64,000 nt of DNA from a virus (Duplodnaviria; Caudoviricetes), in the IMG/VR virus record IMGVR_UViG_2939020026_000003, positions 32,001-96,000 of that record; one strand, given 5' to 3'. Of the stretch, positions 1 through 64,000 are shown in pieces. Within the stretch, counting starts at the first letter, position 1. Every line of letters begins with the position of its first letter. The notes beneath the pieces were generated by a model that was not told the DNA's origin, searched no databases, and saw only the letters and a program-made list of their open reading frames with translations. The translations under genes were made by a program, and so were the position numbers.

Positions 1-1
1 C

Positions 2-67
2 CAGTTCGCTCTGGCGCTGCTGGCCCCGTGGCGATCCAGCGCATTCAGCTTCAACGTCTACAGGTGA
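2..67 (+). CDS. C-terminal end of a probable head-tail connector (partial, window edge)
   Basis: Frame reads QFALALLAPWRSSAFSFNVYR*, stops 3 nt before the next phage gene; function inferred from position only. Confidence 0.45.
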   Translation, partial: QFALALLAPWRSSAFSFNVYR

Positions 68-70
68 GCC

Positions 71-430
71 ATGGGCATTCGAGAAGAAATCCAGGCTGAC
101 ATGGCCGAGGCCTTCGACACTGACTTGGCAGATGCGGTGAAGACGTTCAGCGGTGGCATCACGCTGCCCGGCACAGTTGACCCGGTCACAGAGGCATCTA
201 CTCCAGGTGTGGTCGTTGCGTACAGCGGGCGAGGGGTTTTCGCCGACTACCGAATCGACCTGATCGATGGTGAAAGCATCAAGGCCACCGACCAGCAGTT
301 GATTGCCCTCACGAATGAGGTGATTGGCGGAGTTCCGCAGGCAGGCCACAAGATCAACGGTTTTGACGTGATCAACGTCCAGAAGGACCCGGCCGACTGC
401 ATCTATCAAATCCAACTGAGGCAAATCTGA
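71..430 (+). CDS. Phage head-closure / head-tail adaptor protein
   Basis: 119 aa, C-terminal DPA...QLR pattern, directly before the gp10-like gene. Confidence 0.7.
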   Translation: MGIREEIQADMAEAFDTDLADAVKTFSGGITLPGTVDPVTEASTPGVVVAYSGRGVFADYRIDLIDGESIKATDQQLIALTNEVIGGVPQAGHKINGFDVINVQKDPADCIYQIQLRQI

Positions 431-810
431 TGGCCGGATGGAGCACGCCCCCCACAGCATTCATCGCCCAGATTGAAGGCGATATGACCAAGCAGTTGAG
501 AATCATCGCAATGGCGCTCCTGGGTGAGATTATCAGCCGCTCCCCGGTAGACACCGGCAGGTTTCGAGGAAACACAACGGTCACGATTGGCTCGCCAGTG
601 TTCTCAAACAGCCAAACTCTGGACCCGACCGGAGCAGCCACGATCAGCAAGGGTGCTTCGGTTCTGGCTGGCCTCAAGCCTTTTTCGATCATCTACATCC
701 AGAATAATTTGGTTTACGCCGAAAAATTAGAGAATGGCCACTCCAAGCAGGCACCGTCCGGCGTCTTCGGGCTCGCCTTCGCTGGCGTGGCAGCGGCGTA
801 TGCATCATGA
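430..810 (+). CDS. HK97 gp10-family tail-completion protein
   Basis: SPVDTGRFR and NNLVYAEKLENGHSKQAP motifs. Confidence 0.9.
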   Translation: MAGWSTPPTAFIAQIEGDMTKQLRIIAMALLGEIISRSPVDTGRFRGNTTVTIGSPVFSNSQTLDPTGAATISKGASVLAGLKPFSIIYIQNNLVYAEKLENGHSKQAPSGVFGLAFAGVAAAYAS

Positions 811-1229
811 CCTACGAGCAGATCCGCCAAGCCATCACGGCGCGCATGGTGGCGTTCACAGGTATCGAGCAGGAGCGCATTTTTTACCCGAACGCTCAGT
901 ACCCCGCTCAGAACCAGGACAGTTCGGGCGTGTTCAAACCACCTGCAGACGGCCTCTGGTGCCGCCTGAACATACAGCACGCCACCGCCTTCATGGCAGG
1001 TATGGCCGACCAGCCCTACACCCGCAAGCCCGGCATCATCGTTGTGCAGTGTTTCGCACGGCTACGCACCGGTATGCGCGGCCTGAATGAACTGGCCGAC
1101 GCACTGGAAGCGCACTTTGCTTACTGGACTGAAGGCGACCTTGAGTGCATCGAGGCCAGCCAGGTCGACGCAGGCGAGTACGAAGGCTTCTATCAGATCA
1201 ACGTGAATATCCGGTTCCGCGCCGGTTGA
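807..1229 (+). CDS. Tail terminator-like protein
   Basis: 140 aa, ATGA overlap with gp10, canonical position before the tail tube gene. Confidence 0.75.
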   Translation: MTYEQIRQAITARMVAFTGIEQERIFYPNAQYPAQNQDSSGVFKPPADGLWCRLNIQHATAFMAGMADQPYTRKPGIIVVQCFARLRTGMRGLNELADALEAHFAYWTEGDLECIEASQVDAGEYEGFYQINVNIRFRAG

Positions 1230-1237
1230 GAGGAATT

Positions 1238-2095
1238 ATGCAAAGTCATAACTACGTGCCAAACGTATCTGGCTGGAAGCTTGACAAAGTAACCGGTGAA
1301 TTTGAAATCAACTCGGCCAAGATTTCTGTCGGCAGCCTGCCTGAGCAGCCTCAGATGATTACCGTTACAGCTGGCGAATGGGCGGCGAGCGATCTTCCCG
1401 CTAGCGCGATCGAACACTACGCCTTCATCGGCGCAGAGATATTCAAGATCCCCGCCGAGTATCGTGAAAGTGCGCAGCTCACGACTCAGGATGAGTCATA
1501 CGATCCAGGCTTCGCTGATATCCGCACCACATTGACCTACCAGCGCCCTGAGACTGCCGACGAGGCAAAATCGCGCGCCAGTGCGGCCAGACTTCCTGAA
1601 TACTCGATCAAGAAGCAAGGTGACACGCTCACATTTCTCTATGATGGCGTGCCCCGAATCGTGCTGGGCAAACTCGATAAGCCCGACCTGCCTTTTGCCG
1701 TTGAAGGCGATCAGGTCTTCCTGACCCAGGCGTTCATCGACGCTGGCAAGCTTTCCCCAGTATGGGGTGTGCGGACGACCACCAACGCGGCAGGTCAGAC
1801 AGTGCTTGCTGGCGTTGGCGCTGGCCTGGGTTGTATGTGCGAAGGCGGCTACACCGGCACTCCGGACGATAAGGCGGAAAAGGCTGAGGTGAAGATCGAC
1901 TGCACAGTTGACGCCTCGAAGGCTCTGGATCAAATCAGCAAGCTGATCAGCACCACCGAGCTGGCCCAGTCGATCGAGAGCTTAAAAGTCAGGATCGAGC
2001 ATGAGCACTCAAGCCGAGTCTGTGCTGACGATACGCCTTCTTGCCGAATATCTGCGGTAGAAGCTGGCCTGAACAGCCTCCGCGCCAAACAGTAA
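1238..2095 (+). CDS. Moron protein made of tail-tip (J/DUF1983-like) motifs in permuted order
   Basis: ATG 1238 after GAGAGGA; five motifs resemble the J-like protein at 10737-13916; followed by a terminator. Confidence 0.75.
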   Translation: MQSHNYVPNVSGWKLDKVTGEFEINSAKISVGSLPEQPQMITVTAGEWAASDLPASAIEHYAFIGAEIFKIPAEYRESAQLTTQDESYDPGFADIRTTLTYQRPETADEAKSRASAARLPEYSIKKQGDTLTFLYDGVPRIVLGKLDKPDLPFAVEGDQVFLTQAFIDAGKLSPVWGVRTTTNAAGQTVLAGVGAGLGCMCEGGYTGTPDDKAEKAEVKIDCTVDASKALDQISKLISTTELAQSIESLKVRIEHEHSSRVCADDTPSCRISAVEAGLNSLRAKQ

Positions 2096-2113
2096 CAGTC
2101 AAGCAATATCGCC

Positions 2114-2138
2114 AACCCCGCCTTGAGCGGGTTTTTTT
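2114..2138 (+). terminator. Intrinsic terminator
   Basis: CCCGC-cttga-GCGGG followed by T7. Confidence 0.75.
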
Positions 2139-2161
2139 ATGCCCGCCGAAAGGAGACTCTC

Positions 2162-3322
2162 ATGTCGTCAGGCGCCAAAGTAGTAAGCCACATCATCAAG
2201 GAGGTGACGCCCGGCGTTACCCCCACCGGCACCTGGGATACGCTGCGCCTGACCGGTAACGCGCTGACCCCGACTGTCAACACTGAAGTCAGTGACGAGA
2301 TCACCGACACCCGACTGAGCCAAGGCTCGGTGGCCACCAGCATCGATATCGGCGGCGATCTGTCGGCCGAGTTCTCGTTCGGCTCGTTCGACCAGCTTCT
2401 GGAGGCTGCTTTCTACGGCGTCTGGACGAACGACGTGCTGCGTGTGGGCGATACTCGCAACACCTTCAGCATCGCCAAGGGTTACAACGACATCGGCGTC
2501 TACGGCGTGTTCAAGGGCGCTCACGTGTCCACCTTCGCTCTGGAGATTCCGGAAGAAGGCAAAGTCACCGCCACGTTCAACATGGCGTGCCTGGACTACA
2601 CCGACAGCGAGACGCCGATTGTCGTGACGCCGAACGCGCCGACCACCACGCCGTTCCTGTCGAACAACAACGTAGGCACGATTCTGGTGAATGGTCAGTC
2701 GCTGGAAGGCGTGGCCTGCGTCTCGGCCATGACCATCAATCTGGACAACAGCCTGCAAACCCAGCGCTGCTTGGGTTCGGATCGACTTGGGCCTGGTGCC
2801 CACATCGCCACCGAAGCTGCCATCACCGGCAGCATCACGCTGGCATGGTCCAAGCGCGCGTGGCAGATCTGGAAGAACACCTTCACCCGCCTGCCGATCG
2901 CGGTCGAGTTCCCCATCACCGACTCGCTGGGCAACAAGTACACGTTCAGCTTCCCGGCTGTAGAAGTGGACGGCGAGCTGCCCAACGGCGGTAAGCGTGA
3001 CCTGATCCAGATCGAGCTGAATTACACCGTGGCCAAGCAGAGCCCGACCATTACCCGCGTTTCGGCTGCGGCAGTAACTGGCGTTTCCACCGCACCAAGC
3101 ACAGCATCAGTGGCGGTAGGCGCAACTCGACAACTGAGCGCGACAGTGACACCCGCTTCGGCCAACCAGGCAGTGACCTGGTCGAGCGCGACACCTGGTG
3201 TTGCGACCGTCAGCAGCTCAGGCCTGGTCACCGGCGTTTCTGCTGGCACCGCTGTTGTTACGGCCACCAGCACAGCCGACGGCAGCAAGACCGGCTCGAC
3301 CACTGTCACCGTTACTGCATAA
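2162..3322 (+). CDS. Major tail tube protein with C-terminal Ig-like (Big_2-type) domain
   Basis: ATG 2162 after AGGAGA; tail-tube core then VTWSSATPGVATVSSSGLVTGVSAGTAVVTATS. Confidence 0.9.
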   Translation: MSSGAKVVSHIIKEVTPGVTPTGTWDTLRLTGNALTPTVNTEVSDEITDTRLSQGSVATSIDIGGDLSAEFSFGSFDQLLEAAFYGVWTNDVLRVGDTRNTFSIAKGYNDIGVYGVFKGAHVSTFALEIPEEGKVTATFNMACLDYTDSETPIVVTPNAPTTTPFLSNNNVGTILVNGQSLEGVACVSAMTINLDNSLQTQRCLGSDRLGPGAHIATEAAITGSITLAWSKRAWQIWKNTFTRLPIAVEFPITDSLGNKYTFSFPAVEVDGELPNGGKRDLIQIELNYTVAKQSPTITRVSAAAVTGVSTAPSTASVAVGATRQLSATVTPASANQAVTWSSATPGVATVSSSGLVTGVSAGTAVVTATSTADGSKTGSTTVTVTA

Positions 3323-3401
3323 CCGATTCAATCCTTTTGACCGCTCCGGTGATAACGCCTGCCGGGGCGGTCCTTTTATGGCGTGGCGTTGAGGTTGCAT
3401 C

Positions 3402-3875
3402 ATGGCTCTCAAGCTGAAGAACAAAGAAGTGGTCGACAACGCTGCGAAGTGGTTCGATTTTGACGCAGACACCAAAGTGCTCATCGCTCCAGTCGATAGC
3501 CCTGAATACCAGGTAGCCATTGAGCGCATGCAGCGACGAATCTGGCGCAATGACGCTGTGTTCGCCGAAGGCAGCGTGGGCGTGCTGGAGGGCGAGGTAA
3601 GCGAGAAGCGCAACCACTGCATGGTTCTTGCGAAATACATCGTCAAAGACTGGCAGGGCGCTCAGGATCATGACGGCAACGCGCTGCCTTACGACGAGGC
3701 GATTGGCGTGTCCATGCTCGAAAGCGACCTTGAGTTCTTCCTGTTCGTAATCCGCTCTGCCGAGTCCTTCGCCAAGCAGGTTCAGGAAGAGCGCAAGGAG
3801 ACGCTGGAAAAGCCGTCGCCCGCTTCCAGTGGGAAAGCGAGTGGGCAGGGCCGGAAGCCGCAAAGCGCAAGCTGA
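3402..3875 (+). CDS. Tail assembly chaperone (gpG-like)
   Basis: Between tail tube and tape measure; IVKDWQG motif; slippery GGAAAAG near the 3' end. Confidence 0.85.
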   Translation: MALKLKNKEVVDNAAKWFDFDADTKVLIAPVDSPEYQVAIERMQRRIWRNDAVFAEGSVGVLEGEVSEKRNHCMVLAKYIVKDWQGAQDHDGNALPYDEAIGVSMLESDLEFFLFVIRSAESFAKQVQEERKETLEKPSPASSGKASGQGRKPQSAS

Positions 3876-4144
3876 TATTTGGTAAGTTCGGCATGGATGT
3901 GCCGGACGAGCCCCCGCAAGATCCAATCACGGCGTACCTGCTGAACACTTTCCGCAACGTATGCAGGGGGCGGCGCTACATCTCAGGCATGAGCGGCGTT
4001 TTCCCAATGCCGCTGTCGGCACGCGAGATCACTGACTGGATCGAATCGCATCCGTCACCGATCCCCCGTGAGGAGATAGACCTTGTTCTCTTCGAGCTGG
4101 ATAGTCTGCTCATGGAGCGGGATGAGGATGAGGACGACCAATAA
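3809..4144 (+). CDS. Tail assembly chaperone extension (gpT part of gpGT, -1 frame)
   Basis: The -1 frame is open from the slippery site through KAVARFQWESEWAG...MDVPDEPP to 4144. Confidence 0.8.
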   Translation, partial: KAVARFQWESEWAGPEAAKRKLIFGKFGMDVPDEPPQDPITAYLLNTFRNVCRGRRYISGMSGVFPMPLSAREITDWIESHPSPIPREEIDLVLFELDSLLMERDEDEDDQ

Positions 4145-4211
4145 CAGGACCGATTAGGAGATCAGATAACTATGTCGCCCAACAAACCCAATGATCACTG
4201 CTTGATCGCTG

Positions 4212-4472
4212 TTACGTGTGATATTTCCTCCACGGAATCTGTGACGGGTGAAGCCCTGCAAGAAGCTTGGCCAGATCTTGTCGACCGTGATACCGGAAGG
4301 TTCCGCGAGAGTCTTGCGACGCCAGAACAACGGGAACTCCAGGAAATTGCGGCTGGAACGATTCGCGGACTGGCTCTGCGGCAGTAGATGACGATGTGTA
4401 CTGATGTTTCACGATCACTACGGCGAAAGTGACGCCGCGATGCGTGATCAGGGCTCCTTCGAAGCTACTCAT
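4212..4472 (-). CDS. Hypothetical moron protein (86 aa)
   Basis: ATG 4472 preceded by GGAG; antisense to the late operon. Confidence 0.75.
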   Translation of the reverse strand: MSSFEGALITHRGVTFAVVIVKHQYTSSSTAAEPVRESFQPQFPGVPVVLASQDSRGTFRYHGRQDLAKLLAGLHPSQIPWRKYHT

Positions 4473-4616
4473 ATATTCTCCATCCAATTGATCGCCGAAA
4501 TAGGCAGGATTAATTCCTTTTACCCGGCAAAAGGCTATCATCAGTGACGGAGCGTGGGGTACTGAGCTTTCATACAGCCCTACAAGCGATTTTCATCGAT
4601 CAGGAGTAGATAGCTT

Positions 4617-4979
4617 ATGAAACGAAATTGGGACCTGATCAGGCTGATCCTGATTGCTGTTGAGGAAAACGAAGACCACAACAAGACGATAACAGACAAG
4701 GATATTCCTGGGCACGATCCAGCTTTAGTCGCATATCAGATGAGGCTGCTGAAAGAGGCTGGCTTGGTTGATGCGCGCTGCGTGGCATTCACAAGCGAGC
4801 CTGGCGAATGTTTCGTTTTTTCCCTAACATGGGAAGGTCATGAGTTCCTCGACCAGATCAGGTCGAAAACCCTTTGGAACAAGACTGTAGGCGTCATCCA
4901 GGAGAAAGGGTTGGACCTGTCCTTCAGCACAATCAAGGCTGCCGCTGCAGCTGTCGCAAAAAGCCTCATAAACTTCTGA
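4617..4979 (+). CDS. DUF2513/YjcQ-like winged-helix moron protein
   Basis: MKRNWDLIRLIL and LTWEGHEFLD motifs; AGGAG upstream. Confidence 0.85.
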   Translation: MKRNWDLIRLILIAVEENEDHNKTITDKDIPGHDPALVAYQMRLLKEAGLVDARCVAFTSEPGECFVFSLTWEGHEFLDQIRSKTLWNKTVGVIQEKGLDLSFSTIKAAAAAVAKSLINF

Positions 4980-5042
4980 GTGGTCGTTCGCCGTTGCGCT
5001 CGATGATGGTAGATTGCCCCTATCAACTAGATAGAGGCACCT

Positions 5043-5402
5043 ATGCGAAAATTAATTGTTATGACCGCCCTGTCGCAGGCAGTCCTTGTTTCGCCTATCG
5101 CATCTGCTGATGCGGCAACAAACGAAGCGGCCGCGCTTTTAGCTTTCAATGCGGCCGAGCTTTGCCATACTCATGCCGGGTTATACAGCACTGCGTCCGG
5201 CGCAATTCGCGATGGACATACTGAAGAGGCTGTCCGTGAGGCGGGAGCTGTTCTATCTGGATCAGAGGCGGACAAAGTGATAAAGGCAGCGGTTGCGGAC
5301 ACAAAGTCAGGAAAGGAAGACGCAGATAGGTTTTACGATCAATGCATGAAGAAAGCCCGACAGAAAGTCTACGCCACAATTGAAGGTGGAAAGATATCTT
5401 AA
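5043..5402 (+). CDS. Hypothetical exported moron protein
   Basis: Signal-peptide-like N-terminus, two Cys, GAGG upstream, terminator after. Confidence 0.7.
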   Translation: MRKLIVMTALSQAVLVSPIASADAATNEAAALLAFNAAELCHTHAGLYSTASGAIRDGHTEEAVREAGAVLSGSEADKVIKAAVADTKSGKEDADRFYDQCMKKARQKVYATIEGGKIS

Positions 5403-5420
5403 GGTAAAGACCCATAACGG

Positions 5421-5441
5421 CCCGCTTCGGCGGGTTTTTTT
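5421..5441 (+). terminator. Intrinsic terminator
   Basis: CCCGC-TTCG-GCGGG followed by T7. Confidence 0.85.
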
Positions 5442-5457
5442 ACGCCCGGAGAAAAGC

Positions 5458-8400
5458 ATGGCCCTCACCTCACGCCTCGCTATTGAGGTAGATAGCCGCA
5501 GTGCAGAGCAGAAAGTGAACGATCTTCGTCGCTCGCTTGAGGCTCTGAATAGTGCTGGCGTCCGGACAGGCCCTGTCATGTCGGGGGCAGGTGGAGCTAT
5601 CAACGACGCCGGTCGAAGCTCGCGCTCAGCCGCCACTCAGGTACAAGGCCTGGACAGGACCGTTCGTTCTTTAGCTTCGGCTGCGGCTGGGCTTGCAGGG
5701 CCTTTGCTGGCAGCGTTCGCCACAAAGTCCCTGTATGACGCCAGTGAGGCTTACAGCACGCTGACAAACCGCATGAAACTGGTTACCAGCAACGCCACTG
5801 AGCTTGCCGCAGCGCAAAAGGCTGTTTTCTCGATCGCCCAGAGCGCATACCAGCCACTCACGGCAACCGCAGAGCTCTATCAACGCATCGCGACGAACCA
5901 GAAGGAATTGAAGCTAACAGGCGAGGGCGTAGCTGGTGTCGTTGGAACGATCAGTAAGACCTTGGCCATCTCTGGCGCGTCAGCTGCATCTGCCAACGCG
6001 GCCCTGATCCAGCTGGGCCAGGCCTTCGCGTCTGGCGTACTGCGAGGCGAAGAGCTGAACAGCGTAATGGAGCAGGCCCCGGCGCTGGCTCAGGCTATCG
6101 CAGCCGGTATGGGCAAGACAGTCGGCGAGCTTCGGTCGCTCGGCGCGGCAGGCCTTCTAACTGCTGATGCGGTTGTAAAGGCTTTACAGGCGCAGCGAGG
6201 GGCTGTGGATGCTCTTTTCGCGAGGACTTCAGCCACGATCGGCAACAGCCTCACAGCGCTGAGCAACTCGACTACCTCTTTCATAGGTCAGCTTGATCAG
6301 GCAACAGGATCTAGCGCGTCACTGGCGAAGAGCATTCTGTCACTTTCGAGTGCGATCGACGGCGGGCTTCCGGCTGCAATCAAGTTGGCCGCCGACAACT
6401 CCGAGGAGCTGGGGCAGGTTCTCACCACCGGTCTCTATGTTGCTCTTGCACGGGTTGCTGGCGGGTTTGCTCAGCAGGCCGCACAGGCTGGTTATGCAGC
6501 TGTGGCCAATCAAAAGGCATTGACTGTTTCAGCGGCCACGGCTACCCAGGATCTCGCTGCCGCCAAGTCAAAACAGGTGGACGCCAAGGCCGCAGTCGAC
6601 CGAGCAAACGCACAGGTAGCATCAGCTCGGCGACAGGTTGCCGCGGATAGAGAGGTGATGGCTTCCGAGCTAAACAGAACCAAATCAGTTCAGGCAGCGC
6701 TAGTCGCTGAAAGAGAGATAGAGGTGCAGCGCCTGAAGGCTCAGATCTCTGATCAGGGCCGGGCTGCATCACTCAATCGCCTGGCAGAGCTGAGCCGCAC
6801 GCATGTAGTAGTGACAAATCAAGTGAATGCTGCGGAAAAAGCTTTGGCGGCCACTACGGTATCTTCGTCTGCAACCATGGTTGCAGCATATAAAGCCAGA
6901 ACAGAAGCTCGCACAGCCTTCGCCGCAGAAACTACAGTTGTCAATGCGTTAACGGTCGCATCCAACAACGCTGCAGCTGCGGCAAGCTTGACGTCCAGAG
7001 CGCTTGGAGCGTTGAGTGCGGCAGGCACCGGCTTATTAGGCATGCTTGGTGGCCCGCTCGGGTTGCTCTTCGTTGCTGGCGCTGTCGCTGTGTCCTTCAT
7101 GGATTTCCGCAGCAGCAGCGACAAGGTGAATGAGGGGCTACAGAATCTGAAGGGGCCGCTTGATGATGTTATTGCCCGATTCAAGCAACTCACCAAAGAT
7201 CAGCAAGCGGCAGCGCTGGTTAAGTGGGGAGAAACCCAGGCCGAGGCGGCCAAGGCAGCAAACGAGGAATTTAAAAATCTCAACAAAAGCTTGCAGGCCG
7301 GTCTGGTAGGACCAAGATCAAGCGCTGCAGGCACAAAGATATTCAGCGACTACTCGGCACAGATCGCCTCAGCAAGAGAAGCGGGCGAGAGCTTGACGCC
7401 GATTTTCGAGAAGCTGCGCAGTGAGCCCGGGGTACCGGAAAGCCTGATAAACAGCCTTGTCAAATCGGCGGGCGCTTATTCCGGCTTATCGGCTTCGGCA
7501 AAAGAGGCGAAGGACAGAATCGCAGCGCTCAAAACGGAATCGGCAAACGCCGCCACCACCGCTGCGCTGTCCACTGGCGCAACCAACGTAATGACTGGCG
7601 CAGGGAAGAAATACAATGACGAGCTTCAAAAGCAGCTCGGTAAGCTCCAAGACAACAACGATGCGGTAAAGGAGGCCAACCGCTATATCGCGGAGCACAA
7701 AGACCTTTCCGAGGCTGACAAGGTCGCCATTCTGTCCACGGCAAATGCGCTGAAATCACAGGAGGCGGCAAACAAGGCTGCGGCCAAAGCGACCCGAGAG
7801 GCCGGCAAGGCGTACACAGAAAGCGCCGGCACGAAGGCTCTTGACGATGCTCGGAAGCAGTATGCCGTTCTCGGTGAGCAGTCGGCGATCATCAAAGCCC
7901 AAAGGGGTGACACTGAAAAGCTTGGAGCAGCGGCAACCGAGCTCATCAAGTGGGAGCAGCAGCTCGCCAACATCAAGAGCAAGCAAACCCTGACCGCCGA
8001 CCAGAAGTCATTGGTGGCGAATCAGGACTTGGTCACGGCTCAATTGCGCCGCAACGCTGCCCTGGAAAAAGAGAACCAGCTCAGCATCACCCGACTGGAA
8101 AACGAGTCGAAGCTCAAAGCTTTCCGGGAAAACCTCGACTCACAGCTTGGTCTTGCAAAAGATGGACTGGACAGCGACCTGGCAGGCGCTGGTCTCGGGG
8201 ATCAGGCCCGGCAGCGCCTCCAAGACGACCTCAAGATACGCCAGTCGTATCAAAAGGACCTGGACAAGCTCAGTCGCGACTACAACAAGATCACGAACCC
8301 AACCTCAGCTGATACGTCGCTTTACCAGAACGAGACGAACGCGCTCAACGCTGCATTGCAGACCCGCCTGGCCATGCAGCGCCAGTACTACACGGATGTA

Positions 8401-9132
8401 GATCGGGCCCAATCCGATTGGACGCTGGGTGCCAGTTCGGCGCTTGAGAACTACCTCGAGCAGTCGCGCGACGTGGCCGGGCAGACCAAGCAGCTGTTCA
8501 CCAACGGTTTCAGCAACATGGAGGATGCGGTCGTGAACTTCGTGAAAACCGGGAAGCTGTCCTTCAAGGACTTCGCCAACGGTGTGATCGAGGATCTGAT
8601 CCGCATCCAGGTGCGGCAGGCGGCGGCGGGTTTCCTCAGCACGGCATTCAGCGCCCTGTCGGGTGTTGGTTCTGGTGCTGCTGCCACATCGTCATCGGCG
8701 CTTGGCGCGTCGGCGGCAGGGTACGGCTCCAAATACGGCTTCTCCGACGGTGGCTATACCGGTGACGGCGGCAAGTTCCAGCCGAAAGGCGTCGTGCACG
8801 GCGGCGAGTTTGTCGTGAAAAAGGAAGTAGTCAGCCAGCCCGGCGCGCGTGAGTTCCTGGAACGCATGAATGCCAATACCAAGGGTTACGCCGACGGCGG
8901 GTATGTCGGCAGCTCGGCAGTCGCGGCAAAAGGATCTTCGCAGTCCACAGGTTCGTCGCCGTCAAATGTGCCGCCAATCACCCAATACATCACTGTGGGC
9001 GGAAATGTCGACGCAGCCACGAAAGAGGATGTGACCCGATCCACCTACGACGGTGCGAAAGCGGCATACGACATGGTGCTTAACGACTTCAAACGAAACG
9101 GACCCATCCGCCAGCTCGCAGCCAGGCGCTAA
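5458..9132 (+). CDS. Tail tape measure protein
   Basis: ATG 5458 after GGAG; Ala-rich; QLGQAFASGVLRGEELNSVMEQ and GGYTGDGGK...VHGGEFV motifs. Confidence 0.97.
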   Translation: MALTSRLAIEVDSRSAEQKVNDLRRSLEALNSAGVRTGPVMSGAGGAINDAGRSSRSAATQVQGLDRTVRSLASAAAGLAGPLLAAFATKSLYDASEAYSTLTNRMKLVTSNATELAAAQKAVFSIAQSAYQPLTATAELYQRIATNQKELKLTGEGVAGVVGTISKTLAISGASAASANAALIQLGQAFASGVLRGEELNSVMEQAPALAQAIAAGMGKTVGELRSLGAAGLLTADAVVKALQAQRGAVDALFARTSATIGNSLTALSNSTTSFIGQLDQATGSSASLAKSILSLSSAIDGGLPAAIKLAADNSEELGQVLTTGLYVALARVAGGFAQQAAQAGYAAVANQKALTVSAATATQDLAAAKSKQVDAKAAVDRANAQVASARRQVAADREVMASELNRTKSVQAALVAEREIEVQRLKAQISDQGRAASLNRLAELSRTHVVVTNQVNAAEKALAATTVSSSATMVAAYKARTEARTAFAAETTVVNALTVASNNAAAAASLTSRALGALSAAGTGLLGMLGGPLGLLFVAGAVAVSFMDFRSSSDKVNEGLQNLKGPLDDVIARFKQLTKDQQAAALVKWGETQAEAAKAANEEFKNLNKSLQAGLVGPRSSAAGTKIFSDYSAQIASAREAGESLTPIFEKLRSEPGVPESLINSLVKSAGAYSGLSASAKEAKDRIAALKTESANAATTAALSTGATNVMTGAGKKYNDELQKQLGKLQDNNDAVKEANRYIAEHKDLSEADKVAILSTANALKSQEAANKAAAKATREAGKAYTESAGTKALDDARKQYAVLGEQSAIIKAQRGDTEKLGAAATELIKWEQQLANIKSKQTLTADQKSLVANQDLVTAQLRRNAALEKENQLSITRLENESKLKAFRENLDSQLGLAKDGLDSDLAGAGLGDQARQRLQDDLKIRQSYQKDLDKLSRDYNKITNPTSADTSLYQNETNALNAALQTRLAMQRQYYTDVDRAQSDWTLGASSALENYLEQSRDVAGQTKQLFTNGFSNMEDAVVNFVKTGKLSFKDFANGVIEDLIRIQVRQAAAGFLSTAFSALSGVGSGAAATSSSALGASAAGYGSKYGFSDGGYTGDGGKFQPKGVVHGGEFVVKKEVVSQPGAREFLERMNANTKGYADGGYVGSSAVAAKGSSQSTGSSPSNVPPITQYITVGGNVDAATKEDVTRSTYDGAKAAYDMVLNDFKRNGPIRQLAARR

Positions 9133-9149
9133 TCAATAAGGAGTAACGC

Positions 9150-9734
9150 ATGGCTCTCACGTGGCCTGCTTCGCTGCGCCCTTCAGAAATGAGCTGGGGC
9201 ATCGTCAACAACAGCCGGGCGTTCACGTCTTCGCTTTCGAATGCCCAGCAGATCGTTGGCTACCCCGGCGCGTACTGGCAGTGCACGCTGACCTTCGGCC
9301 TGCTCACGCGCGCTCAGGAGCGCGAGCTTTCATCGTTCCTCGGCAGGCTGGACGGCATGTTCGGAACGTTCAACCTGCCGGACTTCACTCGATATCGGAA
9401 AGTGAGTATCGGCGCGCTCAGCGTGGTCAGCGGTTTCGCCCAGGCGCGCAGCATGATCATTGCTGGCGCGCCGGCCAGTTCTCCAGTCTTCAGTGCGGGC
9501 GACTACATCACCATCGCGGGCGAGATGTTCGAGGTCACCGATCCGGTTTCGTCGAACGCCCAAGGCCAGGTCACGGTTCCGCTCAACAAGCGCATCCGGA
9601 AAACGCTCACGGCAGGGGCGGCGGTTGAATACATGAACCCCTACTCGGAAATGCGCATGACCTCTGACACATGGTCGATGACGCGCCGGCCAGTGGTCGC
9701 CAACGGCAGCTATCAATTCAGGGAGGCATTCTGA
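9150..9734 (+). CDS. Distal tail / minor tail protein
   Basis: Directly after the tape measure; AGGAG RBS; ends FREAF. Confidence 0.75.
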   Translation: MALTWPASLRPSEMSWGIVNNSRAFTSSLSNAQQIVGYPGAYWQCTLTFGLLTRAQERELSSFLGRLDGMFGTFNLPDFTRYRKVSIGALSVVSGFAQARSMIIAGAPASSPVFSAGDYITIAGEMFEVTDPVSSNAQGQVTVPLNKRIRKTLTAGAAVEYMNPYSEMRMTSDTWSMTRRPVVANGSYQFREAF

Positions 9735-10336
9735 TGCCCTCAGCTTTCCCTTTCAGCCAGAAGGTGGTGGACATAATCGCTACTGGCAAATTCATGCCGG
9801 TGTACGCCGTGCAGCTGGACTTCGCAGACGGCATGGTGTTCGCCCACACGGGAACCGGTGAGCTGGTTGTCGACGGCATCACCTATGAAGGCGTGGGCAA
9901 TTTTGGCCAGGTCAGCCAGTCGCAGGAGAGCGACAACTCGGGTTCGCCCATGTCGGTGGACCTGACGTTGAGCGGGCTGGACTCCTACATCCTGTCCGAA
10001 ACCAACGTGCGCGGCTGCCGGGGCCGAATGGCTAAGGTCATCTTCGTGGTGTTCGACGAGGCTGGAAATTACGCCGCAGACATCCTGTTTTCCGGGCGGA
10101 TGGACGCCGCCAAGTTCTCGTTCGCAGGCAATGGCCAGGACGGCAACACCATTACCGTACCGGTCATAGACCGCATGGCCGAATGGAGCCGCACCGGCAC
10201 TGAGCGCTGGACGGACGAAAACCACCGCGCCCGGCACCAGGGCGACCGATTCTTCTACGCAATCGCGCAAATGTCCGAATGGCCCATCTACTGGGGGTCT
10301 GCCAAGGATGCGCCGACCTTCACCTACGGAAGTTAG
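9734..10336 (+). CDS. Tail tip hub / minor tail protein
   Basis: TGATG overlap; YEGVGNFG, LTLSGLD, FSGRMD and WG motifs. Confidence 0.75.
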   Translation: MPSAFPFSQKVVDIIATGKFMPVYAVQLDFADGMVFAHTGTGELVVDGITYEGVGNFGQVSQSQESDNSGSPMSVDLTLSGLDSYILSETNVRGCRGRMAKVIFVVFDEAGNYAADILFSGRMDAAKFSFAGNGQDGNTITVPVIDRMAEWSRTGTERWTDENHRARHQGDRFFYAIAQMSEWPIYWGSAKDAPTFTYGS

Positions 10337-10338
10337 AT

Positions 10339-10737
10339 ATGCGCAATCGAGACTGGACCACACGTCTGCACGAAGTAATCAAGGCTGCCCAAGGGCGGCC
10401 TTTTTTGTGGGGCGAATTTGACTGTTGTCTGTTCGCCGCCGACTGCTCGAGCGCCGTGTGCGGTGTGGATCCCGCAGAGCAATACCGGGGCACCTACAAA
10501 ACCGAGGCTGGTGCCAAACGTGCGCTGAAGAAGCGTCACGGCAGCCTGGAAGCTGCATGGGATGCGTGCTTTGTAAGGGTAGCTGTTCCGTTCATCCAGC
10601 GCGGCGATGTCGTGATGTACGAAGCGCCGACAGGTCGAAGCATGGCTGTGTACTGGGCCGGTGATTATTGGGCGACGACCGATGACGGCGTTGCTCGCGT
10701 TGTGTGCGAGCCGCTTGCGGTGTGGAGGGTTGAGTAA
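10339..10737 (+). CDS. NlpC/P60-like tail tip assembly protein
   Basis: PFLWGEFDCCLFAAD and QRGDVV motifs. Confidence 0.8.
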   Translation: MRNRDWTTRLHEVIKAAQGRPFLWGEFDCCLFAADCSSAVCGVDPAEQYRGTYKTEAGAKRALKKRHGSLEAAWDACFVRVAVPFIQRGDVVMYEAPTGRSMAVYWAGDYWATTDDGVARVVCEPLAVWRVE

Positions 10738-13700
10738 TGCCAAGTGGCGTAAAGAAAATTGCTCAGGTCGCCGTCGGTGCTGTCGTTGGCTTCGCTCAAG
10801 GCGGCCCATGGGGCGCTGTTGCTGGTGCAGCACTCGCTTTTTATGCATCTGAGCAACAGGAAAAGCTCAACACCAAATCCCCACTCCGCGACAACGAGCC
10901 CTCCGCACAGACCGTGCGCTCATCGAAAGCCCCAGTCCGTTTCATCCTTGGCCGTGTTTCCACTGGTGGCGTGCTGGTCTGGGCTCAGGAGCAATCCGGG
11001 ACCGCAACCGAGGGCGAGCTGCTGCACCTTGTCTACGTGCTGTGTGAAGGCGCGATCGATGGCTTGGAGAATATTTACTTGGGAGAGGAAGAAATCGGCT
11101 CGTTCGGTGAGTTCGCCAGCTATGAGCTGATCGTCAATCCGACAGAGGTGAACGCATTCCTCAAGGCCAACTGCCCAGATTGGAAGGACAGCCAGATCGG
11201 GCGTGGCCTGTCGTTCGTGCGCATAACCCTGAAGTACAGCGCCGAGAAGTTCCCTTCTGGCATCCCTGACACCCGCTTTGTGGTCCGTGGCCGGAATGAC
11301 ATTTACGACCCGCGCACCGGCAACAACATCTACACCGCCAATACCGCACTGCACATCCTCTGGTTTCTGCGTAACCGCTGCAACGTGCCGGACGACGAGA
11401 TCATTTTCGAGACATTCGCCAGTGCAGCAAACGTCTGCGATGAAACGCTGACCAATGCCGACGGTTCTGTCAGCCAGCGCTACCGTACCTCCTGCGTGAT
11501 TGGTGCTGACGAGCAGCGCCCGGGCGTGCTGCAGAAGCTGGAAGCGTCATGCGCGGGCAAGCTGATCCGCGTCGGCGGCCGCTGGATGCTCCAGGCCGGG
11601 GCCTACTACGGCCCGTATGACTTCGAAATCACCGAAGACATGATCATCGGCACTGTATCCGGCAGCACCGAGTCGACCAACGATTCCGCAATCAACACGG
11701 TGCGCGGCACGTTCATTGATCCTGAGCAGTCGTGGACCGAGACGGATTACCCAGAGGTCAGCGTTTCTGAATGGATCCTTGAGGACGGTGGCGAAGCTGC
11801 AGAGACGATGACGTTCTCGTATGTGACCGACGCTTATCAGCCGCAGCGCCTAGCGAACATCTCCTTGCGCCAGCGCCGGGCTGGCGGGGCAATCAGCCTG
11901 CCGATGAACTTCTCGGGCTACAACTGCCGGCCTGGCCGCGTCGTGCGCGTGAACCTGCCATCACTGAACATCCTTGGCGAGTTCATCGTCTCTGATTGGT
12001 CGATGGGTGACAACGAAGGCTGCACGGTTCAGGTCAAGCAATACGAGGCGGCAATCTTCGATGACGCCGTGGGCCAGCCTTACAACCCGCTGGGATTCAT
12101 CAGCCTGCCAAGCGGCGGACTTGGGTCGCCCACCGGGCTTGCGTGGGCAGCTGGCGATGCTGCCGAGGTGGTGCAGGGCGTGCTGTCTTGGGTTCCACCG
12201 CAGGGTATCGTCACCTCGTATGTGGTAACGGTCCGCCAAGGAGGCGGTGTCGCGCAGTCACGCTCGGTGCCCGCGACGGCCAACACGCTTGCCATCAACG
12301 GATTGGCGTCGGGCACATACACAATGAGTGTGGCTGCTCTGGGGCCTATGGCTCGTTCCGGAGAGTCCTCTATATCGGTGAGCATTCAGGGGCCGCCTAT
12401 ACCTGAATCCTGCGTCGTGCAGTCCTCGATTGACAGCATTGTGCTGATCCCGCAGAACCCGAACCACGGCTTGAATGGAGGGACCTACGAGTACTTTTTC
12501 AGCACCAACCCAAATTCAACATCGGGCACGGCGCAGTACCTGGGGCAGGGCCTGTCGTTCACTCACAACGATTTGGCGTTTTACACAAACTATTACTACT
12601 TCATCCGCTCGACCAACGCATACGGGAAGAGCGCCTTCCTTTATGTGCCCGCGGCGACTTCAAACGATGTTTCGGCTTATCTGGCTGCCCTCGGTGGGAA
12701 GATCGGCAAGACCGAGCTTGCGCAGAACCTGCTTTCAGAGATTGAGCTGATCAGTGGCGACGGACCTGGATCAGTCAATGAGCGCCTTGGAGAACTGAAG
12801 GCCGAGATCGGAGAAATCACCGACGCTCTGGTCTACGTGCCCACCGATGCCTACATGCGCGACAACACTGTGCGCGTGGGTGACAACCTTTGGACGGCCA
12901 TTGCGGCAGTGCCCGCGAAGGCCGACGGGTCCAACGGTCCGCCGAACCCGGCGTACTGGGTGAACTCTGGGCAATCGATCCGGGCAGCCAACGCCGCGGT
13001 GGCGCAGATTACGAAGAACACCGCCGATATCGAGACGGTGGACGGCAAGACCAGCGTTACCGCCAGCCAGCTCCAGGCGGTGCAGGCTCAATACCGCGCT
13101 GACAGCGGGGAGGGTGATCTGCTCGACGCAATTCGTGGCTGGGATAGCGCGGCCAGCGCAGCACAGGAAGTGAAGGTCAGGGCCGAAGAGGACTTTGCTC
13201 AGGCGCAGCGCACGACGACTCTTCAGGCGCGGGTAGGCACCAACGAAGCAAGGATTACTACAGTTGAAACGACTACCGCCACGGATAGAGAGACGACGGC
13301 TCAGCAGATATCTACGCTTACAGCGTCTGTAGGCACGAACCAGGCGGCCATTCAGTCCGAGGCTACCGCTAGGGCTAACGCAGACGGCGCGCTGACCACG
13401 CGAGTAGATGGGATTCAGTCGACGGCAAACGGCGCATCTGCTCAAGCTCAAACAGCAAGCACTGCCGTATCTGGGCTGAACGGAAAGGTATCCGCGCTCA
13501 CAACCATAAAAACGTCCACTACCGTGGGCGGAAGAACGGTTATGGCTGGCCTCGCTATCGGCGTTGAAGGACAGCAGCAGGAGTCGCAAATTCTGGCGTA
13601 TGCCCAGCGCTTCGCAATTCTTGATGAGTCGAGCGGTACCCTAATTTTTCCGTTCGTTGTTCAGGGAGGGAAGGTAATTATTGATTCGGCCATTATTGGG

Positions 13701-13916
13701 AATGCATCCATTGGTGTTGCCCAGCTTACGCAGAGCCTTCAGTCCAGCAATTACATCGCAGGCCAGCAAGGACTAAAGATCAATTTCTTGACGGGAGAAT
13801 TCGAGTTCAATAGTGCAACTGGTGACGGCGGCCGACAAACCATAAACAACGCCGGGGGCAAGGTCTTTGACCAAAACGGCGTGAAGCGCTACCAGTGGGG
13901 GAACCTGGCTGTATGA
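10737..13916 (+). CDS. Tail tip / central fibre protein (gpJ-like; FN3, coiled-coil, DUF1983-like C-terminus)
   Basis: 1059 aa; IYDPRTG, INTVRGTFIDP, FN3-like segments, PFVVQGGKVII and LQSSNY motifs. Confidence 0.93.
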   Translation: MPSGVKKIAQVAVGAVVGFAQGGPWGAVAGAALAFYASEQQEKLNTKSPLRDNEPSAQTVRSSKAPVRFILGRVSTGGVLVWAQEQSGTATEGELLHLVYVLCEGAIDGLENIYLGEEEIGSFGEFASYELIVNPTEVNAFLKANCPDWKDSQIGRGLSFVRITLKYSAEKFPSGIPDTRFVVRGRNDIYDPRTGNNIYTANTALHILWFLRNRCNVPDDEIIFETFASAANVCDETLTNADGSVSQRYRTSCVIGADEQRPGVLQKLEASCAGKLIRVGGRWMLQAGAYYGPYDFEITEDMIIGTVSGSTESTNDSAINTVRGTFIDPEQSWTETDYPEVSVSEWILEDGGEAAETMTFSYVTDAYQPQRLANISLRQRRAGGAISLPMNFSGYNCRPGRVVRVNLPSLNILGEFIVSDWSMGDNEGCTVQVKQYEAAIFDDAVGQPYNPLGFISLPSGGLGSPTGLAWAAGDAAEVVQGVLSWVPPQGIVTSYVVTVRQGGGVAQSRSVPATANTLAINGLASGTYTMSVAALGPMARSGESSISVSIQGPPIPESCVVQSSIDSIVLIPQNPNHGLNGGTYEYFFSTNPNSTSGTAQYLGQGLSFTHNDLAFYTNYYYFIRSTNAYGKSAFLYVPAATSNDVSAYLAALGGKIGKTELAQNLLSEIELISGDGPGSVNERLGELKAEIGEITDALVYVPTDAYMRDNTVRVGDNLWTAIAAVPAKADGSNGPPNPAYWVNSGQSIRAANAAVAQITKNTADIETVDGKTSVTASQLQAVQAQYRADSGEGDLLDAIRGWDSAASAAQEVKVRAEEDFAQAQRTTTLQARVGTNEARITTVETTTATDRETTAQQISTLTASVGTNQAAIQSEATARANADGALTTRVDGIQSTANGASAQAQTASTAVSGLNGKVSALTTIKTSTTVGGRTVMAGLAIGVEGQQQESQILAYAQRFAILDESSGTLIFPFVVQGGKVIIDSAIIGNASIGVAQLTQSLQSSNYIAGQQGLKINFLTGEFEFNSATGDGGRQTINNAGGKVFDQNGVKRYQWGNLAV

Positions 13917-14281
13917 GTTACGGATCCAGAGATTGGGACGAAAACGGGAACTTGGTTAGGGATACGACCACGTTCACTTATCAGGTGATTTGGCAGGGGG
14001 CTATTGATTTCAGTGATACCTCCGGATCAACGGCAAAGGTAATCACGCTAAGCATCCCTGGCTTTGATCCGGCGAACTGCGTCTTCATGGTCATCCCCAC
14101 AAGGGCGCAGGACATTCAGTCAGCTGAAGGCGATACCCTCGGAAACATTAAGTCCTACCCCTACGTGACCACATCGGCTGGCCAGGTAGTTCTTAGGTCA
14201 GCCAACCCGTCAGCCAATCTCGGCAACACCAACCAGACGCGCATTGTCGCGAAAGGCTTCGCGGTGAGGTTCAAAACATGA
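13913..14281 (+). CDS. Tail-associated protein
   Basis: ATGA overlap with J; MSYG...WDENG start typical of post-J genes. Confidence 0.7.
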   Translation: MSYGSRDWDENGNLVRDTTTFTYQVIWQGAIDFSDTSGSTAKVITLSIPGFDPANCVFMVIPTRAQDIQSAEGDTLGNIKSYPYVTTSAGQVVLRSANPSANLGNTNQTRIVAKGFAVRFKT

Positions 14282-14940
14282 GCTTTGGTGTTATCAGCAT
14301 AAATGACAGCTCTTTCGTTCAGATTGATTCGGAAACACCTCGGCTTTGCGTGCTCACGAAGGGTAGCTATTCCGGCACTACAGACGCCAGCGTAACTTTT
14401 CCGCGCGCGGTAACAAGCGCTGATCCGCCGCTGGTGTTCATCAGGCCTGATCAAAACGGCATCGTTCAGGTACCGATATCGGTTTGGTTCGCGGGCGGGC
14501 CGGGGAACTGGACAGGCTTCTCAATGAAGGCTTCAAACGTCCAGAGCACGCTGAGCGGCCAATACTTCATTGCTGCATGGGCATCAATGGGTACGGCATT
14601 GTTTGGTGCGCGAATATGGGGCCCGGGAAGCGAGCTCGTATATGACAGCGGGGCACCGCCAGTTGTCGTTACGTTTGCAGCTGGCAATTGGACGTACGTA
14701 GGTAGCGAACAGCTTAGCGTTGGGCGGCGTTATAAGTGGAGCATCGACAAGCTTCTGGGGAGCGGTGAGTTTATATCCATAAACTCTTTTGCTATGCATT
14801 GCCACAATGGCGCAAATGGCGGTAGTTGTGGAATAGCAGTGGATTATGCGAACTCTAAAATTATGCTTTATAGCCTCGCAACTACGGCATGGACAGATCA
14901 AGGTCACCGTCCGTTTCTCTGCGCAAAACTAACCGCCTGA
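14278..14940 (+). CDS. Tail-associated protein
   Basis: ATGA overlap; two internal FG...DS repeats. Confidence 0.7.
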   Translation: MSFGVISINDSSFVQIDSETPRLCVLTKGSYSGTTDASVTFPRAVTSADPPLVFIRPDQNGIVQVPISVWFAGGPGNWTGFSMKASNVQSTLSGQYFIAAWASMGTALFGARIWGPGSELVYDSGAPPVVVTFAAGNWTYVGSEQLSVGRRYKWSIDKLLGSGEFISINSFAMHCHNGANGGSCGIAVDYANSKIMLYSLATTAWTDQGHRPFLCAKLTA

Positions 14941-14969
14941 ATCAAGGCGTTTTAAATTAGGAGTTTTAA

Positions 14970-16508
14970 ATGCCTTGGCATAAAGCTGGGACGGTTTCCG
15001 TTACCCAAAATTCGAACGCCGTTATCGGCACCAATACTGCTTTCATCGCAAACATTCGGGTTGGCGATGGTTTCCGGGGGCCAGACGGCGGGTGGTATGA
15101 AGTAACGAATGTTGCCAGCGACACGGCCATTTCGATCTCGCCAAACTATCAGGGCGCAACCAGCGGCGCTGGCGGTTACGCTATCGCGCCACTCCAGGGC
15201 TACGTCAAGGAATCCGCGGACCGGCTGCGCGCTCTTGTATTGCAATATGGCGACAAGCTCGCAGCGCTGGGAACGACTGGCAACTACGACATATTGCCGG
15301 TGGCGAAGGGCGGGACGGGCGCAAATAGCGCCGACAATGCTGTCTCCAGCCTTGGTTTTATGGCAGGCACCATGTACCCGAAGTTCGGCGGCGCAGGGTT
15401 CGCTGCTTCTGTGGGCGGTTACAACCTGCAAGGCGGTTACATTGGCTGGAACACAGGCGGCACTTCAATCTCAGGCGCGATGAATTTTATTTGCAATAGG
15501 GGCAACGGTTCAGGTGGTTTTACTTGGAGTTCTGTAAACGGGGATAATACTCAGCAAGGCCCAGCGATGACACTGACCTATAGCGGGGCTTTGTCCGTAC
15601 CTACTTCGTTATCCGTCCCAGTTGCTACAGTTAGCACTTCTATTACTGCTCCGCTTGCTACAATTACAAACATAACCGCGACTAGTTTGTCAGTTTCTAA
15701 AATTGATAACCTAGCTAATTTAACTTCGCCGATAACTATTAGTCCGACTTCTTCTAACGGATCACAATTCGGTTCGTCTCTAATAATTCGTGGCGCACCA
15801 TTAGTAAACAGTTGGGCGAGAACTGATTTAATTAATACGCAAGTATCAGGAAGTTTTATTACGTACTTAGATTCTACGGGACTTGCGGCTTTACGCAATG
15901 AGGCAGGAGGGGCAATTGAGTTTTGGACTGGCGGGACGCGGCGTTTATTTATCGGCGCAGGCGGCGTAACCCAACCCGGTCAAGATGCGGCTTACTCGGT
16001 AGGTAGCGCGTCTCTTCGATACACCACTGCATTCTTGTCTTCCGGCGCTATCAGCACTTCAGACGCTCGCGAGAAAACACCTGTTCGAGGGATGTCCGAA
16101 AGCGAGATCGCAGCGGCAAAGGATCTGGCCAAGGAAATCGGCTTTTACCAGTTCCTCAGCGCTGTAGAGGAAAAGGGCGCGGACGCCCGTCAGCATTGCG
16201 GTATGACGGTACAGCGAGCCATTGAGGTAATGCGGTCGCATGGCCTTGAGCCAATGAATTACTCGTTCATCTGCCATAACGAATGGGAGCAAGAGACCAG
16301 GGAGCACCCTGCACAGTACGAGCAGACGCCCGTTTTTGACGCCGAGTCAGGTGAGACGACTTACGAAAAAGGTGACTTGAAGTCTGAGGCGTGGACTGAG
16401 GTACTTATTGAGAAGGGCGACCGATACTCGTTCCGGTCTGATGGCTTACTTACCTTCATTGCATCAGGTTTCGAAGCGCGGCTTGCAGCGCTTGAAGCAA
16501 AAGTCTGA
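14970..16508 (+). CDS. Tail fibre with C-terminal intramolecular chaperone (S74-like)
   Basis: MPWHKAGTVSVT start, LPVAKGGTGA motif, TSDAREKT cleavage motif, C-terminal coiled coil. Confidence 0.9.
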   Translation: MPWHKAGTVSVTQNSNAVIGTNTAFIANIRVGDGFRGPDGGWYEVTNVASDTAISISPNYQGATSGAGGYAIAPLQGYVKESADRLRALVLQYGDKLAALGTTGNYDILPVAKGGTGANSADNAVSSLGFMAGTMYPKFGGAGFAASVGGYNLQGGYIGWNTGGTSISGAMNFICNRGNGSGGFTWSSVNGDNTQQGPAMTLTYSGALSVPTSLSVPVATVSTSITAPLATITNITATSLSVSKIDNLANLTSPITISPTSSNGSQFGSSLIIRGAPLVNSWARTDLINTQVSGSFITYLDSTGLAALRNEAGGAIEFWTGGTRRLFIGAGGVTQPGQDAAYSVGSASLRYTTAFLSSGAISTSDAREKTPVRGMSESEIAAAKDLAKEIGFYQFLSAVEEKGADARQHCGMTVQRAIEVMRSHGLEPMNYSFICHNEWEQETREHPAQYEQTPVFDAESGETTYEKGDLKSEAWTEVLIEKGDRYSFRSDGLLTFIASGFEARLAALEAKV

Positions 16509-16524
16509 GCAACCTGACACACAG

Positions 16525-16552
16525 AACCCCGCTATCAAGCGGGTATTTTTTT
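16525..16552 (+). terminator. Intrinsic terminator
   Basis: CCCGC-tatcaa-GCGGG then TATTTTTTT. Confidence 0.7.
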
Positions 16553-16567
16553 GCCTGGAGAAACCAC

Positions 16568-17101
16568 ATGCCGATCACCACGCAGCAGCTACTGCAGATC
16601 CTCCCTAACGCCGGCCAGAAAGCCGGCGTTTTTGCACCTGTCCTGAATACGGCTATGAGCAGGTACCAGATCGTGACGCCGTTGCGCATCGCGGCATTCA
16701 TCGCCCAGGTCGGTCACGAGTCCGGCCAGCTGCGCTACGTCCGCGAGATTTGGGGGCCGACTCCGCAACAACTGGGATACGAGGGGCGCAAAGACCTGGG
16801 CAATACCGTGCCTGGCGATGGCTCCAAGTACCGTGGGCGCGGCCTGATCCAGATCACCGGTCGGGCAAACTATGCCGAGTGCGCCGAAGCGCTGGGCCTG
16901 GATCTGATCAACCATCCCGAATTGCTCGAGCTGGCGCAGCACGCCGCAATGTCGGCGGCGTGGTTCTGGCACCGGGCCGCGCTCAACACACTGGCCGACA
17001 AGCGCGAGTTCGTGACCATCACCAAACGTATCAACGGCGGCACGAACGGTCTGGCTGATCGGCAGGCGCTTTATGCGCGGGCGCTTGAGGTGCTGGCGTG
17101 A
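16568..17101 (+). CDS. Endolysin, glycoside hydrolase family 19
   Basis: FIAQVGHES, YRGRGLIQITGRANY and INGGTNGLADR motifs. Confidence 0.96.
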   Translation: MPITTQQLLQILPNAGQKAGVFAPVLNTAMSRYQIVTPLRIAAFIAQVGHESGQLRYVREIWGPTPQQLGYEGRKDLGNTVPGDGSKYRGRGLIQITGRANYAECAEALGLDLINHPELLELAQHAAMSAAWFWHRAALNTLADKREFVTITKRINGGTNGLADRQALYARALEVLA

Positions 17102-17613
17102 AGGTCCTGCCGTGGAAGGCAGTCGGCCTGCTTCTGATCCTGCTGGCGCTGGGCGGTGCGTTGTACGGGGCATACCGGCACGGTGTGACCGTCACCGATC
17201 TGGCCTGGAAGGCGAAGTGGGCCAAGGAAGTCAGCGCCCAATCCGAAGCGGTGGCCACCACAACTACCGAGTACCGAACCGAAGAACAACGCCGCCAGAA
17301 AGCGGCCAACCAGGTGGCAAACGATGCAAGACAAGAACAGACCGCTGCGCTTACTGATGCTGCTGTCGCTGACGCTGCTGGCGACCGGCTGCGCGTCGAG
17401 GCCGGAAAGCTGGCAGCCGCCTCCAGTTGCGCCCCCGTCGATACCGGCGCTGCCCAGCGAGGCAAAGCAGCCAACCGCGCCGCCATGGTGCTCTCCGAGC
17501 TGCTCAGCAGGTCTGACGCGCGAGCGGGAGAACTCGCTAAATATGCTGACTCAGCCCGAATAGCTGGTCTTGCCTGTGAGCGCTCCTACAACTCCCTGAT
17601 TACCCCTGAGTAA
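17098..17613 (+). CDS. Rz: i-spanin (Rz-like, DUF2514-type)
   Basis: N-terminal TM helix, coiled coil, AGLACERSY C-terminus, directly after the endolysin. Confidence 0.88.
   Translation: MKVLPWKAVGLLLILLALGGALYGAYRHGVTVTDLAWKAKWAKEVSAQSEAVATTTTEYRTEEQRRQKAANQVANDARQEQTAALTDAAVADAAGDRLRVEAGKLAAASSCAPVDTGAAQRGKAANRAAMVLSELLSRSDARAGELAKYADSARIAGLACERSYNSLITPE
17324..17563 (+). CDS. Rz1: o-spanin lipoprotein (Rz1-like), fully nested in Rz
   Basis: +1 frame inside Rz; lipobox LLATG-C; Pro-rich mature part. Confidence 0.88.
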   Translation: MQDKNRPLRLLMLLSLTLLATGCASRPESWQPPPVAPPSIPALPSEAKQPTAPPWCSPSCSAGLTRERENSLNMLTQPE

Positions 17614-17625
17614 CGGAACAATAAA

Positions 17626-17838
17626 ATGGCGACGACCCAGCTGATTCAGAAATACATGGGCCAGACGATGCTGATCGTCAAGGCGAACGGCGGCAGCGTG
17701 ACAGTCGAGAAAAAGGCGGGCGGTAGCTGGGTGGTGACTGACACCTTTACCAGCGACGGCGGCTACCTTCTGCAATTAGGTAACTCCGAGACCCGAATCA
17801 CCCCGACTGCCGGTGCTTACTTTGAGGTGACGCGATGA
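17626..17838 (+). CDS. Small hypothetical phage protein
   Basis: 70 aa, beta-rich, ATGA overlap with the SGNH gene. Confidence 0.7.
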   Translation: MATTQLIQKYMGQTMLIVKANGGSVTVEKKAGGSWVVTDTFTSDGGYLLQLGNSETRITPTAGAYFEVTR

Positions 17839-19078
17839 GCCTTCTGGTCAATCAGGCTCCGCGCCGCCAGCCGATCCGGCGTGGGCTCGGGCTATTGGGC
17901 GATAGCTTCTCGGGCAACTGCCACACCATCGGCGCGACCGTGTATGGAACCGAGGTCTACGGCTACGCGGCCTGGATCGCGGCGCGTACCGGCCTGTTCC
18001 CGAGCTACGTCGACAACCAAGGTAAGGTCGGCGACCACACCGGTCAGTTCCTGGCGCGTCTGCCGGCCTGCATTGCCTCGTCCACTGCCGATCTGTGGAT
18101 GCTGCTGTCCCGCACCAACGACAGCACCACGGCAGGTATGAGCCTGGCCGACACAAAAGCCAACGTGATGAAGATCGTCACCGCGTTCCTGAACACTCCG
18201 GGCAAGTACCTGATCGTCGGCACCGGAACTCCGCGATTCGGCAGCAAGGCGCTGACTGGTCAGGTTCTGGCCGATGCCATTGCGTACAAAGACTGGGTAT
18301 TGAGCTACGTCAGCCAGTTCGTGCCGATCGTGAACATCTGGGACGGCTTTACCGAGGCAATGACCGTGGAAGGCCTGCACCCTAATATTCTGGGTGCCGA
18401 CTTCATCAGTTCGCGGGTGGTGCCGATCATCACCGCCAACTTCGAATTCCCCGGCATCCCGCTGCCAACTGACGCTGGCGACATTTACTCGGCCATTCGC
18501 CCGTTCGGCTGCCTCAATGCCAACCCGCTGCTGGCGGGCACTGGCGGTACGCTCCCAGCTGGTGTGAACGCCGTGGCCGGTTCTGTTCTGGCGGACAGCT
18601 ACAAGGCAGTGGGCTCTGGCCTGACCGGCATCACGACTCGCTGGTACAAGGAGCCGTCGCCTATGGCGAGGCGCAGTGCATTGAGCTGGGAGGGACCCTT
18701 GCGGCGGCGGGCGGTTACATTTATGTACAGCCCACCGCCAACGTCACCACGACAAACCTGGCAGCCGGCGACGTTATTGAAATGGTGTGTGCCGTTGAAA
18801 TCGCCGGATCTTCACGCGGCATACTTGGCTGGGAAGCCGAGCTGACATTCACCAAGCCTGTCAGCGGCACGTCCACCACGATCTACTATCGATCAATGGA
18901 CAAGTATCAGGAGCCGTTTACGCTTCCCGCCAGTTTCTCCGGGGAGCTGGAAACGCAGCGCGGCACGATAGACATGACTGAAACCGTGATCACCTCGCGC
19001 ATGGGCCTGTACCTGGCTGCCGGTGTGGCGCAGAACTCAGCGGTCAAGGTGTCCCAGTTCGGCATCCGCAACGTGTGA
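17835..19078 (+). pseudogene. SGNH/GDSL hydrolase with a frameshift near 18657
   Basis: LLGDSF, RTND and EGLHPN motifs; after WYKEP the coherent reading (AYGEAQCIEL...) continues in the frame of ORF 18782-19078. Confidence 0.8.
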
Positions 19079-19086
19079 TTTGATCG

Positions 19087-19106
19087 TGGGGGAATTTTGG
19101 GGGAAT
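19087..19106 (+). repeat. Tandem TGGGGGAAT repeat, candidate integrase arm sites (prophage side)
   Basis: Copies at 19087-19095 and 19098-19106, about 100 bp before the tRNA fragment. Confidence 0.55.
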
Positions 19107-19209
19107 GGATCCCCCGAATGATGTGGAATCCTGTTGTGTCATGTGGCGCTAAAAACCCCTGTTTTGCTGGGGTGTGATGGTTTTTGGTTTGTGAAGATTA
19201 GGGGCGAAA

Positions 19210-19272
19210 ACGGATTCGAAATCCGTTGTACCTTCACCGGTACCTAGGGTTCGAATCCCTATCTCTCCGCCA
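19210..19272 (+). pseudogene. 3' fragment of tRNA-Ser(CGA): att site (prophage attR)
   Basis: ACGGA-TTCGAAA-TCCGT anticodon arm, long variable arm, GGTTCGAATCC T-arm, CCA end; no D-arm or 5' acceptor strand. Confidence 0.92.
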
Positions 19273-19291
19273 TACGTTTAAAGCCTTTGTA

Positions 19292-19304
19292 AATCAAGCA
19301 CTTG
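19292..19304 (+). promoter_or_regulatory. IHF-binding consensus in the att arm
   Basis: AATCAAGCACTTG matches WATCAANNNNTTR. Confidence 0.6.
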
Positions 19305-19324
19305 CAGAGGTTTGGAAAAAGCGT

Positions 19325-19347
19325 TTTGTACCAACGCTTTGTACCAA
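19325..19347 (+). repeat. Tandem TTTGTACCAA repeat, candidate arm sites (second element)
   Basis: Exact copies at 19325-19334 and 19338-19347. Confidence 0.6.
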
Positions 19348-19354
19348 AATAAAA

Positions 19355-19387
19355 TAGCCCTGATCTTCGGATTGGGGCTTTTTTTTG
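19355..19387 (+). terminator. Intrinsic terminator
   Basis: AGCCCTGATC-TTCG-GATTGGGGCT followed by a T-run. Confidence 0.75.
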
Positions 19388-19583
19388 CGCAGAATTTGAC
19401 CAACTGCTGGGGATCATTGATCTGTCCTGTCGAAGCCAAGCTCACAGGTAGGTCCACTTCATATCGGAGCGAATTTAAGACGTTGTAAGGCGCTTCGGCA
19501 TGCCCGTGACAAATCCGGTAGGGTGGGGGCTGAAAATCGCTCAAAACGCTTCACAGAGGCATCTCTACGTAGGATCGATACGC

Positions 19584-19973
19584 ATGAATCCGCAAGAATT
19601 GACTGATGAAGAACTCGATGCCCTTGAATCCCAAGCGATGGAAGCTCTAGCCGCGATGGTTGAAACTCTGGGTAAGCAAGCGAAGCCTGATGTGCGGGTC
19701 ACACGACTCGCGAATGTCGATGTTCAGAACCTAAGAAGGTGCAGCATCTTCACCCCTGAGCCGGGTTTCCATCTCTTCATGAAGCTTGAAACGCAGAGCG
19801 GCGAGTGGGTGGAAATCACACCAAACAACGACGGAGAGAATGCCGGGGCTTTCGTGGTGTACGAAAATGCCGAAGGTGATATTCGACGGATCGTGGCGGG
19901 TTCGCCAATCGTGCGTACTGGCGATGGTTGGGTGATTGAAAGCTCGGCTTACCGGGTCGAAATTCTGAATTGA
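19584..19973 (+). CDS. Hypothetical protein
   Basis: ATG 19584 with AGGA upstream; about 129 aa. Confidence 0.6.
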   Translation: MNPQELTDEELDALESQAMEALAAMVETLGKQAKPDVRVTRLANVDVQNLRRCSIFTPEPGFHLFMKLETQSGEWVEITPNNDGENAGAFVVYENAEGDIRRIVAGSPIVRTGDGWVIESSAYRVEILN

Positions 19974-20692
19974 AGTTAATCACACGCCAAACGTAGTTCA
20001 GAGCGCCTGTGCCAACTGCATGGTACTGAACTACCACTTCCTCATGTGAGAGCGGGGAATCTCCTTGAAAGGATCTGGCGTGGTTCGTTTTCTCGATGCG
20101 TGCGAGCTTCGCTGTAAACCTATTCTTAGATATTTGGCAAAGGATTTGTGGTTTGAGAATTGGGTGTGGCTTCTAAAAGGTGCCATTTACTCACAAATTA
20201 ACAGTTTCGAGCCTTTCGATGTGTGATTTATCAAAGATTGCTCTGAATGGCTCAAATTCGTGCGATTTGATAATTGTATAAATCTTCATTCTAAAGAACT
20301 ACAAATGCTTTAAATCCGCTTTTTATTTTTCATAGTCGAATCATTACGAAGGGAAAGCAAAAGGGTAAGTGTAGAAGCATTAAGGAAAAATCCATTTCCG
20401 CGAAGCGATTGGTCTTTACCTTCCTGCGTAGCAAGCGTTCTTGTTTTAAGCTTCTGACTTTCTCAAGAAATAACTAATTGATTTCTTAATGCAAGATTAA
20501 TTTTCATCACGCATTGCTTTCCAGTTCCCTTTTTTTAGTTCCCAATATCCCGTTCCCATTATAAAATTTTGGTGGTCGGCAGGATTGGTTAGGTTCGGGA
20601 TTGGTTTTTGCTGTTGGCTTTTAAATCTAAAAAACACGCGCGCACACACGTTGGAAATTCACCCCTTAATTTTAAAGGGCTGTAGAGTTGAT

Positions 20693-20823
20693 AAAGTACA
20701 CTGTACTGTACTTTATAACCAAAAATACTCAATTTATAAAGTACCCTGTGGTGTACTTTTTCAGGCTTTTTTTCCAGAGATTTCTGTGTTGGCGTTTTTA
20801 AGAAGTACACCACAGTGTACTTT
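20693..20823. repeat. Three 22-bp palindromic iteron-like repeats (candidate origin)
   Basis: AAAGTACACTGTACTGTACTTT 20693-20714; AAAGTACCCTGTGGTGTACTTT 20738-20759; inverted copy GAAGTACACCACAGTGTACTTT 20802-20823. Confidence 0.8.
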
Positions 20824-21212
20824 GTACGTCATCAAATATGGGTAAAATCGATTTGGATTGGTCTCAATATTTCCGTGATCAAGGTATTTTGCGAGATGCA
20901 CCTTCATTGAAATCCGTAAGTGGTTAATATTTCAATTCGTGCATTATAATAATAATCGATTAAATTCCGCCTAACGCCGAAATTTCTGTTATCAATATGA
21001 TATATTGATAAAACAAGAAATAAAACGGAGTAATTATATGGCATTTACGTTTATCAGTCACAATCCAAATACTAAAAAGAAACTAGCTGAATTAGCGCAT
21101 GAGAGCACCAATGCTTATGTGTTGCTGATGTTTCTGATGATTGAGTCAGACGAGTTTTATGGTAAGCATCAAGTCACTTATCAAAACTATGAATCAATGG
21201 CTGCTTACCTAG

Positions 21213-22421
21213 GGAGACGCTGAACAATTAACCCGTTCGCACCGTCCCCATTTCCAAGCCGGTTTTTTTCAACCTGCCGGCCTTATTTTACGTTTCTCGA
21301 GCAGATTTCTGCCCTCATTTTGCTGAAAGGCGGGCCAGTCCCGCCTTTCAGACGGATTTATCCTGCCGTCTGTTGTAAATACCGCTTGGCCAGCATCAGA
21401 TTGGCCAACCCAAACAAACTGAACAACTGCGCTGTATTCTTTTCCAGCCCACGGTAGCGAACCTTGCGATGATTGAAGCGCACCTTGATTACCTGGAAGG
21501 GGTGCTCGACCTTGGCACGCAGTTGCGCCTTGGCATATTCAATTTTGCGCTTGACCCGATACAGCACGCTGCCTTCGCCGTGCTGCTTGTAACTGCTTGG
21601 CCGTTCTGCAATCGACCAGATAACGTCCCGTTCAGCATGCTCCGGTCGCTTGGCCGCACCGGTGTATCCAGCGTCACCCGAAACATAGGTTTCGTCACCG
21701 TGAAGCAACTGGCCAACCTGGGTGACATCCGCCACGTTAGCGGCCGTCCCTACTACGCTGTGCACCAGCCCCGACGTGGCGTCTACACCAATGTGGGCCT
21801 TCATCCCAAAGTGCCATTGATTGCCTTTCCTGGCCTGATGCATCTCAGGATCACGCTTGCCTTCTCGGTTCTTGACCGAGGGCGGCGCGGCGATCAGAGT
21901 AGCGTCGACGATAGTGCCTTCCTTGAGCAGCAGCCCCCGGCTGGCCAGATGCTGGTTAATCGTTTCAAACAGCAGCCGGGTTAGCTGATGGACTTCCAGC
22001 AAGCGGCGAAAACGCAGCAAGGTGGTGGCATCCGGTGCAGACTCGCGACCCAGGTCGATACCCATAAAACCGCGGATGGCCTGGCTGTCGTAGACGGCAT
22101 CTTCGCAACCTTCATCGGAGAAACCGAAACACTGCTGCACGACGTACATGCGCAACATGCGCGACACCCCTATCGCAGGGCGTCCGCGCTTGCCTGCGGT
22201 GTTGCTATAAAACGGCGCCACTTGCGCCTCCAGCAGGGCCCAGGGCACCAACTGTTCAAGGTCAGCCAGGAAGCGATCTCGGCGAGTCTGCTTTTTCTTG
22301 CCGGTATATTCGAGTTCGGAGAAGGTCTTCTGCACGCGCGTAACGCTCACGGAGAGGGAGGCTGTTGAAGGAACTTAGTGTGCCAAGGGTGGGGACAGTT
22401 GGCTATTTTTGCAGCGCCTCC
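21213..22421 (-). mobile_element. IS5-family element, copy 1 (1209 bp)
   Basis: Imperfect IRs GGAGACGCTGAACAAT / GGAGGCGCTGCAAAAAT; CTAG on both sides. Confidence 0.97.
21358..22350 (-). CDS. IS5-family DDE transposase
   Basis: IVDAT, HFGMKAHIGVD, GDAGY and RAKVEHPF motifs. Confidence 0.97.
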   Translation of the reverse strand: MSVTRVQKTFSELEYTGKKKQTRRDRFLADLEQLVPWALLEAQVAPFYSNTAGKRGRPAIGVSRMLRMYVVQQCFGFSDEGCEDAVYDSQAIRGFMGIDLGRESAPDATTLLRFRRLLEVHQLTRLLFETINQHLASRGLLLKEGTIVDATLIAAPPSVKNREGKRDPEMHQARKGNQWHFGMKAHIGVDATSGLVHSVVGTAANVADVTQVGQLLHGDETYVSGDAGYTGAAKRPEHAERDVIWSIAERPSSYKQHGEGSVLYRVKRKIEYAKAQLRAKVEHPFQVIKVRFNHRKVRYRGLEKNTAQLFSLFGLANLMLAKRYLQQTAG

Positions 22422-22425
22422 CTAG

Positions 22426-23634
22426 GGAGACGCTGAACAATTAACCCGTTCGCACCGTCCCCATTTCCAAGCCGGTTTTTTTCAACCTGCCGGCCTTATT
22501 TTACGTTTCTCGAGCAGATTTCTGCCCTCATTTTGCTGAAAGGCGGGCCAGTCCCGCCTTTCAGACGGATTTATCCTGCCGTCTGTTGTAAATACCGCTT
22601 GGCCAGCATCAGATTGGCCAACCCAAACAAACTGAACAACTGCGCTGTATTCTTTTCCAGCCCACGGTAGCGAACCTTGCGATGATTGAAGCGCACCTTG
22701 ATTACCTGGAAGGGGTGCTCGACCTTGGCACGCAGTTGCGCCTTGGCATATTCAATTTTGCGCTTGACCCGATACAGCACGCTGCCTTCGCCGTGCTGCT
22801 TGTAACTGCTTGGCCGTTCTGCAATCGACCAGATAACGTCCCGTTCAGCATGCTCCGGTCGCTTGGCCGCACCGGTGTATCCAGCGTCACCCGAAACATA
22901 GGTTTCGTCACCGTGAAGCAACTGGCCAACCTGGGTGACATCCGCCACGTTAGCGGCCGTCCCTACTACGCTGTGCACCAGCCCCGACGTGGCGTCTACA
23001 CCAATGTGGGCCTTCATCCCAAAGTGCCATTGATTGCCTTTCCTGGCCTGATGCATCTCAGGATCACGCTTGCCTTCTCGGTTCTTGACCGAGGGCGGCG
23101 CGGCGATCAGAGTAGCGTCGACGATAGTGCCTTCCTTGAGCAGCAGCCCCCGGCTGGCCAGATGCTGGTTAATCGTTTCAAACAGCAGCCGGGTTAGCTG
23201 ATGGACTTCCAGCAAGCGGCGAAAACGCAGCAAGGTGGTGGCATCCGGTGCAGACTCGCGACCCAGGTCGATACCCATAAAACCGCGGATGGCCTGGCTG
23301 TCGTAGACGGCATCTTCGCAACCTTCATCGGAGAAACCGAAACACTGCTGCACGACGTACATGCGCAACATGCGCGACACCCCTATCGCAGGGCGTCCGC
23401 GCTTGCCTGCGGTGTTGCTATAAAACGGCGCCACTTGCGCCTCCAGCAGGGCCCAGGGCACCAACTGTTCAAGGTCAGCCAGGAAGCGATCTCGGCGAGT
23501 CTGCTTTTTCTTGCCGGTATATTCGAGTTCGGAGAAGGTCTTCTGCACGCGCGTAACGCTCACGGAGAGGGAGGCTGTTGAAGGAACTTAGTGTGCCAAG
23601 GGTGGGGACAGTTGGCTATTTTTGCAGCGCCTCC
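22426..23634 (-). mobile_element. IS5-family element, copy 2 (tandem with copy 1)
   Basis: Same sequence; CTAG at 22422-22425 and 23635-23638. Confidence 0.97.
22571..23563 (-). CDS. IS5-family DDE transposase
   Basis: Protein identical to copy 1. Confidence 0.97.
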   Translation of the reverse strand: MSVTRVQKTFSELEYTGKKKQTRRDRFLADLEQLVPWALLEAQVAPFYSNTAGKRGRPAIGVSRMLRMYVVQQCFGFSDEGCEDAVYDSQAIRGFMGIDLGRESAPDATTLLRFRRLLEVHQLTRLLFETINQHLASRGLLLKEGTIVDATLIAAPPSVKNREGKRDPEMHQARKGNQWHFGMKAHIGVDATSGLVHSVVGTAANVADVTQVGQLLHGDETYVSGDAGYTGAAKRPEHAERDVIWSIAERPSSYKQHGEGSVLYRVKRKIEYAKAQLRAKVEHPFQVIKVRFNHRKVRYRGLEKNTAQLFSLFGLANLMLAKRYLQQTAG

Positions 23635-23772
23635 CTAGGGAAGTCGAAGGAAACAGTTAGGGTTGCGCTCAATATTTTAAGAAGAAGGATGCTCATTTCA
23701 GAAGAGTATGACGCGAAAAATAGAAATTTCCTAATCGAAGTTTTAGTAAATAAATTTTAAAAAGAAGATTAG

Positions 23773-24273
23773 GTGATTGAAATGAATAACCCCTTTAAGA
23801 GCGTGATATCTGTCAAAGATGTGGTGCAGTCTTTTTATCAGACTAACCTAAAGGCTCGTCCGCTGCTGTCTGCAGTTAATAGATCTGATAGCTACGCCAG
23901 AGATATTTTGGACATGGCTTGCGAGATGATGGATAGAAATAATGAATGTACAGTTACTTATGCTGAGTTAGATAAGGAGCTTGGAATTAAGCAATCAAGG
24001 ACACGTACACGCTCTGTGAACATCCTTAGAATGCTCAATTTGGTAGACACAATCAATGGCAACAAAAAAGGAGTCATTCTGTTCAGAATCAATGCTAGAG
24101 CGTTCAGTAAAACAGGCATAAACGTTAAGGAAAAGGACGGAAGATTTTGCGATGATCTGAATTCAGAAATGATTGGTAAAGATGGGAAGGTAAAAAAAGA
24201 GTGCATTGAGTCGTATAGATACTACGAAAAGAATCAGGAAAAGGTAGAGAAAAATGATGGTTTGCCTTTTTGA
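23773..24273 (+). CDS. RepL-like winged-helix protein
   Basis: MDRNNECTVTYAELDKELGI...FRINARAF pattern. Confidence 0.6.
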   Translation: MIEMNNPFKSVISVKDVVQSFYQTNLKARPLLSAVNRSDSYARDILDMACEMMDRNNECTVTYAELDKELGIKQSRTRTRSVNILRMLNLVDTINGNKKGVILFRINARAFSKTGINVKEKDGRFCDDLNSEMIGKDGKVKKECIESYRYYEKNQEKVEKNDGLPF

Positions 24274-24419
24274 TCTGCGTAGCAATGTAGTTCATAGGTA
24301 TTTATTTTAGGTATTGCTAATCCTCAAATTTGAGGATTGTTTTTAACAAATATTTTCTTTTGTCTGTTGATTTGTTGGTTTCAAATGTTACTATATTTGA
24401 AATAAACATTAATTTAACA

Positions 24420-24794
24420 ATGAACACTAAAGCAGATACTCTTTTTCATTTGATAGCAGCACATAATGGGTTTTCTCCCAGCACAGAAAAGGTTTTCAGG
24501 GAACTGATGAAGTTTCTCGATTCCGATGGTCTGATAAATATCAATTTCTATCATAAAAAACATATTTCTAATGAGGCTGGCGTAGCTACTCATACCGTCA
24601 ATAACATTATTTTGAAATTGAAAAAATCGGGTTTTCTCAAATCTGTTGATACAGGTTGCTTCAAGCCAAGTAAATCATTATTCGTGAATGATTATTTCGA
24701 TGGATTGTATGCGCGCACTGGATGGAAGAATCTGAATTATGAAATAAAGATAAATAGCAACACTGGGTTGATGCAAGTGATAGGTGCAGTATGA
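24420..24794 (+). CDS. Winged-helix protein (RepL-like)
   Basis: ATG 24420 after the element promoter motif; KKHISNEAGVATHTVNNIILKLKKSGFL HTH. Confidence 0.65.
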   Translation: MNTKADTLFHLIAAHNGFSPSTEKVFRELMKFLDSDGLININFYHKKHISNEAGVATHTVNNIILKLKKSGFLKSVDTGCFKPSKSLFVNDYFDGLYARTGWKNLNYEIKINSNTGLMQVIGAV

Positions 24795-25669
24795 ATTACG
24801 CCTCTGTCTCAGACCGCCAGAAATTCCTTGTGAGCCAGCTTTCAACCTTCGATGCTGACCATTTCATCGTCATCGTGAAGCCTAACGCTGCGCTGCGCAG
24901 AAAGGGCAAGACAGATCTCACAATCAACCATATCCCTCGCACGTCAGGCTTCAGGTCTATTGGATACGCCGTGGAAGACTTCATGCAGTCAAGGCTCTGG
25001 AATTGTCTCAGTAAATACAACTCTGAGGGCTACAGCATCACAGTGAAGTGTAAGTCCACGAAGTACCACTACGTTGCGCTCTATGACGTGAGCCACGCAG
25101 AGCTGACAAGGCTGGTGGAAGGTGAAGGCGCGGCTCCTTGCTTCGTGAGCTTCCTGAGCGAAAACGACCGTCAAGAGAGGTTCTACTCAGTAGTCCTGCG
25201 CTTCTGTGTGACGGACCATAAGAAAGACAAGATTTACGCGAAGAAAGTGGCTAGCAGCTTTCAAGTCAAATATGGCTTGAAGAAGATTGACGACCTTGAA
25301 GCCTGCATTCCATTGGCAGGGTTTTGGGACAAGAAATCAGGAACGTTGGTGAAACCTAGCCGTGTGAAAAGTCGCGATTGTGAAGCCTGTACAAAGCGTT
25401 TAGCGATGTTCGTGAAGGGTGGGCTGGCAGATCTGCAGGATGAGCCAGAAGCCCCCTTAATCGACCGTTCTGGCAATGATGACTTCTATTTCGAGTCATG
25501 CCTTCAGATGATGGTTTACAACGCCAATAAAGCCGGTGACGTGATAGACGAAGCTGACATTGAAAGACGGTTGATAAATAAATTGGTCAAAGAGCATTAT
25601 CACATCGACCAAATCAAAGGATTTTTCGTTCGACGCGAAATGCCAAAAGAAGAGGTCTGCGATTTCTAA
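24791..25669 (+). CDS. RepB DNA-primase-like protein (possibly degenerate)
   Basis: YVALYDV...GAAPCFV...LAGFWDKK motif spacing resembles the RepB primase domain; ATGA overlap. Confidence 0.55.
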   Translation: MNYASVSDRQKFLVSQLSTFDADHFIVIVKPNAALRRKGKTDLTINHIPRTSGFRSIGYAVEDFMQSRLWNCLSKYNSEGYSITVKCKSTKYHYVALYDVSHAELTRLVEGEGAAPCFVSFLSENDRQERFYSVVLRFCVTDHKKDKIYAKKVASSFQVKYGLKKIDDLEACIPLAGFWDKKSGTLVKPSRVKSRDCEACTKRLAMFVKGGLADLQDEPEAPLIDRSGNDDFYFESCLQMMVYNANKAGDVIDEADIERRLINKLVKEHYHIDQIKGFFVRREMPKEEVCDF

Positions 25670-25799
25670 AAAGAATCGCTTGCAGCCGGTTACGGACCGA
25701 TCAGTAATTTTTCAGCCCTGCACATAATTTTGATGCCGAGAAAATTTAAATTATTTTCGATAAAGGCTTGAGTTTCATAATTAAATGGTAGAATAAAAT

Positions 25800-25921
25800 G
25801 GTAGGCAGATAAAAGTATTATTTGGTTGTAAGATTTCGAGTCTGTCTACGGGTTTCATTTTTAAATTATTTGTTATCAAAAACATCTCCGTTTTTGAACC
25901 GCCCGCGTTGGCGGTTTTTTT
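25800..25921 (+). ncRNA. Candidate small RNA 1
   Basis: AAATGGTAGAAT at 25783-25794, stem GTAGGCAGA/TCTGTCTAC, terminator AACCGCC/GGCGGTT with a T-run. Confidence 0.4.
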
Positions 25922-25958
25922 CGTATCGATCTTGTCAGGCGCAGGGAATCGATCAATC

Positions 25959-26441
25959 ATGCGCCTTTCCATCTGCATGGGGATTTTGCAAATGGCTTGG
26001 AAATTCAGAGATCGGTACATGCTAGGGGAGGTCATCACCATCCCATTCGACATAACTCAAAAGCTTCAAAAGCTAAACGATACCCTTGATGCCTATCGCT
26101 GGTACGAACTGCTTCCAGCCAAAGAGCGTGAAAAAACCATTGGTGATGGCGGAATCCTAGCTGATATTCTGACGAAGCACGTCATGTGCTGCTATTACAT
26201 CGGCTGGTTCGACATCGAAGACTATGAAGCCTTTGAGAATTACAAAAAGGATTTTAGGAAATTCTTCATCGACCCTCACCCAGCTTTCGCCGCCTGCCGG
26301 TTTGCTGCCTGTTTGGGCTTCATTCGGCATCAGAGAAAGCTTATCGACCAATGCGAATTTCTTTCCAGTGTTCAGGAGGGTGATAGCATTTTCACTAACA
26401 AATCAATAAATATTGAAAGCCAAAGTATCCCTTGGGATTGA
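25959..26441 (+). CDS. Hypothetical protein (start uncertain)
   Basis: Open frame only; no motif recognised. Confidence 0.5.
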   Translation: MRLSICMGILQMAWKFRDRYMLGEVITIPFDITQKLQKLNDTLDAYRWYELLPAKEREKTIGDGGILADILTKHVMCCYYIGWFDIEDYEAFENYKKDFRKFFIDPHPAFAACRFAACLGFIRHQRKLIDQCEFLSSVQEGDSIFTNKSINIESQSIPWD

Positions 26442-26606
26442 GATCAGTAAATAATCAGATCGGCTGGGTATCCCAGCTTTTCTGTCTCAGGCGCTACGTC
26501 TGGAATGTCATGGTCTTCAATCAATCCGCCTTCGAGGATTAGCTCTCTCAGAATTGACAACTCTTGTTGATTTTCATGCTCGATTTGTTCATGTGATTTA
26601 GTCATT

Positions 26607-27746
26607 TTATGTTCTCTTGTAGTTTGATTTTTTGTAGGGCTTTTTCGGTCCTTCGTTTTCTAGTTCAGGCTTCGATTCGGAGCTGATGCGGGCAATGACC
26701 ATCTCCTTGATGGTCGGATTTAGGGGAAGCTCAGGGTTGGCTTTGTACTTCGCTGTGAGGTTCGTAACCACCTCATAAATTATTGGATTCGCCGTACGGT
26801 CTGCATCATGCGCAGCTTTCATCACGTCTGCTGGTTTGAGATTGTTGCGTGCCCAGCTCACGTCATAGACGGTGTGATTGTCCATGAACCCTTTGTCCAG
26901 CTCTTCGCGTGTATGAGGGTCTATCGTCACGTCCAAGTGCTTGATGACTGACTGAGCTGAGAGATTGGCTACCAGCTCTTCGTATGCGCGATGCTTGTCG
27001 TCCTTGCCGTAGTCACGGAGGGAGATTCGATTCTTGCGGGACTCATGCCCATAGGAGTGGGAGACTTCATGTAGCAGGGTGTTCAGTTCGTGAAGGCGGC
27101 TCTTGAACACGTTGGATGGGTTCATGACTATCACGTCTGCCGCAGGGCGGTAATGGTTCGAACCGATGACACGTACAAGCCTAGTGGGCATCGTTTCCAA
27201 AACGGCTTGATAGACGGTCTCAAGCTCTTCTGGCGTGGCTTTTGGAGTCTGAGTATTGAGACGTGATTTGAATTTTTCTGGAAGCTCGCCTGTGAACTGC
27301 GCGATGTTGAAGACTGCAGTCAGCTTCGCGGCAGGAATGTAGATCGCCTTTGCCTTGGCTTCCCCGTTATTCTCCAAACCCTGCTTCTGCTGGTCCTTCG
27401 CATACCCAACCGGCACACCGAAGCGTTTGATGATGCAGTGAGATTTTTCGCCGTTGTTGCTCAAGCCCTCAGCGAAGCCCTGTTTTGCGGTGAGGTAGTA
27501 GGATGTGCCGTAGTCTTTCTCGAAGGCGGAATCTTGAAGGAGCAGTGAGTTTTCGAGGTTGTACATTGTGCCTGATGCGAGGTTTTTGTAAGGCATGGAG
27601 AAGACTGGGTGATTCCAGATGTTCTTGTATTCACCATCGTCAATTTTTGAGAATATTTTCTCGACTCGCTCCGCAAGGAAATCTGAAACCTTCTGGTTGG
27701 AATCTCCGGCGTATTCTTTCTTTTGTTTTGCTGTGAGTGCTGCCAT
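26607..27746 (-). CDS. ardC: ArdC-like antirestriction / ssDNA-binding protein with zincin domain
   Basis: W..P, N..SG..Y...N, VFNIAQ, LLHEVSH and YEELVA motifs. Confidence 0.88.
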   Translation of the reverse strand: MAALTAKQKKEYAGDSNQKVSDFLAERVEKIFSKIDDGEYKNIWNHPVFSMPYKNLASGTMYNLENSLLLQDSAFEKDYGTSYYLTAKQGFAEGLSNNGEKSHCIIKRFGVPVGYAKDQQKQGLENNGEAKAKAIYIPAAKLTAVFNIAQFTGELPEKFKSRLNTQTPKATPEELETVYQAVLETMPTRLVRVIGSNHYRPAADVIVMNPSNVFKSRLHELNTLLHEVSHSYGHESRKNRISLRDYGKDDKHRAYEELVANLSAQSVIKHLDVTIDPHTREELDKGFMDNHTVYDVSWARNNLKPADVMKAAHDADRTANPIIYEVVTNLTAKYKANPELPLNPTIKEMVIARISSESKPELENEGPKKPYKKSNYKRT

Positions 27747-27905
27747 GTTTCACTGTTTTTGTTTTATGTGAATATTATAGCATTTACGGGTTTGTGCTTT
27801 TTGTCGCTTATGGCTGTTTTGTTGGGAAGAGGATTTAGTGTTATTGCGATAGCCCATTTCACTGCCGTAAAGCGGGAGGGTGGGCTTCTATTCACTGGTG
27901 TAGAA

Positions 27906-28430
27906 TTACTTCAATGCCTCTACTCCATCCTTTAGGGTCTGTTTAACTTCGTTTATTTTCGCAAAAGCTTTTTCTTTCAATGTCATTCCAGCAGTGACTT
28001 TGCCTTTTGAGTAAAGGACGTTTCGGATGTTTTGGCTCACGCGCTTCGTGGCAGTTAAGTGGATTTTGCTAAAGATCAAGGTCATCAAGAAAAAGAAAAT
28101 TATGGTGCAGAAGTAAACAACATGGATAATATCAGTCAATCCGCTGGAAGTCGCCGCCATCTGAATGTTGATGTATAGCAGTACGCCCTGAAAAACGGTT
28201 TGCAAAGTCATGATGAGCATAGGGATAGGCAGTAGGGTTTTCAGGAAGGGGTTTCTTCTGAAATAAATCCCCAATATGAAGAACCATGAAAGCCAAGCGA
28301 TTGGGGCTGCGACTGCACCAAAGAAAAGTAATGCATAAATTTTCGGAATGCTTTTTGTCTGTTCAATCCATTTCGTAAATTTGGCTAAATTTTTAGCCCT
28401 TGTTTCGTCGTATAGTATTTGATCACTCAT
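27906..28430 (-). CDS. Hypothetical membrane protein
   Basis: 3-4 hydrophobic segments; own promoter motif. Confidence 0.75.
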   Translation of the reverse strand: MSDQILYDETRAKNLAKFTKWIEQTKSIPKIYALLFFGAVAAPIAWLSWFFILGIYFRRNPFLKTLLPIPMLIMTLQTVFQGVLLYINIQMAATSSGLTDIIHVVYFCTIIFFFLMTLIFSKIHLTATKRVSQNIRNVLYSKGKVTAGMTLKEKAFAKINEVKQTLKDGVEALK

Positions 28431-28501
28431 TTAAATTAGCATTTGTTTCACTAATTATACCATTTCAAAAACAAACAAAAGGGCTTTAACACCCCTTGGT
28501 T

Positions 28502-31102
28502 TTACACGTTCTCGTTTGAGTCAACTTCCACGTCTTTCTCATAGGCAGGAGCTTTTGAGCGATCCCCATAAATCCACGTCCTCATAATGTCAGTCAAGTG
28601 ATATGCGCCTAGCTTTAGGATCGCTGCCATCATGAATGAGATGAACACAAGGTAGAGGCAAAGCATTTGAATCGTATCCACGGCATTAGCGATGGTGCTT
28701 GCATTAGCCGACGCTATGTACGTGTTAGAGTAGGCTGAAAATGGAATCGCTTGGTACATGAAAAGCGTATTGATGTAATGCACCGCTAGGTACGTTATGG
28801 CTCCGAACATGCTCCAGCTCGCCACGTACACGACGATTGATTCAATTGGTGTCCACGTATCCGTTTCAGGGTCAATGGCGTGTTTGCTTTTGCCCATGGA
28901 CAGGATGAAGTGAGGAATGCTCGCAATCCCAGTCGCTGTGATTTTGGTCCACATGCCAAGGAAGAACGATATGACAATCATCGCGAAGGCGATTGGAATG
29001 GAGAATTTCAAGTACATCCCCATGACCCACATGTACGTTGCTGCCGAATCAGCAAACGCTGCAACGTCATCGTTCGCGTAGACGGCTGCAATCATGTACG
29101 AAGCCTCTGGACCGAAGCCATTGCCATATTCGCTGAAAATGTCTGAGGCTTCTGCGTTTGCCGTTGCTGCTGTGGCGAAAACCACCATTGCATCACTACC
29201 GCCAAACATCTTGGCAGATGCCTTCATCGACGCCTGAGCCATTTCTACACCGGCTTTTGTCTTCGCTCTGTCGGTTGGGTTGGTGTACATAATAGATAGC
29301 GCCTTGGTGCCGATTCGGATTTCTGCGGAAGCTGCTATCAGGCGATTTCCAAGCATGTCCAATTCCTTGAACACTGAGGCACACATCCTGCCTGATGGGG
29401 ATTTCTGGCTTGGGTAGCTGATGCATTCGATGGTTCTGAAAATCCCAAATGGACCGTCATTTCCTATCGTGAAATACCTGTCGAGCAAGCCGAAGAAATC
29501 GAGGTTCATCGACTGTTCTGCTTGGAATGCGCCCATGATTTCAGCGGTCGTCCAACGCCTTTCTTGTGTGGTTGAATTCTTCGTATACGGTACTGTGAAT
29601 GCTGGTTTGCCCTGAATCACAGGCTTTTCAAGGATGTTGCTCTGGTAGCTGTCGATCTTGGTCGAGTTCGCTAACAGCTTGCCCGGTTTATCGAAATTCG
29701 ATGAGGTGTACTGGCTCTGTATGAACCATCCACCCAGCGTCATGTACGAAGGGTTGGTGACGTAGCGGCTACCCAGCAAGCGGGCGTAATTGTTGATCTG
29801 AGCGCTACACATGTAAGGGCTTGAATCGCTGCCACACATCGTTTCAGCACAAGCTCTCTGAGTCGCTTCTAGATTCGCCATATCGGTATTGGTCTGGCAG
29901 AGCTGAACCCAACGATCCTTGGCGTCCACAAGGCTTTGCTCAGTCACTCCCGGCGCTCTGGTGATACTTTGGATGAATGTCGCTGACATACAGCTTGCAG
30001 AGGCATATACGTAGGCTTGCATCCCAGTCGCATCGGTGCGTCCGAGGTCATAAGTTTTGATGGCTTCACAAGACATAGATTTGTCGAATGCCTCGCCAAC
30101 CATACCGCTCGGAAGGTCCATGTGGTTGCTGAGCTTTGACGCGATATTGGCAGCATCTGTCATAGCGACTGTGTAAGCGTCTGTAAGGGCTTCAACCTCA
30201 AGCTGGTACAAGTCAGGCAGTCCGTTCGAGGATGCTGCGAGTATCGTGCCCTCGTCGATTTCATGGTCGATGTTGAGTATGCAGCTACCGACCTGAGCGA
30301 ATGCCGTTAAATGCCCTTCGTACCGATTGAAGGTAAGGTTCTGCTGAGATTTCCCCGGCTGCTGATTCACACACATCTGAAAGTCGATGAGGTTCAAAAA
30401 CTCCCTTGTGCGTTGATTCTTCGGATCGGGAATCAACACGAAAGGCTGCTCGACTGATTGCTTAGACACCAGCGCCTGCAGGTTGAAATTCCCCGCCTGT
30501 AGCCCCCATGCGATAGCTGTGTATCCCGCGACCATCAGCATGTTCGTGTCGTTATTTTCGGCTTCTAGATCTGATTTGTAGATCGGGACAAGGCTCAAAA
30601 TGACGAAAGAAATCAAGATGAAATGTCCGACTATTTCGGATCTCGTCATCTCCCTTTTGTCTTTGTCAGGTTGCCCAATCGAGATCATAGCTTCGAAAAT
30701 CGCCATCAGAGGGATTCGAATAGCTAACCCAGCGAAAACCGCACTGAAGAAAACGACAATGAGATAAATTGGACCCATATAGATTCGGTACGTATCTGAG
30801 TTGAACAGATTCGACGTACCAAGGCATTTGTACTCCCCCGTAAAAAATAGATGCGTGTCGAATGGTCCGTCATGAATAATTTGAGTCATGTGACAGCCAA
30901 GCACGGATTCCATTAACGGGAAAACCAAAGCTTGACTGCGTTCGTAATCGTTGTAATTTTCCTCAAGATTTTTGCTGGCTTTGTTGTATCCGACTGGTGA
31001 TGAGATTCCCCAGTCTTTACCAATTTCAAGGTCTGCTGCAAAGGCAGGTGAAACGACGTTCATAGAAAGCAACAAAATAAGGGAGTAAAGGAAACGTTTC
31101 AT
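28502..31102 (-). CDS. DotA/TraY-like type IVB secretion membrane protein
   Basis: 866 aa; signal peptide, N-terminal TMs, large Cys-containing periplasmic domain, ELDMLGNRLI then a C-terminal TM bundle. Confidence 0.62.
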   Translation of the reverse strand: MKRFLYSLILLLSMNVVSPAFAADLEIGKDWGISSPVGYNKASKNLEENYNDYERSQALVFPLMESVLGCHMTQIIHDGPFDTHLFFTGEYKCLGTSNLFNSDTYRIYMGPIYLIVVFFSAVFAGLAIRIPLMAIFEAMISIGQPDKDKREMTRSEIVGHFILISFVILSLVPIYKSDLEAENNDTNMLMVAGYTAIAWGLQAGNFNLQALVSKQSVEQPFVLIPDPKNQRTREFLNLIDFQMCVNQQPGKSQQNLTFNRYEGHLTAFAQVGSCILNIDHEIDEGTILAASSNGLPDLYQLEVEALTDAYTVAMTDAANIASKLSNHMDLPSGMVGEAFDKSMSCEAIKTYDLGRTDATGMQAYVYASASCMSATFIQSITRAPGVTEQSLVDAKDRWVQLCQTNTDMANLEATQRACAETMCGSDSSPYMCSAQINNYARLLGSRYVTNPSYMTLGGWFIQSQYTSSNFDKPGKLLANSTKIDSYQSNILEKPVIQGKPAFTVPYTKNSTTQERRWTTAEIMGAFQAEQSMNLDFFGLLDRYFTIGNDGPFGIFRTIECISYPSQKSPSGRMCASVFKELDMLGNRLIAASAEIRIGTKALSIMYTNPTDRAKTKAGVEMAQASMKASAKMFGGSDAMVVFATAATANAEASDIFSEYGNGFGPEASYMIAAVYANDDVAAFADSAATYMWVMGMYLKFSIPIAFAMIVISFFLGMWTKITATGIASIPHFILSMGKSKHAIDPETDTWTPIESIVVYVASWSMFGAITYLAVHYINTLFMYQAIPFSAYSNTYIASANASTIANAVDTIQMLCLYLVFISFMMAAILKLGAYHLTDIMRTWIYGDRSKAPAYEKDVEVDSNENV

Positions 31103-32618
31103 AAAAGTGTTTGTATTTTTATTCCCTTATTATACCATTTCCCCCTTCCGATTATGTTCGTCTAGGGCGGTATTTCCTTCCCGCCTTTTTAAACAGATTG
31201 TAAGCCCCGTTGGCAGTCTTTCTACTAACGATTGCATTCACTACCGTGTACATTCCGAGCGTACTCGCTCCACACATCATTTCAATTCTGCTGAGTAGTG
31301 TAGAAGCAAAGCTTAGGTAAGGCATTTTCAAGCCCATCACGCGGACTGATTCCCCTAACAACGTCAACGCGTATTTCGTGCACGAAATATGTACGATGAA
31401 GAAAACAGCTCCTGCTACTACAATTTCAATCATTTTCTGAGTGACGATATTCGCGCTTTGTCCAACTGCTGCGCCCAAACCGTTTGTTGCATATTTCATG
31501 ACGCTTTGGTCAAGTGCTGCTGCTATTTCCCAGTTGGAGATGTAGAAGAACACAATCAGCGGTCCAAACACGACAGTGCTGAAAAGGATTCCCAAGAGGG
31601 TTGAGCAGATTCTCATGAGATTGTCCCTATCGTTCAGCTTACAGAATGCAAGGATTGCGAAGGGCATGGTCACTATCAAAATCAATAGGTAGAAAATGTT
31701 CAGTATATAAAGCAAGAAAAAGGGACCAGTCATGATCGAAATGACAAGGAATTTGAACATCGTAGCGAGAATGTAGCCTTTCAATGCCCACGCGAAAAAG
31801 AATGAAGCTAAGCCGCCTGTGATGGCTCCGACGATTTGCATGAAATTTGGCGTCTTGCTGAGTTTCTTCTGGTTCTTCTTTATCTTGTCTTTCGACACGC
31901 CAGCGTTCTCTTCTGCTTTTGCCTGATCACTCATGACCCTTTCTTTTTTCTTGTCGCCGTAAGCAGTCGCTGCGTAGCCAATCAGTTTCGTGGAGGCAGC
32001 GAGGTACATGATTTGAGTCATGGTTTCAGCTATCTGTGAACCGTATTTCTGCATGCAGGTAACTGGATACTTGGTCGTTTTCACGCAAGCGTCCAGCTCG
32101 ACCTTCGGGTTTTCCAACCCCACGCCGATGGCTTCGTAGAAGTCGGCTTGCTGAGCAGAAGCAGTAGCGTTCGTGCTGTACTGCTTCTGCATGATTGCTG
32201 AGCTGTCAGCAAGGCTTGGAGCACCATCAGAATTTGGGATAAGGTTCAGTTCACGAACCCTTTCGCCCATGTTCAAGCTGTTGTAAGTCGTACCATCGCT
32301 GTAGCCATGTCTTCTCGCCCAGTCATCGATAATGTAGGTCCCTACGGCTTGGGTTTGGATCGTCTGCATGGGGGAGGATGAACCAAACTGACTCTGTGCT
32401 GTGGCAGAGAAATTCGCCTCGTCGGACATGCTCGGCATGGTCCATACGAGATTGATGAACCCTTTCTGATAAGCCTCGACCTGCCTTTTGAATAAGTCCT
32501 GATTGAACACTGAGGCATGAAACTGAGTGTTGATTTTGAGACGTGTATTATAGTATTCGTCAATCAATGCATTCGTTTTGTCGTGAATCTGAGTTTCATA
32601 CTGGTCTGTCTGACCTAA

Positions 32619-33827
32619 GGAGGCGCTGCAAAAATAGCCAACTGTCCCCACCCTTGGCACACTAAGTTCCTTCAACAGCCTCCCTCTCCGTGAGCGTTAC
32701 GCGCGTGCAGAAGACCTTCTCCGAACTCGAATATACCGGCAAGAAAAAGCAGACTCGCCGAGATCGCTTCCTGGCTGACCTTGAACAGTTGGTGCCCTGG
32801 GCCCTGCTGGAGGCGCAAGTGGCGCCGTTTTATAGCAACACCGCAGGCAAGCGCGGACGCCCTGCGATAGGGGTGTCGCGCATGTTGCGCATGTACGTCG
32901 TGCAGCAGTGTTTCGGTTTCTCCGATGAAGGTTGCGAAGATGCCGTCTACGACAGCCAGGCCATCCGCGGTTTTATGGGTATCGACCTGGGTCGCGAGTC
33001 TGCACCGGATGCCACCACCTTGCTGCGTTTTCGCCGCTTGCTGGAAGTCCATCAGCTAACCCGGCTGCTGTTTGAAACGATTAACCAGCATCTGGCCAGC
33101 CGGGGGCTGCTGCTCAAGGAAGGCACTATCGTCGACGCTACTCTGATCGCCGCGCCGCCCTCGGTCAAGAACCGAGAAGGCAAGCGTGATCCTGAGATGC
33201 ATCAGGCCAGGAAAGGCAATCAATGGCACTTTGGGATGAAGGCCCACATTGGTGTAGACGCCACGTCGGGGCTGGTGCACAGCGTAGTAGGGACGGCCGC
33301 TAACGTGGCGGATGTCACCCAGGTTGGCCAGTTGCTTCACGGTGACGAAACCTATGTTTCGGGTGACGCTGGATACACCGGTGCGGCCAAGCGACCGGAG
33401 CATGCTGAACGGGACGTTATCTGGTCGATTGCAGAACGGCCAAGCAGTTACAAGCAGCACGGCGAAGGCAGCGTGCTGTATCGGGTCAAGCGCAAAATTG
33501 AATATGCCAAGGCGCAACTGCGTGCCAAGGTCGAGCACCCCTTCCAGGTAATCAAGGTGCGCTTCAATCATCGCAAGGTTCGCTACCGTGGGCTGGAAAA
33601 GAATACAGCGCAGTTGTTCAGTTTGTTTGGGTTGGCCAATCTGATGCTGGCCAAGCGGTATTTACAACAGACGGCAGGATAAATCCGTCTGAAAGGCGGG
33701 ACTGGCCCGCCTTTCAGCAAAATGAGGGCAGAAATCTGCTCGAGAAACGTAAAATAAGGCCGGCAGGTTGAAAAAAACCGGCTTGGAAATGGGGACGGTG
33801 CGAACGGGTTAATTGTTCAGCGTCTCC
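32619..33827 (+). mobile_element. IS5-family element, copy 3
   Basis: Target duplication CTAA at 32615-32618 and 33828-33831. Confidence 0.97.
32690..33682 (+). CDS. IS5-family DDE transposase
   Basis: Identical protein. Confidence 0.97.
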   Translation: MSVTRVQKTFSELEYTGKKKQTRRDRFLADLEQLVPWALLEAQVAPFYSNTAGKRGRPAIGVSRMLRMYVVQQCFGFSDEGCEDAVYDSQAIRGFMGIDLGRESAPDATTLLRFRRLLEVHQLTRLLFETINQHLASRGLLLKEGTIVDATLIAAPPSVKNREGKRDPEMHQARKGNQWHFGMKAHIGVDATSGLVHSVVGTAANVADVTQVGQLLHGDETYVSGDAGYTGAAKRPEHAERDVIWSIAERPSSYKQHGEGSVLYRVKRKIEYAKAQLRAKVEHPFQVIKVRFNHRKVRYRGLEKNTAQLFSLFGLANLMLAKRYLQQTAG

Positions 33828-35576
33828 CTAAGCCCATCACTTTCCAGTTGTTGTCCACGCACGATGGGTTTCCGCTACCGTTTGGTGAATCTGCCTTTGT
33901 ATAAGCGTCAATAAAGTTTTGTGCAGCCATCCTATCGCCAAGTGATTTCGAGCAGGCGTAATTGACAATCAAATCAGCGATTTCGTCAGACTTCGCCATC
34001 CACGGTAAGAAATTTTTTCTCATGATGTTGGCTTGCGCATCCTTGAAGAATAGCGATGCAGCCGATTCTTTGATTTCTTGGAAGCCAGCCGGGTTTTTGT
34101 AAAAAGACGTGGTTCTTATATCGCTCATAAGCTTCGATGCATGACTTTCAAGAGCGTCAATGTCATTGAAGTCTCTATAGCTCTTGTTGTAATTCACAGC
34201 TTTTAGGTACGACAGGGTTTCGCCAATATCTGTTGGGTTTTTGGCGAAGGTTATTTTATCTGTAGCCCACATCGTTTGGTTTGGGTCTTCGGAGAAACGT
34301 TTCTCAAATGAGATTCCGTCTTCATCGTTCGGTTGCCACACATCAGCCGTAGTGTTTCTGACCTTCCAGCTCGCATCTTTCACCTTCATGTTATCAATGG
34401 CGTTGTTAAATGCAGATGTATTCGATATCACAAGGCTGGTCGCTATCAGCCCAGCGACGGTAGCTTGAGCTGAGTAATAGGTATGGCTATTTTCTTTCTT
34501 CTCTCTGTAGTCCTTGAGCGTGTCAGTTTTTGAGCTGATTTCAAGGTTGCCGGTGACTTGACGATTGATGAACCTACCGATTATTTGAGCTTCTGCCTCT
34601 GCACCAGCGTTCGCGCCTGAAACCAAAAGGTATGCACCACCACTGAGTACGTGATTCACGCCGAACAAACCGGGCATGAACATACCAATACCTGCTACAG
34701 ACGTGGCTAGTGCGTAAAGCCCCCACGATTTGAAGCGAGCTGGTTCGCCATCGTGTTCAGTGAGTTCATGTGAAATACCTGCTTTGAAATATGAAATGGC
34801 GATAGCGGGTAGGTGAAGGGTTCCGAGGAATAGGGCTATGCCCCACGCGAGCATCACGATAACGCTCAAGGTGTACTGGTTCGATGCGTTTGCTTTTTTC
34901 TGTCCGTCTGATAATCCATCCTCTATCGCGGTGGATCTATTCATTACTCCTGTTTGGTTATTTATTTCCCCAAACGTAGCGCCGCCTAGAAAGCTGTACT
35001 TAAGGTTCTGACCGATGTTTTGAGGGCATACGACATATTCTGTGTCGATGGATTTTCCGTTTTGCGAAATACCGCATTTCGTAGCATCCGTGTCAGCAAA
35101 AGCTGCACCAGTGCAAAGCATAGAAAGGAAAAGGAGATAGGGAAGAAGGCGTTTCATCGATGTTTATTTGGTTTGTCATATTATACCATTTTGACTTGCT
35201 CCTTCTTGATCGTTACGTGCAATAGAAAAGCACAATCCCCAAATCTATGATTTGGAGTGAAAAGGGCTGTGTCTGGATGATGGGTAGGGCGTACCTGCGA
35301 GAACCTGGAGGTTGATGGGTTCCTGTTGGTACGGCAACCGCTAGAAGCTTACAATCCAGCTACTCCAGCATTACGAGTCTCCCACACGCATGTCCCATCT
35401 CGACCCTATAGCTCTGTTTACCCTCGGTAATTTCAAGAACGACCTTGTGAAGTTACTGAACGGATTCCCTGTCATCTATCTGTGTGAGCAAAGCCCTGAA
35501 GGCGTGTACGTCGTTCAGTTAGACAAAGAGAAGAATCTTGTCGTAGACGACAAGCAGGCTCTGACCATTTCCCTAG

Positions 35577-36785
35577 GGAGGCGCTGCAAAAATAGCCAAC
35601 TGTCCCCACCCTTGGCACACTAAGTTCCTTCAACAGCCTCCCTCTCCGTGAGCGTTACGCGCGTGCAGAAGACCTTCTCCGAACTCGAATATACCGGCAA
35701 GAAAAAGCAGACTCGCCGAGATCGCTTCCTGGCTGACCTTGAACAGTTGGTGCCCTGGGCCCTGCTGGAGGCGCAAGTGGCGCCGTTTTATAGCAACACC
35801 GCAGGCAAGCGCGGACGCCCTGCGATAGGGGTGTCGCGCATGTTGCGCATGTACGTCGTGCAGCAGTGTTTCGGTTTCTCCGATGAAGGTTGCGAAGATG
35901 CCGTCTACGACAGCCAGGCCATCCGCGGTTTTATGGGTATCGACCTGGGTCGCGAGTCTGCACCGGATGCCACCACCTTGCTGCGTTTTCGCCGCTTGCT
36001 GGAAGTCCATCAGCTAACCCGGCTGCTGTTTGAAACGATTAACCAGCATCTGGCCAGCCGGGGGCTGCTGCTCAAGGAAGGCACTATCGTCGACGCTACT
36101 CTGATCGCCGCGCCGCCCTCGGTCAAGAACCGAGAAGGCAAGCGTGATCCTGAGATGCATCAGGCCAGGAAAGGCAATCAATGGCACTTTGGGATGAAGG
36201 CCCACATTGGTGTAGACGCCACGTCGGGGCTGGTGCACAGCGTAGTAGGGACGGCCGCTAACGTGGCGGATGTCACCCAGGTTGGCCAGTTGCTTCACGG
36301 TGACGAAACCTATGTTTCGGGTGACGCTGGATACACCGGTGCGGCCAAGCGACCGGAGCATGCTGAACGGGACGTTATCTGGTCGATTGCAGAACGGCCA
36401 AGCAGTTACAAGCAGCACGGCGAAGGCAGCGTGCTGTATCGGGTCAAGCGCAAAATTGAATATGCCAAGGCGCAACTGCGTGCCAAGGTCGAGCACCCCT
36501 TCCAGGTAATCAAGGTGCGCTTCAATCATCGCAAGGTTCGCTACCGTGGGCTGGAAAAGAATACAGCGCAGTTGTTCAGTTTGTTTGGGTTGGCCAATCT
36601 GATGCTGGCCAAGCGGTATTTACAACAGACGGCAGGATAAATCCGTCTGAAAGGCGGGACTGGCCCGCCTTTCAGCAAAATGAGGGCAGAAATCTGCTCG
36701 AGAAACGTAAAATAAGGCCGGCAGGTTGAAAAAAACCGGCTTGGAAATGGGGACGGTGCGAACGGGTTAATTGTTCAGCGTCTCC
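35577..36785 (+). mobile_element. IS5-family element, copy 4
   Basis: Target duplication CTAG at 35573-35576 and 36786-36789. Confidence 0.97.
35648..36640 (+). CDS. IS5-family DDE transposase
   Basis: Identical protein. Confidence 0.97.
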   Translation: MSVTRVQKTFSELEYTGKKKQTRRDRFLADLEQLVPWALLEAQVAPFYSNTAGKRGRPAIGVSRMLRMYVVQQCFGFSDEGCEDAVYDSQAIRGFMGIDLGRESAPDATTLLRFRRLLEVHQLTRLLFETINQHLASRGLLLKEGTIVDATLIAAPPSVKNREGKRDPEMHQARKGNQWHFGMKAHIGVDATSGLVHSVVGTAANVADVTQVGQLLHGDETYVSGDAGYTGAAKRPEHAERDVIWSIAERPSSYKQHGEGSVLYRVKRKIEYAKAQLRAKVEHPFQVIKVRFNHRKVRYRGLEKNTAQLFSLFGLANLMLAKRYLQQTAG

Positions 36786-37372
36786 CTAGGAGACTTCAAA
36801 GCGAGCGTAAAGCCGACGAAGGATGGTGGTTGCCTCGAAGTCAGGTTCCGTGCGTTGGAGATCGACGTGTTCGGTACGAATGGGTACGCCACGGTGAGCG
36901 TTGAGCAAGGGCAGGGGATTGTCTTCAAGGAGCTTCAAAAGGTTTTGATGGTCTTCGGTGCCAACGCGCCCATTGAAGGAGGGATGACTAGTGTCCTGAA
37001 AGGAGCCATCGCGAAGGTAGCGAAATGGCGCAAGGGTGAACTGACCTTCAAGCCAAACTGACCAGATCTGGCGTATGGGTTGGCTCTCGCTCACGTCCGG
37101 CAAGGGTCAATCTACAATTATTTTCTCTAAACGTTTTTATCGTCTACCTCCCTCCTGATCGATTTCTTCTATCAAAATTCCTCGCTTTTTCACAAAAATC
37201 CCAATCGAATGTTCTAGAAAATCTTTAAATTCTTTTAAACATAACCTTCAAGCTCAGGTGGCTTAAGGCTTGTAGCGGTTTTGCGTTTTTCGCAATCACT
37301 GTTCAAAAAACTCTAATCCTTTTTAAAGATTTTCAGCGAAAATAAAAGTTGCTTTTCGCGTGTTTTGGTCGT

Positions 37373-37400
37373 TTGACAAATAATTTGGATTTGATATCGT
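37373..37400 (+). promoter_or_regulatory. Sigma70-type promoter
   Basis: TTGACA, 16-nt spacer ending in TGA, then TATCGT. Confidence 0.5.
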
Positions 37401-37552
37401 TTGTCTCGTCGAAAACAAACACGCTTTCGAATATGTGCATTACCTGAAACCTTCTACGTTTCTAAAAGTAGTTTTAACAATACTACAATGCACGCCCAAG
37501 CAGTAACGCTGCTTCGCTTTGACATTCGGTTAAAGCGCAAAGATTAAAAAGC

Positions 37553-38080
37553 ATGGCTAACGTATTTCGTTGTGAAGTAGTTTTGAAAGGTTCTGAGTCC
37601 TCTATTGAATTGTTTATCAATAATTATTTCAGCATTGAACAAGAACGAAAGTTCCTAGATTTTGAAAAGCTCCTTCCATTGAACGGTAATGAACCCTGTG
37701 ATGTCTGGTCATCATCAAGTGATGCATATAATTTCGAAATTATTCGTGCGGATTCAAATGTATTTGCTTTTCGATTCGATGTTAACAACTGCCCGCCAGC
37801 AGAAATTTTCACAAAAATTCTGTTGATGAAGAATGACTTTAAGGAAATCAACATAGTTTCTTGTTGCGAACATTTGTCTGAGCTGATTCAGTTTGATGCT
37901 AAAGCAAATCTGTATATCACATACTTGGAATGGGCTGACCAAAATCCTCTTCATCGTAAATTGATCAAGCAAACTGCGAAACGTCTTTTTGGCTATTCAA
38001 AGCGTCCGAATCTGGAAGAGCAAGGATTTATTCATGTAGGCGGTGGGAATACATTAAGGTTCATGCTGGCATTGGTCTAA
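37553..38080 (+). CDS. DUF1281/YubB(Api92)-like ferredoxin-fold protein
   Basis: MAN....V.L.G, DFEKLLP, W and F.FD...PP motif pattern. Confidence 0.55.
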   Translation: MANVFRCEVVLKGSESSIELFINNYFSIEQERKFLDFEKLLPLNGNEPCDVWSSSSDAYNFEIIRADSNVFAFRFDVNNCPPAEIFTKILLMKNDFKEINIVSCCEHLSELIQFDAKANLYITYLEWADQNPLHRKLIKQTAKRLFGYSKRPNLEEQGFIHVGGGNTLRFMLALV

Positions 38081-38255
38081 ACCAACTGTATCCGCGTTTC
38101 AAAAAAGCCTAACCCGCAACACACGGCTTCACCTACTTGCACTAATTGAAATGGTCCCATTTCTAATCGCTGGTTGAATCCAGCAGTGCAAACCCGAAAA
38201 GTTAAAGTCTTTTCCACGCGTCAATTCCTGACGATGTGCGCCGCTCTGTGCGCGT

Positions 38256-38488
38256 TTGAAATATCTTGGATCGAAAAAAAGCTGTTGGGTTTTATTGATT
38301 CTGTCGTAACAGAATACGTTTCTAAAACTGCAAAGCCTTCTGATGAAATCGTTCTGTGTGATCTGTTTAGCGGTTCCGGTAAAGTGGCAAGCCATTTTAA
38401 GGATCGCTTCAAGGTTGTAGCAAATGATTTGGAATACTACTCCTATGCGACGTTGGAGAACCTACTGAATAACGACTCTTCGAAGTAG
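38256..38488 (+). pseudogene. N6-adenine DNA methyltransferase remnant (frameshifted and truncated)
   Basis: (M)KYLGSKK, shift in the A7 run 38274-38280, then KLL...DLFSGSG...VVAND; no DPPY part. Confidence 0.8.
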
Positions 38489-38516
38489 GAGGAAAGTAGG
38501 CTAAAATTGAATTTTT

Positions 38517-39689
38517 GTGACCGCATTTCAAGGGACAAAAATGCATAGTGCCGCTCTCGACACCCAGCTTTTCATGAAATTGCCTCTCCACTGTGAGGAA
38601 ACCGATTCTAATGGGTTTGTTTATTTCAAAGATGTTCAGGCTCATCCGCTGACACTGGATGATTGGTTGGTTTTCTCTACGTCGAATGATTTAAAGATGA
38701 AGATTTTCGGAGTTGTTGCTGATAAACCGGAATGGGACAAATCCTTTCCTCCAATTGGCAACAGGTTCATGGCAGATTTCGCAGTCGGACCAGAATTGAA
38801 AAACTCATGCTTTGCCTTGGTCAAAGGCGGATGGGTTCCTGTATTTTATATATTATCTAAAGGAAATATTATTGCTGATAGGAATTTGGTTTCTGAAATT
38901 CAAGCAAGATTTTCAAATGGAAAAATCTCTTCTGGTAGGGAGCGTGACGATTTTATAGACTATATTTGTGATAAGAATTGTTCGTGTACTATTCACACAA
39001 TTTCTTATGCGTTAGAAAGTAACGAGCGAAAGATACCATCTCCTGAAAAAATGATTGAGCAACATAAGTCAGCATTCCAGACCCTTTCCAAAGCTTTGCC
39101 GCATGTGGAAATTTGGCCTAAATCAGATTCGGACCTCCAGTATTTGATCGAGATCGCTGATAAATATCGTGATTATTTTTCAGAAGGTGTACGGCTGCTT
39201 TTGAGATTAGCACCGTTAATCGTAAATTCACCGGCGCAAGGTAAAAGGGTAGAGCGATGGAAGGAAATGGCTGCAATAGCTAAAGCTGAAAATATTTCGG
39301 TTAATAATATTGCATTTCTCGCATGTCTAAGCGCTTCATCTGCTAAGCAAGGTTTCAATCCGGCTCAAAAGCTGGTGAAGCCTAAAGCTGCTTACACCGA
39401 AGAAGATGCCTACAATTCGATGTATGATCTTTTTTTGATAATGCTCACTAATCTTCTTCAAACACAAGCGCCAGATCTTAAGGTGACGCTTGTTACTCGC
39501 GATAAGAATTTGGCAATTTTTTGGATGGGACTTACCTTTGCAGATCCATCAATACCCGGTCAGCAGATGATTGGTCTGAACCAAAAATTATTACCTGTTT
39601 CTGAGGCTGAGCTTGAAGAACTCGCCTTTATTTTAGGAGACAAGCGAGTTAACCCGTCTTGGAATATCCCACCTACACCGAAATATTGA
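38517..39689 (+). CDS. Hypothetical protein, possible PIN-like nuclease
   Basis: IIADRN, ALESN, MYDL and LVTRDKNL acidic motifs in PIN-like order. Confidence 0.55.
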   Translation: MTAFQGTKMHSAALDTQLFMKLPLHCEETDSNGFVYFKDVQAHPLTLDDWLVFSTSNDLKMKIFGVVADKPEWDKSFPPIGNRFMADFAVGPELKNSCFALVKGGWVPVFYILSKGNIIADRNLVSEIQARFSNGKISSGRERDDFIDYICDKNCSCTIHTISYALESNERKIPSPEKMIEQHKSAFQTLSKALPHVEIWPKSDSDLQYLIEIADKYRDYFSEGVRLLLRLAPLIVNSPAQGKRVERWKEMAAIAKAENISVNNIAFLACLSASSAKQGFNPAQKLVKPKAAYTEEDAYNSMYDLFLIMLTNLLQTQAPDLKVTLVTRDKNLAIFWMGLTFADPSIPGQQMIGLNQKLLPVSEAELEELAFILGDKRVNPSWNIPPTPKY

Positions 39690-39716
39690 CCTTTCCGTCC
39701 CAGTTTTTTGGAACGT

Positions 39717-39875
39717 GACCAAGGCGGGATGACTGACGTACACGACCGGCGTCCAGTAGTGCTTTCCCCCGAGCTTGCGAGGGAGTGGCTTTCACCTGAC
39801 CTCACGAAAGACCTTGCCAAGGACGTTGGCGACGTGCGCAATAAAGGCGAGTATCTGATCCGGTCGATTACGTGA
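39717..39875 (+). pseudogene. SRAP (SOS response-associated peptidase) C-terminal remnant
   Basis: Reads DQGGMTDVHDRRPVVLSPELAREWL...VGDVRNKGEYLI*; not in the ORF track. Confidence 0.85.
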
Positions 39876-39891
39876 ATAGGATGGCAGGATA

Positions 39892-40314
39892 GTGAAGGGA
39901 TTCTTGAGAGCTGTGGTGATGTGTGTGGGGCTGGCTGGTTCGCTTCATGCTGTAGCTGCTGATATTCAGTTCATGTACAAAATCCTCGCACCAACGGATC
40001 TGGCAAACCTGAAGGGGTGTGGCAAGGGTGAGCTTTACGATGGCTACCTCTCGTCTCTGCGGAAAGGCTTGGAGGTTGCGCCGGAAATCGACCACAAGCG
40101 AATCCCCGAATTCATGAAGAACCTTCAAGCCAAGGTGGATGTGGAGTATCACCTCATGGGCTACAAAGCCTATGACGAATATGAGGCGTCTGGTAAGCCC
40201 GGTCCAAACCCATCTGCGGTGGTAAGGGAAGGCTGCGAAGAAGGCGTGAGCGAAGCATTGAAGAACAGAATCAAGATCAATGAGCTGAGCATGAAAGCTC
40301 TTGGTGCCCGCTGA
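39892..40314 (+). CDS. Hypothetical exported protein
   Basis: Signal peptide, two Cys in the mature part, AGGA RBS. Confidence 0.7.
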   Translation: MKGFLRAVVMCVGLAGSLHAVAADIQFMYKILAPTDLANLKGCGKGELYDGYLSSLRKGLEVAPEIDHKRIPEFMKNLQAKVDVEYHLMGYKAYDEYEASGKPGPNPSAVVREGCEEGVSEALKNRIKINELSMKALGAR

Positions 40315-40335
40315 GTTGAGCAAAGGAGCTGCAAG

Positions 40336-41094
40336 ATGAACGTTGGTTGCTACCTTCCTCCTACCTTCGAGGACTTCTGCAAGGCGCTGGGCATGACCTC
40401 AGTGCCTGTGTATTTCGAGCCAAATTACGCCGGTCTGCAGGTCGCTGAGCGCCGTTGTGACTGGGTGGTTGATGGTGCGGTGAGACTGGCTACTGAGATC
40501 ACCATCGCTGAAGACAAATCTATTCATGCAGTGGTTTCCCAAAAGCCTGATATGAATGAAATTTTGAGCAGGTCTGACAACATCAATGTCTTCAAGAAAA
40601 ATCTATGGTTCTTGAAATCCCTGACCGACGAAAAGATTCAAACAGACAGAAATGCCAAGGCAGATTGGAGCAGTATCAAATCCGCTTTTCGACTGTTTAA
40701 CCGTGCGCGCAAAGCTGGTGAGAATATTGACGGTAAGAAATCCAAGCTGTTGAAGGTGGTGAAGGATCTGGAGAAGAAATACAAAGCTGATAGCGAGCAT
40801 GAAATTCTCAAGCCACATCGCAACCTTCTTCATAAAAGGAAAGAGCTGGCTCGAAATATCTTTCCTTACAATATCGTCGATATTTACAATCGTGCCCAAG
40901 CTTCTTCCAAATCAGCAGGCGCTGTAGATAAACGGTCAAGAGTTCAGATTGGGCTTGGTGTGCAAAGCACTTTTGTCGCGAAAAAGGTTAAGCGTGATTC
41001 TGTCGTTCTGGATGACAAAACGACTCCAACCAAGACCACTGACAAAAGCATTTTGTACGCGGCTGGATGGAGTCTCAAACCGGAAGAACGTTAG
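40336..41094 (+). CDS. Hypothetical basic protein
   Basis: AAGGAG RBS; 252 aa. Confidence 0.7.
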   Translation: MNVGCYLPPTFEDFCKALGMTSVPVYFEPNYAGLQVAERRCDWVVDGAVRLATEITIAEDKSIHAVVSQKPDMNEILSRSDNINVFKKNLWFLKSLTDEKIQTDRNAKADWSSIKSAFRLFNRARKAGENIDGKKSKLLKVVKDLEKKYKADSEHEILKPHRNLLHKRKELARNIFPYNIVDIYNRAQASSKSAGAVDKRSRVQIGLGVQSTFVAKKVKRDSVVLDDKTTPTKTTDKSILYAAGWSLKPEER

Positions 41095-41096
41095 GT

Positions 41097-42005
41097 TTAG
41101 GCTTTTGCTTCTGGCAGGTAAGTACACCAGAGCTTCTTATCCTCGGCATTCCTACCCGGCTTCCAGTAGACCTCGCCAGACAGCTCGTTTGGCACCTTAT
41201 AGACGATCTTCGTGTTGAGCTTGATGAGAGGGTTCAGCGACCTCATGCGGATGCCGTAGCCCTCGCTCATGATGGATTCGGTGGTGTCGAACTTGTAATC
41301 CTTGCCGTCCTTGCTGATGAACAAGCTGCCTTCCAGTGGTAGCCGACCTTCATTGTCGGTGTTCTTGAAGGTCGCGTTCACAGTGAGGAATCGCGCATCA
41401 GGATCTGGCTTCACCGTGGAGTAGCGGTTGCCTGTGTCGATGGTCTTGCTGATTGTGCAGTCATTGACTGTCACATCGAAGTAGCCAGCCTGCCCGTGCA
41501 TGGCTTCCTGCTTGGCTTGAAGCCCTTTCAGGTAGCTGGTGGCGTAGGTGTTGTAGCTATTGGTATAGGTCTCGCCAATCGCATCTATGCGGCAGAAGAG
41601 AGTGTTGGCAGTGTCCTTGGTCCACTTGTGCTCAGGGTTTCTCTGTTCGTAGGCAGATTCAGCCTCGGCAAGATCGTGGCTCATTTGCCGTGCAAGCCCT
41701 TGGCTCTTGGCTAGCTCCTTGAGTTTCAGTACATCTGCATTGAAGTCTTTGCCTTTTCGCTGCGCGTAGAAATCAGCCAAAACCGCGTCTCTTCCCAGCG
41801 CGAAGCGCAAGAACTGGGCTGTCGATATGTCCTTTTGGTTCGAGAAAAAGAAGTCGTTCTCTTGTTCTGTGAGGTTGGACCCATCGAACGTCACCACTGA
41901 GCAGTCAGGTAGCTCGCGCTTGGTGTCCTTCTTGCCAGCCGCACAAGCGAAGCCGGGTACTGCGAGACAAGTCATCAGAGCCAAGGCGAGACAGCTGCAG
42001 TGCAT
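41097..42005 (-). CDS. Exported protein with C-terminal DUF4352-like beta-sandwich
   Basis: Signal peptide; FLTVNATFKNTDNE...LNP......IVYKVP. Confidence 0.65.
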   Translation of the reverse strand: MHCSCLALALMTCLAVPGFACAAGKKDTKRELPDCSVVTFDGSNLTEQENDFFFSNQKDISTAQFLRFALGRDAVLADFYAQRKGKDFNADVLKLKELAKSQGLARQMSHDLAEAESAYEQRNPEHKWTKDTANTLFCRIDAIGETYTNSYNTYATSYLKGLQAKQEAMHGQAGYFDVTVNDCTISKTIDTGNRYSTVKPDPDARFLTVNATFKNTDNEGRLPLEGSLFISKDGKDYKFDTTESIMSEGYGIRMRSLNPLIKLNTKIVYKVPNELSGEVYWKPGRNAEDKKLWCTYLPEAKA

Positions 42006-42142
42006 TTCAATTCCCTTTGTGCGTAAGTCGTGCGCGAAGCCTATCCGCATGGCATGTGGCTATCAACCGATTTCTGACCTGTAAATTTAGCTAATTCGAA
42101 ATGGTAAAATGATGTAATCAAAGTTTAGTGCGGGGTAAGTGA

Positions 42143-42421
42143 ATGGGTTTTCAATATGAGGTAAGAGAAATGATAGAGACAATCGCTGAATTCTATGACC
42201 ATAGAGTTTCAGTGACAGGTTCAGGGATCGTGGTCGGTGGTGACGGAATCCATCTGGTTTTCAATGACGATGGCGAAATCACTTACTGCATCTTCGAAGG
42301 GACAGAAGTGAATCAGATCATCGACTATGCAAAATGGGTCGAGCTGGTGAAGACGGAGGGTGCTGGTACGCCGCTCGCTAACCATGCCGCTTTCCATGTC
42401 TCCAAGCGAACCCTTGCATGA
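42143..42421 (+). CDS. Hypothetical protein
   Basis: Preceded by AAATGGTAAAAT. Confidence 0.6.
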   Translation: MGFQYEVREMIETIAEFYDHRVSVTGSGIVVGGDGIHLVFNDDGEITYCIFEGTEVNQIIDYAKWVELVKTEGAGTPLANHAAFHVSKRTLA

Positions 42422-42514
42422 TTTATTGGATAATAGCTTAGGTTATTTTACGTTAGAGATAAGTTGGCGATTGCTGATTTGGTATAATGTGCCTATAACA
42501 AATAAATATGAAGC

Positions 42515-42844
42515 ATGATAAATTTTTTTGGAAGGTATTGGTTTTTGGTCTTGTCCTCGGTATGGACAGGGCTATTTATTATATTTGCGTCTTCAAGATT
42601 TGATTATTTTTTGGTTGGAGTAAATCTTGTTTTGACTCTCGTCGAATTGTTTAGAGTTATTTATGAGGACGCTGAAGAAGAAAGTAGAATGAAGCAAGTC
42701 GATGCAACGCTAAGTAATCCGCAGATTATCCAAGCTTTTGAAGCGGTTCTGAATCAAGCGGGGCGCAAAAATGTCAATGCACCTGATGATGGACCAAAGC
42801 TTATCGAAGCTATGCGAAAGGTTGCTAAGCAAGCAAAGAGATGA
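42515..42844 (+). CDS. Hypothetical membrane protein (2 TM)
   Basis: Promoter motif upstream, bidirectional terminator after. Confidence 0.7.
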   Translation: MINFFGRYWFLVLSSVWTGLFIIFASSRFDYFLVGVNLVLTLVELFRVIYEDAEEESRMKQVDATLSNPQIIQAFEAVLNQAGRKNVNAPDDGPKLIEAMRKVAKQAKR

Positions 42845-42871
42845 AATGAAGGAGCTAGTCAGCTCCTTTTT

Positions 42872-43633
42872 TCATGCGTGCTTCTGGCGTATCAAGTCCT
42901 CAAGGGCGTTCTTCTGGTCGTTCAGTGTTTGAAGCGCCTGAGTCGCTTCCTCCAGCGCGACGGGGTGAGTCATGGAAAGGACGATTGCCATTGCCAGACC
43001 CATTTCCACACATGCGAGCAAGCCCCACTCATAGCCGTGGTTCCCGACCGAATACAGACCTACATTTTCGAACCGGGTGAATCCTTCTGTATCGTCGATG
43101 ATTCTTGTGTGAAGGGTGACTGTCTTGGCGTTGGGGTGTGCGCCAAAGTCGATGGCGCCTTCATACAGCTCGTACATCCAATCGCCTAGTCCCGGTCCTC
43201 GGGCGTTTACGATTTTTTGGGCTGCCTTGATGGGAGACTGAAAGGCATTTTTGCAGGCTTTCAGAGCTTCTGGTGAGTTGTTCCGACTCATCCAGATTTC
43301 AGTCAGGGACTGAGTTTCGTCCTCTGCCATCAAAAGGGCATAACAAGCGGTTTCCAGTCCTGTTCTGAGGATTGGATGAACACCAGCAGCATGACCAGTC
43401 AAGCCCACGCGGAACGCCGTCATCAGCAGGAACCGAGCGTTGATGAGCATGGAGTGTATAACCAGCTCGTCAGGTGCTACGGCGGGTCCGCTGACGTGTT
43501 TTCTTAGGTAGGAATCAAGGTCGTCCATCATGGTCAGGAACGGTGAACCTGCAGCCAGAATTTCGTCCAGATTTTCGGTCCCGGCATTCAGGTAGGCGCG
43601 GAACGAATCATCACCATTGCTACTAAACATCAC
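42872..43633 (-). CDS. Helical protein, HEPN-like (DUF5677-type) candidate
   Basis: ILRTGLE and Y....DFGAHPN motifs. Confidence 0.55.
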   Translation of the reverse strand: MMFSSNGDDSFRAYLNAGTENLDEILAAGSPFLTMMDDLDSYLRKHVSGPAVAPDELVIHSMLINARFLLMTAFRVGLTGHAAGVHPILRTGLETACYALLMAEDETQSLTEIWMSRNNSPEALKACKNAFQSPIKAAQKIVNARGPGLGDWMYELYEGAIDFGAHPNAKTVTLHTRIIDDTEGFTRFENVGLYSVGNHGYEWGLLACVEMGLAMAIVLSMTHPVALEEATQALQTLNDQKNALEDLIRQKHA

Positions 43634-44145
43634 ACACTCTCGCTACGTTTTTTTTTCAGTTCAGCCTTGTATTTCAACGCCTCGGCTTCGATAGCCTCCA
43701 GCGTCCATCCAGCTTTAAGCCACAGCGGCTCAAGCAGAGCGGTGAGGCGTTTGTCTGTCTCGGAAAACAGCTCAATGTCCTTATTCAAGGCAGTGACAAT
43801 CTCGTCGAAACCTCCCGCGTACAGCACGTCCATACTCTCGCGAAAAAAGGTGTGAGCAAGGTGGTTCCTGCGCTTGTTCGACCTGTGAATTAGCGATTCC
43901 AAGTCGGCTGGTACGGTCGTGATTTTCTTGAGGGAGTGGACCAGCTTGCCGAAGGTTTTCGAGAAGTTCTCTTCAAAAAAATCCTCGTATTCTTCGTCTG
44001 TCCAATCGCGCTTACGGGGCAAGAAATCGAGGAAGAACAGGGCGTTCACGATCCCATGCTCCAGCACCTGCGCCATGTGCATCGCCGCGCCGTAGTAGGC
44101 GCACATCTCTTTAAACTGGAGGGACTGAGGGTCAAGCTCTTCCAT
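43630..44145 (-). CDS. HEPN-like protein with RxxxxH motif
   Basis: AQVLE, TFGKL and RNHLAH motifs. Confidence 0.65.
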   Translation of the reverse strand: MEELDPQSLQFKEMCAYYGAAMHMAQVLEHGIVNALFFLDFLPRKRDWTDEEYEDFFEENFSKTFGKLVHSLKKITTVPADLESLIHRSNKRRNHLAHTFFRESMDVLYAGGFDEIVTALNKDIELFSETDKRLTALLEPLWLKAGWTLEAIEAEALKYKAELKKKRSESV

Positions 44146-44918
44146 CGAAATTCCTAGGTCTGCTGATCGTTCCTTGGGGATGGTGAATCATACCCAGCGA
44201 CTATGCGCGGCTCCAGCGACAGCAGTCGTGCTTGTTCGCCAGTCAGTGCGTCCCTATGATTGGGTAAGCCCAAGCAGGAGGGCGCTCATTTCCCTGCAAC
44301 ACCCACCATGACAGGGACTGTCTGAATACCTGTTTTGCGATACGGATTTCCTATGATCGACTTCAACAAGGCTTTTGGTAAATCTAACGAGCCGAGTGAA
44401 ACAGACAAACCCAAAATTGTGATTCACAGGTCTCAGGCAGAAGCTGAGGCTGAAACGGGCTATTTTTATATTAGCTCTATGATTGTTTCTGCCAAGGTTG
44501 CAGATGCTATTAGGGATTTTGTGAATAGCAAAGGGTTGAGAACCTATACCCGCGAAAACAAACGCAAAACATCAAATAATTATTACACGCTAAAATTCAC
44601 CTTAAAGCTCTACTATATTGACCCCTATAGGAACAATGCCACGAAATATGGCTGGATTGACCATAGGGGGCACGAAGGAAATTTCAAGTCTTCATTGAAA
44701 GGAACCACTTTCCGTAGGCTTGACAAATTTGGTGAGTATGAATCATTCCATCACGGACCCTCACAAGAGACAGTCGCTAAGTACGAAGAGATTTGGGAAA
44801 AGACGCCTGACCTCAGTATCCGTCCGGCCAAGTCACCTACCCAACCCCGCAAAGCCCAGACATGGTGTGCACTTAAATTCAGGTGGACACCAGTTCTAGC
44901 CTTTTAAGCGGGTAATTC

Positions 44919-45251
44919 ATGCAGCCAACACGTCGTTCCTATTCCAAATCCTTCAAGATTCAGGTCATTCAAGAGTGTGCCCAGCCCGGTGCTTCAATTG
45001 CCAGCATCGCTCTGCGCCATAACCTCAACGCAAATCTCGTCCACAAATGGATTCGGTTGCAAGCGCCAAAAAGCACAGCGCTTCAACCTGCCTTCATTCC
45101 GCTACCTCTGCCAACGAACGCAGTAAATCAGCACGCCGCTTCGCCGAGCATCTGCGTCGAGATTGAGCACCCTCGTGGCACTGTCAAAGTGAACTGGCCA
45201 ACTGAAAGTGCTGATGCCTGCGCCTCTTTTCTTCGAGACTTGCTGCGATGA
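44919..45251 (+). CDS. tnpA: IS66 accessory protein TnpA
   Basis: RRSYSKSFK...IALRHNLNANLVHKW HTH. Confidence 0.93.
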   Translation: MQPTRRSYSKSFKIQVIQECAQPGASIASIALRHNLNANLVHKWIRLQAPKSTALQPAFIPLPLPTNAVNQHAASPSICVEIEHPRGTVKVNWPTESADACASFLRDLLR

Positions 45252-45583
45252 TTCGTATCGATGCCATCTGGCTCGCAACCGAGCCAATGGATATGCGCGC
45301 AGGCACTGAGACGGCGATGGCCAGAGTGATCGCTGTTTTTGGTGCGGCGAAGCCGCACTGCGCTTATCTGTTTGCCAACCGCCGAGCCACTCGCATGAAA
45401 GTTCTGGTGCATGACGGGTTTGGCGTTTGGCTGGCGGCACGCCGCTTGAATCAGGGCAAGTTTCATTGGCCAGGCGTGCGCAATGGTTCGCAAATGGCGC
45501 TCGAAACTGAGCAGCTTCACGCCCTGATACTGGGTCTGCCGTGGCAGCGCACTGGGTCAGGCGGTGCGATCACATTGCTTTAA
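45248..45583 (+). CDS. tnpB: IS66 accessory protein TnpB
   Basis: DMRAG, KVLVHDGFG and RRLNQGKF motifs. Confidence 0.95.
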   Translation: MIRIDAIWLATEPMDMRAGTETAMARVIAVFGAAKPHCAYLFANRRATRMKVLVHDGFGVWLAARRLNQGKFHWPGVRNGSQMALETEQLHALILGLPWQRTGSGGAITLL

Positions 45584-45635
45584 CCTCTGCCATTAGCCTA
45601 TCGGTGTATCGTCGAGCGACGTCTGCTCTGGCAAA

Positions 45636-47171
45636 ATGAACGGCATGACTTCCTTGCCCACTCTCGACCACTTATCCCCCGACCAACTGCGTGCTTTGGC
45701 TGCGCAGTTGATGTCGCAAGTCGAGACAATGGGCAAGAAGATCCATCACGATCAGGCGATTATCGAAAAGCTGACCCACGAGATCGCCCAGCTCAAGCGC
45801 TTCAAGTTTGCCAAGCGCAGCGAACAGTTGAACCCCCTGCAAACCAGTTTCCTGGATGATCTGATCGATACTGACATCGCAGCGATTGAAGCAGAGCTTC
45901 AGGCCCTACAAACAGTGCCTGTGGCGACCGAGAAAAAACAAAAGCCCAAGCGCACTGCATTACCAGAAGCGTTTCCACGCACGTTGATTCTGCATGAGCC
46001 GGACAACACGCAATGCACATGTGGCTGCGCACTCAAACGTATTGGTGAGGACGTCAGCGAAAAACTGGATTACACGCCCGGCGTGTTTACCGTCGAGCGT
46101 CATGTCCGTGGCAAGTGGGTGTGTGAAGATTGCGAAACGCTGATTCAGGCACCTGTTCCAGCGCAGATCATCGACAAAGGTATCCCGACAGCCGGCTTGC
46201 TCGCGCATGTCATGATCGCAAAGTTTGCTGACCATCTTCCGCTTTACCGCCAAGAGTCGATCTTTGGTCGAGCTGGGCTGGCCATTTCGCGCTCTACTCT
46301 GGCCCAGTGGGTTGGCGTTACCGGTGTGCAGTTGCAGCCTTTGGCCGATGCACTGCGCGATGTAGTACTGGAACAGAACATAGTCCACGCCGATGAAACA
46401 CCGGTGCAGATGCTTTCACCGGGTGAGAAGAAAACTCACCGTGCTTATGTCTGGGCTTATGCCACTGGCCAGTTCTGCGAAACAGCAGCTGTCGTTTATG
46501 ATTTCAGCCCAAGCCGCGCTGGTGAACATGCTCGCGACTTCCTGCAAGACTGGAAGGGCAAGCTGGTATGCGATGATTTTGGCGGATACAAGGCCAGCTT
46601 TGAACTCGGCGTGACCGAGATCGGCTGCATGGCCCATGCGCGACGCAAGTTCTTTGAACTGCATGCCACCAACAAAAGCACGCTTGCCGAACAGGCCCTG
46701 CGCTACATTCAGTTGCTGTACGAAATAGAACGCGAAGCCCGCGACCTGGAACCGGAGTTACGATATCGAATACGGCAAGAAAAAGCCGTACCGGTGATGG
46801 AAATGCTGCATGCCTGGATGATCGCCCAGCGTGATCTCGTGCCCGAAGGCTCAGCGATTAGCAGAGCGTTGGATTACAGCTTGAGACGCTGGGCAGCGCT
46901 GTCGCGCTACCTCGATGACGGGGCCGTACCCATAGATAATAATTGGGCCGAGAACCAGATGCGGCCATGGGCCCTTGGTCGTAAGAACTGGCTCTTCGCA
47001 GGTTCACTGCGCAGCGGAAAGCGAGCGGCTGCGATCATGAGTTTGATCCAGTCTGCACGGCTCAACGGCCATGACCCGTATGCGTACCTGAAAGATGTTC
47101 TCACGCGCCTGCCGACGCATCGGGCGAGTGAGATTGGTCAGTTACTGCCGCATAACTGGAAACCAGTTTAG
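45636..47171 (+). CDS. tnpC: IS66 transposase TnpC
   Basis: Zn-finger, HADETP, CMAHARRKF, IDNNWAEN and GRKNWLF motifs. Confidence 0.97.
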   Translation: MNGMTSLPTLDHLSPDQLRALAAQLMSQVETMGKKIHHDQAIIEKLTHEIAQLKRFKFAKRSEQLNPLQTSFLDDLIDTDIAAIEAELQALQTVPVATEKKQKPKRTALPEAFPRTLILHEPDNTQCTCGCALKRIGEDVSEKLDYTPGVFTVERHVRGKWVCEDCETLIQAPVPAQIIDKGIPTAGLLAHVMIAKFADHLPLYRQESIFGRAGLAISRSTLAQWVGVTGVQLQPLADALRDVVLEQNIVHADETPVQMLSPGEKKTHRAYVWAYATGQFCETAAVVYDFSPSRAGEHARDFLQDWKGKLVCDDFGGYKASFELGVTEIGCMAHARRKFFELHATNKSTLAEQALRYIQLLYEIEREARDLEPELRYRIRQEKAVPVMEMLHAWMIAQRDLVPEGSAISRALDYSLRRWAALSRYLDDGAVPIDNNWAENQMRPWALGRKNWLFAGSLRSGKRAAAIMSLIQSARLNGHDPYAYLKDVLTRLPTHRASEIGQLLPHNWKPV

Positions 47172-47367
47172 TTACGCAAGACGGGATGGCCGGACGGATA
47201 CTGACCTCAAGCAGCTCTACTTCTGGATTTGCCAAAAATACCCAAGTCATATCAAAGACATGTCTTACACCAAGATCAAACCAGCCTATCTGAACGATGA
47301 TGACGAAGACTTTGCTTACGGCGATGAATTCGACTGATCCATTTCCCTCATTTTAAAGGAATGACCA

Positions 47368-48066
47368 GTGAAGCCAGATCTACCCAAGCGACTCGAATCT
47401 AAGGTGCGTAATGCCCTCGCCAAGGTGCAAACCATCAGAGATTCCATCGTCCATTCTGAGATCAAGCTTGCTGAGGAACAGGCAGTTGTCGATGAATTTG
47501 AGTCTGACCCGGTAGCCTTTGCTGCAAGGAAATACCCACGGCATGACGTGGATTCCTACCCAGTCCAGACCCACATTTCCCGCAAGCGAGAAAGCATCGA
47601 GTATCAGCTAAAGCGAAAGCCAGAACGCTGGATCGAGCTGGAAGAAGCAGAAGCGAACCTCGCTAGGGTCGAAGCAGAGGTGCTTGCTGAGGTGGCATCC
47701 ATGCGTCCATCTTCGGGACGGCTCCCGTATCCTTCGCCTTTGCCTCCATTCGAGGTTCAACGTCAGGTTACGATTTCTGAGCATCAGGCATTTCGCATTC
47801 AGGAAAAAGCTGACCATGCAGTGTATATGGCTGAGATCGAGCGGGAATCGCAAGAGGAAGACGCTGAGCTACAACGTCAGTCCGATCTTGAAGATGAACA
47901 ATACAGGGAAGAGCGGCGGCTGCGGCTGGCGTCCATGACTGAGGATGAACGTCAGGTGTTGCTTGCCCACGAGGCACGATTCAGCGAGCTTCTGCGGTCG
48001 GGGAAGGTTACTGTCCACGATGTAATCGCTCATCTGAACCAGAAGAACGTTGAAAAGGATGGCTGA
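47368..48066 (+). CDS. Hypothetical coiled-coil protein
   Basis: 232 aa, charged and helical. Confidence 0.65.
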   Translation: MKPDLPKRLESKVRNALAKVQTIRDSIVHSEIKLAEEQAVVDEFESDPVAFAARKYPRHDVDSYPVQTHISRKRESIEYQLKRKPERWIELEEAEANLARVEAEVLAEVASMRPSSGRLPYPSPLPPFEVQRQVTISEHQAFRIQEKADHAVYMAEIERESQEEDAELQRQSDLEDEQYREERRLRLASMTEDERQVLLAHEARFSELLRSGKVTVHDVIAHLNQKNVEKDG

Positions 48067-48187
48067 GCGCAGAATGCTCAGCCAGTATTTCCCATTCTCT
48101 ACGCTTTACGTTGGTTTTTTTGAGATTTCTTTGCGTAAGGCGTAGTTCGCCAGTCGATTTTTTCTCTGAACCTGACCAGAATGTAGG

Positions 48188-48994
48188 TTACTGCTTGGAG
48201 CTGGATACAGCGATGATCTGCTTCACTTTGTTTTGGCTCTCGCCAAGCAGTACGGCAATTTCCTTGTGATCCTTGCCTTGACTCACCATGTCCATGATTT
48301 TGGCGGGCAGTATTTCCATTTTGTAGATGGAAGCTGATTCACGCGCAATTCGGTTAAGGTCAAATGATAGGAAGTCGCCGCCAAATTTCTTGGCAGCAAG
48401 GCTGACTCGATCACTGATATTCTTAGCGAGATAGAAATTATCATCCTCTGCTAATTTTCTAGCGTAGTCAGCAATTTCTTCTTCGGTTTTGTAGATTTCA
48501 GTGAAATCTTCATCATCATCTGGATCTTCATCGACTGGCTCGTAAATCGAACACAGCATTCTGAGCTTCGATTGTGTGACATGCTCAACAATCATTGGCG
48601 GGTTGTTGAAGATCGCGTATGTAGTGAACTCGATGTTTTTCCCTGCCGCTTCTGATTGGAGCTTCTTGACCTCATCCAGACGATTTTGGCTCTCGGAATA
48701 CCCAATCATAAAATCTAGGATCATTCCCTCCGTACCGTTGGTGGTGCCTGCTACCAGCTCGACAACAACGAAGGAAGGAATGTTGGTTTTTATCCATTCG
48801 TTCAGGTCGCCAGTTATGTCCATATCAACCGTCAGATGATTCTTGGTATTGCGCAGCGATCCCATCGTGAAAGGAACCTTGCTTTCAAGGCAGAAGGATT
48901 CGATAGCCTTGTACGAAGCGACCAGATTGCTGACCTCAGTCTCAACATCAAGCGCCAAAATGGTGTCCAGTATTGAGTCCAAATCCTTGTTCAT
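48188..48994 (-). CDS. Hypothetical protein with C-terminal HTH
   Basis: Likely start MNKDL; GKDHKEIAVLLGESQNKVKQII. Confidence 0.65.
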   Translation of the reverse strand: MNKDLDSILDTILALDVETEVSNLVASYKAIESFCLESKVPFTMGSLRNTKNHLTVDMDITGDLNEWIKTNIPSFVVVELVAGTTNGTEGMILDFMIGYSESQNRLDEVKKLQSEAAGKNIEFTTYAIFNNPPMIVEHVTQSKLRMLCSIYEPVDEDPDDDEDFTEIYKTEEEIADYARKLAEDDNFYLAKNISDRVSLAAKKFGGDFLSFDLNRIARESASIYKMEILPAKIMDMVSQGKDHKEIAVLLGESQNKVKQIIAVSSSKQ

Positions 48995-49100
48995 AACAGT
49001 CCCTTTGTGGCGTTCATTTGTTAGTTCGTCAGACCTGGCTCTGACGGTCGTGGTAAGCGCGTCTGACGAAGGTAAGACGTACATCATACGATGGTCAGAC

Positions 49101-49694
49101 TTAGTAGCGGTGGTCGAATAGGGCGCTGTAGCTTTTGTACAAGGCGTCATACTTTTCCCAAGAGGTTGCACCACTGGCGACGTAGAAGGTGAGGATCGTT
49201 TCCTTGCCCATGTCCTTGGGTTTGGTCAGAACCTTGTTAGCCAGATCCCAATACTGGCGCAGCATCTGGTCATTCGCTTTACGAGGGATGGGATAACGTC
49301 CAGCCCAAACGACTGATTCTTGATAGAACCTGAGTATTCGCTTATCGTTGACCTTAGGCTTTGTGCCTACCAGTGAAGCCAGCTCGTTCAGATCGTGGAT
49401 CTCAGGCGCTGCATCACCGCGACTCACAAGGACGGCTTTCATCAAGACTTCCAAAGAGAGTCCACAGAGCATGTGATAAACGGGATTGCAGGCTGTGTGC
49501 ATACTGAAACCTTTTCCCAACCCCAGCGTATCTGTGATGCTCTGATGGTTCTCACTGCGCATCGAGTACCAGATAGCCCCGGCAGAAGCGTGAAGGTCGT
49601 TGGCACGGTTCAACCAGTGATTACGATGATTTCTATCCTCTACAAGGGACGGGCGCTCGTAGTCGTCATCGTATCCATCAATCTCATAGGTCAT
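49101..49694 (-). CDS. HEPN-domain-like protein
   Basis: W...A..L...A, SLEVLMKA, HDLNELA and RYP motifs. Confidence 0.7.
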   Translation of the reverse strand: MTYEIDGYDDDYERPSLVEDRNHRNHWLNRANDLHASAGAIWYSMRSENHQSITDTLGLGKGFSMHTACNPVYHMLCGLSLEVLMKAVLVSRGDAAPEIHDLNELASLVGTKPKVNDKRILRFYQESVVWAGRYPIPRKANDQMLRQYWDLANKVLTKPKDMGKETILTFYVASGATSWEKYDALYKSYSALFDHRY

Positions 49695-49765
49695 TTTAAA
49701 ATCCCTTTATTATGTTCACAGGCACAAAAAAGCCCCGATGAAGGGGCTTCTTTTAGATCGCCAGA

Positions 49766-50470
49766 TTAAGCTTTGACGATGGTGAAACCTTCGAAAGCCG
49801 TGCCAGCACTGATGGCGTCGATGATTGCTTTACGACCAACGTTCTTCGAAACAGAACCATCTTTGTGCTTGAAGTTTTCAGCGGTGACGTTCTTGTTGTC
49901 AGCGCCAAACTTGAAGCCCAGCAATTCGTAAGCTTCTTTGTCCTTGAAATGCGCGACTGGACCTTGGCTCTGGTGAATAGTGGCTTTTTTGCCATCAGGA
50001 GAGGTGATGGTGTAAGCCACTGGATCTTTCTTCTCGCGTGGCTCAGTGTTGCGGGGCTTTTTGGGCGCTTCACCAGAAGTAGCATTTTGCAGTGCTACGT
50101 TAGTGCCTTTGATAACCTCAACAGCAATGGTATAAGCCAAATCGCGGATTTCTGGACCCCACGCTTGGACAATGGTCTCAAACTTGTCAGTGCCACGAAT
50201 TTCTTTGAATTTCTGACCAAGATTCTTTTCGTCCAGCTTGGCTTGTTTCAGTTCACCGAAAAGCGCTTCCAGCTTGGAATCATCGCCTTCACCAGCGGCT
50301 TTTGCGATATTTGAGTGAATATCAGCAATTTTAGTGCTGGCACCAACAGAAGTGATTTTCTTGAAAATAGCAGTGCCTAATTCTTTTGCTTCTTGGTTGT
50401 AGAAGCGCTCGCCAAGAACCTTGTCGAATTCAGTCTGAGCAGCGCTAGGAGCTTTCGGCGTGTTTACCAT
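49766..50470 (-). CDS. Hypothetical protein, paralog A of a tandem pair
   Basis: Shares motifs with 50632-51354; terminator after. Confidence 0.8.
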   Translation of the reverse strand: MVNTPKAPSAAQTEFDKVLGERFYNQEAKELGTAIFKKITSVGASTKIADIHSNIAKAAGEGDDSKLEALFGELKQAKLDEKNLGQKFKEIRGTDKFETIVQAWGPEIRDLAYTIAVEVIKGTNVALQNATSGEAPKKPRNTEPREKKDPVAYTITSPDGKKATIHQSQGPVAHFKDKEAYELLGFKFGADNKNVTAENFKHKDGSVSKNVGRKAIIDAISAGTAFEGFTIVKA

Positions 50471-50631
50471 TGTCGTGATTCCTTCCGGGTATCGATGCTG
50501 AATTTATCTTGCGTGGCAAAAAAGGTAATGCAGCGAAAATAGCTTGTCAATTCGATTTCAGATAAAAGCACTGAGTTTCATAATCAGAAACGAAAAAAAG
50601 CCCCGCGAGGGGCTTTAGAAATGGAATTAGG

Positions 50632-51354
50632 TTATTCCTTCGTGGATATTGTGTAGCCCACGAATGCGGTTTTTTCCTCAATCGCGGTAGCAATGCTTCT
50701 ACGTGATGCAGCGTGTTCAACGCCCATTTTGTCTGCGAATGTCGCTGGAGATAGAATTTCCTTCCCTTCCTCATCCTTTTCGATAGCAAAACCAAGAAGT
50801 GTGAATGCATCTGCATCCTGAGTGAGGTTGGCTGCTCCTTTACCGATACGCATGACCAGCTCGGCGGATTCTTCGCCCTTAGTGACGATGTAGGTCACGG
50901 CTGGCTTTGGCTCGGTTTTAGGACGGCTGGTCTTAGTTTTGCCCGCTGGCGAGGTCAGTGCTTGGTGGCTATGGTTCAGCACCTTAAGAGCAAGCCCGTA
51001 GACGATCTCTTGGAATGCTGGGTCTTGGCGGAACGAAGACAGGATCTGCGAGATAGAAAACTTCGAGCTGATTTCAGCCAGCGCAGCAGCGTTTTCTTGC
51101 TCTGCATCCTTGATGGTTTTTAGCTCAATCATCAACTCATGAGCGGCGTCGTCGTCTGCGTTGCCAATAGCTGTTTTGATTTGTTCGCGAAGCTCACGAA
51201 TTTTTTGACTTTCGCCGGACGAATTAATCAGAGCGTCAAGAACGAACTCGCCAATGATTTTCGACTGTGGAACATGGTCAGATTTACCAATGGCGTTTTC
51301 GTACTGTTCTTTAAATGAAAGGGTTTCTTCGTTCGAAGCAATCGAATCAGTCAT
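50632..51354 (-). CDS. Hypothetical protein, paralog B of a tandem pair
   Basis: Shares LLGF and TAF.G.TI motifs with paralog A; terminator after. Confidence 0.8.
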   Translation of the reverse strand: MTDSIASNEETLSFKEQYENAIGKSDHVPQSKIIGEFVLDALINSSGESQKIRELREQIKTAIGNADDDAAHELMIELKTIKDAEQENAAALAEISSKFSISQILSSFRQDPAFQEIVYGLALKVLNHSHQALTSPAGKTKTSRPKTEPKPAVTYIVTKGEESAELVMRIGKGAANLTQDADAFTLLGFAIEKDEEGKEILSPATFADKMGVEHAASRRSIATAIEEKTAFVGYTISTKE

Positions 51355-51489
51355 TGTTTATCCGCTGAATTTGGGTCAAAAATTGGTGCGATAATATACC
51401 AAAAGAGCCGCGCTCTTTCAATTCAAATGTCATGGTCAAATTAAAAGCGTCAAAAATGGTATAATTTATACATAACAAAATTACAAATT

Positions 51490-52797
51490 ATGGCGGCTCT
51501 CAATCCACTTAATACAATAATGAATCGCTTACGAAAAACCAATACTTCCAATCAGCCGCTTAATCCAGACCTGTTGCCTCCAGACGATGATGAGCCGGCT
51601 GAAAACGGGATGAAGTCAGAAATAGACGTCGATAATGAATATGGAACTCTGTCTGGACATAGAATCACTTCTGGGATCAAAAAGAACGGTAGTGAGAAAT
51701 ACGACAAGCCGACTGAGGAAGCGAAGATTAAATTCGATGCGATTCTCAAAGAATATTGTGAGAAGTACCAGCTAACAAGTCATTACAATCCGCTCTACGG
51801 AAACTATTTGTTGAAAGACGCGCAAGGGAAGGGCGTGTATAACGTCAAGGAACATGGTGAATTCAGGCACAATGGCTATGACATTTTAGGCGATCATTAC
51901 GAAGACATGGTGCGTATCTCAGCGCGTCAGTTCTTGAAGAATAATCTGAAAGTCTGTCCATTCGTTGAAGAGAATGACCCTAAAATTCCAGCGGCAATGC
52001 AAGAAGCAAATCTACGTTTGACAATCGAAATCATGCTTGGGGAAGGTGTTGAGTTCGAGCGCTTGAAAATCAATAGCAAGACGTGGAGGCACATTTTAGA
52101 CGACTACAAGCCGAAAGAAGAAAATAAAAATGAGTTGCCTGAGAATGAGGTCAGTGGAATTGCACACGCTACACCACAAGCAAATGCGCCTCCTGCCGTT
52201 GAAGCTGACAAAACGGTAAATCAACCCAAATCTGAGGATAAACCAACGACTGTTGATGAAATTTACCCGGATACGAAGGTCGTATCGTGGCTGGATTCAA
52301 TGGCAATCGAAACTGTTCTAAATAAAGATAAGCCTGCAGAGCCTGTCACTCATGATGATGTGGTGAGTACCAAGAAGCCTGAATTCAAAGAAGAAGAGGA
52401 AAAGGCTAGGCTTGAAAAAGAGCTTCGTTGGGCACTCGATACAGCGGCTGGAAACGTAGGACTTCTCCTTAAACAGAACGACAGTTTTGCGGCGAGGAAT
52501 TATCAAGTCGAATTCTCGGCAGATGGTGAGTCTGTGACCATCCAAAACGCACAGCCTGCAGCTGACAACACTATCCATAAAGTGACGTTGCAGACGGCTG
52601 AGATTCCAGATGGGAAATTGTACAAAGAAGAGGCAATTGCTTTCTATGCAGATAAGCTTGGTAAGCCAGCTCCAGCCACTAATGCCGCTGATTTTGATGC
52701 GTTGTTCGACCCAAAGGTCCACTCTACTGAGAAGAAGGTAGAAGAAGCGGCTGAACCTGAGCCAGAGGCTAAGAAAAAGACGAAGCTCAAAATATGA
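51490..52797 (+). CDS. Hypothetical protein with basic C-terminal tail
   Basis: 435 aa; perfect promoter motif; ends EPEAKKKTKLKI. Confidence 0.8.
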   Translation: MAALNPLNTIMNRLRKTNTSNQPLNPDLLPPDDDEPAENGMKSEIDVDNEYGTLSGHRITSGIKKNGSEKYDKPTEEAKIKFDAILKEYCEKYQLTSHYNPLYGNYLLKDAQGKGVYNVKEHGEFRHNGYDILGDHYEDMVRISARQFLKNNLKVCPFVEENDPKIPAAMQEANLRLTIEIMLGEGVEFERLKINSKTWRHILDDYKPKEENKNELPENEVSGIAHATPQANAPPAVEADKTVNQPKSEDKPTTVDEIYPDTKVVSWLDSMAIETVLNKDKPAEPVTHDDVVSTKKPEFKEEEEKARLEKELRWALDTAAGNVGLLLKQNDSFAARNYQVEFSADGESVTIQNAQPAADNTIHKVTLQTAEIPDGKLYKEEAIAFYADKLGKPAPATNAADFDALFDPKVHSTEKKVEEAAEPEPEAKKKTKLKI

Positions 52798-53462
52798 TCA
52801 GTCTATTCATCAAATCCAAGCGACCAGCGAAGGTCATAGATGAGAGCATCCTCACAGATGCTTTTGTCAAAGCTGTTAAAGAAAGGCTTGTGAGGTGCCT
52901 TTTAAGATCAGTGCATGAGGTTCCTATCATCGTGCCGGTGTCCAACGTTCACTCGCCCAACGGGCGGGAGTGGCTTTTGGCTGCTGGAGAGGGCTACCAG
53001 ATCCGCGACATGGCGCATCTGCAGGCGAAGCTACTGAAAGGGATGGTAGTGAACCTGGCTCTGGAATTTTCTATCAGTGCAACAGACGAAGGGCAGTTCT
53101 GCCTGTCTGTCCTGCTCGATGAGTCGCAGAGCCTCATCCAGACCGTGATAGCCACAACGGACAGAGTGATTGGGGATTTGCCCGAGGATCTGGCGAGCGG
53201 TGCATTGGAGCCTCTACAAACTTCGTATCTCAGCACCTTGTCACGCTACCTTGTGAAAGATCTGAACGACTACCTGACTGACAGCCCGCGCCTCACAGAA
53301 GCTCTAGCCCGCTTGGAAGGCTCGAAAGGTCCACACCTTGTCAGCGTTGCCGGAGGCTTGAAAAGCATCTTGGACAGGACATTACAGAAGGACAAGCCCG
53401 TTCTGTTCGATGACCTGTACACCCGAGACACGTCAAACACGTTCAACAAAGAAGCCCAATGA
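52794..53462 (+). CDS. Hypothetical protein
   Basis: ATGA overlap; bidirectional terminator after. Confidence 0.7.
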   Translation: MISLFIKSKRPAKVIDESILTDAFVKAVKERLVRCLLRSVHEVPIIVPVSNVHSPNGREWLLAAGEGYQIRDMAHLQAKLLKGMVVNLALEFSISATDEGQFCLSVLLDESQSLIQTVIATTDRVIGDLPEDLASGALEPLQTSYLSTLSRYLVKDLNDYLTDSPRLTEALARLEGSKGPHLVSVAGGLKSILDRTLQKDKPVLFDDLYTRDTSNTFNKEAQ

Positions 53463-53883
53463 AGGGCTTTTTTCACAATTGGGGTAGGTGGCTATCAACG
53501 CCTGCCGCTGGTGGTAGACGGTCTTCTTCCAGCTCCACGATGAGAGATGCCAAATGGTATTTCTTGAGGTTCTTTCCGCTAAACAACTCCATCACATGGA
53601 ACGGCGTCAGAACGCTGCATTTGTTGTATGAAAAACCGTTTTTCAAATAGGCTTGGTCGAGGAAGTGAAGGTTTTGAGCGTAATGAGGATTGTCTTCGTC
53701 AGGCGTCAATAAGGTTCTTCTGAACAGGCTATAGCGACTGTCCAGCATCGCAAAATACCTTTCAATCTCAGGGCGAAGGGCGCTAATCATCGCAGGATCG
53801 AAACTGTCTTTCTTCTTTTGGGTTCTGATTATTTCCATGATGTAGCTTGATGAGAAATTCTGCTCGACGGGCATAAAGCTTAG

Positions 53884-55092
53884 GGAGGCGCTGCAAAAAT
53901 AGCCAACTGTCCCCACCCTTGGCACACTAAGTTCCTTCAACAGCCTCCCTCTCCGTGAGCGTTACGCGCGTGCAGAAGACCTTCTCCGAACTCGAATATA
54001 CCGGCAAGAAAAAGCAGACTCGCCGAGATCGCTTCCTGGCTGACCTTGAACAGTTGGTGCCCTGGGCCCTGCTGGAGGCGCAAGTGGCGCCGTTTTATAG
54101 CAACACCGCAGGCAAGCGCGGACGCCCTGCGATAGGGGTGTCGCGCATGTTGCGCATGTACGTCGTGCAGCAGTGTTTCGGTTTCTCCGATGAAGGTTGC
54201 GAAGATGCCGTCTACGACAGCCAGGCCATCCGCGGTTTTATGGGTATCGACCTGGGTCGCGAGTCTGCACCGGATGCCACCACCTTGCTGCGTTTTCGCC
54301 GCTTGCTGGAAGTCCATCAGCTAACCCGGCTGCTGTTTGAAACGATTAACCAGCATCTGGCCAGCCGGGGGCTGCTGCTCAAGGAAGGCACTATCGTCGA
54401 CGCTACTCTGATCGCCGCGCCGCCCTCGGTCAAGAACCGAGAAGGCAAGCGTGATCCTGAGATGCATCAGGCCAGGAAAGGCAATCAATGGCACTTTGGG
54501 ATGAAGGCCCACATTGGTGTAGACGCCACGTCGGGGCTGGTGCACAGCGTAGTAGGGACGGCCGCTAACGTGGCGGATGTCACCCAGGTTGGCCAGTTGC
54601 TTCACGGTGACGAAACCTATGTTTCGGGTGACGCTGGATACACCGGTGCGGCCAAGCGACCGGAGCATGCTGAACGGGACGTTATCTGGTCGATTGCAGA
54701 ACGGCCAAGCAGTTACAAGCAGCACGGCGAAGGCAGCGTGCTGTATCGGGTCAAGCGCAAAATTGAATATGCCAAGGCGCAACTGCGTGCCAAGGTCGAG
54801 CACCCCTTCCAGGTAATCAAGGTGCGCTTCAATCATCGCAAGGTTCGCTACCGTGGGCTGGAAAAGAATACAGCGCAGTTGTTCAGTTTGTTTGGGTTGG
54901 CCAATCTGATGCTGGCCAAGCGGTATTTACAACAGACGGCAGGATAAATCCGTCTGAAAGGCGGGACTGGCCCGCCTTTCAGCAAAATGAGGGCAGAAAT
55001 CTGCTCGAGAAACGTAAAATAAGGCCGGCAGGTTGAAAAAAACCGGCTTGGAAATGGGGACGGTGCGAACGGGTTAATTGTTCAGCGTCTCC
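53884..55092 (+). mobile_element. IS5-family element, copy 5
   Basis: Target duplication TTAG at 53880-53883 and 55093-55096. Confidence 0.97.
53955..54947 (+). CDS. IS5-family DDE transposase
   Basis: Identical protein. Confidence 0.97.
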   Translation: MSVTRVQKTFSELEYTGKKKQTRRDRFLADLEQLVPWALLEAQVAPFYSNTAGKRGRPAIGVSRMLRMYVVQQCFGFSDEGCEDAVYDSQAIRGFMGIDLGRESAPDATTLLRFRRLLEVHQLTRLLFETINQHLASRGLLLKEGTIVDATLIAAPPSVKNREGKRDPEMHQARKGNQWHFGMKAHIGVDATSGLVHSVVGTAANVADVTQVGQLLHGDETYVSGDAGYTGAAKRPEHAERDVIWSIAERPSSYKQHGEGSVLYRVKRKIEYAKAQLRAKVEHPFQVIKVRFNHRKVRYRGLEKNTAQLFSLFGLANLMLAKRYLQQTAG

Positions 55093-55370
55093 TTAGGTGA
55101 TTGTCGATTGTTTTGACTATATCATCATCGTATAGATTGATGGTTTTTCTCAAGTCATCCCTGTCTAGCTCGAATCTTGTCCTATTTCGAGCGGGTGAAA
55201 GGCTTTCAACTGGCTTAGCCTTTAGATCCGATATGTGTTGCTGCACGGCGCTAGGCGTCTCAACAGGTCCAAAGCTCATATTGTCAATATCCAGATCGTC
55301 AAATTCAATCGACTTCAGAGCAAGCTGCTCTTTCTTTATTTTAGTAAAGTCATTTTCAGTGCTGGACATA

Positions 55371-55802
55371 TCAAACCTCCTTAATATTTTTCTTTGCCGT
55401 TAGGTATTTGTTCAAGCCATGCCCAGCAGCGATTGGTAAGCCAACAAACGCTAAAAGTCCGAAAATTGTCATTGGGGCTTGCTTGTGGAATTCAGCAAAT
55501 GTCACTAGCCAATCGACGAAGGAGAAATCAAACGCAAGCTGAAAGAATTTGCTTGAAATGAGCAGGGCAGCAAAAGCGTAGAATGAGATTCGTGAGATCT
55601 TGTATGTGTCGATTTTCTTGGTTAGGTGAAAAATGACATTTGCGATAATAAGCAATACAGCCACTTCGAGATAGTTGTTAATGCTCGCTTCCATTCCTTT
55701 CGTCATGAAGAAAAATATTGAAATGTTAGCGATGACCGGGAAAAGGCTTTTGTCAGATGCGAACCATGCGGCTACAGATTTTGGTGTGTTAAGTATGTTC
55801 AT
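55371..55802 (-). CDS. Hypothetical membrane protein (about 4 TM)
   Basis: Hydrophobic segments; promoter motif. Confidence 0.75.
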   Translation of the reverse strand: MNILNTPKSVAAWFASDKSLFPVIANISIFFFMTKGMEASINNYLEVAVLLIIANVIFHLTKKIDTYKISRISFYAFAALLISSKFFQLAFDFSFVDWLVTFAEFHKQAPMTIFGLLAFVGLPIAAGHGLNKYLTAKKNIKEV

Positions 55803-55828
55803 TGTTAAAAAATTGGTTATTACTGCAA

Positions 55829-56626
55829 TTATACCATTTGGTTGACGAAATCTTCTTGTTCGAGGCGTAGCGCATACAAAAATGCTCGACGGTCAGGGTT
55901 GCTGTCGTTTGTGAACGCACCAACGACTTCGCACGAAGCGGAATCAATAATGATAAAGCACGAAATCTTGTCAGCCCCTTTCTCACGCAGCATTAGCATT
56001 GTGTGTGGCTTTAGGGTCTGAAACATCCCACGCTTGAGCGGTTCAGATGACTTGCCCGACTCATGGATAAGCTCGATTTCATAGTTGGGTATTTGTGAGG
56101 TGTACGGCTCCATCGCTTCGATCAAACTCGTTGTATACAGGCTTGCTGGCTCTGCCAGAGGCTTTTTGTACAGCAGATCAAAACGACTGTCGGTGAAGGA
56201 TTTTTCGTACTTCCAATTCTTCCCCGTGTCCAGATCCACAATGTTCGAGAATAGTTGGCTGAAATTCTCTAGAAAATAAAGCTCGGCTTCGTCGGGCTGG
56301 ATTCCTTTTAAGGCGCGTCTGAAATGCCACTGACTGTGTCCGATGGTTTCTACTCTGTGTCCCAAAGCCAATCTATCAAGGTGCGTGTCAATCGCTTCGT
56401 TGGGCAAGAAGTGGCAAGCAATATATTCGTGCTTGTCGATTATATCGTTTCTATATCTTTTGATGAGAAGTAGGTGTTTTGGATTGCATTTGTAGTTGCG
56501 GAATTTAAGCGAATTTACATACTTATCCACCTTTGTTATTGCTGGGATTTTGACTGGCACGCTTTTGCAGAAATGTCGAAATGGTAAGTCGTTTTCGCAT
56601 AATAAATCATCAATATTAAGTGTCAT
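55829..56626 (-). CDS. Hypothetical protein
   Basis: Start MTLNIDD chosen from the promoter-motif spacing. Confidence 0.7.
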   Translation of the reverse strand: MTLNIDDLLCENDLPFRHFCKSVPVKIPAITKVDKYVNSLKFRNYKCNPKHLLLIKRYRNDIIDKHEYIACHFLPNEAIDTHLDRLALGHRVETIGHSQWHFRRALKGIQPDEAELYFLENFSQLFSNIVDLDTGKNWKYEKSFTDSRFDLLYKKPLAEPASLYTTSLIEAMEPYTSQIPNYEIELIHESGKSSEPLKRGMFQTLKPHTMLMLREKGADKISCFIIIDSASCEVVGAFTNDSNPDRRAFLYALRLEQEDFVNQMV

Positions 56627-56650
56627 GGTTGTTTGTTTCAGGTTTAGCAT

Positions 56651-56677
56651 ATTATACCATTTGCGACATGCTATAAT
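56651..56677. promoter_or_regulatory. Back-to-back divergent extended -10 promoters
   Basis: ATTATACCATTT-GCG-ACATGCTATAAT. Confidence 0.75.
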
Positions 56678-56700
56678 GAGCATAAATAAACTGTTAAATT

Positions 56701-57852
56701 ATGAATGAATGCGAATTAAAATCTTTGCCTGATATGGATTTCATCTCTGAACACAAAGAGCCGGAGATAAAGCAATTGGATTTCGGTCCAGCATCTGTAG
56801 AAAAATCTTCAATCCTAGAACGTTCCGTTGTGCTTGTTCAGTCCTTGAAAAATCTCGGCATCGCCTGCGAGTCAATGTCTCAAGCTAAAAAGCTTATGGC
56901 TGACACACCAGTGGAGAGGCTAGAAGGCGATTTACTGACCTATCAATTCGAGCCTGAGCCAGTGGTTGAGCAAAGCACGCCGAACGCGCCTGTGGCGCAT
57001 TCTGAATGGGGTACGGCTGGAATCGGTAGCTCCGACGACGATGATGAGGAAGAGCAAAAGCAAGAAGAGCCATTGGAGGATGTTGAAACAGATCCTCACA
57101 CAGACGTAGATGAGTCGTTCTTTGTCGATGCTGATGAGGAAGCCCCGGTAGACGAAGCTCAAGCCTCTGATGCATTGATGGCAGAATCCCTCGTAGAGGA
57201 TGTACACCACGTAGAAGCACCAGTGCAGTTCGATGCCTCTGAATCTGTAAAGGTTGTAGCCCTAGCAGAGCAAGCCCCTGTATCCACCACAGACGACCTC
57301 ACAGTGCCCGGTGTAGCTGATTATGAGCCTGTCTACGAGTCCTTCATCCCTGAGCCTAACATTGAGGTTCCTGCGCACGTAGAAGCTGAATTCAAGGACG
57401 TGTTGCCATTCCTAGCGCCTTCGCCAGTGGAGCCGGTAGAAGACGTTCAGGAAGCGGTTATGACTGCCATAGAGGTGTTTGATGCTGCTGTGTTTGAGTC
57501 GAAGCCTTTGCCCAAGCCCGTGCCTACTGCGCTGGATAGGCAGCTTCGTCTTGCAGAGAAGGATTCAGTGAGTGCTGTGAAGCTCGAATTCATGACAGAT
57601 GAGACTCACGCACGTTTCCACTCCCTTGAAACCCGAGAGCTAAATTTCAGACGCTTGGCGTACAAAAGCTTGAAAGAGTCTGCTGAGCTGACAGAGGGCT
57701 TGAAGGCTTCCATCGAAGCTCTCGATTTCCCGGCGATTGAAAAATTCTTGAAGGTGCTGAATAAATCAGTGTATTACAAAAGGTTGAGCGAGGATCTGGA
57801 AACCACTGTGCGTGATGTGATGCGCAGAAGCCAAAAGCGATGGGGCAAATAA
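56701..57852 (+). CDS. Hypothetical protein with long acidic low-complexity centre
   Basis: 383 aa; E/D/P/V-rich middle, helical ends. Confidence 0.75.
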   Translation: MNECELKSLPDMDFISEHKEPEIKQLDFGPASVEKSSILERSVVLVQSLKNLGIACESMSQAKKLMADTPVERLEGDLLTYQFEPEPVVEQSTPNAPVAHSEWGTAGIGSSDDDDEEEQKQEEPLEDVETDPHTDVDESFFVDADEEAPVDEAQASDALMAESLVEDVHHVEAPVQFDASESVKVVALAEQAPVSTTDDLTVPGVADYEPVYESFIPEPNIEVPAHVEAEFKDVLPFLAPSPVEPVEDVQEAVMTAIEVFDAAVFESKPLPKPVPTALDRQLRLAEKDSVSAVKLEFMTDETHARFHSLETRELNFRRLAYKSLKESAELTEGLKASIEALDFPAIEKFLKVLNKSVYYKRLSEDLETTVRDVMRRSQKRWGK

Positions 57853-57892
57853 CTCACGCTCAAAAAGAAACCCTCAAGCTGAGGGTTTCGTT

Positions 57893-58675
57893 TTACCAAT
57901 TTACGCCGAGCTTTTGTAGCTGTTCCATTACAACGGTAGCCGTGTGTGGCAAGTCTACAATCAGAACTGCGAATGTCATTATCCAAAGATTTTTCCAATA
58001 CGAATCTCTGTTGCTACCGTCCGAGAATTTTCTCAAACCATTCAATCCGATGAAGAAATAGATAACACCCAGCCCTTGAAACAGGTAGACAATTGTCTTG
58101 AGATTGTCAAGGAATTTGGTTAACGCATCGCTATCTTCTTTGAGGACTCTATCTTTCAATACGCCATTTATTTCGCTTGTCGCTGTGTCCCAACAACTGC
58201 TGCCCGACGAAATCTTGCTTGCTAGCTCGCTATCTGAAACAAAGCACATTCCAGTGCCATCCCCACGGATGGTGTGAAGCATCGTGTTCAAAGTCGATGA
58301 GCCTGCAAGCATTAGGAAACCAACAAGAACAAGGGCAATAGCCTTACCTTTGTTTCGGTTGTTTTGTTCAGCAATCAGCCTTAGCTCATAGAACCCCATC
58401 AAAAGGGTTGCAGCCCCCACAAGCATGACTCCGGCGTAGAAGCACCAGATGACGGCAGAGATTAAATCGTCCTGTGCGCTCTGTGCTGATGATGAGGTCG
58501 TGCCCGTTGCCGTTTCGCCTGACAAGCCACCAGTCGTTACCAGTGGGGTAGAAAGGGAATCTTTTTGAGGCGTGATAATTACGTCAGAGTTATCGGCTCT
58601 TGCACCCATCGACAAGAAAAGCACAAAAGCCATTATCGCTATTAATGCGATTTTATTTAGTAATATATACTTCAT
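57893..58675 (-). CDS. IcmC/DotE (TraQ)-like type IVB secretion membrane protein
   Basis: Signal peptide, then two repeats of TM-G...G...L-loop-TM (LVGAATLLMGFYEL; QGLGVIYFFIGLNGL). Confidence 0.65.
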   Translation of the reverse strand: MKYILLNKIALIAIMAFVLFLSMGARADNSDVIITPQKDSLSTPLVTTGGLSGETATGTTSSSAQSAQDDLISAVIWCFYAGVMLVGAATLLMGFYELRLIAEQNNRNKGKAIALVLVGFLMLAGSSTLNTMLHTIRGDGTGMCFVSDSELASKISSGSSCWDTATSEINGVLKDRVLKEDSDALTKFLDNLKTIVYLFQGLGVIYFFIGLNGLRKFSDGSNRDSYWKNLWIMTFAVLIVDLPHTATVVMEQLQKLGVNW

Positions 58676-58698
58676 TCGAGTTTATATTTGTTTCGCTT

Positions 58699-58733
58699 AT
58701 TATGCCATTTTGGGTTTTCCAAAATGGTAAAAT
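58699..58733. promoter_or_regulatory. Palindromic divergent promoter pair
   Basis: ATTATGCCATTT-11 nt-AAATGGTAAAAT. Confidence 0.7.
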
Positions 58734-58759
58734 ATGGCTAACAACAAACATGCATATGA

Positions 58760-59068
58760 ATGAACGTATTAATTGAAAGTGAAGAAGCAAGGAAAACAAA
58801 GGAAAAAGCGCTTGTCGAGCTGAACGAGAAAGGCGTTTTTTACGCTGAGGTCGTGCGGGGCGGTTTGTCTCTTTTCGTTAAATTGGTCATTGCTTTTGAT
58901 AAGAAGAAATACTCTGTTTTAGCCAGTCGCCTAAAACCTATCACGAAAGTCCATAGCGTAAGCCCTCGCTTCGTTGATGGATTCCGTGTGGATAACAATA
59001 TGGTAAGTCTCAAAAGACTGAGCGAGGTGAGTGACGAAATCATCAATACATTGGAGGTGGTTTCATGA
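58760..59068 (+). CDS. Hypothetical protein
   Basis: Promoter motif 26 nt upstream. Confidence 0.7.
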   Translation: MNVLIESEEARKTKEKALVELNEKGVFYAEVVRGGLSLFVKLVIAFDKKKYSVLASRLKPITKVHSVSPRFVDGFRVDNNMVSLKRLSEVSDEIINTLEVVS

Positions 59069-59310
59069 TGACAAAATTGAGAGAGCTTGAGCGTGCGAAG
59101 CTAGACGCCGATTGGATAGACCCAGCCCAAGTGACAGAAGCGAAACGCAAAGCAGTAGAAGCGGCATGGAAAGAAAACGAGAACGCGCCGATAGAGGTTG
59201 AAAAGAGGTTGAAGGCTAACAAAGCAGAATTGAAAGCCCTGATGCCCTACATCAAAACGCTACGCAAAAAGCCGCTTTGGGATGAAATGCAGAAACAGAG
59301 GCCAGCATGA
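59065..59310 (+). CDS. Hypothetical protein
   Basis: ATGA overlap, GGAGG RBS, terminator after. Confidence 0.65.
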   Translation: MMTKLRELERAKLDADWIDPAQVTEAKRKAVEAAWKENENAPIEVEKRLKANKAELKALMPYIKTLRKKPLWDEMQKQRPA

Positions 59311-59403
59311 GCTGGTTTTTTATCGGCTTTTGTCTCTTAAGTGAAAATTGCGGGAAGTCAAAATGCTATAATTCGACTATAAACCAAATAATATAGAGTC
59401 GAA

Positions 59404-59790
59404 ATGAAATATGAACATAAATACGATGAAGTTGACGCAAGCGACGTAATCAAGAACAAGCCAGTCTATCGAGGCATCTGTCTTTTAAATGAAACTGGAA
59501 AGAAGCGCGTCAAAGATATGAAAGGTGCCCGATCAGATCTGATGGATAGGGTTCTTCAATTTGCATACGCGTATGAAAAACACTATTTAAATGAGGACGG
59601 CGACTACGATCTCATGCTGGACGGCATACCGGCTTACGAGCCGCCTTCAAAAATCCAGTGCTTCAATTATGCAAAAGGCATGGTGCAAAGCGAATGTGAC
59701 GGTGGATACGATGAGTTTGGAAATCTCACAAGATACTTATTGACGAAATTCGAAAAAGACGAAATTTGGAAAATATTCGCTGGTAGATGA
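59404..59790 (+). CDS. Hypothetical protein
   Basis: AAATGCTATAAT upstream. Confidence 0.7.
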   Translation: MKYEHKYDEVDASDVIKNKPVYRGICLLNETGKKRVKDMKGARSDLMDRVLQFAYAYEKHYLNEDGDYDLMLDGIPAYEPPSKIQCFNYAKGMVQSECDGGYDEFGNLTRYLLTKFEKDEIWKIFAGR

Positions 59791-59842
59791 AAATAAAAGA
59801 CTTAACAGGCTTTTTCTCGTTTTGAAATGTTATGCTGTAATA

Positions 59843-59920
59843 GTAAGCACTTATGGGAATTTGGGCTTTCATTTTTGAAAATTGCTGAGTGGTGAGGTTA
59901 CAGAGCTTCGGCTCTGTTTT
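59843..59920 (+). ncRNA. Candidate small RNA 2
   Basis: AAATGTTATGCT at 59825-59836, long imperfect hairpin, terminator ACAGAGC-TTCG-GCTCTGT-TTT. Confidence 0.45.
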
Positions 59921-59973
59921 CGTTTCTGCAATTTTGAAATGGTATGATTAGCTCATAACAAGCAAAAAATAAC

Positions 59974-60717
59974 ATGCCAAACCTAAAACCAGAATACCGC
60001 GCTCAGGTCCAGAGCTTCATCCAAGCTATGGATTATGCCAACAACGTCAGCGAAGACGCTGATTTCAAAATGTCGAAAATCAAAGATGAAGCATTTCTAC
60101 CACGCTGGCTCACAACCCTTGTAACTGATGAGGTCGTGCGGCAGGGCGAAACTGCTCCCGCTGTGCTGAATTTCGGTGGTCCAGTCTTCACCAACACCGT
60201 GATTGAGAAGGGTGGGGAGAGCTATTACGGCTTTGACATGTGCAACGAGTACACGAAGCCAGACCATGCGCCGATGACCGTGAATGCCCTTACCAAGACC
60301 ATCGACAACTACATCACGCTCAGGAACCACGTAGTAGCCCAAGGCGTGCCGCTGCTCGACCTCGATAACACGATGAAGGAATGGTACGGCAAGGTGAAGG
60401 GGATGCTCCTGCCAGACCCTGCTGCTCAGTTGGTGAGCAACCTGAACGAGAAGGGTATTGCCGTGAAGACGCTCGATGACCTCCAGAACCTCAAAGGCGA
60501 AGCGTTCGACCGATTCCGTGAGGTAGATATGCCTAACACATGGATTGCGCTCAACCCGCACATCAAGGGCTTCAAGAACGATTTCATCGTGCCGCAAAGG
60601 TTTTGGGATTTCGAGAATTCATACGCTGCAAGGGTTCAGAAGCGTTTCGCTGAGCCTGCCCCTGTGGTCGAGCTGGTAGAGGATAAGAAGCCTAATCGCC
60701 CAAAAATGAAAATGTGA
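59974..60717 (+). CDS. Hypothetical protein with basic C-terminal tail
   Basis: Promoter motif; ends EDKKPNRPKMKM; terminator after. Confidence 0.8.
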   Translation: MPNLKPEYRAQVQSFIQAMDYANNVSEDADFKMSKIKDEAFLPRWLTTLVTDEVVRQGETAPAVLNFGGPVFTNTVIEKGGESYYGFDMCNEYTKPDHAPMTVNALTKTIDNYITLRNHVVAQGVPLLDLDNTMKEWYGKVKGMLLPDPAAQLVSNLNEKGIAVKTLDDLQNLKGEAFDRFREVDMPNTWIALNPHIKGFKNDFIVPQRFWDFENSYAARVQKRFAEPAPVVELVEDKKPNRPKMKM

Positions 60718-60792
60718 GAAAAGATTCGCCTTTATGGCGAATTTTGGTTTTTTGATTTGGTATAATTTGATTCATAACCAAATAATACTGAA

Positions 60793-61107
60793 ATGATTGA
60801 ATTCTACACGCTCGAAGATTCCGCCGAATTCTTCGCTCCGCTCTACGATTCCATCACTGAAATCGCTACTCAACACGGATACAAAAAATCCGGTAACTCT
60901 TTCAAAGACTATAATGATGACTGCCTAATCCTTCTAGAAGATTATGCCGTGCATTTGGCTGCTGACGTGCCTTTGACAGTTGTAAAAGAAATAGGCTTGG
61001 TAGTCAGGAAATTTAAGAACAAGGATGTGACGCTTTTATATGGCGGATCATTCGTAACGCATAAGCAGATCAAAATGCTCGTTGAGATGGAGAAGCAGAC
61101 CGCCTAA
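60793..61107 (+). CDS. Hypothetical protein
   Basis: Promoter motif; terminator after. Confidence 0.7.
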   Translation: MIEFYTLEDSAEFFAPLYDSITEIATQHGYKKSGNSFKDYNDDCLILLEDYAVHLAADVPLTVVKEIGLVVRKFKNKDVTLLYGGSFVTHKQIKMLVEMEKQTA

Positions 61108-61194
61108 GCGGCGGTTTTCTTCTTGCGTAGTGGCGTTGTGCGACTACCTGCCGCTGAGTTACAATCGGGTCATCATGACATAGGGATTTTGTGT

Positions 61195-62187
61195 ATGGCT
61201 ATCAAACGCGAAGAAATAATAAAAAACATCATTGGTATGTTCACCCGATTTTCAGATAAGGTCTTATTTGAGAACGCCGTAGGTTTCTTGGATATAAACA
61301 AAAGCGCAGAGCCTTTGTTTATGGGTGTACTGAATCGAGTTTACGGTTTGCAACTAAAGAATATGAATTCTATCCAGAAAAATCACCCTGCTATTGATTT
61401 GGGCGATGAGGATTCAGGTATCTGTTATCAAATAACATCGTCAGGAACTAACGAAAAATATAATCACACCTTAGAGAAATACAAGGATAAAAATCTTCAG
61501 GATAAATTTCGTGAGTTGCATTTCCTTCTTGTTGGTGAGAATAAAATAACAAAGAAAGATCCCGATGTTAGGACAAAAGTATTTACCTTGAAGGATCTTA
61601 TTAAAGATATTGATGAGATGCCAGATCGCGGGCTGGAAGAATTTGAGCAATATTTTTCAGTCCAAATGAACGAGAATGGTCAATCTGGCAGCATTTTGCC
61701 GGTCCCGCTTCTTGCTCCGAATAATTCTGACAGTTACGAAAATTTCTTGTCCTATCACAAGATCGATGGTTATGAAAGAGATGATGCAATAGCAGACATT
61801 AAAGAGTTTCTAAATGTTCTTAGAAATTTAAATAATCACCAGCGCCAATTGCTCTATTTCATGGTCAGGCACGGGCACTTCCCAAATTCTAGCTCGCGCA
61901 GTAAAGGAAATACGGATCGGGTTTATATTGCCTACGATCTGGTTTATGAAGAAATTGGCAGGAAAAATGAAGGTGTGCTTCGCTCGTTGGATCATCGGAA
62001 TCTGATCCACTACAGGGACGACTACACCGAATATTTAGGTGGCGATGAAATACGGGCGTTTGAACTCTATTGGAGCGGGAAATTGTCAGAATTGAATATG
62101 ATCGCCGCCGTGAAAGACTTTGTGCATGACGATCCGGAAGCTTTGTACGATTTCTTCGTAAACACCAGTGCTGCTGATTTGGCGTAG
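61195..62187 (+). CDS. SMEK-domain protein 1
   Basis: DINKSAE, LN.VYGLQLKNMN, NHPAIDLGD and CYQITS motifs. Confidence 0.85.
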   Translation: MAIKREEIIKNIIGMFTRFSDKVLFENAVGFLDINKSAEPLFMGVLNRVYGLQLKNMNSIQKNHPAIDLGDEDSGICYQITSSGTNEKYNHTLEKYKDKNLQDKFRELHFLLVGENKITKKDPDVRTKVFTLKDLIKDIDEMPDRGLEEFEQYFSVQMNENGQSGSILPVPLLAPNNSDSYENFLSYHKIDGYERDDAIADIKEFLNVLRNLNNHQRQLLYFMVRHGHFPNSSSRSKGNTDRVYIAYDLVYEEIGRKNEGVLRSLDHRNLIHYRDDYTEYLGGDEIRAFELYWSGKLSELNMIAAVKDFVHDDPEALYDFFVNTSAADLA

Positions 62188-62202
62188 AGAAGGAAGCCAG
62201 CA

Positions 62203-62829
62203 TTGAAATCGAATCTACCTATTCAACGAATTCTGGCGCAAGGTCACTTTGATGGTCTCTGCCTCATCTACTCGTTGTTCAACGCCTACAAAGCATTGAG
62301 AAGCCCAAGCGAAAAAGCGTCTGATTTTGCGTACAGGAACTCCAATTTCTGGAGGCGCGTCATCGGCAACACGCCGTCTCTCCACAATTTCGTGCTGGGT
62401 GAGGGCAGTGACTTTGGCAGGCTGAGGAACGCGACCGATGCCAAGGTCAAGCAAGCCTTCATTGCGACGTGTTTTGACGTGATGACGGATGGGGCTGCTG
62501 TGTCCCCGGTGGTGACTCCCACAGATATTGAGTCTCTGACCACGATGGATTTTTCTGACTCTGTGGCGATCCTCTGTGTGAAGGAGAAAGCTGAGTTCGA
62601 GGAAGGTGGGATGGGGGATCACTGGATCGCGATTGTGGGACGGGATGATGACGCCGGTGTCTACCTTGTGGCTTGCTCTTACACGAACCATTCCTACGGG
62701 CTGAATGAGCGGCAGGATGCCAAGACTGGGCGCTTCTATAACACGACGATTGAGATAGGTGGCATCACCAAATCCAAGTCCTACCCGGAAAATATCAACC
62801 TCATCCAGATTATCCAGCGCGTGCCGTGA
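62203..62829 (+). CDS. Papain-fold cysteine peptidase-like protein
   Basis: QGHFDGLC.IYSLFNA and DHWIAIVG motifs; TTG start after AAGGA. Confidence 0.65.
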   Translation: MKSNLPIQRILAQGHFDGLCLIYSLFNAYKALRSPSEKASDFAYRNSNFWRRVIGNTPSLHNFVLGEGSDFGRLRNATDAKVKQAFIATCFDVMTDGAAVSPVVTPTDIESLTTMDFSDSVAILCVKEKAEFEEGGMGDHWIAIVGRDDDAGVYLVACSYTNHSYGLNERQDAKTGRFYNTTIEIGGITKSKSYPENINLIQIIQRVP

Positions 62830-62842
62830 TTGGAGGGAAGTG

Positions 62843-63856
62843 ATGGTTACGACAACGGGTATCAAGCAGCAAGAAATAATCTCCCGCTTAGGTTTCGTCG
62901 TTTCTAATTTGCGTCTCTCAAATTCAGTGAATTTGACCAATGACAATATCTTGCTTGAAAGGTTTTTTAAGCAGGTCTTGAACGTTCGTCATGGTTATAA
63001 CCTGAAAAGCGTAAATCTTGAGATAAGTAATTACCCAGCAATTGACCTCGAAGATTCTGACAGGCGCATTTGCTACCAAATCAGCTCTACAAATCGCACC
63101 GAAAAAATAAAAACAACAATCAAAGCCTTCAAAGCTAAAAGGCTTTTTGACACGTATGATGAACTTCGGTTCTTGATGCTGGTATTAGATGATCCTTGTA
63201 AGGCGGAAGACAAGGACGTTGAGAATCCGATGAAGACAAAGATTTCCATTCAAACCGTCAAGGGGTTGAATTCCGAAATTTTTGCGCTTGATGATGAAGC
63301 GTTGATTAGTGATATTTATGATGTGGTCACTAGGGAAATAACTCTCCCTGTGCCGTCAGTGAATTTGCCGGTAATTGAAGAAAGAAAATATTATCTGCCG
63401 TCGATCCAGCGTTTAATAGATGGGCTGAATTTCACCAAGGATTATGAAGCTAAGGGTATGCTCGAAAGGGATATGGTCGCCTTAGCTGACGCATTAGCTG
63501 ACCTAAATCAAGACCAGCGAAACGTTATCTATAAGTACCTTGCGCTCTGTAATTACAGAACAGATTATCGTGGTAAGGAAATGCCCGGTGAGATCTACAT
63601 GGTTACGGAGGATAAAAATGTATTATTCACGCCGGTAGAGGTTTCTGTTCTTAACACCTTAAAGCGTAAGGAAATGCTTTTCAATCATGAGTCGTTTCGC
63701 ATTAGCCACCTTGAATGGGAAGAATGCGACATTCTATATTTCCGCTCTGAATGCGATGTAAACCTGTTCGGCTGGATGAAGTATGTAGTAAAGGGAAACA
63801 AGAATAAGCTTCGCGACATGTTCTGCCTAGGTGACTACAAGCACCTTGGAATATGA
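62843..63856 (+). CDS. SMEK-domain protein 2
   Basis: GGAGG RBS; DNILLE, LNVRHGYNLKSVN, NYPAIDLED and CYQISS motifs. Confidence 0.85.
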   Translation: MVTTTGIKQQEIISRLGFVVSNLRLSNSVNLTNDNILLERFFKQVLNVRHGYNLKSVNLEISNYPAIDLEDSDRRICYQISSTNRTEKIKTTIKAFKAKRLFDTYDELRFLMLVLDDPCKAEDKDVENPMKTKISIQTVKGLNSEIFALDDEALISDIYDVVTREITLPVPSVNLPVIEERKYYLPSIQRLIDGLNFTKDYEAKGMLERDMVALADALADLNQDQRNVIYKYLALCNYRTDYRGKEMPGEIYMVTEDKNVLFTPVEVSVLNTLKRKEMLFNHESFRISHLEWEECDILYFRSECDVNLFGWMKYVVKGNKNKLRDMFCLGDYKHLGI

Positions 63857-64000
63857 CCCCACGCAAGAAAAAAAGCACCAATGCGGGGCTTCGTTTACGG
63901 CTTGATTTTACGGTTGGGATCAGTGCCAGTCTTGGGGGATTTGCTCACTGGCGGTGTCGCGTTAGCCGGTGCTGATGAACCTGCAGGAGTGGTCGAAGTA

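Follow-up and report, generated by a model that had tools for sequence, protein, structure and literature searches.

A mobile late-operon gene of Pseudomonas prophages encodes J-type fibre modules in reversed order

ORF X, a reading frame in the 64,000-nucleotide stretch of viral DNA analysed here (the window; positions 32,001 to 96,000 of IMG/VR record IMGVR_UViG_2939020026_000003), encodes a protein that shares four modules with the J-like tip protein of the same phage and carries them in exactly the reverse order, D-C-B-A versus A-B-C-D. The central-fibre modules of lambdoid phages are normally seen in a single set order that closes a tip protein of 1,000 aa; the family described here shows that these modules also persist, with selection acting on them, when their order is fully inverted in a small free-standing protein found across hundreds of Pseudomonas prophages. 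We found that the gene is a dispensable, horizontally mobile accessory cassette of the late operon that uses two unrelated slots. As to its role, we tentatively favor, at a little short of an even chance, an auxiliary mini-fibre that would be expressed late, would probably be trimeric, and would serve as an optional accessory for adsorption or host range.

Modules shared by ORF X and J

In profile-profile comparison (hhalign) of 85 family members with 121 J C-termini, module D gave a match between family positions 1-147 and J 1001-1058 with an E value of 4e-13 and a probability of 97.9; matches for the other modules are listed in Table 1. The J protein itself matches the F2-pyocin fibre 25vf over residues 636-1004 (E 8.5e-64), and module B of ORF X matches the lambda J chains 8xcj and 8iyk. 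The first part of module D (residues 1-32) is the best-conserved stretch of the ORF X protein. The domain of roughly 90 aa that follows it (residues 33-119) is present in long family members and missing in short ones, and mosaicism is confined to module A, where dN/dS is 0.38 and the family has alternative C-termini.

Table 1. Features of the ORF X region and of the J-like protein, with positions in the window
Feature	Position	Strand	Evidence
Tail terminator gene, upstream border of the cassette slot	807..1229	+	PF13554 E 3e-6, phrog_179 E 3e-37
RBS (GAGG) and spacer of ORF X	1230..1237	+	read from sequence
ORF X, cassette ORF, 285 aa	1238..2095	+	translation; phrog_18217 E 5.9e-37; 123 homologs E<=1e-3
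Module D part 1, aa 1-32, MQSxNYVPxVSGWKL..GEFEIN	1238..1333	+	PF09327 positions 101-129 E 1.1e-10; BLASTP J 1001-1027 E 7e-6; dN/dS 0.14
Optional alpha/beta insert domain within module D, aa 33-119	1334..1594	+	skipped in hhalign vs J; pLDDT >90
Module D part 2, aa 120-147, three short strands	1595..1678	+	hhalign vs last 28 J residues; model strands 122-143
Module C, aa 152-173, PFxVEGDQVFLxQAFID	1691..1756	+	hhalign J 972-993 E 2.6e-7; shuffles reaching score 0/1000
Module B, aa 169-220, WGVRxxxNxxGQxVxAGxGxGL and variable linker	1742..1897	+	hhalign J 915-961 E 1.2e-8; BLASTP E 0.002
Module A, aa 223-285, long helix like start of J alpha-helical shaft	1904..2092	+	hhalign J 642-698 E 2.2e-5, probability 76.5; model helix 226-284
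Hairpin and T-run, terminator-like, 5' of tube gene; backbone element, not the cassette's	2117..2138	+	contigs without ORF X rejoin window at 2117
Tail tube gene with C-terminal Ig-like domain, downstream border of the slot	2162..3322	+	PF18906 E 1e-45, Big_2 E 5e-15, phrog_290
J-like tip protein, 1059 aa	10737..13916	+	phrog_31 E 1e-145; PF09327 at residues 904-1038
J modules	A 12660-12830, B 13479-13619, C 13650-13715, D 13737-13910	+	hhalign mapping

An earlier note on this DNA had described five J-like segments, numbered by their order in J, that appear in ORF X in the order 5-4-3-1-2 and are separated by unrelated spacers. The order was borne out. None of 1,000 shuffles of J reached the observed pair score for segments 5, 4, and 3 (0/1000 each), and 6/1000 did so for segment 1, which thus beats 994/1000; the resemblance of segment 2, however, is at chance level, with 529/1000 shuffles reaching its score, and its region gave an E value of 0.014 and a probability of 3 when the family was compared with J by hhalign. 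BLASTP of ORF X against J aligned segment 5 (1-27 with 1001-1027, E 7e-6), segment 3 (170-197 with 916-943, E 0.002), and segment 4 (151-167 with 971-987, E 0.18), and it reported no alignment for segments 1 and 2. Not all of the spacers are unrelated to J, however: residues 120-147 match its last 28 residues, which makes residues 33-119 an insert that lies inside module D.

Pfam comparison gave a consistent picture of separate pieces, with family members matching PF09327 in the profile order 94-134, 69-95, 17-64. The PF09327 score of ORF X, 41.8 bits, exceeds the gathering cut-off of 22 but covers residues 1-30 only (profile 101-129), and the matches of family members are not colinear with the B, C, D order of the 139-position PF09327 domain. 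ORF X contains no hub or FNIII/Ig domains and PF09327 is its sole Pfam match, so it falls outside the TipJ class. We also considered whether J has another C-like element ahead of its module B, which would have made C-B colinear in the two proteins, and rejected this, the long HMM stretches in J being anchored on B only.

Family, distribution, and selection

ORF X matches phrog_18217 over residues 1-258 (profile positions 3-188 of 216), and Medea1, Cruim01-type, and other members score between E 9e-73 and 6e-21 against the same profile. Beyond the homologs counted in Table 1, its relatives comprise 143 IMG/VR sequences and 794 representative clusters at E<=1e-3. Module order was colinear with that of the family in 118 of 138 newly fetched representatives, and the question raised in the earlier note, whether homologs conserve the motif order, is thereby answered positively. 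Thus, phrog_18217 is a large and old family, widespread in Pseudomonas prophages, in which the reversed order is fixed; it did not arise as a single scrambling of the J of this phage. The family is listed as "unknown function" in PHROGs, and ORF X is a long-form member with the insert domain that does not differ from it in kind. Neither PADLOC nor NCBIfam returned a match for ORF X, and full-text searches of a limited literature collection found no paper describing the family. Three cultured P. syringae phages, Aurca01, Cruim01, and Medea1, carry a homolog (XAI71399.1, XAI71314.1, and QVW29087.1, respectively), in all cases in the terminator/tube slot; those of Cruim01 and Medea1 have the D-C-B-A order, and the shorter one of Aurca01 is without module C.

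Across 11 pairs, the dN/dS of ORF X was 0.23-0.62, compared with 0.02-0.11 for neighbouring genes, and within the gene it was 0.14 for residues 1-32 versus 0.38 for residues 223-285. These values indicate that ORF X is under purifying selection, looser than that on its neighbours, and the neutral decay allowed for in the earlier note is not what the dN/dS comparison returned. The conserved N-terminus and mosaic C-terminus make a fibre-like pattern, in which the end that attaches is kept constant and the far end varies.

Could the likeness to J be fortuitous, or ORF X a decaying and functionless remnant of a rearranged J fragment? Segment 2 is indeed at chance (529/1000 shuffles), and the GC content of ORF X, 0.562 compared with 0.582 for the TMP gene, is not distinctive. 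Such an origin is nevertheless refuted by the profile matches (hhalign E values down to 4e-13), the shuffles (0/1000 for segments 5, 4, and 3), the dN/dS values (0.23-0.62 for the 11 pairs compared, with 0.14 for module D), and the hundreds of intact homologs in 794 representative clusters, and we give it a probability close to nil.

Relation to the J of the same phage

The earlier note had ORF X built from the phage's own tail-tip motifs, and this did not hold up. Over 73 motif positions, the mean identity of ORF X proteins to their own J was 0.421, versus 0.417 to foreign Js, and 1294/5000 permutations reached the observed own-J identity; there is thus no covariation with the own J. Residues 1-27 of ORF X are up to 67% identical to foreign Js versus 52% to its own. 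Of 42 records that carry ORF X, 36 also have a PF09327-type J, and phages without ORF X have the same kind of J.

Two other relations to J were considered and rejected. ORF X is not the missing receptor-binding tip of J, since ORF-X-less phages have the same J type. Nor is it a detached C-terminal extension of J: in the 120 J homologs fetched, every BLASTP match to module D stops some 30 aa short of the C-terminus, regardless of protein length. A search at E<=1e-5 found no longer forms in which ORF X is fused to an enzymatic or receptor-binding domain, which is weak evidence against the auxiliary fibre.

Genomic setting and dispensability

Pfam and PHROG matches of both neighbours confirm that ORF X sits between the tail terminator and tail tube genes, and the claim that it has its own RBS is likewise correct, with a GAGG 4 nt 5' of the ATG that overlaps the stop codon of the tail terminator gene. 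Because the gap to the upstream stop codon is only 8 bp, ORF X is probably cotranscribed with the tail genes. A hairpin with a T7 run does follow the gene (2117-2138, the hairpin itself 2117-2131), as had been claimed, but it is not specific to ORF X, and relatives without ORF X retain it. At one other locus (L012), the region 3' of the ORF X copy has 2091-2135 in common with the window, and at another (L011) the copy is followed by a separate hairpin of its own. In a consensus scan, no sigma-70-like promoter for ORF X was found on the + strand in positions 1-4000 of the window, nor on the + strand in positions 4300-6000 of locus L011.

A moron is an extra gene that separates two neighbouring genes of related phages, and it often brings along a promoter and a terminator. 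The description of ORF X as a moron stands with respect to its flanking genes but not with respect to an own + strand promoter. Of 27 related terminator/tube junctions that could be evaluated, 17 lack ORF X and have a gap of only 67-71 bp. It is also missing from contigs assembled from three sequencing runs, in which window position 1229 is joined directly to 2117, and from the cultured phage PSA-2T, whose terminator/tube gap is 64 bp. Phages with 86%-identical tail terminators form plaques without it.

Family loci fall into the terminator/tube slot (20/80) and a position just upstream of holin and terminase (45/80), the latter copies being about 20 kb from J. All classified neighbours, in 65 of 65 loci, are on the same strand as the gene, which is thus co-oriented with the late genes, and 18 of the 45 holin-slot loci have a terminator hairpin 22-37 nt ahead of the ATG. 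DNA homology between the window and a holin-slot locus begins exactly at 1238, the ATG, and homology with relatives ends variably, between 1681 and 1964. In other proviruses, the same terminator/tube slot holds divergent membrane-type genes.

These distributions bear on the possibility that ORF X is an assembly helper, a transient and non-virion scaffold or chaperone that would pair with nascent J segments and keep J soluble until trimerisation. It is a late gene beside tail genes in the window and co-occurs with a PF09327-type J (36/42 records), and J produced on its own is reportedly insoluble (PMC11364771). We consider such a role very improbable: most related tails do without ORF X, ORF X shows no covariation with its own J, the holin slot is far from the tail genes, and an optional insert domain and a mosaic C-terminus are unexpected for a chaperone.

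The same loci speak to the proposal that ORF X blocks competing phages. When another lambdoid phage co-infects or superinfects the cell, the mini-fibre would then co-assemble with or cap the J of that phage and poison its tail tips in a dominant-negative, Tai-like manner. Its presumed trimerising modules are common to many Pseudomonas Js, with residues 1-27 closer to some foreign Js (up to 67%) than to its own (52%); the gene is prophage-borne and mobile; and blocking tail assembly is an established strategy according to PMC11364771. Interference of this kind would, however, probably require expression from the prophage, for which we found no support. ORF X is co-directional with late genes in 65/65 classified loci, the scan revealed no promoter-like site on the + strand, and a hairpin lies directly upstream in the holin slot (22-37 nt from the ATG in 18/45 loci), so ORF X is probably absent in lysogens. 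A protein made only while the phage builds its own J would poison that J too, and foreign Js are uniform in their mean identity to ORF X (0.417). We therefore regard interference as improbable.

Comparison with tail-targeting immunity

The earlier note's premise that some anti-phage systems target the lambdoid central fibre is sound. The Tai/Ati system (He et al. 2024, PMC11364771; orf63 and orf64 in phi80) consists of accessory genes that lambdoid prophages carry and that concern the J C-terminal region: the Tai proteins encoded by prophages, PICIs, and P4-like satellites are reported to block tail assembly, with escape mutations in that region of J. Most Tai genes are described as preceding the packaging module, and phi80 atiEcA as a late-operon counter-defence gene in the same region (PMC11364771). 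ORF X might act similarly as an Ati-like decoy, made late and displaying free fibre modules that would soak up Tai-like proteins binding unassembled J C-terminal regions, a reading that we consider unlikely but worth entertaining. In 45/80 family loci the gene lies upstream of holin and terminase, and ORF X carries all four fibre modules. As would suit a decoy, the gene is accessory, its constraint is 3-10 times lower than that of the flanking tail genes, and the terminator/tube slot is used in other proviruses by the divergent membrane-type genes. Both Ati and ORF X are co-oriented with late genes, the copy in the window sitting in the tail module, whereas Tai is reported to be divergently transcribed and expressed in the lysogen (PMC11364771).

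Several observations argue against a decoy. ORF X has no homology to the 76-aa AtiEcA (hhalign probability 0.4%) or to TaiEcA (0.5%), no sequence or profile similarity, and no PADLOC match. Identity to the own J is only 0.42 at the 73 motif positions and no higher than to foreign Js, and single J substitutions are reported to suffice for Tai escape (PMC11364771), so ORF X would be a poor mimic. No evident partner gene lies beside ORF X in the window, unlike the case of AtiSalB, which is reported to bind its Tai partner directly (PMC11364771). The fuller version of this idea, which we rate as quite unlikely, is that the whole family mimics the unassembled central fibre late in infection and neutralises Tai-like immunity, the reversed order presenting all J modules without entry into the J trimer; ORF X would then be a mobile counter-defence cassette for any J-type phage.

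Predicted structure and comparison with fibres

In an AlphaFold2 monomer model of ORF X, modules D, C, and B come out as hairpins and module A as a long helix; the pTM of this model is only 0.39, which counts against the fibre reading, and its pLDDT is above 90 in the insert region. The protein P0329 contains five tandem D modules; because D occurs in tandem repeats in other proteins, the modules may be stackable units, as these sequence patterns suggest. The tandem modules and the model lend no support to the statement that a scrambled set of J segments cannot fold as J. Foldseek with the full model found no match at E<=0.001 in the PDB or BFVD, the ESM Atlas gave no usable match, and a wide VIA-align search was dominated by the long helix, returning generic coiled coils at a Z of about 6. 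The insert domain by itself had a best Z of 5.2 (MinE; rmsd 3.3 over 58 residues) and thus no clear fold match.

J-type fibres (lambda gpJ 8iyk and 8xcj; PyoF10 25vf; PF09327) have the same four modules, a shaft-start helix A and beta-prism hairpins B, C, and D, and ORF X resembles the Pseudomonas Js and PyoF10 (PMC13455828) in having no receptor-binding domain beyond module D. ORF X differs from them in module order, in length (285 versus 1059 aa for J), in being without the hub and FNIII domains, in its extra alpha/beta insert in module D, and in being encoded by a dispensable, mobile gene. Small proteins made of fibre modules only, as is ORF X, include 9ze4_N (429 aa), P0341 (376 aa), and the phrog_496 tail fibre, but these keep the A-B-C-D order that ORF X reverses.

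We propose that the auxiliary mini-fibre would be made late alongside the tail proteins and, by analogy with the J fibre, would form a homotrimer. Its N-terminal part would comprise beta-prism modules D, C, and B and its C-terminal part the shaft-like helix A. The invariant N-terminal module may nucleate the trimer or dock it on a J-type tail, and the variable C-terminus may touch a partner that itself varies, the host surface being the likeliest; it is because of this putative contact that we suggest a role in adsorption or host range. Lambda Stf, T5 pb1, and T4 fibritin are optional trimeric fibres added to a functional tail; they attach by a conserved end, and their distal end varies. They have no homology to ORF X. 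J and the related F2-pyocin fibre are described as having trimeric shafts and prisms (PMC13455828, PMC11101478). The side fibres that PyoF13 carries on the J shaft are also reported to be optional and trimeric (PMC13455828), and ORF X has no homology to them.

Late expression of this mini-fibre is supported by the 8-bp gap, by the lack of a promoter-like site on the + strand in the scan, and by the co-orientation of 65/65 loci. The association with a PF09327-type J (36/42 records) and the apparent stackability of the modules also speak for a fibre. Against an auxiliary fibre, 45/80 loci are just 5' of holin, about 20 kb from J, and a position upstream of holin is a classic place for non-structural morons; in addition, plaques form without ORF X, phages without it have the same kind of J, and it does not covary with its own J. 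No virion proteomics for Aurca01, Cruim01, or Medea1 was found in two papers on phages with a homolog, and "mass spectrometry" occurs zero times in the Medea1 paper. The homologs in these three phages make the question directly testable in culture.

As a mobile late cassette in known hot spots for accessory genes, ORF X is a good candidate for either a host-range accessory or a counter-defence against tail-targeting immunity. The family also offers a natural test of how far the layers of a trimeric beta-prism fibre tolerate reordering, of use in fibre engineering and structure prediction. Database names within phrog_18217 include "DUF1983 domain-containing protein", "phage tail tip fiber protein", and "host specificity protein J" (e.g., Medea1 QVW29087.1). 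Because the phrog_18217 proteins are without every J hub domain, the "J" annotations are misleading, and the name "host specificity protein J" that many members bear in databases is wrong.

Gene X encodes fiber modules in the reverse of their order in J

An earlier note had described X, an accessory protein encoded in the tail gene cluster, as five segments of the phage's own J-like tip protein (J) in permuted order. BLASTP of X against J reported three matches (X 1-27/J 1001-1027, E = 7e-6; X 170-197/J 916-943, E = 0.002; X 151-167/J 971-987, E = 0.18) and did not report the remaining two segments. When J was shuffled 1000 times, the three C-terminal J segments were reached 0 times, segment 1 was reached 6 times, and segment 2 was reached 529 times. 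We then used profile-profile comparison of 85 X-family members with the C-terminal 420 residues of 121 J homologs, which matched four modules: D (family 1-147/J 1001-1058, E = 4e-13), C (152-173/972-993, E = 3e-7), B (169-220/915-961, E = 1e-8), and A (223-285/642-698, E = 2e-5, probability 76.5). These matches give the order A, coiled coil, B, C, D in J and D, C, B, A in X, a full reversal. The curated Pfam family PF09327 gives the same reversal, matching X homologs of four other proviruses piecewise (94-134, then 69-95, then 17-64). Thus, the resemblance to J stands for four modules but not for segment 2, which was also weak between profiles (E = 0.014, probability 3); that it arose by chance is scarcely credible. 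The spacers, previously called unrelated to J, are so in part: the module D match skips X 33-119, an insert, but X 120-147 pair with the last 28 residues of J. A second C element ahead of B in J was considered and rejected; in the J proteins that seemed to align colinearly over a long stretch, module B was the sole anchor.

The central straight fiber of lambda and F2-pyocin has an alpha-helical shaft and a beta-sheet prism (PMC11101478, PMC13455828), and sequence matches to 8xcj, 8iyk, and 25vf place module A in the shaft and modules B, C, and D in the prism. In an AlphaFold2 monomer model of X on an 85-row alignment (mean pLDDT, 76.4; pTM, 0.39), module D forms short hairpins, the insert is alpha/beta and confidently modeled (pLDDT, >90; 85.8 when folded alone), and residues 122-143 form three strands; further hairpins (153-162 and 176-195) are followed by a disordered linker (196-222) and a single long helix (226-284). 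Structure searches revealed no clear neighbor of the model or the insert.

X belongs to a family and is no closer to its own J than to others

X falls in phrog_18217 ("unknown function"; E = 5.9e-37). A word-indexed search found 123 homologs of 164 to 356 aa at E<=1e-3, the named ones nearly all from Pseudomonas. In a full HMM search, representative clusters numbered 794 at E<=1e-3, of which 181 passed E<=1e-10 and 55 passed E<=1e-30. The fiber modules and the J fiber are already known; the X family is an unnamed or misnamed database entry (hypothetical protein, DUF1983, "tail tip fiber protein," or "host specificity protein J"), and full-text literature searches found no description of the reversed module order or of mobility between two slots. 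Motif order is kept among homologs: 118 of 138 newly fetched representatives were colinear with the family order, and the other 20 were J-order proteins (A-B-C-D) or had tandem D repeats.

To compare X with own and foreign J proteins, we matched every X to the J in its own record (37 pairs including the window; 73 motif positions). Identity to own J was 0.421 and identity to other J proteins 0.417; the observed own-J value was reached in 1294 of 5000 permutations, which indicates no gene conversion or co-variation and motifs generic to the J fiber domain. The proposal that X was built from this phage's own J was therefore abandoned; X is a family member and not a scramble of that J. A decoy role, in which X counters immunity directed at the J C-terminal region, seems unlikely. 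Such immunity is described in PMC11364771 (Tai/Ati), as are counterdefense genes in the late operon, upstream of packaging genes. X shows no homology to phi80 TaiEcA or AtiEcA and, being no closer to its own J than to any other, would be a weak mimic.

The D module (SxNYxxGxxGWxL..G..E.N) occurs in 3 to 5 copies in the database proteins P0329 (five), P0371, P0358, and P0362, consecutively in the first two, and appears to behave as a repeatable fiber unit. Some members (P0075 and loci L061-L063, L066, and L080, in the latter five ~100 nt 5' of the X match) have an N-terminal coiled-coil extension ahead of the D motif with an ..AR..AD.AL..RI.. repeat, typical of J shafts.

X is an optional, mobile cassette

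X lies, as first noted, between the tail terminator and tube genes, with a GAGG ribosome-binding site 5' of its ATG. Head-closure and Neck1 genes precede it; chaperone, tape measure, distal tail protein, J, and 512-aa tail fiber genes follow. Its GC content is not distinctive.

Coordinates of X, its surroundings, and features of related loci
Feature	Location	Strand	Remark
X	1238-2095	+	285 aa, translated ORF
Tail terminator gene	807-1229		8 bp before X
Tube gene	2162-3322		66 bp beyond X
Hairpin and T7 run	2117-2138		5-bp GC stem
J-like tip protein	10737-13916		1059 aa
Head-closure gene	71-430		phrog_161, E = 4.7e-24
Small-ORF cluster	4172-5402		between tail chaperone and tape measure genes
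ORF in cluster	4617-4979		phrog_585/DUF2513
Divergent slot gene, L094	3410-4000	minus	terminator-tube slot, other provirus
Divergent slot gene, L104	3393-3950	minus	terminator-tube slot, other provirus
Divergent slot gene, L112	3395-4009	minus	terminator-tube slot, other provirus
Divergent slot gene, L111	3462-4208	minus	terminator-tube slot, other provirus
Gene in L002 (Aurca01)	2663-3025		annotated "glutamate 5-kinase"
Gene in L003 (Cruim01)	2699-3061		annotated "glutamate 5-kinase"

X is dispensable. In three sequencing runs, contigs of a related prophage, with flanks ~91% identical, connect window 1229 to 2117 via 19 other letters, so the 887-bp cassette is absent and the hairpin is retained; the terminator-like hairpin 3' of X is thus kept where X is not. 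A related terminator gene was present in 29 IMG/VR loci; of the 27 that were evaluable, 17 had a terminator-tube gap of 67 to 71 bp, 5 had X, and 5 had something else, either minus-strand 185- to 204-aa proteins with a hydrophobic N terminus (three of the four divergent genes tabulated) or a 248-aa minus-strand protein (the fourth), which we take to be NUMOD4/HNH-like. The cultured phage PSA-2T (terminator gene 86% identical) has a 64-bp gap and no X, and records without X retain a PF09327-type J. These absences bear out the view of X as a moron-like accessory gene.

Among 80 IMG/VR loci carrying X, 20 have the terminator-X-tube arrangement (also found in the cultured phages Aurca01, Cruim01, and Medea1), 45 place X directly before a holin gene (phrog_126 or phrog_2658, the latter labeled "hol-like chemotaxis" in PHROGs) and 2 to 4 kb ahead of the large terminase gene, and 15 are unclassified. 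In the holin slot, an integrase and phrog_3412 are frequent 1 to 2 kb upstream. DNA homology between the window and a holin-slot locus (L005) begins exactly at the ATG (1238) and ends at 1964, with 88% identity.

X is under selection and is probably expressed late

Against 11 relatives, dN/dS of X was 0.23 to 0.62, compared with 0.02 to 0.05 for the terminator gene and 0.09 to 0.11 for the tube gene, indicating that X is functional, not decaying neutrally, and far less constrained than its neighbors. By region, in order, values were 0.14 (D, residues 1-32), 0.29 (insert), 0.33, 0.46 (C+B, where dS is low), 0.35, and 0.38 (helix A).

All classified neighbors share the strand of X. A conserved terminator hairpin lies 22 to 37 nt before the X ATG in 18 of 45 holin-slot loci; one such conserved 10-pair hairpin with a T-run (L011, 4955-4979) has counterparts in 22 of the 80 loci. 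It resembles the terminator that lambdoid phages have before their first late gene and is possibly a late-operon terminator. Consensus scans found no + strand promoter-like site near X in the window or L011. Together, hairpin and scans suggest that the protein most likely appears late in lytic growth and not in the lysogen.

The best fit, held tentatively, is that X is an auxiliary fiber, probably trimeric, because its N terminus is conserved, its C terminus is mosaic, and it consists of fiber modules. Its dispensability and holin-slot location are equally consistent with an accessory late function. Ranked below the decoy role, interference with rival phages, also raised earlier, is improbable, and a role as an assembly helper is less probable still; chance ranks last.

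Other variation around X

The tube protein carries an optional C-terminal Big_2 Ig-like domain (window 3058-3332): relatives' contigs join 3057 to 3333 via 27 other letters, and related tube genes encode 306 aa, versus 386 aa in the window. The small-ORF cluster appears to be another hot spot for accessory genes; relatives' contigs skip 5017-5420, and phrog_585/DUF2513 also lies shortly before the X homolog in L053. The provirus record comprises 122,913 bp (the window being 32001-96000), and window GC is 0.506 overall versus 0.56 to 0.62 in phage structural genes, so much of the window is other than the X/J tail module. PMC11256456 treats the "glutamate 5-kinase" gene as auxiliary metabolic. 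Its place, two genes before the terminator gene, is that of the window head-closure gene, and by this positional match the label looks like a misannotation.
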